In this document: positions 1-64,000 of the stretch, piece after piece
How the letters are laid out: the number at the start of each line of letters is the position of its first letter
Position numbering within the stretch: position 1 is the stretch's first letter
Assembly: GCA_002269645.1 (NCBI GenBank)
Contig: NIVC01002007.1
Span: 62,001-126,000 of the forward strand
Source of the DNA: Macrostomum lignano
Taxonomy: Eukaryota
Length of the DNA: 64,000 bases
Direction of reading: 5' to 3'
The notes under the pieces: model-generated
Seen by the model: only the letters and a program-made list of their open reading frames with translations
What the model was told of the DNA's origin: nothing
The model's database searches: none
Program-made: the position numbers and the translations under genes

Positions 1-557
1 TCTGTGGGTCAGAGAGTTTAGGAATCTGTTGGCCAGAGTTTAGGAATCTGTGGGTCAGTGAGTTTAGGAATCTGTGGGTCAGAGAGTTTAGGAATCTGTG
101 GGCCAGAGAGTTTAGAAATTTGTGGGTCAGTGAGTTTAGGAATCTGTGGGCCAGAGAGTTTAGGAATCTGTGGGTCAGTGAATCTAGGATTTTGTGGGCC
201 AGAGAGTTTAGGATTCTGTGGGTCAGAGAGTTTAGGAATCTGTGGGTCAGTGAGTCTAGGATTTTGTGGGTCAGAGAGTTTAGGAATCTGTGGGCCAGAG
301 AGTTTAGAAATCTGTGGGTCAGTGAGTTTAGGAATCTGTGGGTCAGAGAGTTTAGGAATCTGTGGGTCAGAGAGTTTAGGAATCTGTGGGTGAGAGAGTT
401 TAGGAATTTGTGGGTCAGTGAGTTTAGGAATTTGTGGGTCAGTGAGTTTAAAAATCTGTGCGTCACTGAATTTAGGAATCTGTGGGTCAGTGAGTTTAGG
501 AATCTGTGGGTCAGTGGGTCCAGGAATCTGTGGATCAATGAGGATTCTGTGGGTCAG
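1..557. repeat. 24-bp minisatellite (tctgtgggtcagagagtttaggaa), truncated by window start
   Basis: About 22 tandem units read directly. The ORFs over it (KLSDPQIP repeats etc.) are 8-aa periodic artefacts. Confidence 0.95.
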
Positions 558-1126
558 TTGGTCTAGTAGCCTACGAAGTATGTGACTTACAAATGATTTG
601 GTTAGAGATGAATGAACAATTTTTTTTTCGATTTCTTCTGCAATTAAAACCTCCAAATCTTTACCAGAGACTGACGAAATCCGTGGTCGCACGCTGGTTC
701 AGGAGTTGTTTGCGAAAGTCTGCCGTCTATTCGTCTTCGTTTCCATGGCGACGATGTCGTTGGGTTGTTGCCATAGAAACAACAAATGCGACGCTTGCCG
801 CTATTTTGAGCTGTTGAGAGCATCAATATAGATTGCGCTTAACAGACTCTGACGAGAAGATCTCGCCAAAAGTCGGGCCCGAAATCAGCATCTGGAGGCG
901 TAGTGAGTTCTTAAATTGAAAAGGAAATTTATTAGGATCCCTCCTTGAGGAGGAAAATCATGGAGATCTGTAAACCCGTCGAAAGTTGAGTGCGAGGATT
1001 TTACTGAAATAATGAAAAAAGGTTTGAATTACTAAAACACAGTTTTGATGTTTCGGACGATTTTTTTGTTGAAAACTCGAAACAAAATATGATTTTTCGA
1101 TGCACCGAAATTGTTACAAACAAAGA

Positions 1127-1752
1127 CTACTCAGGTAAACTACGTTTCTCGGAAAATTTTACGTGGCAGGTTTTACCGAAATAATGCATTACGAAATAGG
1201 AGGTTTTCATTTTTCAACAAAAAAATCATTTTTTTGCGTTTGATATAGAAGAGAAACCTAATGGTCATATTTGGCTACGTCTGGCTTCTCTTATAGCTAG
1301 CTATTGATATTCATAGAGTTTTTTGTTAAGAAAATTAGGATTCTATGTTAATTTTATGTCCAACGTATAATCGCACATGTACTGCGGCTGAAAATCGCAA
1401 AAATGGCATTATAGCTACACTCATTCATTTAATTAATCTATTTTATGATTTCTAGATTTAATGACTGTGTAACAAAACGTGTACAGAATGATACAATGGA
1501 TTCATAAAACGTACGTACGTTATAAAATTAACATAGAATCCTAATTTTCTAAATGAAAAGCTTTATGAATATCAATATAGAGCTATAAGAAAGTCAAGAC
1601 ATATCAAAAGATGAAAACAGGGTCTGCCTTCTATCAAAAGCAATTTTTTCATTCTAAAAATGAAAACCTCCCCTCTCCGTAATGTATTTTTTTCTATAAA
1701 ATCAGCCTCCTAAATTTTCTAAGAAACCTACTTTTCCGTCCTACTTGAGTAG
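1127..1752. mobile_element. Foldback/MITE-like element with long imperfect inverted arms
   Basis: Perfect 29-bp inverted match between 1329-1357 (agaaaattaggattctatgttaattttat) and 1522-1550. Further imperfect arm matches: aggttttcattttt / aaaaatgaaaacct and ctactcagg / cttgagtag. One arm recurs at about 7830-7995. Confidence 0.65.
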
Positions 1753-2222
1753 TCCTTGCTTACAAAATAAAAAAATAGAAATTTTTGAAACTAGCTTCTT
1801 AAATAGAAGCATTTATTATCAAAACAGCATCATTATTTTACTGAAATAATTATCTTATTGCAAGAGATAGTAAATATGAAGTCCGGATTGTCACTTTTAA
1901 GTGAAAAGATTGAATGAAAAGTAAATTTAAATCCAAAAGCAATATTAACAATTTAAGCATTATGTTAAACTTTCTAAAATGTTTCTAAATTTCGACAATA
2001 ATGAAAAACAGGTTACAAATGGAATATGGTAGATATCTGTATATCTGTAGATTCAGGTATTAAGATATATGATATGAAGTTAAAATTTTCTAATATTACA
2101 TTTGAGCTTTTGTGAAAAGGCTAAATTCAGATGAAATCGAAAATAAAAATGCAGCCAATTGTTTATGCTGAACATTTGTGAATTAGCTCGCAAATATACT
2201 AAACGCCCAATGGCCTGCAAAA

Positions 2223-2520
2223 CAAAATATGCTATTATTGACGATGCAGATAATACCTAGTAATCCACATGTTTTTACTCGTTAAGTCGAGATTGCACGC
2301 GACAGCACAGCACAGGACGATAATTGTTAGATAAAATTAAATATCAGCGCGATAAATTAACGAAAATAATCTGAGGTCACAAAATATGCTATTATTGACG
2401 ATGCAGATAATACCTAGTAATCCACATGTTTTTACTCGTTAAGTCGAGATTGCACGCGACAGCACAGCACAGGACGATAATTGTTAGATAAAATTAAATA
2501 TCAGCGCGATAAATTAACGA
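2223..2520. repeat. 157-bp tandem duplication (2 near-identical copies)
   Basis: caaaatatgctattattgacgatgcag...gataaattaacga occurs at 2223-2363 and 2380-2520. Confidence 0.9.
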
Positions 2521-4157
2521 GAAAGTTCATTCTAAATTTATTAAATTGGTTTAAGTAAAATAAAAAATTAAAACTCTTTAGTGCTAGAAGCCTGGAATGA
2601 TGTCAGCTGCAACATATAATTTTTGTTTTACTAATTAAGCATAAATATTACGCGTAAGGCTATTATATTGTCAAACAGTATTTTTGTTCATTCTAATTAT
2701 CGATGGATCTAATCTTTCTCGGCGTTATTGGATAGTCAACGGTACGAGCTAAAAAAAACTTGCACGTGTGACTATTGACTAAAATTGTAAATTTAAGCAC
2801 AGTTAAACAAGAATCAAGTCACCAGCCCTCCGGACCGTCGAGATATTCGACGATTCTGCCAGAAGGTCGGATTTTTCCCATAAGCGCGCTAGTGTATTCA
2901 GTACACCCCTGCATGCGCCACTCAGCACTGCGCTTCAGTGCAGCCTTTCCAAGCCCATCAGCACGTCGATCAAATGTGTCTGCATCAGCTCTGACTTCGT
3001 TGGTCAAGCCTTCACCCAAGCGGAGCTTTACGTTATATTATTACCGATATATTCCATTCAGTGGTCTTCGTTGTATTATTTCGATTTCTTGAATTAAAAG
3101 CATTCTATTTCTCAATTTATAGAATAGTACCTATATACCCTCCGACAGACTCAATTGCAGTCTGAGCTGTTGCTGTCTAAGTGCCTAAGCGCTAAATGCG
3201 CTGGAAGTAGCGCTGGAATTAATTCAGTAATTTGCCTTAAAGCAAGGCTGCGTAAGCAAGTCGGCGATTCTCTCAGCGAGTGAGGAATAAAAAATGCACC
3301 GCGACAGGAAAATGCTCCAGAAATTGGAGACCTCTTCTTTGGAAGAGAAGGATTAACTCGACATTTCCCTCTTATATTCCGCCAGCGTTCTCAATTCCTG
3401 CTCAGCTGCGATCCCGCAGAAAGCACGCAGAGGGCCTGCAGTGTCAGGCGAATTTTCCTGCGAATTCTGGCCCGGAAGCCCGGAACTCAGATGGGGATGA
3501 CGAAAATTTATGGGCCCCTCCTGCAGTTACTCAAGGAAATGACCTTTACTACCACTGTTCGAGAACCTTTTTTAGAAAATGAATTGAAGAACCCAGAAGA
3601 TAAAATTGCTTCTATCCAGATTCAATTCTTGCATGTAGCTGGGTGCACCTACACATAGAAAAATATCACGAGGTACAACCCCAGCACCAAAATAATTTTG
3701 TCACAAAATTTCTTCAACTTTATCTTTCAAAGTAAAACTGACAGACAAAGGGGGGGCTGCCAAAAACAGTTTCAAAGACTGCAGGGTTGGTATCCCAGTT
3801 GCAGGGCCAAGCTTCATCGCAGGAACATAATTCCTGGGAGGAGGGCCTGTCAGAAGCAACTGGTCTGACATCAAAGACAGACTCCGGTTATTAGATTTGC
3901 ATGTTTTCCTTCAATGCCGCATGGCTATGGGACAGATTGAGCAGCCAATATTGAGCTGGAGGCATTGGAATTGAGTCCTGAAAATAGGATAACAAGAGGG
4001 TTCTGGGGGAAATATTTAACTGACAGTTTGAGCAACTCACTGGTGAGCACATTCATAATTGAACAACAAATTGTGCATAAATTTCTGTTTGCTCGACTCG
4101 AGCTTTGGTTAGTATGCGAGCGTAAATATTTTAATATAGATTTTTTGCGTTGAATTT

Positions 4158-4905
4158 AGGTCATTGAACAAAGGTTATCTGAGGTCATTGAACAAAGGTT
4201 ATCTGAGGTCATTGAACAAAGGTTATCTGAGGTCATTGAACAAAGGTTATCTGAGGTCATTGAACTTTCGCCAGGGGTTAGCGAAATGGGCGGCAACGCC
4301 TCCTCGCTGTTTCCGAACGCACGGAGCCACCTGCAGCTAAGTCAAGTAAGAGGTCATTGAACAAAGGTTATCTGAGGTCATTGAACAAAGGTTATCTGAG
4401 GTCATTGAACAAAGGTTATCTGAGGTCATTGAACAAAGGTTATCTGAGGTCATTGAACAAAGGTTATCTAAGGTCATTGAACAAAGGTTATCTGAGGTCA
4501 TTAAACAATGGTTATCTAAGGTCATTGAACAAAGGTTATCTGAGGTCATTGAACAAAGGTTATCTGAGGTCATTGAACAAAGGTTATCTGAGGTCATTGA
4601 ACAAAGGTTATCTGAGGTCATTGAACAAAGGTTATCTGAGGTCATTGAACAAAGGTTATCTGAGGTCATTTAACAAAGGTTATCTGAGGTCATTGAACAA
4701 ATGTTATCTGAGGTCATTGAACAATGGTTATCTAAGGTCATTGAACAAAGGTTATCTGAGGTCATTGAACAAAGGTTATGCGGGGTCATTGAACAAAGGT
4801 TATGCGGGGTCATTGAACAAAGGTTAACTGAGGTCACTAAGCAAAAGTTATGCGGTATCATTGAACAAAGGTTACGCGGGGTCATTGAGCAAAGGTTATC
4901 CGGGT
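4158..4905. repeat. 24-bp minisatellite (gaggtcattgaacaaaggttatct) interrupted by a unique ~85-bp island
   Basis: Tandem units read directly, degenerating toward the 3' end. Unique insert at about 4265-4350. Confidence 0.95.
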
Positions 4906-5637
4906 TCATAATTTATAGTCAGGAAAAATGATTACCAGCTCATTAGCACCTGGCAAATAAGGTTTGCATATCGCCAGCTGAATAATTGAGCAGTAAGCAG
5001 CAGTTCGCTGGTGTGAGAACTGCTCTCTAGATCTCTAGTTTTAAAACCTATCACCATGTCATCCTCTGTCTCCTTATCACTTCTGTGTCAATCTCTGTCT
5101 ACAAACTTTCACCCCGAAACCATCACTCTTGTCACCCTTTAATTAGCCCTCTGCGTCACTCTCTAATTGTCACTCTGCAGTCCCTATATTTGAGCTCCCT
5201 ACTATATAAAGTATGCTTCAAATTACTTAAAAACGCATTTTTCTTCTGCCGCAACCAATCAGACTTCGCGTGGCACATGAACTCGAAAAATTATTAAGTC
5301 CCTGTCGATTCCACGAATCGAATCGAGAACTCACTGAGCAGTTTCGGATTAACAGGCGAAGCAGAGCTGAGAGCGAGAGCTCATAAGTTTTATAACCGGC
5401 AAGCAAACACGCTCGCACTACTGCAGTTCAGGATACAAGACCCAGTAAGTAGCTGAAAGGCAAATTAGTTCTGAATGTGCAGCCCTCACCAGCCACTGAT
5501 TAATTGATTTGTAAATACAAGCAATATGCTCCGACTTCTGCTCAGGTCGAACAGCAGTTCAGATTGCCAGCTGGTTGAGAGAGGCAACTCTCTGTCGTAT
5601 GAGCTCAGACTGAGTCCTTCGATAGATACAGGGGTTT

Positions 5638-6030
<393 letters not shown>

Positions 6031-6435
6031 CAGTAAAACAGGCAAAACGGAAATGAAGTGAATCTGGAGATTCTACATGAAGAATCTCTCTGAGTCCCGC
6101 CCACCTCTAGTCAGGCCAATAAGTCACTCGCAGGGCCTGACTCGAGCTGCGAGTTCCAGTTAATTCGCTCAGAACAAGCCAAGAAAGACAGCGGCGCACC
6201 TGGATATGTTTACAGATTGTATTGCGTTAAACCCTACTCCCCATAATATAATACGAACAAGGTACCCCAAATCGTTACTGTTACTTTTATAAGTTATATC
6301 TGCTTCAGTTGGTTAAAGTTTTAATTTATGACAATTGCAATCACTATATCAATCTTGTTTTGGAGTCTAAACTAGAAATGAATTGATTTTTTAATTACTC
6401 GTACATCGGCTATAGCACATACCAGCTAAACTTAC

Positions 6436-6746
6436 AATCCACTTCGATCCTTTAAGTCGTTGGCTAGACTAGCAATCCACTTCGATTCTTTGAGTCGTTG
6501 GCTAGACTAGCAATCCACTTCGATTCTTTGAGTCGTTGGCTAGACTAGCAATCCACTTCGATTCTTTGAGTCGTTGGCTAGACTAGCAATCCACTTCGAT
6601 TCTTTGAGTCGTTGGCTAGACTAGCAATCCACTTCGATTCTTTGAGTCGTTGGCTAGACTAGCAATCCACTTCGATTCTTTGAGTCGTTGGCTAGACTAG
6701 CAATCCACTTCGATTCATTGAGTCATTGGCTAGACTAGCAATCCAT
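6436..6746. repeat. 38-bp minisatellite (gctagactagcaatccacttcgattctttgagtcgttg), about 8 copies
   Basis: Period 38 (6463 to 6501 etc.). It ends just before the acceptor cttccag upstream of the Tob ATG. Confidence 0.95.
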
Positions 6747-6776
6747 TGAACTTCCAGTTCAGTCGCCGTGCCCGCC

Positions 6777-7098
6777 ATGGACTCCGAGGTTGCCGCAGCT
6801 GTCGGGTTCATCGCCTCCTTCCTGTTCGGCCGAGTGCCTCGTCGCCGAGTCCAGCTGCTGTCCGAGGAGCTGGAGAAGGCGATTCGACTGAAGTTCACCG
6901 GCCACTGGCATGAGGACCAGCCGCTTCGGGGCGCCGGCTTCCGTTGCCTGTCAATCACCGGAAGCCGACCGGATGAACTGCTGCTGGCCTCGGCCAGGGA
7001 GGTCGGCTTGGACGTCGCCGAGCTCCTGGCGGTGCTGCCCGACGGTCTGACGCTGTGGATTGACCCCGGCGAGGTCACCTACCGGGTGGGGGAGAAGG
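6777..7098 (+). CDS. TOB: Tob/BTG family antiproliferative protein, exon 1 (BTG domain)
   Basis: MDSEVAAAVGFIASFLFGRVPRRRV..F.GHW...P.RGAGFRC..LTLWIDPGEVTYRVGEKG matches BTG Box A and Box B. Kozak gccATGg. Donor GG|GTGAG at 7098/7099, phase 1. Confidence 0.93.
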
Positions 7099-7155
7099 GT
7101 GAGCCTGGGGCGGCTTCACCGCCATGAATGTGCGCTGACGAGGGCTAAGCCGAGC

Positions 7156-7730
7156 CTACCTCTAACCTACCTCTAACCTACCTCTCACCTACCTCTAACC
7201 TACCTCTCACCTACCTCTCACCTACCTCTCACCTACCTCTAACCTACCTCTCACCTACCTCTCACCTACCTCTCACCTACCTCTAACCTACCTCTCACCT
7301 ACCTCTAACCTACCTCTCACCTACCTCTCACCTACCTCATACCTACCTCTCAGACCTCTCACCTACCTCTAACCTACCTCTCACCTACCTCTAACCTACC
7401 TCTCACCTACCTCACACCTACCTCTCACCTACCTCTAACCTACCTCTCACCTACCTCTAACCTACCTCTCACCTACCTCTAACCTACCTCTAACCTACCT
7501 CTCAGACCTCTCACCTACCTCTAACCTACCTCTCACCTACCTCTAACCTACCTCTCACCTACCTCTAACCTACCTCTCACCTACCTCATACCTACCTCTC
7601 AGACCTCTCACCTACCTCTAACCTACCTCTCACCTACCTCATACCTACCTCTCAGACCTCTCACCTACCTCTAACCTACCTCTCACCTACCTCTAACCTA
7701 CCTCTCACCTATCTCTCACCTGAAACTCAC
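7156..7730. repeat. 11-bp intronic minisatellite (cctacctctca / cctacctctaa)
   Basis: Seen directly in Tob intron 1. Confidence 0.95.
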
Positions 7731-7829
7731 CTACTCGTAACTTTCATCCAAGGACAACTTAAGTAGAAGGGCGCAACACTCAAAATCTATGGTAATTTTT
7801 TAAGGCAATTTTTCACTGAAAAATTCACT

Positions 7830-7995
7830 ACGGAGATAAGAATTTTTCATTTTTTCAGCACAAAAATTTGATATTGCTTTCGATAGGAGGCGGACCCAAT
7901 GTTCATCATTTGATATGTTGTGTCTTTCTTGTAGCTCTATTGATATTCATAAAGCTTTTTGTTCAGAAAATTGGGATTCTATGTTAATTTTTTTG
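7830..7995. mobile_element. Dispersed copy of one arm of the 1127-1752 foldback element
   Basis: ttgctttcgataggaggcggaccc..tttgatatg..tttcttgtagctctattgatattcataaagc..agaaaattgggattctatgttaatttt aligns by eye to the reverse complement of about 1520-1650. Confidence 0.65.
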
Positions 7996-8089
7996 CCTCC
8001 AAAAATTGCCATAGATTTTGAGCGTTGTGTCCTTCAACTTTCGTTGTCCTTGCTTTCACCTACATCCACACCCAAACTCAAACGCTGCC

Positions 8090-8310
8090 TCACATCCTAC
8101 CTCACACTCTACATCTCACGACCTACCTCTCACAACCTACTTACCTACCTCTCACCTACTTCACACCTTACATCTCACACCCTACATCTCACACCCTACA
8201 TCTCACACCCTACATCTCAAACCCAACATCTCACACCCTACATCTCACACCCTACATCTCAAACCCTACATCTCACACCCTACATCTCACACCCTAAATC
8301 TTACACCCTC
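8090..8310. repeat. 14-bp intronic minisatellite (cacaccctacatct) abutting the Tob exon 2 acceptor
   Basis: Seen directly. Confidence 0.9.
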
Positions 8311-8314
8311 TCAG

Positions 8315-8775
8315 GGCCGCTCCTGACGCTGTGCAGCCAGCGGTCTCAGCAGCGGCCTCAGCAGCCTCAGATGCAATTGATGCAGAAGAGCAGCTCGTCG
8401 TCCAGCTTCTTCACCGCGGCCGCCTTCGCCCAGACAAAATTCGGCAGCATCAAGCCGCGGCAGGCGGCGCCCGGTGACCGGCGCAGCGGCGGCGGCGGCC
8501 GGTTTGGGAGGAGCGGCCGGGACCTGCAGCGCAAGCCGCATCAGCTCTGCCAGCTGCCAGCCGTGCCAGCAGCCGCCGAGCCTCCACCAGCCTACAGCCG
8601 GTCCTGCTCGGCTCCTGCGGCAGATGAGACACCCGCGTTTTCAGCCGACTGCTGGGGGGCCGCATCGAGGGCCACGACGGCCGCTGCCGCTCCATGGTCC
8701 ACCGGCGGCCTGCCTGAGGTGCCGCCGTCGCCGCCGGTGCAGCACCAGATTTCAGATTCGAAGATTGGTATCTGA
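8315..8775 (+). CDS. TOB: Tob, exon 2 (low-complexity C-terminal region)
   Basis: Acceptor ctctcag|gg is phase-compatible and gives EKGPLLTL (Tob-type EKGPV..L). Contains FTAAAFAQTKFGSIK, matching the Tob-specific FTTASFAATKFGSTK motif as recalled. Stop TGA at 8773-8775. Confidence 0.85.
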
Positions 8776-8905
8776 GATTTGAAGGCTGAGATTTGAAATT
8801 TGAAGGCTGAGATTTGAGAGCTCAAGGCTGAGATTTGAGAGTTGAAAGCTGAGATTAAAAAATTAAAGGCTGAGATTTGAGATTTGAAGGCTTTAACAGG
8901 AGATT
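8770..8905. repeat. Degenerate ~21-bp repeat (ggctgagatttga...)
   Basis: About 6 imperfect copies of gctgagattt starting at the Tob stop. Confidence 0.7.
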
Positions 8906-9669
8906 TAAAGACTGATGTCTGAAGTTCGGCAATTAAATGTGGATTAAAATTTTGCTTAAAGTTTTTTAAGCACTTTCTGGACACTTCACAAGTTTCAGTG
9001 TAGGGCATTCATTCAATAGTGACCATTATTACAGTTTTGAGAATAAATGTATTTATTTCTGGTTTATGTCCGTTTTTACGTATTTGAGTAAGTTTAGCGT
9101 CAATTTTAAAGAGAAGTTACTCGTAATATAGACTACCTTGTTACCAAGAAAATTTCGGGGCACCAACTCTTCATTCTCCGCGACCTTTTAGAAGAAAAAA
9201 TAGAATTTAACTTGTGCGTTTTCACCTTTTGCTACTTGACTTCTAGTAAGCTTTTGTATTGCTAAATATTAAACAGTAGGCAGCCTCTATTAAATTAAAT
9301 TAGCATTCTTATCATTCTACTGACTCAGCTCTTTGAACCTATTCAACCTATCGAGGAATTTGAGCTTCTAAAAGCAGTATTTTAGATACAATCTTGTTCA
9401 TTGTTTCGAGGATTGAATAAAATTGATCCATTTTTGCAGTGCTGAGAGCAACCAGCTGCTCAAGCAAAAGTGTTTTTCTGTATCCCATCCGTTAAGCAAT
9501 AGTTCAAAAATTCGATTTATTGTAAAAAATGATACGAAACGCATGAAAAAACATTAAAAAAAGATTAAACAATTAGTCAGCTGTAGCGAACAGCTCAGCA
9601 CTACGAGAAAGCGTTCATCGAAAAAGTTGATTTTTGTTTTACTTAACTTACTCCGTCCCTCGTTCTTGC

Positions 9670-10050
9670 ACCCACCCCCGTTTCTCACTCCTGCACCCAC
9701 CCCACTCCCTACCTCTCACTCCTGCACCCACCCCACTCCCTACCTCTCACTCCTGCATCCACCCCACTCCCAACCTCTCACTACTGCACCCACCCCACTC
9801 CCAACCTCTCACTCCTGCATCCACCCCACTCCCAACCTCTCACTACTGCACCCACCCCACTCCCAACCTCTCACTACTGCACCCACCCCACTCCCTACCT
9901 CTCACACCTGCACCCACCCCACTCCCAACCTCTCACTCCTGCACACACCCCACTCCCAACCTCTCACTACTGCACACACCCCACTCCCCTTCTGTCACTC
10001 CTGCACCCACCCCACTCCCCTTCTGTCGCTCCTGCACCCACCACACTACC
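9670..10050. repeat. 31-bp minisatellite (cacccaccccactccctacctctcactcctg) between convergent Tob and ZNF106-like 3' ends
   Basis: Period 31 (9721 to 9752). The ORFs over it are artefacts. Confidence 0.92.
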
Positions 10051-10365
10051 CATCCCTCATATCATGTAGCCACCCCGAATTCCCAGTAATTTCTTCCAGG
10101 TGCAAAGTATTTTAGGAATCGGAAGCTTACTACCTATATCGGTATCAGGAACTGGAAAGATTAAGGCACAATAGTATTAAAAATGATGAGCCAATAACTT
10201 TAAGTCTTTTTGCTACCTAACGGTGGATTGATAAATATACGAGCGTAATCACAAAAACTTATCAAAAATGCGACTACACTACTACTGAAAATGTTTTATA
10301 AGTATTATAAGTGCGCAACACACAAAATTTGAACTAAAATCATTCGGGCTGAAAATCGGAGGCTC

Positions 10366-11026
10366 TCAGACCAGCCCGAGGTTCAACATCGGCACTTTCG
10401 ACGACGAGTCAGCTGGCGGCGCCGGCAGCGGCACCGGAAGGCTGTCGCTGATGACCAGACAGCCGGAGGCGTCGCCGCTGACCACGTGACGCCCAACGTC
10501 GTAGAAGGCGATGGTCGTCACCGCGGACCCGGAGGTGCTCGGAGTCAGGCGGACTGTTGGCACATCCGGGAAGGCTTGAGGCTGCTGCTGTTGGTCCAAA
10601 CAGAAGCAGAGTACAGAGCCGTCTGATTGGCCAGCGAACAGCCAATCACAGCGCAGGCCGAGGTGCAGGCAGGTGAACTCGGCTTGGCCAACGGCCGGCA
10701 GCTCCCAGATCGGCGTCGGCGAAGCTTCGCTTTCGCCGAAGGAGATCCGGTGGGCCAGCAGACGCCGGCGGTTGACAACGAAGGCGACGTCGCCGCCGGG
10801 TGCGACGCGGATCGCCAGCGCCGGCCCATCGTCCAGGGCGACGCCGCTGCTCCTGCATGGTGCCAGCCGGGCCAGCAGCTTCCCGGTGCGCTCGTCGGCC
10901 ACCAGGAGGTCCGGCGTGGCGCGGCAGCCGCGCAGGAGAACTCGGCGACCGCCTGGCTGCTGCAGAGCCGCTTCGAGAGAGACAACAGCGCCCCCCTCAG
11001 CTTCATCCACCGAGTCTATGATTGTT
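10366..11026 (-). CDS. ZNF106: ZNF106-like protein, exon 5 (WD40-like repeats, apparent terminal exon)
   Basis: WD-like strings FTCLHLGLRCDWLFAGQSDGSVLCF and VTTIAFYDVGRHVVSGDASGCLVI. Acceptor gttccag|a at 11027/11026 is phase-compatible with exon 4. Confidence 0.7.
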
Positions 11027-11049
11027 CTGGAACATTGGGAAGATGAAGC

Positions 11050-11362
11050 GTTGTTGCTATGGTCTCAGGTTACTTTTACTATGGTCTCCTGTTGCTATGG
11101 TTTCCTGTTGCTATGGTTTCCTGTTGCTATGGTCTCCTGTTGCTATGGTCCCGGGTTCCTGTTGCTATGGTCTCAAATTGTTTTTGTTAAGGTCTCGAGT
11201 TCCTGTTGCTATGGTCCCGGGTCCCTGTTGCTATGGTCTCAGGTTACTGTTGCTATGGTCTCCTGTTGCTATGGTCTCCTGTTGCTATGGTCCCGGGTTC
11301 CTGTTGCTATGGTCTCAAGTTGTTGTTGTTATGGTCTCGAGTTCCTGTTGCTATGGTCTCGG
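11050..11362. repeat. Intronic minisatellite (cctgttgctatggtc variants)
   Basis: Fills ZNF106-like intron 4. The CCYG-repeat ORFs are artefacts. Confidence 0.9.
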
Positions 11363-11378
11363 GTCCTAGGCCACTCAC

Positions 11379-11879
11379 CTGACCGAGTCGGCCGCCACGT
11401 CGTACTTAACTACGCGTCCATTCTCGCAGCCGGCGTACACCGAGCCCCAGCGCAGGCAGGCAGCGGTGGGGGCGGACTCCAGCTGCCGCAGGCGCATCCG
11501 CGCTCCGGTGCGGACGTCGTGGCCAACCAGGGCGGTGGCCTCGGCGAAGAACAGCAGCGGCTCGGCTGTCGACGTCAGGAGCAGCCAGGTTGAGGCCTCG
11601 GCTCCGGCGCTGGGCTCTCGGTAGACAGTCAGGCATCGGTGGGTGCGCAGCGAGTAGCGCCTAACAGCGCCATCCGCGCCGGCGGTGAACAAGTAGCCCT
11701 GCTGTACAGCGGCGCAGAGAACCGCGCCTGCCGTGGCGTCGCTGTCAGCAGCGTCGTCAGCCGCCGAGATTCGGCCGGGGAACACGAGTCCCGGGGCCGA
11801 CGACGCGGAGGAGGAGGCTTCGGCCGCGCCGGCGGCGCCGCTGCGGAACGACTTGGCCGTCGATGAGGAGTCGAGCGAC
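11379..11879 (-). CDS. ZNF106: ZNF106-like protein, exon 4 (WD40 repeats)
   Basis: VLCAAVQQGYLFTAGADGAVRRYSLRTHRCL and WGSVYAGCENGRVVKYD are WD40-like. Acceptor caacag|g, donor AG|GTGAGT. Confidence 0.75.
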
Positions 11880-11899
11880 CTGTTGGGTGGTATATCAGC

Positions 11900-12035
11900 G
11901 GTGGGTCAGCGGTGGTCAGAGGTGGGTCAGCGATGGGTCAGTGATGGGTCAGAGGTGGGTCAGAGGTGGGTCAGAGGTGGGTCAGCGATGGGTTAGAGTT
12001 GGGTCAGCAGTGGGTCAGCGGTGGGTCAGCGGTTC
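11900..12035. repeat. Short intronic repeat (gtgggtcag/a variants)
   Basis: Seen directly in ZNF106-like intron 3. Confidence 0.8.
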
Positions 12036-12149
12036 CTAGGAGGCATTGGTTTCCTTGGTCAGTGACTTGGCCCACGGATCAGTCAGTAGGTCAGTGGGTC
12101 ATTGAATGCAAAGACTCATTGGCAGGTAAATCAAGGGGGCCTGACAAAC

Positions 12150-13153
12150 TTGGCGGTGCTGAGCTGCCCCGGTCTCGATGGCGGTTTCGCTGACTCAAGC
12201 GGTTGCAGGGCCTGCGGCCGCTGCTCCGCCGCTCGCTTGGCCCTTCTGGTCTCGTCCAAATCCACGTCCGAGCTGGAGCTGGCGTGCAGGTACTCGCGCA
12301 GCGCGGCCGCAAACTCCGGGTCCTGACGGCGCGGACGACTGCGACGTAGCTGCGTTTCGGAGGCCGCCCGACGGAAACTGCCGCCGCCGCCGGCAGCAGC
12401 ACTGGCGGCTCTGGCGGTGCCCGCGTCGGAAGACGCCGACGAAGCGTTCGTTGAGGAGGCGTCGGCGGCGGCGGTGGCATCCGTTTTTTCAGCTTGTTGT
12501 TGCCGATTTCCAGGAAACACTGCTGTTGTCGTCACAGCGGCCGCGGACGCCGGCCGAGGCACCGCCTGTGGATCGCTGCGTCGAGACCGGGACGACAGAA
12601 CATCGCTGAGCACCTCCGCTGGCGGATGCGGCGGTGATGGCAGCTTCGGACGCGGTGGAGCTTCTTGAAAGCCGTTCGGCTGGTGTCGGTTGGACGGCTG
12701 GCCTGACTGGGGCAGCAGCAGGCGACTCAGCGTCGAGTTGATGAGCTCAGCGTCGCGAGGTGAGTCGACGGACTGCGGCTGCTGCTGCTTGGCCAGCTGG
12801 TCCGACTGCAGCACCTTCTGCACCAGCTGGTGCCGCACCGTGTCCGTCGAGTTGCCTTCGTCTTCGTCCGCCGTGGTGACCGCTCCGCTTTTGTCGTTGT
12901 CATCGTCGTCGTTGTCATTTTCGACATCTTCTTCGATCTCTTCGTCGTAGGCCTCGATGACTTCAACGCCGTCGAGAAGACGCGGCGGTTGACGCGGCGT
13001 GTTGGCGACCTCGTTGAAGTTGTCGGGCTCGTCCTCGACCTCGAGCTGATGACGCCGCCGAGGAGTTGAGTCGCAAGGAGGCTGGAACGGCGAGTACTGA
13101 CTGGGCCGAGGCGACAGGTCGGCGAACTGGGTGAGGACGGCATCCTCGGGAAT
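12150..13153 (-). CDS. ZNF106: ZNF106-like protein, exon 3 (acidic/low-complexity region)
   Basis: Acceptor tttccag|ATT is phase 0 and continues IKQQ|IPEDAVLTQF..EEIEEDVENDNDDDD..RHQLVQKVLQ in one open frame. The 3' donor is uncertain (12150 or 12195, both phase 2 and compatible). Confidence 0.65.
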
Positions 13154-13254
13154 CTGGAAAGACTCTGCGGGATATGTGGGAAATTCCCGTCATCGCCTCG
13201 TCTGGGAGACAATTATCTTACATTATAAAATACATTAGAAAACTAACTAAATAA

Positions 13255-14805
<1,551 letters not shown>

Positions 14806-15264
14806 ATGCTATTCGAAATCCTAAATTATGTTTGACGGTAAAAAATCGAAGATTAAAATGCTGAAAAAGCGAACAAAGTGGATGCACCGATTCCCAAGTC
14901 ACCCCGTGGGCTGCTGGGATCGCCACACCATTTCAATGTATCCAAGGAGCGGAGACAAGGAAATGGTGGCGCTCTGAAACTCCGATGTGCTGGCTGTCCA
15001 AGCTGATTAATCCCCAACTCCCCTCCACCATACCGACAGTCCGTCACATGACTTTCGCGCTGACGTCATTCCGGCTGATTGTGGCGTTGATTTCTTGGGG
15101 TGGGTGGCTTTGGATATTTTCCGTTCTCGACTTCTGATTCTGTTTCCGAGAAAAGGCAGTTTCAAATCCCGTATTCCTAATGCAGGTCGGAGCTCATCAT
15201 CACAAAACCACTCCTGAGGGGTCTATGAGAATTTCCCGCAGCGAGGTTGTCCCACTTCTTGAAA

Positions 15265-15742
15265 TCTAATCTAGTTTAGTCTAGTTTTTAATCTAGTCTA
15301 GTTCAAATCAAGTCTAGTTTTTAATCTAGTCTAGTTTTTAATCTAGTATAGTTTTTAATCTAGTATAGTTTTTAATCTAGTATAGTTTTTAATCTAGTCT
15401 AGTTTTTAATCTAGTCTGGTTTTTAATCTAGTCTGGTTTTTAATCTAGTCTAGTTCGAATCTAGTCTAGTTTTTAATCTAGTCTAGTTTTTAATCTAGTC
15501 TAGTTTTTAATCTAGTCTAGTTTTTAATCTAGTCTAGTTTTTAATCTAGTATAGTTTTTAATCTAGTATAGTTTTTAATCTAGTCTAGTTTTTAATCTAG
15601 TCTAGTTTTTAATCTAGTATAGTTTTTAATCTAGTATAGTTTTTAATCTAGTATAGTTTTTAATCTAGTCTAGTTTTCAATCTAGGACCTAGTTTTTAAT
15701 CTAGACTAGTTTTTAATCTAGTCTAGTTTTTAATCTAGTCTT
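15265..15742. repeat. 17-bp minisatellite (ttttaatctagtctagt)
   Basis: Seen directly. Confidence 0.93.
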
Positions 15743-17124
15743 GAAAGTTCATGCAGCTTTCCGCAATAAATTATAGTTATCGTTTAAATTTCCGAATAAA
15801 AACAGACAACTCATTGCTTTTGTGAATAGATTATATTGCAGTCCTTACAATGGACAGCTAAAAGATGCAGTGCACTAAGTCTAAGAAAATGACAAACCAT
15901 TGTTGCTATTTGTTATTATTGAATGCACGCACACCGACGGGGGGCTGATTTTTATATTTTATAAATTTATTTGAGGCAAATTAATTAATATTGCAATTCT
16001 GCAAAAGAAAAAAATAGAAAAATCTCTTTGCCTTTTGTCCTGTCTTTGATGAATTTTGCTAAAATTTACATCATGTCTTTATCTTCTTGAGTCAATAGGT
16101 AAAATCCTTTATCCTTTAAGCAGTAAGGTTCTTAAAATTCGAAACACTTACACTTCACTTCTCTACCCCCCCACACGGCACTTTCGGCGGGTCCTGTTCT
16201 CGTAAGAGATCTTTGGTCTCGCAGTCCTCATTGTTTAGCATAACATGGTTTTTGTGGTTGGCTAATCTTGATCGGAAATTGCTGTCTGCAAGATATTGCC
16301 GCTCGAAAATGTGCACTTACAAAACACCGCATTATTTAATAAACAGATTTTTTCCGCACTGGCTATTTTGGGCATAAATAAAGCAATGAGATCTAAGGGA
16401 TTTATTTTTTTAATAGCAGCTGGTGAATAATTCATTCAGACGAGAGGGTACAGCTTTAATAACGGGGATAAGCCAACTAGAATTAAATAAGAAAATTACT
16501 TAAAATAATTTTGTAACAACAAAAAAGATTCTTAACGCTAAAAATACAGACAGGCAGAAAGTTTTGACAATTTTTATCAACTGTCTTTCATTTAAGATAT
16601 TCGTGTCTATGGAGATTGGTGTGCTTTCTCGGTCGGTTCTGTCCACAAATACTAGAATACCTAGATGGGCCACTCAGCACATTTGCGTGTAAACTACTTT
16701 CAGTTCAGTAGTAAGTTGAACAAAAGCATTTTAATGTATTTTTAAAGTCAAGGCTCATTTATTGGCTCTTACCCCCCAGCCTAGACCCTCCAACCGCGCC
16801 TTCTACACTACCCCCCCAGCCCAATTTTTATTGCCTTCCTCGGTTATTCCAGCCTAAAGCTGCCATGTACATTTCAGTGGACTGGCATAATGTACATTGT
16901 TGCTTGAACCAATTAGCAAGTTGTTTACGCCTGCAAGCTTTGGGTTCTAAACTTATCAAAGTCCTCTCAGCTGCCCTTCTTTTTATAAAATAGCTTATGT
17001 ATTCTTCTTTGCTACTTAACTGAAAGTAGAAAGCTGTTTTAAAAGTATATATACCCGAGTGGCCCATCTAGGTATTCTAGTATCTGTGGTTCTAGTTGAG
17101 CACTTGCATTGGAATGAGCTCAAG

Positions 17125-18183
17125 TTAATTGTTGTTCACCGGCTGACATCGGCTGCGCCTGGCTCTGCGAATCCGTGCGGTAGCAAGATTGTAAGCGACA
17201 AAGGTGGCGGTAGCCAGGGCGCACAGAATGTTCTTCATGGGCTTCACGATGTAGATGAGGACTGGATAGATATCAGTAGCTATTGGCACCTGTATCGCCC
17301 CAATGCAGCCAGTTATAGCCAACGGCTGGTAGAAGAAGAAGCCAACAATGAGATGCAGCAGTTTCATTTGCTGGTGAACTCGGTCTAGGTCGCGAAGGAA
17401 CCTCTGGTTCAGTTGCCGTCTACCGCCGAGAACAGTCCTGCGCAGTACTACGCTTGGCCGCTCGTTCGCGTTGCAAGTAGTCAAACAGCCGATGAAAACC
17501 AGGCCGCAGATGTTGCACCACACCACTGGTATGTACACGTTGATCCAAAGTTGGACAAAAGCAATGACCGAGTAGATTTTTTCGTAACCATCGACCACTC
17601 GGCACTCGTAGATGGTGCTGTTGCTTTCGCTGGTGACGATGCTGCTGTACATCCAGATGTAGTTCAAATTCATTGTCAGGATCACGGCGCTGGCTAGGGC
17701 GGCCCCAATTTTGAGCCGTAGCGGGCTGAAGTGCTTCAGTCCGAAGCGCAGGTCCATCGAAATGCAGCAGCGCTCCAGAGCAATCAGCATAAGCAAAGAG
17801 GTCTGCAAATCCATAGTGAGGTTCTCACCGAAATTGAGCAGCTTGCATAGCCAGGTTAGAGCGCGCAGATTGCCAACTATCTGGTTGTAGTGACGATTCA
17901 CCAGAGTGAACGCGGCTTGGTTCAGTAGGCAGGCGACGTCGATTGCGCAGCTCCAGCGCAGGAGGAGCAGACAGCCCAGTTTGTAGCGGCTGAACGTTGT
18001 CCCGTTCAGGCAGTGAATGCAGACAATAAGTAGCGCGACTGCGCAGAGATAGAGCAGCAGCATGACGCTTTGCAACTGCAGCTCTTCATCGATGCGAGAT
18101 GTCTGTGTACCCATCGGTTCGGAGTATATGCCCTGTTCAGTGACGTTCGCAACCGGCGGCCTATCACCAACTCCAGCCTTCAT
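17125..18183 (-). CDS. Intronless class A (rhodopsin-like) orphan GPCR, nested in ZNF106-like intron 2
   Basis: 352-aa ORF with about 7 hydrophobic segments, N-terminal NVT sequon, TM3-top Cys (WLCKL), LIALERC (DRY equivalent), ECL2 Cys (YECR), TM5 YIP, TM6 FFFYQP and a basic C-tail. Confidence 0.88.
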   Translation of the reverse strand: MKAGVGDRPPVANVTEQGIYSEPMGTQTSRIDEELQLQSVMLLLYLCAVALLIVCIHCLNGTTFSRYKLGCLLLLRWSCAIDVACLLNQAAFTLVNRHYNQIVGNLRALTWLCKLLNFGENLTMDLQTSLLMLIALERCCISMDLRFGLKHFSPLRLKIGAALASAVILTMNLNYIWMYSSIVTSESNSTIYECRVVDGYEKIYSVIAFVQLWINVYIPVVWCNICGLVFIGCLTTCNANERPSVVLRRTVLGGRRQLNQRFLRDLDRVHQQMKLLHLIVGFFFYQPLAITGCIGAIQVPIATDIYPVLIYIVKPMKNILCALATATFVAYNLATARIRRARRSRCQPVNNN

Positions 18184-18779
18184 TCTTGGAGCTCTGCCAG
18201 GTACTCACAGAGCGAAGAAGTTGTAGGTCTGGAGGGCGTCGGCAGTGACAATTCCGTCTTCTATTTATTGAGCATCTGCCCCGCGGATTGAGCTCCCGAT
18301 TGGCTCCGAGGTTTGCGATGTGTCTCCTACTGCTGTCTTATCAACTTCCTCCCTATGTAAAGATTGTTCCTAATAAATTATATTTACAGGAGGGCTTGCG
18401 GACATAGCCAGCACTGAGCCATTCCGCTGAATCCTGAGCACCAAACAAGGGCGCCAATACTGTACGAAGGCACGCACTCGTACACGCTCACAGCATCCCG
18501 GATTGCTAATCGTCAGACTCACTGATTCTCACTCATGGGTGTAGTTAGACAAGTGGGTGTAATCGCACGACAACACTCCAGCGAACTTTTCTTGCGAGAG
18601 TCAGACGCTCTGATCACCGAACTACTCTGTCCCGGTTCATCACGCGTTCCTAGAGCAATATTTACCTCTAAGCTTGAGTCTGTCTTGCGTTTTCGAAGCT
18701 TCTTATGGTGTCTTCTTAAGTTCATAGACACCTACGAGTAGTTCAGAAAATTCTACTGAACCACTAGGTACAGGGGTGG

Positions 18780-18925
18780 TTGAAACTCAGTGGTTAGACC
18801 GTCGGACTCACGACTGGAAGGTCGGGGTTCGATTCCCGATCTCACTGGAACAATTTACAGTGTCCTTGAGCAAGACACTTAACTCTGCATTGCTTCAGTT
18901 CACGCAGCTGTAAAATGGGTATCAG
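18780..18925 (+). mobile_element. tRNA-derived SINE with CORE-type central domain
   Basis: Degenerate A box (ctcagtggttag) and B box GGTTCGATTCCC in a T-arm-like hairpin. These are followed by gtgtccttgagcaagacacttaactc..gcttcagtt..ctgtaaaatggg, which resembles the MIR/CORE consensus as recalled. Confidence 0.75.
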
Positions 18926-19684
18926 CATTAGCTGGGGTAATTGAGGGTGTGTGGTGACCCCCCCCCCCAGTCCCTGGACTGAACAGCCATACGCAGCCTT
19001 CAGATGCGCCGCGCAATGGCTGCGGCTGAGCTGTCGGTTGCACATCTGGTCCAATTGGGACAGGTGTAATCAATTATTATACTTCTGTAATAAGAATTTT
19101 AGCAGTTACTATTGCTAATTTCTTCAGATTAAGAAGGGTAAAACAGAAAAATATTTTGTAATCCCCACTATCAAGGTTTCAGCAACCCATTTTCGACAAT
19201 GCACCTCAAGCGACTCATTTTTAAGCCATGACCTCATTCTAATAATAACTAACAGTAAAACAGCGACTCACCTTTCAGGATGGCCACTCGACGCTGAGTC
19301 AGGGCGCCTTTTTTCTCCACAAGCTGAAAGAAGTTTACGTAGAATTAATTGATTTGAGAATTTTATCAACTAATTGACTGAGCTGTGCCAAAATGCTCTT
19401 TTACGAGTATCTAAGTTAGTAAATAGGGACAACCATAGTGGTTGCATTCCTCTCTTTGGAGTCCTGTACGACCCTTGACTTGTTCACTCATAAACATGGG
19501 TTCACTGTTCGTTTAAAGTAACTCGTAAAAGCAAACACCACTGACGATGTCCGCTTTGGTAAAGGGTCGGAATACTCCGCTCCGCGGGTCACATGCGGCC
19601 CGCAAAGCCTCTCTATCCGGCCCTCAGGTCCTTCACAATAGCAATCCGGCCTGCTCAAGGTTTGTGTCTCTTCTCAGCTCCCTT

Positions 19685-19940
19685 CTTTCTAATTTCCTCT
19701 CTCTTCTCCTTTCTCTCCTCTTTTCCTCCCTTGTCCTCTCCCTTCTTCTCCCACTTCTCTCCTCTCTCCTCCCCTGTCTTCCCCTCTCCTCTCCTCTCCT
19801 CTCATCTCCTCTCCTCTCCTCTCCTCTCCCTTCTCCTCTGGCTTCTCTCCTCTTCTCCTCTCCTCTCCTCTCTTCACCTTTATTCTCTGACCTCTCCTTT
19901 CTTCTATCTCTCTTCCCTCTCCCCTCTTCCCTTCTCTGGC
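19685..19940. repeat. CT-rich low-complexity / (CTCCT)n tract
   Basis: Seen directly. Confidence 0.9.
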
Positions 19941-20373
19941 CCGCAAATCGTGCGCTAGATTCTCTATCTGACTTTTGAGGCAATTTTTTTAATGCAACTC
20001 TACCCAATCCTTATTCAGAAAATGCTCCAATTATCTGATACGCACCCTAATCTGATCCTAAAATTATGTTGTGTTTTTAATATTGCATGCTATCATGCAA
20101 AGCATGGTTAAATCTCAATTCTTGTGTCGTCGTTCAAAGTGCATTTGGGTAATGCACTTTTAAAATACATTGTACTCGATTTTACTCGTACTTCGACACC
20201 TGACCCTTGACCATTTTATTGATTTTTTTAAACTTCGATTGACAAATAACCGACGGTTGGGACTGTGCTTACTAAACGCTATGAGAATAGTTAATAATTA
20301 ATAATTTATCCCATTGCGACCGCCTATAATTCCAGTAAAAAAATGCATCAGTTTGCAATCAGTCCCCTCTCAC

Positions 20374-20838
20374 CTGCTGTTTTATGCCTTCCTCGGCCTC
20401 AATGGCCGCCCTGAGCTGCTCAATCTGCTCCAATAGGCTCCCGATACGACCATCGACCTCCTCGATGCCGGCTTCCAGCTCGTCTTCTTGAAGCGACAGC
20501 TCCAGCGCCGCCTGCATTCGCTCGACTTGCCGGCTTCGACGCGCCGAGGAAACCAAGGACGTCGGGGAGGCGGCCGCAGCACTGGAACCGTCTTCTACCG
20601 GCGCTTCGAAAGCCACGACTGGAGCCTTCGTGTGACGCTGTGGGGAAAACTGTGGAGGAGGCTGCGGCGGAGGAGGCTGCGGCGGAGGAGGCTGCTCGTC
20701 TCTGGGCGTCGGGAACTGAGTCGCAGAGTCCGACCGACGCGAGGACGGCGGCGCCGATGGAGTTGGCGGAGAGTCCGTCAGAACTGCGGCGTCGCGGAGC
20801 AGCTTGGTGAGACTGCGCTGCTGACTGGGCTGCTGTGT
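20374..20838 (-). CDS. ZNF106: ZNF106-like protein, exon 2 (Pro-rich plus conserved coiled coil)
   Basis: ALELSLQEDELEAGIEEVDGRI..EGIKQQ resembles the vertebrate ZNF106 segment LNISLREEEL...LKQQI as recalled. Acceptor gccgcag|ACA and donor CAG|GTGAGA are both phase 0. Confidence 0.75.
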
Positions 20839-20844
20839 CTGCGG

Positions 20845-21172
20845 CAGGTGAGAATGAGAGTTCAGCAGAGGTCTGGGGCAGGTGAGAATGAGAGTTCAGC
20901 AGGGGTCTGGGCCAGGTGAGAATGAGAGTTCAGCAGGGGTCTGGGGCAGGTGAGAATGAGAGTTCAGCAGGGGTCTGGGCCAGGTGAGAATGAGAGTTCA
21001 GCAGAGGTCTGGGGCAGGTGAGAATGAGAGTTCAGCAGGGGTCTGGGCCAGGTGAGAATGAGAGTTCAGCAGGGGTCTGGGGCAGGTGAGAATGAGAGTT
21101 CAGCAGGGGTCTGGGCCAGGTGAGAATGAGAGTTCAGCAGAGGTCTGGGCCAGGTGAGAATGAGAGTTCAGC
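20845..21172. repeat. 33-34-bp intronic minisatellite (caggtgagaatgagagttcagcaggggtctggg), about 10 copies
   Basis: Seen directly. It fills ZNF106-like intron 1 up to the acceptor. Confidence 0.93.
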
Positions 21173-21296
21173 ATTTTGAATTCTGATTCTGAACTGACCT
21201 GGGTCTGGGAGGCCAAAAGTTTAACAATTAAAGTAACGGAGCCAAAGTCACTCCGATGGTCAGTGCGGATTCTCAAACCTCGAATTCGCTCCTCAC

Positions 21297-22208
21297 GGTC
21301 TCCAGAGGTGTCACTGTCGTAGTTGTTGCAGCCGTCGAGGTTGCTGCTGAAGTTGACGATCCTGTGGATGCGGCGGCGGCGGCGGCGGCAGCTGCTGCTG
21401 ATGTTGGCGTTAGCAGGGAAGACGTGGCCGAAGCGGCCGAGCCGAAGGTGCGGCAGGTACTGGCGCCGCTGTCAGCTGCGGCGGCGGCGGCGGCGGCGGC
21501 ATCGGCGGCGTCGCCAACTGGCTCCGGTCGGTGTCGACGGTCTTGACGCCGCTGCTCCGGCCGGGTGTCGGGGGCAGCGCTCCCAAGGCCTGCGGTGGTG
21601 GCCGCTTGGCGCTCCTGACGGAACTGGCGGATCTTGCTGGCGGTCTCCGCCAGGAGGGCCTCCGTGCGCCGGTGCCTGTCGGCGTCTCGGCTGAGCAGCC
21701 GCCTGACCCGGTCACCACCGCCGCTGCCGCCGCTGTGGCCGACCTGCTGTCCGCCTCTGCTTCCTTGGATTCGGGGTTGAAAGTCGACACTGTGTATGGA
21801 GAGCTTGTGAAAAATGTACTTTAGAATTGCGGTATTTGAACGTATTTCCATACCTGCTCCGCGACTGCCGCTACCGCCGCCTTTGCCACTGTGCCGCCCA
21901 AAGCGACTATCATCGGAGTCGGCCAGCAGTCTGGGGCTCAGCCGCAGCTCGCTCGGGTCGGGCCGCTTGAAGCTGCTGGCACCGCTGCCGCTGCCTTCGG
22001 ACCAGTCAGTCCGACGTAGACGATGCTCCCTGTCAAGATTCTCCCTGTGGGTGTCACTCTGCAGGTGCGCCAGAAATCCGGAGTAAGTAAAGCGCATGCG
22101 GCATACGAAGCACTGCTGCGGCTGTGGGCTCGGCTGGCCGTGTTGGAACAGCGAAGCAGCTGCAGCGCCCAGCAGCATCGATGACGAGTCGCTGTCCGAG
22201 GCTGACAT
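21297..22208 (-). CDS. ZNF106: ZNF106-like protein, exon 1 (matrin/C2H2-type zinc finger)
   Basis: CFVCRMRFTYSGFLAHLQSDTHRENLD is a CxxC...H.....H finger similar to ZNF106 CRVC..SAYAKHISGQLHKDNVD as recalled. ATG at 22208, donor ACC|GTGAGG phase 0. Confidence 0.75.
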
Positions 22209-24878
22209 TTGGCGGGCCAGCCGCTGGTGTTGCTTTGCTTTTTTGAGTTGAAATTCAAAGCAGAAAAGTAAGATCGGTGATTCTGTTGCTCAAGAGAAAG
22301 AGGACAAAAAAGCCAAGATGTCTTAATTTAATCAATAATAAACGACTTTCAACTATTAAAGTTATATTTTCTTATACATTACGAGCTAAAATCATAACTG
22401 AAAACAACAATGCTGATTTTTTAAAAGACCATATTTATTTTAATTTTTTAAATATAGTCTACACATGAAGATAAAAAATGTAGAAATTGTTTGGCAACAC
22501 AATAAAATCTTTCATCACGTTTCAATTGAGTGGGTGATATCAATATTTTTTAACTTGAATGAGCTGATGAAAAAAGCCATGAACTATAAAACTTATTGTT
22601 TTGATATGCTTTAGCCTCGACTAAATGATAATATTTAGTTTTTTGACAACACAGTCAACAGAATAAAATAATAAAATAATAAAATGACTATTCTATATTA
22701 AGTTAAATTGCTTTGTATCTATTATCTTCTGTGTCAGACAGACGGAAGATAAAACAACTGGATCAAAGAAAGAAAACCGCGTTCAACAATTACATGAACA
22801 TGAAGCTTTTAAAACTTTCTTCGCTGTGCAAATTAAAAGAATGTAAGCCGGTCAAATAATATGCTGACTCTAATTTGCATATAGAATCATACTAACAAAA
22901 AATACTGAAAAAATTCTAATCAATAGCTTGTTATTTGTTACTCAGAAAGAGAAGTTTGAGACAAGCCTTTCAGGCAAAAAAAGTAAACTTTGTTTTACTT
23001 TAGGTAATGCTGCGTACAAAAATTTATCTTGAACTTTTGCACTTTTGCTATCGTCTTACTCGGTAAGACGATAAAATTAATACTTGAGCATGTTAAGCTT
23101 CAAAATTCGGTAATCGTTGCATCTCGTCGACTCCACTTCCATTGTTGTATATTGCCTCAATAGTTTAAGTGGTAAAGCTTTATTTTATTAAATGCAGTCC
23201 AAAGGCGAAGGCCCAACCTATAAAATCTGCTGCGGCTACACTTCCACAGGCACCACACTACAGTCTTGACATTGTATTATGTCCTATGATTCTTTTATGA
23301 GAAATCGATGACGGTGTCACCAACTTTTTCCATTCTACATAGGACTGCAGACGTGCAGTGCATTTAATATTTTGTTCTTAAACCTAGAGTAAGTCACAGT
23401 AAGAATACTTGTAGTTGTAGTCCCTGCTACTATGCTTCATTTTTATAAGCTAAAATGATGAAGTCCTAAGTTTCATGTTTAAAGTAAGTTAAAGATTAGG
23501 TTCTATTCTATGTAGCAGAGAGTCACAGAATAGTCTAAGCTTTAGATTTATAGTTTTATATATAGATATAGATTTATACAAGTTATATAGATAAATTCAC
23601 AGTTAGCAAGTTGAGAATTAGTCAATAATGATACTTTATATTTCCTTAATAATTATTCCTTTTTTCAATATTCTTAGTGGTTTTAATATGACCTAAGACA
23701 GGTAAATTCAAGAAAACAAAATCAAAGCATTTTTATCTGGTTTAAATTAGGGCTAGATATAGTCATAGATACAAAACATTTTTGATGGGGCAGGGGGTAC
23801 CCTATCAAACTTATAAGTTATATATATAAAGATATAATATTATTATTTAACCAATTTTTTACCTAGGATGAGAAAACTAATAGGGGCATATGCTCTTTGC
23901 ATTTCTATCTAAGTCCACCCCTGATCAAGCATCAAGGTTTTGCAAACTCTTATTTGCAAAACTATATATATAGCCCCCAAACCTTTCTATCTAGCTTATA
24001 AGTCCTCTTAATAAGTACATTATTCACCCAAAATGCTGTTTATTGTGGGGCCAGGTCCACTACACATAATTATCACAAAGTTAGGATATCTGAATGTTGA
24101 ACTTACCAATTGGGCTTGCTTTGTTGGGATGCTGTTGTGTCTGGTTTGATGATTAACAAAATTTGCTCAACCCTCAACTGTGGGTTTGGGACCTCTCTAC
24201 TTACGGTGTTCTCCAAGTATTCCCAGGGAATCCTTCATTTTCGTAAGGTTAACTAACATAGGCAGGTTCCTATATCATAGCTGTGTCTACCTACTCTCAT
24301 TAGTAGTGAAGAAGCTGGCCTCCATTTTTAAACCAAAACACTCAAAACATTACTGCTTTGTGATTCACTGTACATATTTACACCCCAATATTTGTTTTAG
24401 TTTTATCAATCATATTTATTTATATTTATTTGTTTTACTCAATACTTCAACCATTTGCTTTAAATTGACTTTATATTGATTAATTGTACCCTATTATTTG
24501 TTTTAAGTTTTTAAATGGCATCATTGTATTATTAGAAAATATTTGTTTTATTTCTCGAACAAAATACTTAATGTATCGCTCAAACTAGAAACTAAAATAA
24601 ATTAGTTGCATAAGAGCCCTCCCCAGGGCTGATGCGCAGGGCCCCTTGATAGCCCCAACTTACCAAATGAAAATGAAATATCTAGTTTATAAGTCCTTTC
24701 AAATTTTTGATAGTAATCTAACATGTTAAAGGTTTATATTTACTTTTAATTTCATTATATATTATCTTTTCTTTTCTTTTTTTCTTTTTTCTTCTTGGTT
24801 TCTCTTTTCTCTACCCTCCTTTGCCTAACTTGCTTAACTATTGTCAATAAAAATCAGTTTGGTATTTCAGCCTTTGCA

Positions 24879-27840
24879 ATGACAACTAAGAGCAGTAGAG
24901 CAACACAGCACAATTTAGCTGGTAGCCACACTGATGCCCATGCAGACAATTCACTTTTGCATCGCCTTAAGGAGGCCATTGTGCAGGACAATCCCACTGC
25001 TCTTATGTGCATTAAAACTGCTGCAAAAGACTGCAGCGAGGTAAATAACTGGGTTGCCTGTTTCAATTTTAATTATAGTAAAACTTAATCTTCAGTGATC
25101 TTTAAGCATTTGCAAACAATCTGCTTCCAGGAGCAATGGGATCGGGTATTCAACCAGTTGAACAGCCGCCACCAAGCCTACGTGTGTCAGAAAACGGAGC
25201 AGCACTGTAATGAGCTGCGCGAATTGCAGGTTAGCTTTTTAGATTGCAAATGTATATTTATTCATGTGTGTTTCTATATTTCTACTAACAGTAGCTTAAA
25301 TCGATATCTGCGCGAAAATTATTTCTTTTGCAGAATACTGTAAGGCGAAACCTGGCTACAGAGCGTCGCCTACTTGACGAGCAGCTTGCCAATCACAGGA
25401 GCGCCATTGCTGATGACCCCGGATTGGCCACCAATCGCAAGTCCAAGGGCTCGGGAGGCAAGTAGTTGAAATTTTCAATTGAAAATTTCCATAACCCTGC
25501 TTTTGATAATATTTAGGTCCAGGAGCTCGACCTTCTTGAAATAATGTTGAATATCCCAACTGTCTTGGATTGCCTTGTGAACTTAAAACTGCCTGTAAAA
25601 ATTGACAAAAAACTTTTGGCCACCTGTAATAGCTGGTTTTTTTTAATTCCAGATCTGACCCCAATCAGCACAGAGGAGAGGCGCAACCTGTGCGATCACC
25701 TGGCTGAGGTGAGCGCTTAGGTTGACCAATTGGAGTGACAGGAATGGCGCCAAGGTGTGATAGGAGGGGCGCCAAGGAGTGACAGGAATGGCGCCAAGGT
25801 GTGACAGTAATGGCGCCAAGGAGTGACAGTAATGGCGCCAAGGAGTGACAGGAGGGGCGCCAAGGAGTGACAGGAATGGCGCCAGGGAGTGACAGGAGTA
25901 GCGCCAAGGAGTGACAGGAATGGCGCCAAGATTAATGACAGGTATTGGTAGCAGAGCCGCCAAGGTAAAAGTAAAGTGGCGCAAGAGTCTCTTTACTCAC
26001 CTGCTCGCAGCCCGCCAGCTTGGCAACCGAGGCCCAGCCAATTCCAAACAGCGGCGCTTCTGTAGGCTCCGAAGCAGACGAATTAGCTCGACTCCATTTG
26101 GCGCTGGCTGCCAAAGAGCGCGAGCTGGCGCTAGCGGAGAACCAACTGGCCCGCAGTCGGCACCTGTGCGACAGTCTGCTGGGCCGACTGACAGCTGCGG
26201 AGGCCGAGCTGCAGTACCTGCGAAATCGGAGCAGCAACAGGCGAGTCTCTATGATAGCTGTCGGCGGGGACGAAGGCGATGCGGCCGAACAACAGGTGAG
26301 GAAAAATCGTCAAGTTGTTGAACTGCAAACGATCTATCTGTGTGCTAATATTTCTACTGTAAGTAGCGCAGTCAGTAGTTTATAATCTATCTGTGTGCTA
26401 ATATTTCTACTGTAAGTAGTGCAGTCAGTAGCTTATAATCTATCTGTGTGCTAATATTTCTACTGTAAGTAGTGCAGTCAGTAGCTTATAATTTATCTGT
26501 GTGCTAGTATTTCTACTGTAAGTAGCGCAGTCAGTAGTTTATAATCTATCTGTGTGCTAATATTTCTACTGTAAGTAGTGCAGTCAGTAGTTTATAATCT
26601 ATCTGTGTGCTAATATTTCTACTGTAAGTAGCGCAGTCAGTAGTTTATAATCTATCTGTGTGCTAATATTTCTACTGTAAGTAGTGCAGTCAGTAGTTTA
26701 TAATCTATCTGTGTGCTAATTATAAGCAGTACATTATTCCTACCTACTAATTTTAGGCTCAAACGGTAGCAGGAGACGCCGCCGCCGACAGTCTGCGCCG
26801 TTCTCTGGCCGATCTGGAGCGCCGGAGAATCATCGACACCGCAGACGCTCTTGACTTGCCGGGCGATCCCGCTGAACTGGAGCGGCGCTACGACTGTCTG
26901 CAAGTGGAACGGCGCGAGGTTGAGGCTGCCCTGACTAGGGTGCCCCGGACCGACTCTGCGCATCACACTTGGCACAGCGTGCGGGATCAGGTCTGGCTGC
27001 CATCTACAATTGAGTTTCTTGAATTCCATAATTGCATAATTCATAAAGTTTATGGTCATAAATTTCATAATAATTCCTAAATTGTATATTTAATGCTTTC
27101 AGAATCATCAAATTCGTAATTCATTTTTCCATAAGCCATAATTATCTCAATATCAAAGCTCATAATTCATAAATTTCATAATTTTAAAGTTACATCTTTA
27201 ATAAATTACATAGTTCATAAATAATTTCTTGATTATTACATTTTTATAAAAGTTCCTGACACTCTTAATAAGCTACTGTGGGTATTTTCTACTAAGTAGT
27301 ATTAATCGTATTTTAAACAGAAACCTATTTGAAAAATTTTTCCAAACCTTCACTCAGAGTCGCAGGATTAAAAAAGTAGTGCGAATCTCTCTGACTGGAC
27401 AAAAAAGGCCTCACGTAGGTGACGGTTGCGGACAAGTTTAGCTGCTAGAGTCATCATGATCAACTTGCAAACTTTATTATTTATACAATCTATCATTTTG
27501 TAATCGATTTTCTAACACGCTGTAAGACTGTAATTACTCTTTACCTGTATCAATCACGATAACCAGTTGTTGCGCGATTTACACCCGTGAGGGCCAACCC
27601 CCAAGACAGAGAGTCAGCGGAATGGGCAGGTGGATGTGTATTGATTTCGCTGAAGGCGTTGCGCCCAGGGTGCCCCGCAACCCTTGTGTCCCGCTACATA
27701 CATGCCAAACATCTTCATTCACGATTCTCATGAACCCCGAAACTCGAATTGGCCAGGAGCTGCTCGAGCAGAAGTTGGACAGCATCGATCGCGAGCTGGT
27801 GCACCTGCGCAACAGTCTGAAACATTTCCACCTGATTTGA
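24879..27840 (+). CDS. MPHOSPH9: MPHOSPH9 (MPP9)-like coiled-coil protein, 7 coding exons, about 347 aa
   Basis: Exons 24879-25040, 25131-25229, 25334-25457 (GC donor), 25653-25708, 26011-26295, 26757-26990 and 27757-27840 join in frame. The C-terminus ERREVEAALTRVP...RDQELLEQKLDSIDRELVHLRNSLKHFHLI matches the MPHOSPH9 tail EKDQIEAALSRMP...NQEALEDRLERINRELGSVRMTLKKFHVL as recalled. Confidence 0.78.
25732..25930. repeat. 22-bp intronic minisatellite (ggagtgacaggaatggcgccaa)
   Basis: Seen directly. Confidence 0.92.
26333..26720. repeat. 53-bp intronic minisatellite (tctatctgtgtgctaatatttctactgtaagtagtgcagtcagtagtttataa), about 7 copies
   Basis: Period 53 (26333 to 26386). Confidence 0.95.
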
Positions 27841-28370
27841 GACTGATCAGATTTGCAATGACGAGCAATTGAGCAATGACTCAGCTACACGTAGCAATAA
27901 TAAAAACGTAAATATTTTTTTCCTCTGTAATTTGTGTAATTTAATTCCAATTTTAATTATCTTCCATATTTTTCTACAGCTAAATTCTATTATTTTCTAT
28001 TTTTGGGTATCGGACTTTTTGTTCGTTAACTTTTATTCGTAAAAATTATTATTAATTTGTAATATACCTTACCTTATGCAATCTGCAAGTTTTTTATTCA
28101 TAAATAAAAATTGTTACTCTGACGCTCTTATTACCTATATTTCTAATTAACACGGGTGTTTTTTCTTTATCTATTTAATTATTCACTATATGAAGTTTAA
28201 TTATGCCCTTGACAGGTCGACAGCTCGCGCTTTATACATGTACATGTTGTTTTCTGCATGCTTAATTTCATTTGCGGCATGAAATTACATGTAACTGTAA
28301 CTGCATATTTACATGGAATATATAGCTAATTGTTATGCTTTTAATATAGTAAGTTACATTTAATTTAATC

Positions 28371-28738
28371 CATCATCGGAGGGGACAGGGAGGACATGTC
28401 CCCCCCATTAAAAGCTATGGGGGGACGTGCCAATGCTTTGTCCCCCCCCACCCCACCTGTGACTCGTTGTGGTAAACAATAATTTTTCTTCAAGGCGCCA
28501 AACTATAGCGCCTTCGGTGCCAAAATGAGTAGTACACTAGTACATGCCTACTGCGCTAATGAGTTCCTGCGGCGCTAAAAGGAATCTTTGCGGCGCTAAA
28601 AAGAGTGCCTGCCTACGGCGCCAAATGAGTGCTGACAACACGGATTCTCAAAATAATGAAAATGTAGGAATTTATCATGTATAAACATGTTGAATTATTG
28701 GCCTTGTCCCCCCACCATAAAATCCGGGTGATGCCCCT
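28371..28738. mobile_element. Possible MITE (GC-rich island in AT-rich DNA)
   Basis: Imperfect terminal inverted match catcatcgga / tccgggtgatg, subterminal gtccccc motifs, and internal ggcgc(c/t)aaa repeats. Confidence 0.35.
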
Positions 28739-29880
28739 GCTAATTTAACAGTTTAAAAATATATTACATGTAGTAATATATAAGTTGCTACTTTTCTAAC
28801 AAAGGTCTTTCCAAACTGCGACAGCAATGTGATTCCCACTCGGAGTTTTCCTTTCACACAATTTAAAGTCTTTAAATGAAAATTCAGGTTATTTTTGCTT
28901 TTTATATTTTGACTAACTTATATTTTGTATTTTAAGTCATTTTGGTCAATTTAACATTGCTAGCTGAGTTGGATATATAAAAATTTGTTAGTTTAAGAAA
29001 AAACGCGGAACTACAATTTTAGTATTTCAAAAAGGCGACTTTCCACGAAAGACGCGATTTTGTAACAAGATTAGCGAAGGATTAATAATATCTTTAGTAC
29101 CGCGTTCTTTAACGCTTTGTACGTTTTATAAATATATAAAGAAGTGGAATGGAAATATATTATAAATAGTAATTTTTATAAAGGTTAAAAGAAAACACTC
29201 TAGAACGTTTCGAAATATATATTAAACGTGAAAACTAGGTTTAAAATGTCTATTACAAAAATTCTTGATACCAGTTATGAATTAACAGGATCTTATTTTT
29301 TAGAAATGATGACTTTTGTTTGTTATTAATGTATATATGTTGATTTTAGAGCCTTTGTATTTAGAAATGTAATTTCTTGACTTGAAAAAGTTGTTATCAT
29401 GTTTGTATTTTAAATTGTTATGTTTTTAGGCCCACTGGCCCATTCAATATTTCTGGTAGCAATAATAATTAGTTTTTTAAATACATTCAATTAGACTAAG
29501 TTAATATTCTAGCAAACACCTTTTTTCTTAATCAAGTTGAGGTTTGAAATCAAATTTAAAGAGATAAAAGAATAATATCTACATTAATGATTATTACACT
29601 ACCCTTGGCCTTGTGCATTTTAAGGTAATAGAAATTTTTTAATACATACTTTTATTGTCAATAGGAGTTAAAATATGCAAAAAATAGTTTCAGATAAAAG
29701 ACTAATGAATGTTATACTATATTATAAACATTATTCTCATGTTTAGCTGATACTATTTTTAGTAATGGATGTATCTAATAGTGTCTTAATTCATAAATTA
29801 TTGGATATTTCAGAACTAAGTATATATCAAATACCAACTCAAACAATCAAATAATATAATAAGCTTTAATCAACCAAAGC

Positions 29881-31375
29881 ATGGCTGGTTCAGTTGAGCC
29901 CTATGACACTCATACTGGCCAAAGAATCTGCCTTGTTATTCGGGACTGGCAACTAGCTTCATTGAATGGAATTCCTTCAATATTTGAAAGTCTTGGCTTT
30001 AGAACTAAATACCAAGACCTGCCTAATGGACTGGCCGATGACTGGCTAAGTACAGAGCTCATGAAATATGCCAATGAGACTGGAAGCTGTTTTGTTTTGT
30101 ACTTTGCTGGCTGCTGCCTATGCAATTATCAACTGACTATCAATGGAGCACCATTTGATTTTCACTCAGTTATTGAACCATTTATGACATCCACTCAGTG
30201 GAAAGGAAAGCCAAAGATTTTCTTTTTTCAGGTGAGAATGACCCACCTGGCTGGTTAATTTTTTTTGTAAATGTATAAGCCTAGTTAAAATCCAACATTT
30301 TACATTTTTAAAATACTTTTTATTGTAACCCAATTAGAATTTTATAAATCATGACCTTACTAACCTTATGTTTCATAACTCATTTTACTTTAGTCCCATC
30401 TTTCTTATGAACCTTATATAACCTTACTAGGTATGGCCAGATGATATTGCATTCTTTACCTAACATACCTGATCCTGAAATACATGTACCTGACCTCAAC
30501 TTACTTGACCCAGATCTAATTTACCTGACTAACCATGACCTGATCTACCTGAACTAGACCTGAATTAACCCAACCCTGACCTAGACCTGAATTAACCCAA
30601 CCCTGACCTAGACCTGAATTAACCCAACCCTGACCTAGACCTGAATTAACCCAACCCTGACCTAGACCTGAATTAACCCAACCCTGACCTAGACCTGAAT
30701 TAACCCAACCCTGACCTAGACCTGAATTAACCCAACCCTGACCTGACTACCAGGTCTGTGACCTTGACCTCTGTGACTCTGACCTGACCTACCTGCCTTG
30801 ACACACCTGATCATGACCTGACCCTGACCTACATGATCTGACCTGGCCTATTTGACCTTGACCTGACCGTGACCTACCTGACCCTGACCTGACAGAACTG
30901 ACCCTGACCTGACCCTGACCTGACCCTAACCTACCTGACCCTGACCTACCTGACCCTAACCTACCTGACCCTACCTACCTGACTCCAACCTACCTAACCC
31001 TGACCTACCTGACCCTGACCTGACCCTGGTCTGACCCTGACTTGACCTACTTAGCCTCCCCTCGCGCAGGTGAGCCGCACGAAGCCGCTGCTCCCCACGG
31101 ACGCGGGCCCAATCGGCCCCGGCTATTCCGAGACATTCCCTGCCAGTTGGACCGACTTTGCGGTCATCCGCGCCGGCGAGCACCTGACGGAGGCCGTCCG
31201 GTCTGCCCTGCAGGACAAGGCGGTCGCAAGGCAGGACTTCCGGTTCGATGTGGTGCAGCGAATTCACGAGAACTATAGCCAGCAGCTTGAGCATGGAGTC
31301 AGTCCGGACTTCTTTGCCAGCACCGGGGCTCTGCTGAAACCGCTGTACCTTATGAGTACAAGTATTTATCGATAG
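29881..31375 (+). CDS. Caspase-fold (peptidase C14-like) module 1, predicted inactive; exons 29881-30231 and 31070-31355 (or to stop 31375)
   Basis: RICLVI..FESLGF..SCFVLYFAGCC..KGKPKIFFFQ|VSR (p20) and TDFAVI..STGALLKPLYL (p10). His is replaced by Cys and QACRG by QVSRT. Splice junction is phase 0. Confidence 0.8.
30530..31045. repeat. 27-bp minisatellite (caaccctgacctagacctgaattaacc) grading into degenerate (cctgac)n
   Basis: Seen directly in the intron of caspase-like module 1. Confidence 0.9.
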
Positions 31376-31549
31376 AATACCCTGTATCTATTAGAGGACT
31401 TATATTAGAGAATTTATAGTAGAGGACTTTTATACATAATCTCGCCTCTTCCACTGGCTGTTCCGGTCTGAAAATTTATAAATATATAGTGCCTTGCCAA
31501 GTGATCTTTTTCACATTTCAATAGTTTTGTTGCGATTTATAATTAATGA

Positions 31550-32250
31550 GTCAGTGACCCCACAATACCCATGACCTGAGACGAATGATCTACTTACTGA
31601 CCTATGATAAATGACCCAATGACCCGTGATGGAAGAGCAGGAGGACCCACTGACCCATTACGAATGACCCACTGACCCATGATGACTGACCCACTGACCC
31701 ATGACGACTGACCCACTAACCCATGATGACTGACCCACTGACCCATGATGACTAGCCCACTGACCTACGGTGAATGACCCACTGACCAATGGCACACTGA
31801 CCAATGACGACTGACCCACTGACCCATGATGACTGGCTCACTGACCCATGATGACTGGCTCACTGACCTACGGTGAATGACCCACTGATCCATGACGAAT
31901 GGCACACTGACCCATGACCACTGGCTCACTGACCCATGATGACTGACCCACTGACCCATGACCGCTGGCTCACTGTCGACTCACAATGAATGATCCACTG
32001 ACCCATGACGAATGACCCACTGATCCATGATGACTGACCCACTGACCCATGATGACTGACCCACTGACCCATGATGACTGACCCACTGACCCATGACGAA
32101 TGACCCACTGACCCATGATGATTGACCCACTGACCCATGATGACTGGCCCACTGTCGACCCACAGTGAATGACCTGCTCTCGACCCACAGTGAATGACCC
32201 ACTGTCGACCCACAGTGAATGACCCACTGACCCGTGATGAATGACCCACA
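31550..32250. repeat. Degenerate minisatellite (tgacccactgacccatga...)
   Basis: Seen directly. The HHGSVGQSSW ORFs are artefacts. Confidence 0.9.
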
Positions 32251-32290
32251 GCCCAACCCTGATCCTAAATGCCTCCAACCCTTGCTGCAG

Positions 32291-33876
32291 TCCGACCCGG
32301 CACCCACATGCAGCAGGATCCCGACGAGCTGCTGGCTGCCTACCCGCTGTCCAGACGAGGCCACTGCCTCATCGCCACCATGAAATTCGGCGACTGTTCA
32401 CCGCCCTTCAAAGCCGACCTGCCGGCCCGGGCCGAAGACTACGAGCGCGCCCTGCTGGGCCTCGGCTTCGACAAGCAACGAATCGTCCGGTTGGACGACG
32501 TGAACTCCGGGTCGGTGAACTCTGAGCTCGGCCGGCTGGCAGCGTCAGCCGAACACAACCCGCTGGACTGTCTGGTGGTCATCCTGATCTGCGAGTACGG
32601 CTTCCTTCTGACGCCGCCGTCGGGGGTGGTTCACCCGGGCGTCAGGTCGGAGCAGGTGGGCTGTTAATGCATTCGCTTCTTAATCGAAATCCTGCTCACA
32701 ATCCCCTGACCCACAATCCCTGACCCACAATCACCTGACCCACAATCCTTTGACCCACAATCCCTGACCCACAATCCCTGACCCACAATCACCTGACCCA
32801 CAATCCCTGACCCACAATCCCCTGACCCTCAATCCCTGACCCACAATCCCCTGACCCACAATCCCTGACCCACAATTCCCTAACCCACAATCCCCTGACC
32901 CACAATCCCCGGACCCGCAATCCCCTGACCCACAATCCCCTGACCCACAATGGCCCTGACCCACAATCCCCTGACCCTCAATCCCCTGACCCACAATCAC
33001 CTGACCCAAAATCCCCTGACCCACAATCTCCTGACCCGCAATCCCCTGACCCGCAATCCCTGACCCACAATTCCCTAACCCACAATCCCCTGACCCACAA
33101 TCCCCGGACCCGCAATCCCCTGACACACAATCCCCTGACCCACAATGGCCCTGACCCTCAATCCCCTGACCCACAATCACCTGACCCACAATCCCCTGAC
33201 CCGCAATCCCCTGACCTGCAATCCCCTGACCCACAATCCCCTGACCCACAATCCCCTGACACGCAATCCCCTGACCCAAAATCCCATCCCCGCTCTGCAG
33301 GGCATGGACTCCGGCTACTATCGCTACGGCAGCAGCAGGTACAGCGTCCCTAGCAACCAAACCGACGCCGTCCTGGAGAACCCGCTGCGCCCGAAACTTC
33401 GCCTGCACGAGGAGGTGTTCAGCCGGTTTAGCTCGGACCGCTGTCCAGCCCTGGCCGGCAAGCCGCGTCTGTTCATCGTGCACACCCCGCGCGAAATGGA
33501 ACGCCTGGACTGTATGCAGCGAATTCGCCGGCACCACTTTGGTTTCATGCTGAACCCCGGGCGGCTGGAAGAGTACATCTCCCTGACCCGCTGCCAGGAG
33601 TTTCAGCTGGGCCCAGACTTCTACATCCTGTATGCGCCGCTGCCCTTCATGGACAGCCATCGGGTGCCGAACCCGGCCCAGGAGCTGGCCAAGGCGATGC
33701 TGACAGCAGGACAGCAAAATTCTGACCGCGGCGCCGAGCTGACGGACATGGTGCTGGAGCTGATGGCCAAGGTGGGAGACAGCGGTTGCGCCGAGATCGC
33801 CATGCCGAAGGTGTTCAGCACCCTGACTAAGCTGGTGCGGTTCCCTGCCAGCGACGGTCGGGTCGGTCGCTATTAG
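32291..33876 (+). CDS. Caspase-fold module 2, predicted inactive; exons 32291-32655 and 33301-33876
   Basis: YPLSRRGHCLI..ERALLGLGF..DCLVVIL, then CPALAGKPRLFIVHTPR (QACR replaced by HTPR), PDFYILYA and STLTKLVRF. Donor CAG|GTGGGC and acceptor ctgcag|GGC are both phase 0. Confidence 0.82.
32700..33285. repeat. 15-bp intronic minisatellite (aatcccctgacccac)
   Basis: Seen directly. The collagen-like GQGIV ORF on the minus strand is an artefact. Confidence 0.93.
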
Positions 33877-34184
33877 CTTAGATCGGCGCAGGTTTTTAAA
33901 CTGGTGCCATTAATACGAATTTCAAATGCTGTGTTTTTTACTAACAATAAGTAGCATAGTTAGTACGCTGTCTTTTCGAATTTAGGAAAACTGTTTTATA
34001 ATTTTGACATGGAGTCAAACGGAGTCTTAAAAAAGTTTTTTTATCAGTAAAATACAATTGTGTAGAGATTTTTATTGACAAATGGCAGCCTTGTTTACTT
34101 TTTTACGCGTAGATTAACAGGCAGGATGGTACACAGAAGGGTAGGCAGACGGACAGACAGTGACAAAAACAAAAAGGCAGACAC

Positions 34185-34192
34185 AGACAGAC

Positions 34193-34261
<69 letters not shown>

Positions 34262-34274
34262 AAGACAGACAGGC

Positions 34275-34345
<71 letters not shown>

Positions 34346-34398
34346 GAGGCAGACAGGCAGAGACGGGCAGGCAGTCAGACAGACAGACAGACAGACAA

Positions 34399-34453
<55 letters not shown>

Positions 34454-34540
34454 GGCAGACAGACAGGCAAACAGACAGGCAGACAGACAGACAGACAGAC
34501 AGACAGGCAGGCAGGCAGACAGGCAAACAGACAGACAGGC

Positions 34541-34623
<83 letters not shown>

Positions 34624-34670
34624 GACAGACAGGCAAACAGACAGACAGACAGGCAAACAGACAGACACAG
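34185..34670. repeat. (GACA)n microsatellite
   Basis: Seen directly. Confidence 0.95.
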
Positions 34671-34698
34671 TCAGCCGCACCCCGCCGCTGCCCCGGCC

Positions 34699-35370
34699 AT
34701 GCCGCAGCAGTACCCGTGCAGCCGGAAGCTCTGCGTGCTGTATCGCGACAATCCCCGGGTCCGACTGCAGCCGATGCGCGACGCCTTCGACAGCCTCCAG
34801 TTCGAGCGCCGGGAGCGCAACGTGCTGAGTGGCGAGACCAACCGGGAGGTGTACGAGTACTTCGATACCCTCGCCGACGATCAGAGCTGCGACGTGTACG
34901 ATTGTCTGGTGGTCGGCCTGTCGGGCTGCTACAACGCCCTGGACGGCTGGGGCATCAACGTGTCGGGCCTGGACGTGGACTTTGACCGCCTGTTGGAGCC
35001 GTTCAGCAAGTCCCCGGTGTGGCGCTGCAAGCCCAAGGTGTTCATCGTTCAGTACGATAACGAAGGCCTGCTGACTAAGTCGAGGATCTGCTGCGACGCC
35101 AACAGGCTGCCGAATGGGTCGCAGGCGGCTGCGGCCAGCGGCCTTCCCGTCTTCGCTGACACGGCACTGGTGCTGGGGCATGGCGGCCCACAGTTCACCG
35201 TCACCCTGTGCGATTTAGTCACCAAGTTTGGCAACCAGCTGGAGTTTCACCAGCTCATGACTCTGGTGAACCAGCGGGTTCTGCAGCTGCCGAGGCCTGA
35301 CGATATGGCGCCCTGGTCTGTGGGAGTCGTCAGCCACCTCACCAAGAAGCTCTATCTCGGTCAGGTATGA
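34699..35370 (+). CDS. Caspase-fold module 3, predicted inactive (single exon; may be spliced at both ends)
   Basis: YPCSRKLCVLY..FDSLQF..DCLVVGLSGCY..PFSKSPVWRCKPKVFIVQYDNEG..ADTALV..FTVTLCDLV..LMTLVNQRV..SHLTKKLYL. His is replaced by Cys and QACRG by QYDNE. The stop overlaps a strong donor CAG|GTATGA. Confidence 0.82.
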   Translation: MPQQYPCSRKLCVLYRDNPRVRLQPMRDAFDSLQFERRERNVLSGETNREVYEYFDTLADDQSCDVYDCLVVGLSGCYNALDGWGINVSGLDVDFDRLLEPFSKSPVWRCKPKVFIVQYDNEGLLTKSRICCDANRLPNGSQAAAASGLPVFADTALVLGHGGPQFTVTLCDLVTKFGNQLEFHQLMTLVNQRVLQLPRPDDMAPWSVGVVSHLTKKLYLGQV

Positions 35371-36204
35371 TAGACTCGCATCTCAGTCTGCCAGTGCCAA
35401 CTGTCTGCTTCCTGTTTACTCTCATCTCTCTTTTCCTCTTCTCCCCTTCTTCTCCCCTCTCTCTCTCTCTCTTCTCTCTCTCTTCTCCCTTTTCTCTCTT
35501 CTCTCCCTCTCTTTTCTCTCTATTCTTTCTTTTTTTGTCTCTCTTTTACCGATTGTGAATGAAAGTGAACCAAATCGCTGAGCTCAAAACAGAAAAGACT
35601 GCACCTTTGGTTCAAGTCCCATTTTTTGTCCAACTCTCGCCCTCAATATTGTAGACACTTGTTTATGATACTGTACATATCGGAGATTGACTGACTACGC
35701 TCGTAAACAGTTGCACTCATAAGGTAATCGCACTGTGAATACTGATTAAGTGTTCAGTTTTCTCCAAATTTAATTACATCATTCAGTTGCTGCTAACACA
35801 CTGCTTACATACCACATTGCGTCAATATAAATGTATCTTGTTAGCTACACGCAAACTTATTCCGAACTCTAAATGTGTTTTGTGGATATATTTATACTCG
35901 TATGTTTAAATCAGCCTTCTCAACTCTGATTCCGTGTGCCATGCTTTCAGATCTTTAAATGATATATTTGTCTGTCTATATCTATTTATTATATGATAAG
36001 TAATATTTTTATAAGATTAAAGGCTAAATTGCCACTTTTAATAAGATGATTTGGGTGTTTTCGTGTTAAGAAGACTGTTTTATTTACAGTATACATGTAT
36101 AGCTACGTACGCAATGATAAACAAGTCTAAAACGTAACAAATTAAACTTTAAAATCGATAGAGGTTGGCTGTTTGACGTTGAAATTAAAATTCTAGCCAA
36201 TAGG

Positions 36205-36500
36205 AATACAGGACGAAGTGGCCGGGAGTGGGGATGGGTGCAATCAAGGAGCTAGCCAATAGGAATGCAGGAAGACGGAGGGGCTGGGAGTGGGTGGGTG
36301 CAATCCAGAGCCAGCCACTAGGAATGCAGGAAGACGGAGGCTGGGGAGTGGAGTGGGCAATCCAGAGCCAGCCACTAGGAATGCAGGAAGACGGAGGGGC
36401 TGGGGAGTGGGTGGGTACAATCCAGAGCCAGCCACTAGGCATGCAGAAAGACGGAGTGGCTGGGAATGGGGTGGGTACAATCTAGAGCCAGCAAATAGGA
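36205..36500. repeat. 57-60-bp minisatellite (gagccagccactaggaatgcaggaagacggag...), about 5 copies
   Basis: Seen directly. Confidence 0.88.
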
Positions 36501-36979
36501 TTCGATAGTGGTGGGTTTTGATAAAAAGTTTCTACCACAAACTAGCAGATCTGATGGCAGAAACATGCATTGAAGTACGAGTTTCACCCCAGGCAAATTG
36601 GTGTAAATTTCGCCACACAGAATGCGCGGCCACAAAGCGTGGTTTCGTGACTGGCAGTGATTATTGCTTGGCTTACTAACTGACTAGCCAAGCTTTCAAT
36701 CTGCGCACAGAGTAGAAACACAGCCTGCCACCCAGCACGACTCCAGCAGTTTCCGGTGACAGTGACAGTTGAGGATGAAATATACTATCTGGATCTGTCA
36801 TCGGGTCGTCAGGGCCCGCTCGCTAGCTGTCAATTTGAGTAGAGAAACTGTGAGAGCCTTGCGGCTGCGGGGAGTTCCAGCTACTGCAGGCTAAAGGCTA
36901 ATTGTACCCCGCTTCGGTGTCAGCACTTTCCGCGTAGAATTGATTCAATATCGAAGCTGCAGTGTGAATGAAGGGCAAG

Positions 36980-37800
36980 AGTAAGGGGGAAAGTGTGAGG
37001 GTAGAGTGTGACGGAGTCTTAGCGAGAGTCTGAGGGAGAGTCTGAGGAAGAGTGTAAGGGAGAGTCTGAGGAAAGTGTAAGGGAGAGTCTGAGGGAGAGT
37101 CTGAGGAAGAGTGTAAGGAGAGTCTGAGGGAGAGTCTGAGTGTAGAGTCTGAGGAAGAGTGTAAGGGAGAGTCTGAGGAGAGTCTGAGGAAGAGTGTAAG
37201 GGAGAGTCTGAGGAGAGTCTGAGGAAGAGTGTAAGGGAAGAGTCTGAGGAGAGTCTGAGGGTAGAGTCTGAGGGAGAGTCTGAGGGTAGAGTCTGAGGGA
37301 GAGTCTGAGGGTAGAGTCTGAGGGAGAGTGTGAAGAGTATCTGAAGGAGAGTCTGAGGGAGAGTCTGAGGAGAGTCTGAGGGAGAGTCTGAGGGAGAGTC
37401 TGAGGGTAGAGTCTGAGGGAGAGTGTGAAGAGTATCTGAAGGAGAGTCTGAGGGAGAGTCTGAGGGAGAGTCTGAGGAGAGTCTGAGGGAGAGTCTGAGG
37501 AGAGTGTGAAGAGTATCTGAAGGAGAGTCTGAGGAGAGTCTGAGGGAGAGTCTGAGGGAGATTGTGAGGGGAGAGTCGGGAGAGTCTGATAGAGAATCTG
37601 AGCTAGGAGAGAGTCTGAAGGAAAGTGTGAGGAGGCTGATCAGGGGAGAGTCTGGGGAGGTCTGAGGGAGATTGTGAGGGGAGAGTCGGGGAGAGTCTGA
37701 TAGAGAATCTGAGCTAGGAGAGAGTCTGAGGGAGAGTGTGAGGGAGGCTGATCAGGGGAGAGTCTGGGAAGTCTGAGGGAGGGTGCGAGAGGAGAGGGAG
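36980..37800. repeat. 12-13-bp purine-rich minisatellite (gagagtctgagg)
   Basis: Seen directly. Confidence 0.92.
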
Positions 37801-38789
37801 TAGAGTACGAGGTAGCACGCAGACACTATTAGTGAGAAGTTCCCAGGCCCTCATCTCAGTTCTCATTTTCAGCCGCAGTCCGCTTAAGTGGCAGCAGTTT
37901 CCATCATCATCAACAGCATCATCATGCCCATGCAATAATCCGATTTTAGCAGATTCGGTTCGGCTCGCGCCGAGCCGCTAAGAAAAATCATTATTGATAG
38001 TTTATAGGGTCTGGGACTATCAGGGTGGGGGCCGGAGCCGCGGTGTCGAGTCGATGAAGCGGAGGCTGCGACTGATACCCGCTATTATGGAGGGAAGCAG
38101 CAGATCTGTCTGTCCGCCGCAGCGAAGTTTCTATCCCAATAGCTCTCCCACTCTCTCTCTCCCCCCCTCAGCGTGTATGGAGAGGATATCGAGTCTGATA
38201 GGAAATTGAAATTCGAGCCCGAACTCGCCACACACGCTGGGGAGAGACGTGAAGTGAGAGAGGGGCGCGCGCCTGGGTGTTGGCTGATAGATATAGCTGC
38301 GGATGGGCACTTGGCAGTGGGAGTTTATCCCCAGCCAGAAATTGCCCCCCCCATACCCCAATTTTCCACTCATTAGCGACTGCGCAGCCGGAGTGTCCGC
38401 GGCGGTTTTGGGAGCGTCGGTGTGGCCGCTATGAATTCGGAGTCGCTGTCACTCCATCTCTCTGTTCCCCCTCTCTCTCAGTCTCCCTGCTCTCATAGAA
38501 ACCACTTGATACTCAGCAAGGCGGACCGAAGCTGCTGCTGCCGCCAGTTCATCATGAGCTGCTCTCTTTTCGTAGCCTTGGAATTTCTTGTGGGTCTTTT
38601 ATTTTGCTTGCTTGAATGAAACTCAGTTAATGTGTGCTTGTTTCTGTACCCTGACTGTCCGTGTGCTGTAGTCCGCTCCGAAGCTGAATCGACATTGAGC
38701 CTCTGTTTCTTGTATTGCTGGCAGCCTGCAACCGTCTCCATCCGCTTCTTCTGTTCGGCTATGAGCCTCTCCAGCAATTTCTGTCCCCT

Positions 38790-39080
38790 CCACTCTCCTC
38801 TCCTCTCCTCTCCTCTCCTCTCCTCTCCTCTCCTCTCCTCTCTCTCCTCCTCTCTCTCCTCTCCTCTCCTCTCCTCTCCTCTCCTCTCCTCTCCTCTCCT
38901 CTCCTCTCCTCCTCCTCTCCTCTCCTCTCCTCTCCTCTCCTCTCCTCTCCTCTCCTCTCCTCTCCTCTCCTCTCTCTCCTCTCCTCTCCTCTCCTCTCCT
39001 CTCCTCTCCTCTCCTCTCCTCTCCTCTCCTCTCCTCTCCTCTCCTCTCCTCTCCTCTCCTCTCCTCTTCTCTCTTCTCTC
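38790..39080. repeat. (CTCCT)n microsatellite
   Basis: Seen directly. The EERRG ORFs are artefacts. Confidence 0.95.
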
Positions 39081-39896
39081 CTCTGCCCTCAGCAACACCT
39101 AGCAGTGGTGCATATTCAGATCCCAATATCAATCAGTGTTGCAAACAAGAATAGCACTGGATCTGCCTTACCTCACCTCTCTACAAAATTGTCCACTTGG
39201 TGTTCGTATAAAACACGGCAAATCGCTTTGAACAATCTGCCCGATTGAGTAGACGAGAGGAACCCCCTCCCAGACCCCTATAGAAAGCTAACAAGAAGTT
39301 GTGGCAGGAGGAGGCGGATCGCAGATCGGATGTGCCCTGCTCCGAGTCCTCGGCCTCGTTGTTGTGACCACTTCAGAACTAGCTAAAGTTTTGCCTGCTC
39401 GTCGCCCGGAGCAAGGGGTCAACTTAAAATCAGGCTGCATATTGAAGTCAATGGGCTCTGTTCAAAAGTTTTCAATCCCGTAGACTGCTGGACGAGGTGC
39501 CGAAGCAGTCCTGCGAATCATTGTGCCACCCACTCAGCCGGTACATCCTGCTTGAGGCCTATTATTGAGCTGCTGGATGCCGCACGCAATACCCGACTCT
39601 GTCAGCTCGCAGCCTGGGGTCTCCGCCCTCTCTCTCTCTCTCTCTTTCCTCTCTCGCTGCGCTCTCTCAGTCTCGGAAGTTGTCGTCCAACCCCCCCTCC
39701 CCCGACCCTCTGCCGAGTTTAATCTCCCGGATCCTCACAAAAAGACGGCGGGGGGTCTCCCAGAGGCAGAGCTTCTCAAGTGAGGAGCGGGGCGGAGCCG
39801 TAGGATCTCACGGTTCTCCGATGGGTTTTGAGAATCTCGCAGCTCACGCTAGTGGGAATTAATGAGCGAGGAGGCTGCGCAGCTGAGCTGGAAGAG

Positions 39897-41440
39897 AGGG
39901 TAGAGATGGGTCAGGCTGGCAGAGATGGGTCAGGCTGTGTAGAGATGGGTCAGGCTGTGTAGAGATGGGTCAGGCTGGGTAGAGATGGGTCAGGCTGGGT
40001 AGAGATGGGTCAGGCTGGGCAGAGATGGGTCAGGCTGGATAGAGATGGGTCAGGCTGGGTAGAGATGGGTCAGGCTGGGTAGAGATGGGTCAGGCTGGGT
40101 AGAGATGGGTCAGGCTGGGTAGAGATGGGTCAGGCTGTGTAGAGATGGGTCAGGCTGGGTAGAGATGGGTCAGGCTGGGTAGAGATGGGTCAGGCTGGGC
40201 AGAGATGGGTCAGGCTGGGTAGAGATGGGTCAGGCTGGGTAGAGATGGGTCAGGCTGGGTAGAGATGGGTCAGGCTGGGCAGAGATGGGTCAGGCTGGGT
40301 AGAGATGGGTCAGGCTGGGCAGAGATGGGTCAGGCTGGGTAGAGATGGGTCAGGCTGGGTAGAGATGGGTCAGGCTGGGTAGAGATGGGTCAGGCTGGGT
40401 AGAGATGGGTCAGGCTGGGTAGAGATGGGTCAGGCTGGGTAGAGATGGGTCAGGCTGGGTAGAGATGGGTCAGGCTGGGCAGAGATGGGTCAGGCTGGGT
40501 AGAGATGGGTCAGGCTGGGTAGAGATGGGTCAGGCATGGAAGAGATGGGTCAGGCTGGGTAGAGATGGGTCAGGCTGGGTAGAGATGGGTCAGGCTGGGC
40601 AGAGATGGGTCAGGATGGGCAGAGATAGGTCAGGCTGTGTAGAGATGGGTCAGGCTGGGCAGAGATGGGTCAGGCTGAGAAGAGATGGGTCAGGCTGGGC
40701 AGAGATGGGTCAGGCTGGGAAGAGATGGGTCAGGCTGTGTAGAGATGGGTCAGACTGGTTAAAGATGGGTCGGGCAAAGTAAAGATGGGTCGGGGAGGGT
40801 AAAAATGGGTCGAGGGGGTAAAGATGGGTCGGGGAGGGTAAAGATGGGTCGGGAGGGTAAAGATGGGTTGCGAGGGTAAAGATGGGTCGGGGAGGGTAAA
40901 AATGGGTCGGGGAGGGTAATGATGGGTCGGGGAGGGTAAAGATGGGTCGGGCAAAGTAAAGATGGGTCGGGGAGGGTAAAAATGGGTTGCGAGGGTAAAG
41001 ATGGGTCGGGAGGGTAAAGATGGGTCGGGGAGGGTAAAGATGGGTCGGGGAGGGTAAAGATGGGTCGGGGAGGGTAAAGATGGGTCGGGAGGGTAAAGAT
41101 GGGTTGCGAGGGTAAAGATGGGTCGGGGAGGGTAAAAATGGGTCGGGGAGGGTAATGATGGGTCGGGGAGGGTAAAGATGGGTCGGGAAAAGTAAAGATG
41201 GGTCGGGGAGGGTAAAAATGGGTTGCGAGGGTAAAGATGGGTCGGGGAGGGTAAAGATGGGTCGGGGAGGGTAAAGATGGGTCGGGAGGGTAAAGATGGG
41301 TCGGGGAGGGTAAAGATGGGTCGGGAGGGTAAAGATGGGTTGCGAGGGTAAAGATGGGTCGGGGAGGGTAAAAATGGGTCGGGGAGGGTAATGATGGGTC
41401 GGGGAGGGTAAAGATAAGTCGGGGAGGGTAAAGATGGGAT
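39897..41440. repeat. Two abutting related 20-bp minisatellites (gggtagagatgggtcaggct, then gggtaaagatgggtcgggga)
   Basis: Seen directly. The switch is at about 40760. Confidence 0.95.
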
Positions 41441-41823
41441 AAAGTCTGGATTGATAATCAAGCAGTGGCCAGTTTATCATCTGTTCGGTCCTCAACTGTC
41501 CCCATCGTTTCTTTATCCGAGGATTCAACGCAGGATTAACGTCTCTCGTCGAGACGGGATCAAGAAAAAAGATATTCTCATGTTGCGGGATTTTAATCCC
41601 TTTAGCCATATCTCCATCTCAGTTCTCAGCCGAGCTGCTCATCCGATCCCATGAGAATTAGGGGGAATTCATCGGTAGAGGCTTGAGCTGCCCAAATGGC
41701 GTAATGGGATCGAGGATCATTGAGCAAAGCATGCGGAATCCCTTTCGCTGCTCAGGTGCTGGCCTGACAGATCGGAGGCTGTAATAACTCCTGATGAGGC
41801 TGTGGAGGCTGGGGCGGTAGTTA

Positions 41824-42447
<624 letters not shown>

Positions 42448-42957
42448 TCAGTCTAAATCCTCTTCTCTCCTTTTAAGATCGCATTTCAGATGGTCGTCGA
42501 AATTTTTTTTAAAGCTTTTTATTAGTGGCTCCTGTGCCGGTCAAAGATGGCCAATTTGGTTACCAGATGCGAGTCTCAGCCAGTCTCAGTTCTCAATGAG
42601 AATATCTTGATGGCATCGCAGAGAGACACAGAGAGAAACGCATAAGTGGCAGCCCAGCCCAACTTCAAACGGCATAATTGGCTTTTGTCCGTTTCTGCCG
42701 GAGGTTTCAGCCAGCACAGGCCTATCCATGTCCCCGCTCTTCCCTGCCTCCTGAAGTGGGGATAAGGATCCCCTTCTCATCCTTGTCTGAAGTCTCGTGG
42801 GAGAGTCGCCAAAGGATTTGAAGATCCTTGGCGGTCCCCGGCCTCACTTGCATTTATCTGGCAGAAGGGACCGACTGCCAGTTCCCTGGCCAAGTGGCTC
42901 AGGCTTAGCGAGTCCGGACTAATGAAGACCGTGAATCAGTTCCGGTGCTGGGTTGGG

Positions 42958-43340
42958 ATCACTCTCATTCACTCTCATTCACTCTCATTCACTCTCATTC
43001 ACTCTCATTCACTCTCATTCACTCTCCTTCACTGTTATTCACTCTCATTCACTGTCATTCACTCTCATTCACTCTCATTCACTCTCATTCACTCTCATTC
43101 ACTCTCATTCACTCTCATTCACTCTCATTCATTCTCATTCACTGTCATTCACTCTCATTCACTCTCATTCACTCTCATTCACTCTCATTCACTCTCATTC
43201 ACTCTCATTCACTCTCATTCACTCTCCTTCACTGTCATTCACTCTCCTTCACTGTTATTCACTCTCATTCACTCTCATTCACTGTCACTCTCATTCACTG
43301 TCACTCTCATTCACTGTCACTCTCATTCACTCTCATTCAC
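42958..43340. repeat. 10-bp minisatellite (cactctcatt)n
   Basis: Seen directly. Confidence 0.95.
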
Positions 43341-43905
43341 TGAAGAAGATCCGCAGCATCCGAAAATGAAGTCATTCAGCTGAGCACCTTTTGCCCGCAA
43401 CCAGGCTATTTATTGACACTTCCTTGCCGGCCAACTGTCCGAGAATTTCTGATTATCGGATCGGACAAACTAGGAGTCTGTGTGAGCAGCCCCGGCCACA
43501 AGTGGCCGGGCAATGGAGAGTCTTGCAGAGCCAAGTCCAGTCTATGCTGGCCAGCAGTTCCTTCCATTCGTAATCCGGTTAAAGAAGGAATTGGCCGCGC
43601 GGCCAAGATCTCTGCTTTCCGATAGGATGGCTGGGCCGGTTTATTGCGCCAGGCCGCGAGTAGCCGCGAGCGACTCCACAAATTTGCTGGCCGGGGTAGC
43701 AGTTGGCAAAATCTAATTCTTATTGACACTTGCCACTTCTCCTGGGGGGATGGACTTTGGCGTTTGGTCCGGTATCCTCTGCCCCGGTCTCGCAGGGCCC
43801 GCGACACCCGTCTTTTAGTCACTTGTTTGCCCACTGGCGCTCCCCGATCGGATTAATCCCCTTTTAGCCACATTGCCGATTTTTAATGCTGTAAGCAGAT
43901 GAATC

Positions 43906-45068
<1,163 letters not shown>

Positions 45069-45604
45069 GTCTGATTCCATTCTGCCTGTAAAAATATGAA
45101 AAAGTATCTGATGATAATCCAAAAATATAAATTATTACACATAATGGACAGCTCCCACCAGATCCCACATTCAGCCGCAGCGATAAACGGTTGATTTTGG
45201 CCACCCGGTTCCCAGGCTGATTAGGGATCGATCCCAGCCCGGATCAGCTATTAATAACGAGATTCCATGGGAGAGTAGCTGGTAAAATCGAATCGAAACG
45301 GATGAGGCGGACCAGCAGCTTCCGTGCCAATCTGGCTGACCGCTCGGGGATTTCTGAGGAGTTTTATCCCCCCCCCCCAATCCTTCGGATTCTTTCTTTG
45401 CGCCAACCGATTTGGATAATTGTTTACGCTGCCCGCTGCGCTTCGCTTTGTGGGGGATTTTTCGAATTTAGGGATCGCCTTGCAATAATAATACGGGGAT
45501 CGGACTGGCTCTGGGGGGAGGGGCAGCTTCAGTTCCCACGCTTCTGTAACTTCCTGCAGCTGCGACTTCGCTTGATTGCTGCGCCTGATAAACAGCGATT
45601 AGTG

Positions 45605-46385
<781 letters not shown>

Positions 46386-47250
46386 GGTCTGCCAGCCTCG
46401 GTGTTTCCTCATCGACTAATTCAGCTCTCTTTCCCTTTCCCGCGGCCGTTTTCCGCCATCAATCTATCCAAGTGTACCTATTTATCTTCACTTAACTCTC
46501 TCCTGTGATCTGTGCAGCCACCCAACCTAAACAGTTCCCCGTCTTCATCCTAGCAGTCCAGCATTATCGGCCATGTTTGCGTCGGCGGTAGCGGCGGTGT
46601 CAGGTTCAGCCAGGAGCGGTGGCTCCGGTGGGTGCCACCAAAAGAGGCCCGGGGGAAAAACTTTGCTCAGCCGGTGCCGTTCATGTTTCACGGCGGCTTG
46701 CATTGCCGACAGACTCGCCGATCGGCTTGAAACCCCTCTCGAGTGTCTCGGGCGTAATGAGGGCCGAGGCAAGTTTATCTGGGAGCAAGAAGTGGCCTAT
46801 GGGAAATCCTCCCAGGTGCCAAGTGGACGGCGGCAGCAGCCTGTTTATTGTCAAACCATCTTCACCCGATGGGCCTCTTTAACAGGAGGAGAGGAAATGT
46901 GCAAGGGAAATCTAGGCCGAAGGGATATTTGGGATAACAATCTGATTTGGGAGCTAAGTGAGCGATATTAAGGTCAAGATTTCGATGTGTTTATCGAGGA
47001 CCTTCACTCCGGTCCCTGAAGCAGCGGGGTTGTTAATCGGGGCTGCCGATGGCCGAAGTCAGCTCCTCTTACAGGTGTGGAGGTTGGAAAACAAGAAGGG
47101 CCTTCAAACAGTCGTGCAGACGTTCGCTTTCACTAGAGGCAGTTAGCGCCTGAAGTGGACCACCTTAATAAACGCTATTTCGATACATATCGGCAATCGG
47201 GATGATTTTCGGCTGCAAGTCTTGCCTCGTTAACTGAAATTCCCCACACC

Positions 47251-47658
47251 GACTGGCGCCACTAACACACACAGACTGGCGCCACTAACACACACAGACT
47301 GGCGCCACTCACACACACAGACTGGCGCCACTAACACACACAGACTGGCGCCACTCACACACACAGACTGGCGCCACTAACACACACAGACTGGCGCCAC
47401 TAACACACACAGACTGGCGCCACTAACACACACAGACTGGCGCCACTAACACACACAGACTGGCGCCACTCACACACACAGACTGGCGCCACTAACACAC
47501 ACAGACTGGCGCCACTAACACACACAGACTGGCGCCACTAACACACACAGACTGGCGCCACTCACACACACAGACTGGCGCCACTAACACACACAGACTG
47601 GCGCCACTAACACACACAGACTGGCGCCACTCTCACACACAGAATGGCGCCACTAACC
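47251..47658. repeat. 23-bp minisatellite (gactggcgccactaacacacaca), about 17 copies
   Basis: Seen directly. Confidence 0.95.
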
Positions 47659-48209
47659 CATCCAGATCATCCTACCTTATCCCGGATTTCTGTCTGCCTT
47701 TTAACATTCTCACCCTCTGCGGGTAAAACTGCCACAGGCGATGCAGATATTGATGGGGCCTCTTTAGCAAGTATCAACAGAGGTCAGCCAGTTAAAGCAA
47801 TGAAGCAGATTTCAAGAGTTTAATGTATTGCGTCCACGCTCGACGCTTTGAAGGTAACGCTACTATCGGCAGTTTAATGCCGCAGGGGGTGCAGAGGGTC
47901 TCAAAACTTCACACTGAAACCTTCATCACTTCTCTATCATATTATCACGCCTGGAACTTGCCAAGAGAGATAAGAATCTGTCTGTTACCTAATCATGTTG
48001 ATGATGACGAACTGGCAAAAATCTGATTTTAAACCTTGAGTTTAAGTTGAGCACGACTCCAAATAGACTTTGAGCCTATTGTCCCTGAGGGTTCTACCCT
48101 GGCAGTGTGCTCTGGTGGTATGTCATTGAAATCATGAGCTTTAATTCTGTCATTTCGTGTTTCAACTGTTTTATACCAGATGTATTGGTCCGAAAACTTT
48201 TCTTGATGG

Positions 48210-49460
48210 ATTTGACAGCATTTTCTGGACGGATTTGACAGCATTTCCTGGACAGATTTGACAGCATTTCCTGGACAGATTTGACAGCATTTTCTGGAGA
48301 GATTTGACAGCATTTTCTGGAGAGATTTGACAGCATTTCCTGGACAGATTTGACAGCATTTCCTGGACAGATTTGACAGCATTTTCTGGACAGATTTGAC
48401 AGCATTTCCTGGACAGATTTGACAGCATTTTCTGGACAGATTTGACAGCATTTTCTGGACAGATTTGACAGCATTTCCTGGACAGATTTGACAGCATTTC
48501 CTGGACAGATTTGACAGCATTTCCTGGACAGATTTGACAGCATTTCCTGGACAGATTTGACAGCATTTTCTGGACAGATTTGACAGCATTTTCTGGAGAG
48601 ATTTGACAGCATTTCCTGGACAGATTTGACAGCATTTCCTGGACAGATTTGACAACAATTTCTGGACAGATTTGACAACAATTCCTGGACAGATTTGACA
48701 GCATTTCCTGGACAGATTTGACAGCATTTCCTGGACAGATTTGACAACAATTCCTGGAGAGATTTGACAGCATTTTCTGGAGAGATTTGACAGCATTTCC
48801 TGGAGAGATTTGACAGCATTTTCTGGAGAGATTTGACAGCATTTTCTGGAGAGATTTGACAGCATTTCCTGGACAGATTTGACAACATTTTCTGGACAGA
48901 TTTGACAGCATTTTCTGGAGAGATTTGACAGCATTTCCTGGAGAGATTTGACAGCATTTTCTGGAGAGATTTGACAGCATTTTCTGGAGAGATTTGACAG
49001 CATTTCCTGGACAGATTTGACAACATTTTCTGGACAGATTTGACAGCATTTCCTGGACAGATTTGACAGCATTTTCTGGACGGATTTGACAGCATTTAGC
49101 GACAGATTTGACGGCATTTTAGGGACAGATTTAACGAAATTTTAGCGACAGATTTTACAGCATTTTAGGGACAGAATTGACAGCATTCAGGGACAGATCT
49201 GACAGCATTTTAGGGACTGATCTGACAGCATTTTAGGGACTGATCTGACAGCATTTTAGGGACTGATCTGACAGCATTTTAGGGACTGATCTGACAGCAT
49301 TTTAGGGACAGAGCTGACAGCATTTTAGGGACTGATCTGACAGCATTTTAGGGACTGATCTGACAGCATTTTAGGGACTGATCTGACAGCATTTTAGGGA
49401 CTGATCTGACAGCATTTTAGGGACACAACTGACAAATTTTTCTGAAGAGATTTGACAGCA
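48210..49460. repeat. 23-bp minisatellite (ggacagatttgacagcatttcct) grading into variant (gacagcattttagggactgatct)
   Basis: Seen directly. The 23-aa periodic ORFs equal 3 units and are artefacts. Confidence 0.95.
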
Positions 49461-50399
49461 TTTTAAGTTCAGATTCGATAAAAAATTCAATTTGCCTGCA
49501 TCAGCCAATTTCTGAACCATTCTCTTCTAGGAGCAACTCATTTTGCTTCACTCAGGAAGCAAATTTAACAGCACAGGAAGCAAGCAGTGCAGCGGATTGG
49601 CTTTTTGACAGCGGAAAGACAGTTATGCAGACATTCTCAATGGATGTTGCAGAATCTGAAAACAACAATAAGCGTTTATTCTCTGCATTGTCTTGCTCAG
49701 ATTTTTCTGTAGTTTTTTTGTTTTCACCAAGTTGCCCCGAGGCTGCTAGAAGGCGCCCGGAAGCCGGCTTCCAGAACAACAATCGTCCTTCCGCTGCAGC
49801 CTTTCTGCCTTGCTTCGGGGCATCAGAACGCGCGGCTTTTCAATTCTATCGATAGGAATTTCGGGGCCAGTTCCATGCGGGAAGCGGTCAGCTCCCAAGT
49901 GCCTGCAGCAATGAGGACTTCGTGGTGGCATTGTTTGCTCTTTCACTCAATAAAAACTTGAAAAACCCCCCAAACTTCCCGCTGGCAGAGTGCTGAGCAG
50001 AAATATAGCAGTTGGGCTCAGATTTAGACAGAAACAATGGACAGATTGATTGAATGAAAGTTCTGCAATGTTTTAACTTGACTTGATTCTTCCTAAGCAA
50101 AAAACCCCGCCCAGGGGGGAATGGGGTGCTCGTCAAGGTGAAGTTAGGATTAATTGGATGACAAATAAGCAGAATTATTTGAGTCACTTAGCAGCTTGCG
50201 TGCTCAAGTCTGCCTTGCCGAGGCTGAGTTGAAAGTCTTTGCTGGAAAACAAAGATTAGGATGTAAAATGATGGGCTTTAGTTCTGCCAGTTGATACAAT
50301 ATAGGTTGTGTAGGCGCTATAGTCAATCGCATGGACACTCAGGGAAAGGGTTGTGCATGGCTGGCATGTGTCTGCGACCGAAACAGAAGTGCGAGAAAG

Positions 50400-53300
50400 A
50401 TGAGATGAGATGCAACAGAGAAATGAGATGCTACAGAGAGATGAGATGCTACAGAGAGATGAGATGCTACAGAGAGATGAGATGCTACAGAGAGATGAGA
50501 TGCTACAGAGAGATGAGATGAGATGAGATGAGATAAGAAGCTACGGAGAGATGAGATGCGATGCTACGGAGAGATGAGATGCGATGCTACGGAGAGATGA
50601 GATGAGATGAGATGAGATAAGAAGCTACGGAGAGATGATATGCGATGCTACGGAGAGATGAGATAAGAAGCTACAGAGAGATGAGATGAGATGCTACAGA
50701 GAGATGAGATAAGAAGCTACAGAGAGATGAGATAAGAAGCTACAGAGAGATGAGATGAGATGCTACAGAGAGATGAGATAAGAAGCTACAGAGAGATGAG
50801 ATAAGAAGCTACAGAGAGATGAGATGAGATGCTACAGAGAGATGAGATAAGAAGCTACAGAGAGATGAGATAAGAAGCTACAGAGAGATGAGATAAGAAG
50901 CTACAGAGAGATGAGATAAGAAGCTACAGAGAGATGAGATAAGAAGCTACAGAGAGATGAGATAAGAAGCTACAGAGAGATGAGATAAGAAGCTACAGAG
51001 AGATGAGATAAGAAGCTACAGAGAGATGAGATAAGAAGCTACAGAGAGATGAGATAAGAAGCTACAGAGAGATGAGATAAGAAGCTACAGAGAGATGAGA
51101 TAAGAAGCTACAGAGAGATGAGATAAGAAGCTACAGAGAGATGAGATAAGAAGCTACAGAGAGATGAGATAAGAAGCTACAGAGAGATGAGATAAGAAGC
51201 TACAGAGAGATGAGATAAGAAGCTACAGAGAGATGAGATAAGAAGCTACAGAGAGATGAGATGCTACAGAGAGATGAGATGCTACAGAGAGATGAGATGC
51301 TACAGAGAGATGAGATGCTACAGAGAGATGAGATACTACAGAGAGATGAGATGCTACAGAGAGATGAGATGCTACAGAGAGATGAGATGCTACAGATAGA
51401 TGAGATGCTACAGAAGGATGAGATGAGATGAGATGCTACGGAGAGATGAGATGAGATGAGATGAGATAAGAAGCTACGGAGAGATGAGATGCGATGCTAC
51501 GGAGAGATGAGATGCGATGCTACGGAGAGATGAGATGAGATGAGATGAGATAAGAAGCTACGGAGAGATGATATGCGATGCTACGGAGAGATGAGATAAG
51601 AAGCTACAGAGAGATGAGATGAGATGCTACAGAGAGATGAGATAAGAAGCTACAGAGAGATGAGATAAGAAGCTACAGAGAGATGAGATGAGATGCTACA
51701 GAGAGATGAGATAAGAAGCTACAGAGAGATGAGATAAGAAGCTACAGAGAGATGAGATGAGATGCTACAGAGAGATGAGATGCTACAGAGAGATGAGATA
51801 CTACAGAGAGATGAGATGCTACAGAGAGATGAGATGCTACAGAGAGATGAGATGCTACAGATAGATGAGATGCTACAGAGGGATGAGATGAGATGAGATG
51901 CTACAGAGAGATGAGATGAGATGAGATGAGATAAGAAGCTACGGAGAGATGATATGCGATGCTACGGAGAGATTAGATGAGATGAGATAAGAAGCTACAG
52001 AGAGATGAGATAAGAAGCTACAGAGAGATGAGATAAGAAGCTACAGAGAGATGAGATAAGAAGCTACAGAGAGATGAGATAAGAAGCTACAGAGAGATGA
52101 GATAAGAAGCTACAGAGAGATGAGATAAGAAGCTACAGAGAGATGAGATAAGAAGCTACAGAGAGATGAGATAAGAAGCTACAGAGAGATGAGATAAGAA
52201 GCTACAGAGAGATGAGATAAGAAGCTACAGAGAGATGAGATAAGAAGCTACAGAGAGATGAGATAAGAAGCTACAGAGAGATGAGATAAGAAGCTACAGA
52301 GAGATGAGATAAGAAGCTACAGAGAGATGAGATAAGAAGCTACAGAGAGATGAGATGAGAAGCTACAGAGAGATGAGATACTACAGAGAGATGAGATGCT
52401 ACAGAGAGATGAGATGCTACAGATAGATGAGATGCTACAGAGGGATGAGATGAGATGAGATGCTACGGAGAGATGAGATGAGATGAGATGAGATAAGAAG
52501 CTACGGAGAGATGATATGCGATGCTACGGAGAGATGAGATAAGAAGCTACAGAGAGATGAGATGAGATGCTACAGAGAGATGAGATAAGAAGCTACAGAG
52601 AGATGAGATAAGAAGCTACAGAGAGATGAGATGAGATGCTACAGAGAGATGAGATAAGAAGCTACAGAGAGATGAGATAAGAAGCTACAGAGAGATGAGA
52701 TAAGAAGCTACAGAGAGATGAGATAAGAAGCTACAGAGAGATGAGATAAGAAGCTACAGAGAGATGAGATAAGAAGCTACAGAGAGATGAGATGAGATGC
52801 TACAGAGAGATGAGATACTACAGAGAGATGAGATGCTACAGAGAGATGAGATGCTACAGAGAGATGAGATGCTACAGATAGATGAGATGCTACAGAGGGA
52901 TGAGATGAGATGAGATGCTACAGAGAGATGAGATGAGATGAGATGAGATAAGAAGCTACGGAGAGATGATATGCGATGCTACGGAGAGATTAGATGAGAT
53001 GAGATAAGAAGCTACAGAGAGATGAGATAAGAAGCTACAGAGAGATGAGATAAGAAGCTACAGAGAGATGAGATAAGAAGCTACAGAGAGATGAGATAAG
53101 ATGCTACAGAGAGATGAGATAAGAAGCTACAGAGAGATGAGATAAGAAGCTACAGAGAGATGAGATAAGAAGCTACAGAGAGATGAGATGAGATGCTACA
53201 GAGAGATGAGATAAGAAGCTACAGAGAGATGAGATAAAAGCTACAGAGAGATGAGATGAGATGCTACGGAGAGATGAGATAAGAAGCTACAGAGAGATGA

Positions 53301-53712
53301 GATAAGAAGCTACAGAGTGATGAGATGAGATGCTACGGAGAGATGAGATGAGATGAGATAAGAAGCTACAGAGAGATGAGATAAGAAGCTACAGAGAGAT
53401 GAGATAAGAAGCTACAGAGAGATGAGATAAGAAGCTACAGAGAGATGAGATAAGAAGCTACAGAGAGATGAGATAAGAAGCTACAGAGAGATGAGATAAG
53501 AAGCTACAGAGAGATGAGATAAGAAGCTACAGAGTGATGAGATGAGATGCTACGGAGAGATGAGATGAGATGAGATAAGAAGCTACAGAGAGATGAGATA
53601 AGATGCTACAGAGAGATGAGATAAGAAGCTACAGAGAGATGAGATAAGAAGCTACAGAGAGATGAGATAAGAAGCTACAGAGAGATGAGATGAGATGCTA
53701 CAGAGAGATGAG
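50400..53712. repeat. About 3.3-kb compound satellite (gagagatgagataagaagctaca / gagagatgagatgctaca) with higher-order blocks
   Basis: Seen directly. It mixes 23-bp and 18-bp monomers with (gagat) expansions. Confidence 0.96.
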
Positions 53713-54384
53713 AAGCCATGACAACAGTCACAGCAAATCGGGTTAGGCGCTAATGCTAACAATAGAAATATGATTCCTTTCGCGGCTTACACGGCAACCG
53801 CGTGGCAACGGTGCTAAAATAACTCCCCCACACAGCCTGTAATCATTTCTCCCATGCCAAGGAAGAGAGATCCCTACGGCCATCGAAATCCGATGCCCAG
53901 GTGCCAACTGAATATTCGCAATGGATTTCTCAGCCACCTATTGGCCATGGTGGCCAATTTGAACAAAAAAACGGTTTTTTTCTATCGCTTCTCTACGGCT
54001 GAAAGCTGACACCCAAAGCGCAGCGATCTGATGCTTGTTCCGCAGGTCTGTTTGCTTTTTGGAAGACAATATTAATACCTGCAGAGCGACGACACCCAGG
54101 AAATGAACTTTGGAATGCTATTATAATTAATATAGAGCTAGTGGGTTGCTATCTCAGACTTGTAAGCAGATATTTGGTGGGTCCGGAGATATGTTGCTTT
54201 TAAGGTGAACTTTATTTATAGCCCATAGAGACACCGGCAACCGGAGACAAAGAGCGGTGAGTACTTTTTTGTTCTCCCGTTTTGGTCAGTTAATTTGGAC
54301 GATTCTTTGTTAGTCTTTGGCAGGGTGCCAATATCAGTTGTGGCTGAGTTCATGGTCTTAGGAGTGAGCTTATGAATGAGCTCA

Positions 54385-55795
54385 TATGTGAGTTAATGAG
54401 TGACTTCATGAGAGTGACTTCATGAGAGTGACTTCATGAGAGTGACTTCATGAGAGTGACTTCATGAGAGTGACTTCATGAGAGTGACTTCATGAGAGTG
54501 ACTTCATGAGAGTGACTTCATGAGAGTGACTTCATGAGAGAGTGACTTCATGAGAGAGTGACTTCATGAGAGAGTGACTTCATGAGAGTGACAAGAGAGA
54601 GTGACTTCATGAGAGAGTGACTTCATGAGAGAGAGACTTCATGAGAGAGTGACTTCATGAGAGAGTGACTTCATGAGAGAGTGACTTCATGAGAGAGTGA
54701 CTTCATGAGAGAGTGACTTCATGAGAGAGTGACTTCATGAGAGAGTGACTTCATGAGAGAGTGACTTCATGAGAGAGTGACTTCATGAGAGAGTGACTTC
54801 ATGAGAGAGTGACTTCATGAGAGAGTAACTTCATGAGAGTGACTTCATGAGAGTGACAAGAGAGAGTGACTTCATGAGAGAGTGACTTCATGAGAGAGAG
54901 ACTTCATGAGAGAGTGACTTCATGAGAGAGTGACTTCATGAGAGAGTGACTTCATGAGAGAGTGACTTCATGAGAGAGTGACTTCATGAGAGAGTGACTT
55001 CATGAGAGAGTGACTTCATGAGAGAGTGACTTCATGAGAGAGTGACTTCATGAGAGAGTGACTTCATGAGAGAGTGACTTCATGAGAGAGTGACTTCATG
55101 AGAGAGTGACTTCATGAGAGTGACAAGAGAGAGTGACTTCATGAGAGATTGACTTCATGAGAGATTGACTTCATGAGAGAGAGACTTCATGAGAGAGTGA
55201 CTTCATGAGAGAGTGACTTCATGAGAGAGTGACTTCATGAGAGAGTGACTTCATGAGAGAGTGACTTCATGAGAGAGTGACTTCATGAGAGAGTGACTTC
55301 ATGAGAGAGTAACTTCATGAGAGTGACAAGAGAGAGTGACTACATGAGAGAGTGACTTCATGAGAGAGTGACTTCATGAGAGAGTGACTTCATGAGAGAG
55401 TGACTTCATGAGAGAGTGACTTCATGAGAGAGTGACTTCATGAGAGAGAGACTTCATGAGAGAGAGACTTCATGAGAGAGTGACTTCATGAGAGAGTGAC
55501 TTCATGAGAGAGTGACTTCATGAGAGAGTGACTTCATGAGAGAGTGACTTCATGAGAGAGAGACTTCATGAGAGAGTGACTTCATGAGAGAGTGACTTCA
55601 TGAGAGAGTGACTTCATGAGAGAGTGACTTCATGAGAGAGAGACTTCATGAGAGAGAGACTTCATGAGAGAGTGACTTCATGAGAGAGTGACTTCATGAG
55701 AGAGTGACTTCATGAGAGAGAGACTTGATGAGAGAGTGACTTCATGAGAGGGTGACCATATGAGAGAGTGGACTTTATGAGTGACATTATGAGTG
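54385..55795. repeat. 14/16-bp minisatellite (gagagtgacttcat / gagagagtgacttcat)
   Basis: Seen directly. Confidence 0.96.
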
Positions 55796-56271
55796 ACTTC
55801 GCGAGATTCTCAAAAATTGTTAGAGCGTTAGATTTCGGGCACTCTGCGGCCAGCACTTATTTTAATTTCATTTAATTGGGGCTGTTTGCAGGCACTCCAC
55901 GCCTAGCTCATTAATAATTAAGTATTTATTAGACTTCTACCGCTACCCAACCGTATCGAACATGGAGTCGAGTTTGTACACACAACACACGCATCTGGGA
56001 GCCACCAGTCCTCTCTCCCCCTTGCCCCATCACAAAACTGAGCCATGGGGTCAATTGAGCGCGCGAATCAAGTTATTTGCCGAGTTGTAGCAAAGTCCTC
56101 GAGCATCGACGCTCCTGCACGGCGTATGCTGCTTAATAATAGGTAGACATGAGGCGTGCATTCAGTGTTTGCTCAGGGATCTGAGGGTGTTTCAGCTCAT
56201 GGCACTATTGATATTCTGCATATTTAGCATGCTATATGGTCCTATAGGAGTGTTGGCTGCTTTATTTTAAA

Positions 56272-57065
56272 GAGCGCCAAGGTTATTATCAGGGTCGCCA
56301 AGGTCATTGTGAGGGGCGCCAAGGTCATTGTGAGGGGCGCCAAGGTCATTGTGAGGGGCGCCAAGGTCATTGTGAGGGGCGCCGCCAAGGTCATTATCAG
56401 GGGCGCCAAGGTCATTATCAGGGGTGCCAAGGTCATTGTGAGGAGCGCCAAGGTCATTGTGAGGGGCGCCAAGCCCAAAGTCATTATCAGGGGCACCTCC
56501 AAGGTCCCCTGGGTGCCAAGGTCATTGTGAGGGGCGCCAAGGTCATTGTGAGGAGCGCCAAGGTCATTGTGAGGGGCGCCAAGCCCAAAGTCATTATCAG
56601 GGGCACCTCCAAGGTCATTATGAGGGGCGCCTCCAAGGTCATTATCAGGGGCGCCAAGGTCATTATCAGGGGCGCTTCCACAGTCATTATCAGGGGCGCC
56701 AGGGTCATTATCAGGGGCGCCGCCAAGGTCATTATCAGGGGCAGCAAGGTCATTATGAGGGGCGCTTCCAAGGTCATTATCAGGGGCGCCAGGGTCATTA
56801 TCAGGGGCGCCGCCAAGGTCACTATCAGGGGCGGGCCAAGCTCATTATCAGGGGCGCCGCCAAGGTCATTATCACGGGGAGCCGCCAAGGTCATTATCAG
56901 GGGTGCCAAGGTCATTATCAGGGGTGCCAAAGTCATTATCAGGGGCGCCGCCAAGGTCATTATCAGGGGTGCCAAAGTCATTATCAGGGGCGCCAAGGTC
57001 ATTATCAGGGGTGCCAAGGTGATTATCAGGGGCGCCAAGGTCTTTATCAGGGGCGACAAGGTCAC
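56272..57065. repeat. ~21-bp minisatellite (aaggtcattatcaggggcgcc)
   Basis: Seen directly. The GAKVIIR ORFs are artefacts. It ends about 400 bp upstream of the Six3/6 ATG. Confidence 0.93.
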
Positions 57066-57463
57066 AATTAGATGCCAAGATGGTCATAAAGAAGAGCGTC
57101 ATGTTGCGGTCGGTCAGAAGACGCCAAAACTAGGCAAGCCTGCAATCTACAGCTTTCTCGATCATTTAGCCGCGTTGGATATGGGAACTGCTTCTCCCCT
57201 CTCCCACCCTCAGACCCAGCAGCCAATTGCAAGCGCTGCAGTCTCGGATGAGGCGTCCAGCATCAAAACCCTGGCAGCCAATGGCGCCCCGGCCCGCAAT
57301 TCCGGCCCCCTCTGCCCCCGCCGCCACCCCCGCCCTCTTCTAAAAGAGAAATCGGCCGCTCAAGCAAGAGAAGACCCACAACAGCAAAGCCGCTCAGAGA
57401 CAAATTTGAAACAGAAGAAAATTCAAGCTGGATAGCAACACGGAGCGGCTCCTTCACGACTTG

Positions 57464-58188
57464 ATGAAGGACAGGAAACTGGCGCTGCAACATCTGGTCG
57501 GAATGCAGCAGCAGCAGCAGCAGCCGCCAGCTCCGCAGTCGCCGCAGTCGCCAACACAGCAGCAGCAGCAGCCGCCGCCGCCGCCTCCGCCGCCGCCGCC
57601 ACCGCCGCTCTTCCTGCCGCCTCCGCTGCCGTCGCTGCAGTTCAGCCCCGACCAGGTTGGCCGCGTCTGCGAGACCCTGGAAGAGTCCGGCGACATCGAA
57701 CGGCTCGGCCGGTTCCTCTGGTCGTTGCCAGCCAATCCGCTGCTGTGGGAGGCGCTGAACCGTCAGGAGTCCATCCTGAGGGCCCGCGCCATTGTGGCCT
57801 TCCACACCGGCAACTACAGGGAGATGTACCACCTCATGGAGCTGCACCACTTCGGCAAGGAGTCGCACGCTAAGCTGCAGACTCTGTGGCTGGAGGCGCA
57901 CTACCTGGAGGCCGAGAAGCTCCGGGGCCGCCCTCTCGGGCCGGTGGACAAGTACCGGGTGCGCAAGAAGTACCCGATGCCCCGGACCATCTGGGACGGC
58001 GAGCAGAAGACGCACTGTTTCAAGGAGCGAACCAGAGGCCTGCTGCGCGAGTGGTACCTGCAGGACCCGTACCCCAACCCGGCCAAGAAGCGGGAGCTGG
58101 CCTCGGCCACGGGCCTGACGCCCACCCAGGTTGGCAACTGGTTCAAGAATCGGAGGCAGCGCGACCGGGCCGCGGCGGCCAAGAACAG
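57464..58188 (+). CDS. SIX3: SIX3/6 (Optix) homeobox transcription factor, exon 1 (SIX domain plus homeodomain)
   Basis: [92 protein letters not shown]. The QKTH tetrapeptide is diagnostic for Six3/6. Donor AG|GTGAG follows KNR as in other Six3 genes. Exon 2 was not identified. Confidence 0.97.
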
Positions 58189-58329
58189 GTGAGAGTTTTA
58201 ATCTGCGCTTGAGGAGAAAACTAGAGATGCTGGTTAGATGACGCAAATGCAGGTGTTTAGATGTCTTAGGTCTTGGTTCTAGATCTAAGATATACAGCTA
58301 AGCGAGGTGTTCTTATAGATGCTACTTGG

Positions 58330-59355
58330 TGAGGTGTCTAGATGCCTAGATGCTACTTAGTGAGGTGTCTATATATGCCGGTTAGTGAGGTGTCTAGATG
58401 CCGGTTAGTGAATGGTGTCTAGATGCCGGTTAGTGAATGGTGTCTAGATGCCGGTTAGTGAATGGTGTCTAGATGCCGCTTAGTGAGGTGTCTAGATGCC
58501 GCTTAGTGAATGGTTTCTAGATGCCGCTTAGTGAATGGTGTCTAGATGCCGCTTAGTGAATGGTTTCTAGATGCCGCTTAGTGAGGTGTCTAGATGCCGC
58601 TTAGTGAATGGTTTCTAGATGCCGCTTAGTGAATGGTGTCTAGATGCCGCTTAGTGAATGGTTTCTAGATGCCGCTTAGTGAATGGTGTCTAGATGCCGC
58701 TTAGTGAATGGTGTCTAGATGCCGCTTAGTGAATGGTTTCTAGATGCCGCTTAGTGAATGGTGTCTAGATGCCGCTTAGTGAATGGTGTCTAGATGCCGC
58801 TTAGTGAATGGTTTCTAGATGCCGCTTAGTGAATGGTGTCTAGATGCCGCTTAGTGAATGGTGTCTAGATGCCGGTTAGTGAGGTGTCTAGATGCCGGTT
58901 AGTGAATTGTGTCTAGATGCCGCTTAGTGAATGGTGTCTAGATGCCGCTTAGTGAATGGTGTCTAGATGCCGCTTAGTGAATGGTGTCTAGATGCCGCTT
59001 AGTGAGGTGTCTAGATGCCGCTTAGTGAGGTGTCTAGATGCCGCTTAGTGAGGTGTCTAGATGCCGCTTAGTGAATGGTATCCAGATGCCGCTTAGTGAG
59101 GTGTCTAGATGCCGCTTAGTGAATGGTGTCTAGATGCCGCTTAGTGAATGGTGTCTAGATGCCGCTTAGTGAGGTGTCTAGATGCCGCTTAGTGAATGGT
59201 GTCTAGATGCCGCTTAGTGAGGTGTCTAGATGCCGCTTAGTGAATGGTATCCAGATGCCGCTTAGTGAGGTGTCTAGATGCCGGTTAGTGAATGGTGTCT
59301 AGATGCCGCTTAGTGAGGTGTCTAGATGCCGCTTAGTGAGATGTCTAGGTGTCTA
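58330..59355. repeat. 23-25-bp intronic minisatellite (gtgtctagatgccgcttagtgaatg)
   Basis: Seen directly in Six3/6 intron 1. Confidence 0.95.
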
Positions 59356-60579
59356 CTCTAGATGAGGTAGTTCGGAGGGTGTGTCTAGACTGCACTGTTG
59401 TCAGTCAGTCAGTCAGTGAGTGACTGACCCCAACTGCAAATTGGGGTCAGTCACCGATGCGGTGAACAGAGCAAGTTGTTGGATCTGTATAGGAATCTTC
59501 TACGTGTATTCAAGGGCGGCAACAGGACAGTCCTCCAGCCATTATTCAGCTGAAAAAAACTTTCCCTTAAAAAACATTTCCCCATGCAATTCAGGCCTCT
59601 CAAGGTCCTCCGCTCTGCAGCTGAGGTTTATTGTTCCCAAACACTGTGCCAGCCTCAATGCCTCATCAAATGCCATAGCATGCAGTCGCGCATCTTTGTC
59701 GCAGGGGGTGGGGGCAGCTCCTCCTTTATTTTTCGCTGACACACGGCTATTGCCTGTTGTTTCAATTGCTTCTAGTAGCAGCGGCAGTCATACATGCACT
59801 TGAAGGGACTCCTTTCCAAGAATCCATCAGTTGCATTGGTGTGTCTCTGTAGTATTTTTTCTTTCACCTATCCTGAGTGTAAGGCATCTATCCCCACCCC
59901 ATGCTGTGGGACTGCGGCGTCAGACAGTCTGGCTGCTGAGAGAGACAGCAGAGGAGGGGGTGGGGGCGGGGCCGGCCCAGCAACAGAACCCCCATTATCT
60001 CACTTTATAAGGCGCCAATGCAAGTCTTTTATAAAAGTTGTGCAGCGTGCAGTGCAGAGCAGATGACTGAGATGTCACCTCGCCTCAGATGCCGTGACAG
60101 GTCCATCAGAATTGGCCCTCTATGCCACTCTGATATTATCTACATCTCACTTGAATCTTTGAGTGAGACATGTATATAGCTACCTTGGAATTGTATTTTT
60201 ACATTGCCAATTTGCTACAGACTGCAATAAGCAGAGATGGACAGCTATACTCGAGTCTTGCTGCACTGCGCGGAGATAATAGCATCGCAAGGGTCTCAAG
60301 ATGACAGCTTAACCCAACCAATCCCTCGGCCCCCCCCACTGCTCAAGTGGATGCTTCCAAAAAATGAAAAAAAACAGCAGTATAAACCATGCATGATGTG
60401 CGGCTCAAGTTCTGTGACAGGTCATAACTTTAAAGACATCGTATTTGCAAATAACAAACTGTTTAAATAAGTTGACCTGGAAACTTTTCGACCGTAAGAG
60501 AATAGTTCATATAACAATATAGTGACATGCAGCTTTTAAACTAAAAGAAAACAATCTATTAAATTTCAGAGAACCCAAC

Positions 60580-61380
60580 CAAAGCCCTTATAAACCTAAA
60601 CCCATATAAACATAAACCTCAACCTAAAATTAACCCATATAAACGTCCAGACCTAAACTAAACCCATATAAACCTCCCAACCTAAACTAAATCCATATAA
60701 ACCTCCCAACCTAAACTAAACCCATATGAACCTCCCAACCTAAACTAAACCCATATAAACCTCCCAACCTAAACTAAATCCATATAAACCTCCCAACCTA
60801 AACTAAACCCATATGAACCTCCCAACCTAAACTAAACCCATATAAACCTCCCAACCTAAACTAAACCCAAATAAACCTCCCAACCTAAACTAAACCCATA
60901 TAAACCTCCCAACCTAAACTAAACCCAAAGAAACCTCCCAACCTAAACTAAACCCATATAAACCTCCCAACCTAAACTAAACCCATATGAACCTCCCAAC
61001 CTAAACTAAACCCATATGAACCTCCCAACCTAAACTAAACCCATATGAACCTCCCAACCTAAACTAAAGCCATATAACCTCCAACCTAAACTAAAGCCAT
61101 AACCTAAAGTAAACACCATATAAACTTAAACCCCAACCTAAACTAAACCCATATAACCCCCAACATAAACTAAAGCCATATAAACCTCCCAACCTAAACT
61201 AAACCCATATAAACCTCCCAACCTAAACTAAACCCATATAAACCTCCCAACCTAAACTAAACCCATATAAACCTCCCAACCTAAACTAAAGCCATATAAA
61301 CCTCCCAACCTAAACTAAAGCCATAACCTAAAGTAAACACCATATAAACTTAAACCTAAACCTAAACTAAAACCATTTGA
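60580..61380. repeat. 29-bp minisatellite (aaacctcccaacctaaactaaacccatat)
   Basis: Seen directly. Confidence 0.93.
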
Positions 61381-62209
61381 AAAATCCCGAAAACACATGA
61401 TAAATTCATCAAGATTTACCTGAAACAATAATAAGCTGCTACAGAACAGCTCTATTTTTGAACTGATTTTATAGTCTGGCCGCCAAGCAATAAAGTTTTG
61501 AGTGTAGGCATTGAAATTAAATTCGATTAATTGGTATGATGAAGCCCCAAAAGTGAGAAAGACTTATTACCAGTCTATAAAAATAGCTCCACCGGTATAG
61601 ACAGACACACAGACTGCATGGAGAGGACGGGGGGGTGGGCGATATCGTGACTGTAATAATTACACAATAATTGAGACCCGAGCTTGTGATGGCTGGGGTT
61701 TGGTATCCAGCCGCCCGAACCCCCAACCCCCATTTTTAACACCCTTGCAACCCCGCTGAGAGAGTAATAGGAATCCTGGCTGGTGTCTAAAATTGCACAA
61801 TACGGCGCCCCAGACTGTCTATGGCCCAGCCCGCCTCGCCCGCATTACCTCCGCCTCCCATATGGTCCGTCTTCTAGAATATAACATAATAATAGATATC
61901 AACATAATCTCGCGAATTAGATTGCTTCATAGTCATTCATAATAGACGGTAGGAGCGTGTTAAGTTCGGTAAGCGCAGTTGGTGGTCCTTCTGACTCGAT
62001 TCTATCGGCTTGTTCATATCGAATTGTGCCAATATTTGCTTTAGCTGTATAGGGCGTGTAGCGTTAGATGGTCCTCGCGGTGAGTTTGGAATTGGGGAAG
62101 CTGGTTTTGCACCGTCCACTATAGTTTAGTCTACTGTTGATGTTGCTAATCTTAAGTCTGTGCCACTTTTCAAGATTTGAGTGCAAATTTTAAAAGATCC
62201 AAGAGTGTC

Positions 62210-62745
62210 ATTTTGAATATTAGAGCTCCATTCCGAAAATTAATGTGCCATTTTAAATATTCGAGTGCTTTTATTGAAAGTTAGAGTGCCATTTTAAATA
62301 TCAGAGGGCCATTTTTTAATATCAGAGTGCCATTTTTGAATATCCGAGTGCCATTTTTAATATCAGAGTGCCATTTTAAATGTCAGAGTGCCATTTTAAA
62401 TATCAGAGTGCCATTTTAAATATCAGAGTGCCACTTTGAATATCAGAGTGCCATTTTTTAATATCGGAGTGCCATTTTGAATATCCGAGTGTTATTTTGA
62501 ATATCAGAGTGCCATTTTAAATATCGGAGTGCCATTTTGAATATTAGAGTGCCATTTTAAATATCAGAGTGTCCTTTTTAATATCAGAGTGCCATTTTTA
62601 TTATCAGAGTGCCATTTTGAGTATCAGGGTGCCATTTTTGGATACCAGAATGCCATTTTGAATATCAGAATGCCATTTTGAATATCCGAGTTGCTATTTT
62701 GAATATCAGAATGCCATTTTTGAAATATCAGGGCGCCATTTTGCC
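62210..62745. repeat. 20-21-bp degenerate minisatellite (gtgccattttaaatatcaga)
   Basis: Seen directly. Confidence 0.9.
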
Positions 62746-64000
62746 TCTATGCCTGCGTATACATAGGTAGGTACAAAAGTCTCTAACATATCCATGCGCT
62801 AAGCAGCATGTTTAAGCAAAGTTTTGATAGCCACTGAGAGAACCTGTCAATCACTCTTCAATCACACCAACTCAAGCTTTCAAACTGCAGCGCCTCAGTC
62901 TCCCTTGTGAGGCGAGAAGGCAGCAAAGGGCCAACACCTCCCAGCCCCTGGAGTCCCTTTTTGGCAAATGCAACAATTCAAATAATGAATAATTAATTAT
63001 GTGAGCCAGCTAACTGACTGGTCCGCAATATGCCGGAGCATGGGGCACCCCAGCTGTGAGCAGCCGAACAGTGTGCTCAATACGCTCAAGTTGCAGCCAC
63101 TGCTTGGGAACTATGGTACTCAGATTAGATAAGCAAGGAATTCCAGACCTAGTAACTGTTCTCAAAGATTTTTGAGTCAATGAAATCGGGAATAGAACAG
63201 CAGTATTTATTCATTTAAAATTTTTAACCCACATAAATTAATAGAGTTGGTCGGCTTCCAAATCTCCTGCTTCCATATTTCCATGCAACACCTCCGGTTG
63301 AAAGATGAAACGAAAAAAATCTGATTAAAAATTGAATCGGGGAATTTTATTTAAAGAAAATATCCTACTCGGGATCGTGATGTCTAACAATGCCCTCACA
63401 GGTGACAGGGGCGTAAATGCGGAACTGAGAGTCAATAGGACTGTATCATGGGAAAGCTCATGCAGGGGGGATTATTATCCCCAGGTGTAAGATGAAAGGG
63501 GCTTGAAATCGTGACCGTTAATTGTGTCCCTGCTACGCTTGCGCAGCCTCCTCTAATCTCTTCATCGTTGACTTCTCATCCTAAAGGCTCATTTTCGCCT
63601 CCCGTGACGGTGGGGGGGGGGAGGCAAGAAGCCCCTGTGATTACGGATTGCCCGTCGTGTGTGGGTGTGAGCAGCCCATTGATCCGCTGCTCAGAGGTGC
63701 TGCCGGTAGGGCCGGACGTGCGAAAACTTGAAGGCAAAGAGCGCTGATTACAGCTTACAGTTTTGCTAGCAGGTGTAATAGGTGCGCCAGTTTTGTCAGC
63801 TTCTTTCAAAAACTCCTGCATTGTCTATAATTCTATTGTTTAATGGGCCGTCACCGTATACTCTCTTGGTCAATATTTTTTTTCCCCTATTGGGAGAACG
63901 CGATGAGCGGGATTTGTAATTTTTCATTCAGTGTGGCGAGTGTTTTTTTAGAGTTGTGGCGCTATTTTGTGGTTTAGTTGTGGCGCTATTTCGTAGTTTA

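Follow-up and report, generated by a model that had tools for sequence, protein, structure and literature searches.

Three adjacent, prodomain-less pseudo-caspases in Macrostomum lignano, very probably encoded by separate genes

Three caspase-fold coding units, m1, m2 and m3, lie head-to-tail on the plus strand of Macrostomum lignano DNA at 29881-35370 of the window (the whole 64,000-nucleotide stretch analyzed). All three are non-peptidase homologues, that is, prodomain-less pseudo-caspases with the peptidase C14 fold. They very probably represent three separate dead-caspase genes, and a cluster of three separate, prodomain-less pseudo-caspases that may regulate by dimerisation is on balance the probable explanation of the locus.

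Structure of the locus

The exons of m1 (29881-30231 + 31070-31375, plus strand, 218 aa, two exons) and m2 (32308-32655 + 33301-33876, plus strand, 307 aa, two exons) and their stop codons were read from the sequence. The features are as follows.

29881..30231, plus strand: m1 exon 1, p20-like half, through KPKIFFFQ; Gly at the His position (YFAGCC)
30232..31069, plus strand: m1 intron, phase 0, CAG-GTGAGA ... CGCAG-GTG, mostly tandem repeats
31070..31375, plus strand: m1 exon 2, p10-like half, beginning VSRT, whose Ser occupies the catalytic Cys position; C-terminus ...LLKPLYLMSTSIYR
31373-31375, plus strand: m1 stop TAG
31376..32290, plus strand: m1-m2 spacer, 915 bp, ending CTGCAG
31644-32249, plus strand: 22/44-bp tandem repeat in the m1-m2 spacer, 606 bp
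32285-32290, plus strand: acceptor CTGCAG, 17 nt ahead of the m2 ATG
32308..32655, plus strand: m2 exon 1, with its own ATG (MQQDPDELL...); Glu replaces His (VILICEYG)
32656..33300, plus strand: m2 intron, phase 0, CAG-GTGGGC ... CTGCAG-GGC
33301..33876, plus strand: m2 exon 2, carrying GKPRLFIVHTPRE, whose Pro occupies the catalytic Cys position; p10-like half; C-terminus ...STLTKLVRFPASDGRVGRY
33874-33876, plus strand: m2 stop TAG
33877..34698, plus strand: m2-m3 spacer, 822 bp
34183-34667, plus strand: (ACAG)n microsatellite in the m2-m3 spacer, a chance open frame (TDRQ)n that runs on into m3
34699..35370, plus strand: m3, single exon, 223 aa, with its own ATG (MPQQYP...); ends at 35370 with ...HLTKKLYLGQV, then stop TGA

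The m1 intron contains tandem repeat arrays (TRF) at 30548-31048 and its donor matches the M. lignano motif GT[GA]AG (PMC8629364), and the m2 intron is nearly all 15-bp tandem repeat (array 32697-33285). The start ATG of every unit sits 10-19 residues ahead of the first strand and the stop comes 3-10 residues past the last caspase strand (LYL/VRF), positions that match the natural limits of a caspase domain. The p10-like half of m1 aligns with caspase-3 through the terminal LTKELYF strand, the alignment stopping 3 residues short of the caspase-3 chain end. Near-identical genomic copies bearing m1, m2 and m3 CDSs number three in GenBank; in the NIVC accession series, which is the Mlig_3_7 assembly, NIVC01002782.1 is 99.2% identical to the window and also encodes m3, and NIVC01002781.1 is 98.5% identical.

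Caspase fold without a catalytic dyad

Searched against Pfam Peptidase_C14 (curated cut-off 21.4 bits), m2 (27.1 bits, E 4.1e-6) and m3 (22.9 bits, E 7.7e-5) scored above the cut-off and m1 below it (15.2 bits, E 0.017); m1 is tied to the caspase family by its BLASTP match to m3 (E 2.4e-12, 25% identity across 147 aa). Foldseek matches to AF2 models of m1 and m3 were almost all caspases, including all 11 matches at E <= 0.001 for m1 (best E 2.6e-4) and all of the best 50 at E <= 0.001 for m3 (best E 3.8e-8), the models themselves being of low confidence (pLDDT 55-56) with poorly modelled p10-like halves and, for m1, a better N-terminal half (pLDDT about 70-78). No direct link of m2 to m1 or m3 was found with hhalign (probability 3.6%). 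Pairwise identity among the units is 16-25%, with the fold-defining strands kept, and non-self matches at E<1e-3 amounted to only 4 among 1.84 billion representative proteins. Neither CARD nor DED was detected in any unit by Pfam search. These data bear out the original prediction of three consecutive plus-strand caspase-fold units devoid of a CARD/DED prodomain.

Alignments to solved and active caspases indicated that the His of SHG is replaced by Gly in m1, Glu in m2 and Gly in m3, and the Cys of QACRG by Ser, Pro and Asp, respectively. The corresponding motifs are YFAGCC and FFFQVSRT in m1, VILICEYG and FIVHTPRE in m2 (aligned to the QACRG of an ancestral effector caspase) and GLSGCY and FIVQYDNE in m3, where Asp stands for Cys in QYDNE. 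The predicted absence of the dyad from all three units, with a different replacement of Cys in each, is thus confirmed. The motif order proposed alongside it held in part: the quoted dyad-site motifs are present, but m1 has SCFVL instead of DCLVV and m2 has KPRLFIVH, which lacks the Q. Effector caspases 3/6/7 were the top PDB sequence matches of m2 and m3, and likewise the best in sequence and structure together; like the three units they have a short N-terminus, and the core elements follow in the same order through the LTKxLYF strand. Unlike these enzymes, m1, m2 and m3 have other residues in place of both catalytic His and Cys, and in the alignment m3 lacks the segment of the substrate-binding L3 loop (GYxSxRN), which is reduced in m1. 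The substrate-loop regions are shorter in m1 and m3, and about 40 aa are inserted in m2.

The C-terminal strand is retained as ALLKPLYL in m1, STLTKLVRF in m2 and SHLTKKLYL in m3; in caspases this strand is the dimer interface. It is unlikely that the units are functional proteins unconnected to caspases, in which the fold has taken on some other binding or structural role. Their great distance from every caspase, the lack of a prodomain, the missing or remodelled active-site loops and the m2 insertion would all suit such re-use, but the dead caspase domains characterised so far all act on caspases (cFLIP, caspase-X, CSP-3 and CASPS18), and at the C-terminus nothing is better kept than the dimer-interface strand motif.

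Coding signal

The three frames, originally predicted to be intact, are open across 218-307 codons, codon-biased and bounded by intact splice sites. Open frames were retained in 0, 6 and 30 of 20000 composition-matched shuffles for the three units. Third-position GC bias is strong and resembles that of neighbouring genes, GC2 being 0.40-0.44 versus GC3 of 0.83-0.85 in m2 and m3, and GC3 being 0.36 in m1 exon 1 and 0.75 in exon 2. That the units have diverged until nearly unrecognisable while an open frame and the core strands persist in each suggests functional rather than decaying genes. Transcribed relics, i.e. dead duplicates of caspase genes in function-less neutral drift, would account for the loss of both catalytic residues in all three units with different replacements, the extreme divergence and the shortened substrate loops of m1 and m3, and literature and expression look-ups returned no record for the genes. 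This explanation is nevertheless quite improbable given the open frames, codon bias and intact splice sites; neutral decay would not preserve fold-defining strands at such low pairwise identity, and the genes are included in the M. lignano annotation, which is expression-filtered (PMC5730564).

Separate genes rather than a fused chain

The 218-aa m1 product is identical to the complete GenBank proteins PAA55237.1/PAA61670.1 (BOX15_Mlig015211g1/g3). The m2 CDSs in GenBank (PAA55236.1/PAA61671.1/PAA55242.1) encode 309-313 aa, the models P0007 and P0008 having the exon structure of m2, and the m3 CDSs encode 224-225 aa, the database proteins P0001 and P0006 beginning 1-2 codons (3-6 nt) before the m3 ATG and sharing its stop. 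Transcript-cluster names differ between m1 (Mlig015211) and m2 (Mlig012903). This annotation was built on RNA-seq assemblies, trans-splice (SL) sites and poly(A) sites (PMC5730564); its pipeline bridges the repeat-filled introns within m1 and m2 but never the m1-m2 or m2-m3 interval, and no fused m1-m2 or m2-m3 CDS is annotated in any of the 3 genomic copies. On the basis of the depositors' annotation the transcripts are most likely separate.

The original prediction instead joined the modules by cis-splicing (31355 to 32291 and 33861 to 34675) into one chain of about 800 aa. Such a single gene, giving a protein of about 750-800 aa with three dead caspase domains, is very unlikely. The frame arithmetic of both joins was correct on recalculation, the inter-domain linkers would be about 28 aa long, similar to those of real two-domain caspases (e.g. 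Physella XP_059144760), two-caspase-domain chains occur in other animals, and an in-frame join of m1 exon 2 to m2 appears in two automated UniProt models (A0A1I8H9E4 and A0A1I8I508). However, the last 45 nt of m1 contain 3 GTs, 2 of them in the required phase, and the (ACAG)n array upstream of m3 is an open frame with 131 AGs in all phases, so in-frame joins are no more than expected by chance. The proposed donors (TGA-GTACAA and CGG-GTCGGT) do not fit GT[GA]AG, in-frame stops follow 6 and 4 codons beyond them, every module has its own ATG, and annotated m3 CDSs begin just ahead of that ATG, not at 34675; together with the separate CDSs and cluster prefixes this argues against the triple chain. 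With the fusion set aside, the fallback reading of a cluster of three inactive paralogues stands. A partial fusion as in A0A1I8H9E4/A0A1I8I508, where splicing connects the p10-like m1 exon 2 with m2 and leaves m1 exon 1 as a separate or alternative 5' exon, is equally hard to credit: models P0002 (392 aa) and P0009 (411 aa) do read ...LYLMST-TVRPGTHMQQ..., and the low GC3 of m1 exon 1, against 0.75-0.85 in exon 2, m2 and m3, would fit a chimeric history, but in the window the junction requires a donor CAA-GTATTT and an intron ending TG rather than AG, the models begin mid-domain at the acceptor with no Met and P0002 has an extra internal deletion, as is typical when a fragmented assembly is annotated automatically, and the transcript-based GenBank m1 has both of its exons spliced together and its stop at 31375.

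Three separate genes could still be co-expressed. Without tandem repeats the spacers measure about 310 bp (m1-m2) and about 340 bp (m2-m3), and a repeat-adjusted spacer of <1000 bp is the criterion for M. lignano operons (PMC8629364). The CTGCAG before m2 matches [TC]TNCAG, the trans-splice acceptor motif of this species (PMC8629364); neither the acceptor upstream of m3 (AGTCAG) nor the AG preceding m1 does so. Short same-strand spacers, an AT-rich 2-kb block lying upstream of m1 only and the trans-splice-type m2 acceptor suggest co-expression of the three units, which might form a polycistronic unit resolved by the spliced leader. In that case the predicted splice acceptors would serve trans-splicing or 5'UTR definition, not cis-fusion. 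A spliced leader joined at 32291 would, through its terminal AUG, open an out-of-frame 31-codon uORF across the m2 start. The annotated m2 5' ends vary across the 3 copies (codons 32284, 32290 in P0008, and 32302), which may reflect coverage loss beside repeats rather than a mapped trans-splice site.

Comparison with known dead caspases

The protease-like domain of cFLIP(L) (CFLAR) likewise has a caspase fold without the His/Cys dyad, and it functions as a heterodimer with a caspase, formed through the beta6 interface. cFLIP was the sole PDB sequence match of the N-terminal 135 aa of m3 (3h11_A), a weak match (E 0.12) in which SGC aligns with SRG and QYDNE with QNYVV. cFLIP differs in carrying two DEDs for DISC recruitment, absent from the prodomain-less m1, m2 and m3, and flatworms are reported to lack FADD (PMC11463336). 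At the sequence level the m3-cFLIP similarity is too weak for a claim of orthology. Stand-alone genes also encode C. elegans CSP-2/CSP-3 and mosquito CASPS18, catalytically dead paralogues that are small, have no prodomain and inhibit or enhance an active paralogue. Sequence searches detected no specific relationship of the units to CSP-2/CSP-3 or CASPS18, and whereas CSP-3 is a small-subunit-like fragment only, m1, m2 and m3 each keep p20-like and p10-like halves.

The original prediction regarded a dead multi-domain architecture as unusual, a view that is outdated. Coral caspase-X combines a dead and an active caspase domain in a single cDNA-verified chain, the dead domain dampening the active one in a manner modelled on the beta6-beta6 interface of cFLIP/procaspase-8 (PMC4715348). 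The predicted proteins Physella XP_059144760, Mytilus coruscus CAC5407345 and Larinioides CAL1288021 have two Pfam C14 stretches each, and these mollusc and spider proteins were the best non-Macrostomum matches to an m1+m3 profile (E 1.5e-7 to 3e-5). Both caspase domains are dead in one Mytilus protein, and the Mytilus proteins, like m1 and m3, have Gly at the His position (LSGK/LSGE). A fused architecture would therefore not be unprecedented, chains with one or both of two domains dead being already known. Most of the coral, mollusc and spider two-domain caspases, however, pair a dead with an active domain or carry a CARD, whereas the evidence here favours three separate genes, all dead and lacking a CARD.

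For these separate pseudo-caspases, a mechanism of regulation by dimerisation is proposed tentatively. Apart from the core, the C-terminal dimer-interface strand is the sole caspase feature kept by all three, and non-catalytic action may proceed through it. By pairing among themselves or with an active caspase of the effector type, m1, m2 and m3 would tune caspase activation in M. lignano, a mode of action like that of cFLIP(L), CSP-3, mosquito CASPS18 and the dead domain of coral caspase-X.

Results

Gene models

On the plus strand, 29881–35370 of the window holds five coding blocks with tandem-repeat DNA between them; joined at canonical splice sites, these blocks give three products, here termed m1, m2 and m3.

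Coding sequences of m1–m3 and residues at the catalytic dyad positions
m1: 29881–30231 and 31070–31375, plus strand; 218 aa; His of SHG replaced by Gly (FAGC), Cys of QACRG by Ser (QVSRT)
m2: 32308–32655 and 33301–33876, plus strand; 307 aa; His of SHG replaced by Glu (ICEY), Cys of QACRG by Pro (HTPRE)
m3: 34699–35370, plus strand, intronless; 223 aa; His of SHG replaced by Gly (LSGC), Cys of QACRG by Asp (QYDNE)

Each product begins at its own ATG, 10–19 residues ahead of the first core strand, and terminates 3–10 residues past an LTKxLY(F/L) strand, matching the position at which caspase-3 ends. The caspase motifs listed in the original prediction were found in all three modules, although m1 carries SCFVL rather than DCLVV and m2 carries KPRLFIVH, which lacks the Q. 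The predicted absence of a CARD or DED prodomain was borne out, with N-termini of 10–19 residues and only Peptidase_C14 reported by Pfam in m1, m2 and m3. No further caspase-like modules were detected elsewhere in the window by tblastn. The sole poly(A)-signal variants, TATAAA at 31477, AATAAG at 33946 and AGTAAA at 34046, were uninformative, and AATAAA was absent after both m1 and m2.

Tandem arrays at 30548–31048, 31644–32249 and 32697–33285 (units of 27, 22/44 and 15 bp) are C-rich, share a TGACC(C) core and fill nearly all of both introns and the m1–m2 spacer; GC skew reaches −0.7, with the same strand bias across the whole m1–m3 cluster. Upstream of m3, an (ACAG)n microsatellite (34075–34698) holds an unbroken (TDRQ)n frame of approximately 200 codons in phase with m3, thus generating a spurious 431-aa ORF, and similar (ACAG)n/(CTGT)n arrays at 5526–6056 and 45600–46500 likewise contain long ORFs. 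At 35362–35370 the m3 stop overlaps a good-looking donor, GGTCAG/GTATGA; public models terminate at this stop and the 10 kb downstream of m3 showed no coding exon.

Neighbouring genes are as follows:
17125–18183, minus strand: single-exon ORF of 352 aa with several hydrophobic segments; its 'ALERC' motif is reminiscent of the E/DRY box in rhodopsin-type receptors, with no Pfam match at E ≤ 1e-3
approximately 24900–27840, plus strand: multi-exon upstream neighbour, 349 aa in the public record, coiled-coil-like, no Pfam match; a 2-kb AT-rich block separates it from m1
57461–58192, plus strand: SIX-class homeobox exon (Pfam SIX1_SD, E 3e-45; Homeodomain, E 8e-13), preceded by a poly-Q/poly-P tract

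Public annotation and genomic copies

GenBank entries PAA55237.1 and PAA61670.1 (BOX15_Mlig015211g1/g3) correspond to m1, being complete 218-aa proteins identical to the model, and BOX15_Mlig012903g1/g4/g5 (309–313 aa) to m2, these being labelled '5' partial' because the frame is open a few codons ahead of the ATG. Public m3 proteins of 224–225 aa start one or two codons ahead of the ATG, and an exact-sequence match showed that m3 is also encoded on NIVC01002782.1 of assembly GCA_002269645.1. In UniProt, m1 and m2 are automatically named 'caspase family p20' or 'CASPASE_P20 domain-containing protein'. The GenBank annotation is a subset, 'coregenes', of a genome-guided transcriptome that was built from RNA-seq with StringTie/TACO, had its genes delimited at spliced-leader and poly(A) sites mapped by experiment, and was purged of novel transcripts with low expression (PMC5730564). 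Given these separate transcript-derived entries, m1, m2 and m3 are already on public record as three expressed genes. No literature discussing them was found; in a broad lophotrochozoan caspase survey, M. lignano figures solely through a caspase with a kinase prodomain, and no expression data for Mlig012903 or Mlig015211 were found in the full texts and supplements of M. lignano transcriptome papers.

Over 11.7 kb the window shares 99.2% identity with NIVC01002782.1; its identity to NIVC01002781.1 is 98.5%, and a third copy of the locus is present on a 213-kb contig. The genomic copies L001 and L002 (the latter NIVC01002781.1:1–14218) match the window in 2253 of 2253 coding bases, so that no dN/dS can be computed, and differ from it in microsatellites only, plus about 2 SNPs. 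Alignment of L002 with the window required 89 gap openings and contained 11 mismatches, the indels probably being assembly errors in the form of uncorrected long-read indels at a contig end. The entry PAA55242.1 (BOX15_Mlig012903g4; L002 gene 2638–4218) is a frameshifted m2 translation with only two segments in the true frame.

One gene or three

It had been proposed that the three modules are cis-spliced into one chain of approximately 800 aa. The frame arithmetic behind this proposal holds, the donor after 31355 (phase 1) joining the acceptor at 32291 in frame and 33861 (phase 0) likewise joining 34675. In-frame joins at this locus are cheap: of three GT dinucleotides within the final 45 nt of m1, two are in the required phase, the m2 tail has GTs in all three phases, and ahead of m3 the (ACAG)n array stays open as a frame and supplies 131 AGs covering every phase. 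A stop and fresh ATG between modules, separate GenBank CDSs and donors that are off-consensus argue against the single triple-domain chain. The dominant M. lignano cis-donor motif is GT[GA]AG (PMC8629364), which the real m1 donor GTGAG fits whereas the proposed GTACA (or GTATT) and GTCGG do not. The transcript-based annotation spans the m1 and m2 introns, both almost entirely tandem repeat, and repeats therefore did not keep the assembler from using spliced reads. No CDS joining m1 to m2 or m2 to m3 was present in the three genomic copies, and no such GenBank protein was returned by an m2-seeded search. Transcript-cluster prefixes differ between m1 and m2, and the annotated m3 CDSs start 3–6 nt upstream of the ATG rather than at 34675. 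A single protein of three caspase domains is highly improbable, and, as a practical correction, the locus is better treated as three genes.

In UniProt, an older automated annotation supplies two models, A0A1I8H9E4 (411 aa) and A0A1I8I508 (392 aa), that do join m1 exon 2 to m2. Their junction (...LYLMST/TVRPGTHMQQ...) corresponds to window positions 31361 and 32288, where an intron would end in TG, not AG; both models lack a Met and start at the m1 exon-2 acceptor, and one has an extra internal deletion. The non-AG intron end, missing Met and deletion indicate that these fusions are probably artefacts.

Caspase fold and active site

Against the profile for peptidase family C14A, Pfam PF00656 Peptidase_C14 (gathering score 21.4 bits), m2 scored 27.1 bits (E 4.1e-6) and m3 22.9 bits (E 7.7e-5), each spanning nearly the whole profile, whilst m1 scored only 15.2 bits, under the gathering score. 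However, m1 and m3 matched each other by BLASTP (E 2.4e-12, 25% identity over 147 residues), and positions 26–230 of an m1+m3 profile align end to end with residues 41–247 of the 250-residue caspase-3 chain. In a PDB sequence search, effector caspases 3/6/7 and reconstructed ancestors led the matches of m2 and m3, and m1 alone returned only noise (PRL phosphatases, E about 0.7). When m3 and m2 served as queries in word-seeded homologue searches, only the m3 and m2 proteins themselves came back, and an alignment-seeded search returned only Mytilus relatives; with so few homologues, the AlphaFold2 alignments were shallow (11 sequences) and the models of m1 and m3 poor, with low confidence (mean pLDDT 55 and 56). 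When these models were compared with the PDB by Foldseek, the best 50 matches of m3 were all caspases (best E 3.8e-8, TM about 0.5), as were 11 of 11 m1 matches at E ≤ 0.001 (best E 2.6e-4, TM 0.3–0.4). The caspase fold assignment proposed originally is thus sound for m2 and m3, which pass the Pfam score, and sound for m1 via its homology to m3 and a weak structural match.

Three alignments served to locate the dyad positions: with an ancestral effector caspase, with active caspase domains and with caspase-3. These upheld loss of the dyad in all three modules, with a different residue, Ser, Pro or Asp, in place of the Cys. As catalytic His and Cys are both replaced, m1–m3 are non-peptidase homologues and not active caspases. 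In the alignment to active caspase domains the substrate-binding L3 loop segment (GYxSxRN) is absent in m3 and reduced in m1, and m2 is longer by approximately 40 residues from the SHG-equivalent to the GKPR strand. The LTKxLY(F/L) strand is recognizable at each C-terminus and aligns to caspase-3 IVSMLTKELYF; AlphaFold2 placed this strand without confidence.

Function or decay

Among 20000 composition-matched shuffles, the reading frame remained open 0 times for m1, 6 times for m2 and 30 times for m3. In m2 and m3, GC2 is 0.40–0.44 versus GC3 of 0.83–0.85, a strong codon-position structure that neighbouring genes show too. The shuffles and codon-position structure agree with the earlier argument that intact frames speak against simple pseudogenes. 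Identity among the m1–m3 proteins is 16–25%, m2 having no direct link to m1 or m3 (a direct profile comparison was not significant); neutral decay over the time implied by such divergence would have destroyed the frames and core motifs that are kept. This indirect evidence favours function over decay as far as sequence can indicate. An exhaustive m1+m3 profile search of 1.84 billion representative proteins gave four non-self matches at E<1e-3, and m1–m3 are very fast-evolving or very old lineage-specific genes.

Composition differs within m1. Exon 1 (29881–30231; GC 0.41, GC3 0.36) lies at the edge of a 2–3 kb AT-rich block (24–31% GC), exon 2 (31070–31375; GC 0.61, GC3 0.75) resembles m2 and m3 (GC3 0.82–0.85), and the compositional boundary falls inside the intron at about 30600. 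This split could reflect chimeric origin or a local mutational boundary.

Discussion

To our knowledge, every dead caspase domain so far characterised works on caspases, whose dimer interface it occupies. CSP-3 and CASPS18 target their own active paralogues. cFLIP(L) partners procaspase-8, and the dead domain of coral caspase-X, which shares one chain with an active caspase domain, dampens that active domain and has been modelled on the same beta6-beta6 contact (PMC4715348). The products m1–m3 may similarly regulate without catalysis, each by hetero-dimerising with a short active caspase or with another of the three. Such regulation is proposed because the core strands are kept and the C-terminal interface strand appears to be, the dyad and, at least in m3, the substrate loop are lost, there is no recruitment domain, and effector caspases, which are constitutive dimers, are the closest relatives of solved structure. 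Non-catalytic regulation of this kind would be the best-supported mechanism, with low confidence. Like the regulatory pseudo-caspases cFLIP(L), CSP-3, CASPS18 and the caspase-X dead domain, m1–m3 lack the dyad and maintain their frames. Unlike cFLIP, with its recruitment domain (DED or CARD), none has such a domain according to Pfam, and whereas caspase-X combines its dead and active domains in one cDNA-verified chain, m1–m3 are separate genes in the public annotation.

The m1+m3 profile finds its best outside matches in predicted two-domain proteins, from Physella (active + dead), Larinioides (active + dead) and Mytilus (CARD + dead + dead, 782 aa). With caspase-X, these mollusc and spider proteins contradict the original statement that dead caspases are always single-domain; the triple-domain architecture is not supported and, even if real, would not be without precedent. 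Descent of m1–m3 and the Mytilus proteins from a common His-to-Gly pseudo-caspase lineage was considered and rejected, no specific dead-lineage relationship being shown: the best match in Physella is its active domain, so kinship with a dead lineage is unsupported. The Mytilus family itself (Mytilus coruscus CAC5407345 and relatives P0017–P0024) has a CARD plus one or two caspase domains, and in every copy seen SG(K/E/G) replaces SHG and (Q/H/R)T(Y/F) replaces QAC. Judging from these substitutions, mussels appear to hold a sizeable dead CARD-caspase family.

The acceptor sites may have another explanation. In M. lignano a 35-nt spliced leader is found on about 30–39% of genes and about 15% of genes are in operons, defined as same-strand neighbours <1000 bp apart after repeat subtraction with the downstream gene trans-spliced, and the trans-splice acceptor motif is [TC]TNCAG (PMC8629364). 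A CTGCAG acceptor 17 nt ahead of the m2 ATG fits this motif exactly, and one annotated m2 CDS starts at codon 32290, the last base of the acceptor AG, as expected if the terminal G of the leader stayed on trimmed reads; annotated starts in the other two m2 copies are 32284 and 32302. The AG before m1 and the AGTCAG before m3 are outside the motif, and a leader spliced to 32291 would put its AUG out of frame with m2. The spacers of 915 and 822 bp, reduced to about 309 and 337 bp on subtraction of tandem arrays, lie within the operon distance with genes in the same orientation, and a long AT-rich upstream block (24–31% GC) is found ahead of m1 only. From the CTGCAG fit, the short repeat-adjusted spacers and the m1-only block, it is reasonable to suggest that the acceptors reflect co-transcription with trans-splicing. 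Neither a spliced-leader sequence nor an SL RNA gene was found in the window, which gave no Rfam matches. A fuller version, in which the genes would be co-transcribed as a single polycistronic unit from an AT-rich promoter region ahead of m1 and resolved by spliced leader or occasionally cis-spliced into chains of two or three domains, their products forming a multi-subunit non-catalytic caspase-like complex, is unlikely; if true, the locus would be the gene-split counterpart of the mollusc and coral two-domain pseudo-caspase proteins.

The locus is best filed as previously uncharacterised members of a known pseudo-caspase class, its unusual feature being three highly divergent copies that are adjacent in a flatworm amenable to genetics. 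Pseudo-caspases are rare and instructive: cFLIP, CSP-3 and CASPS18 have each shown the way in which a cell-death protease is tuned by a dead paralogue. RNAi and transgenesis both work in M. lignano, a model for regeneration and stem cells, and whether the three-gene cluster takes part in cell turnover, germline apoptosis or immunity can therefore be tested directly.
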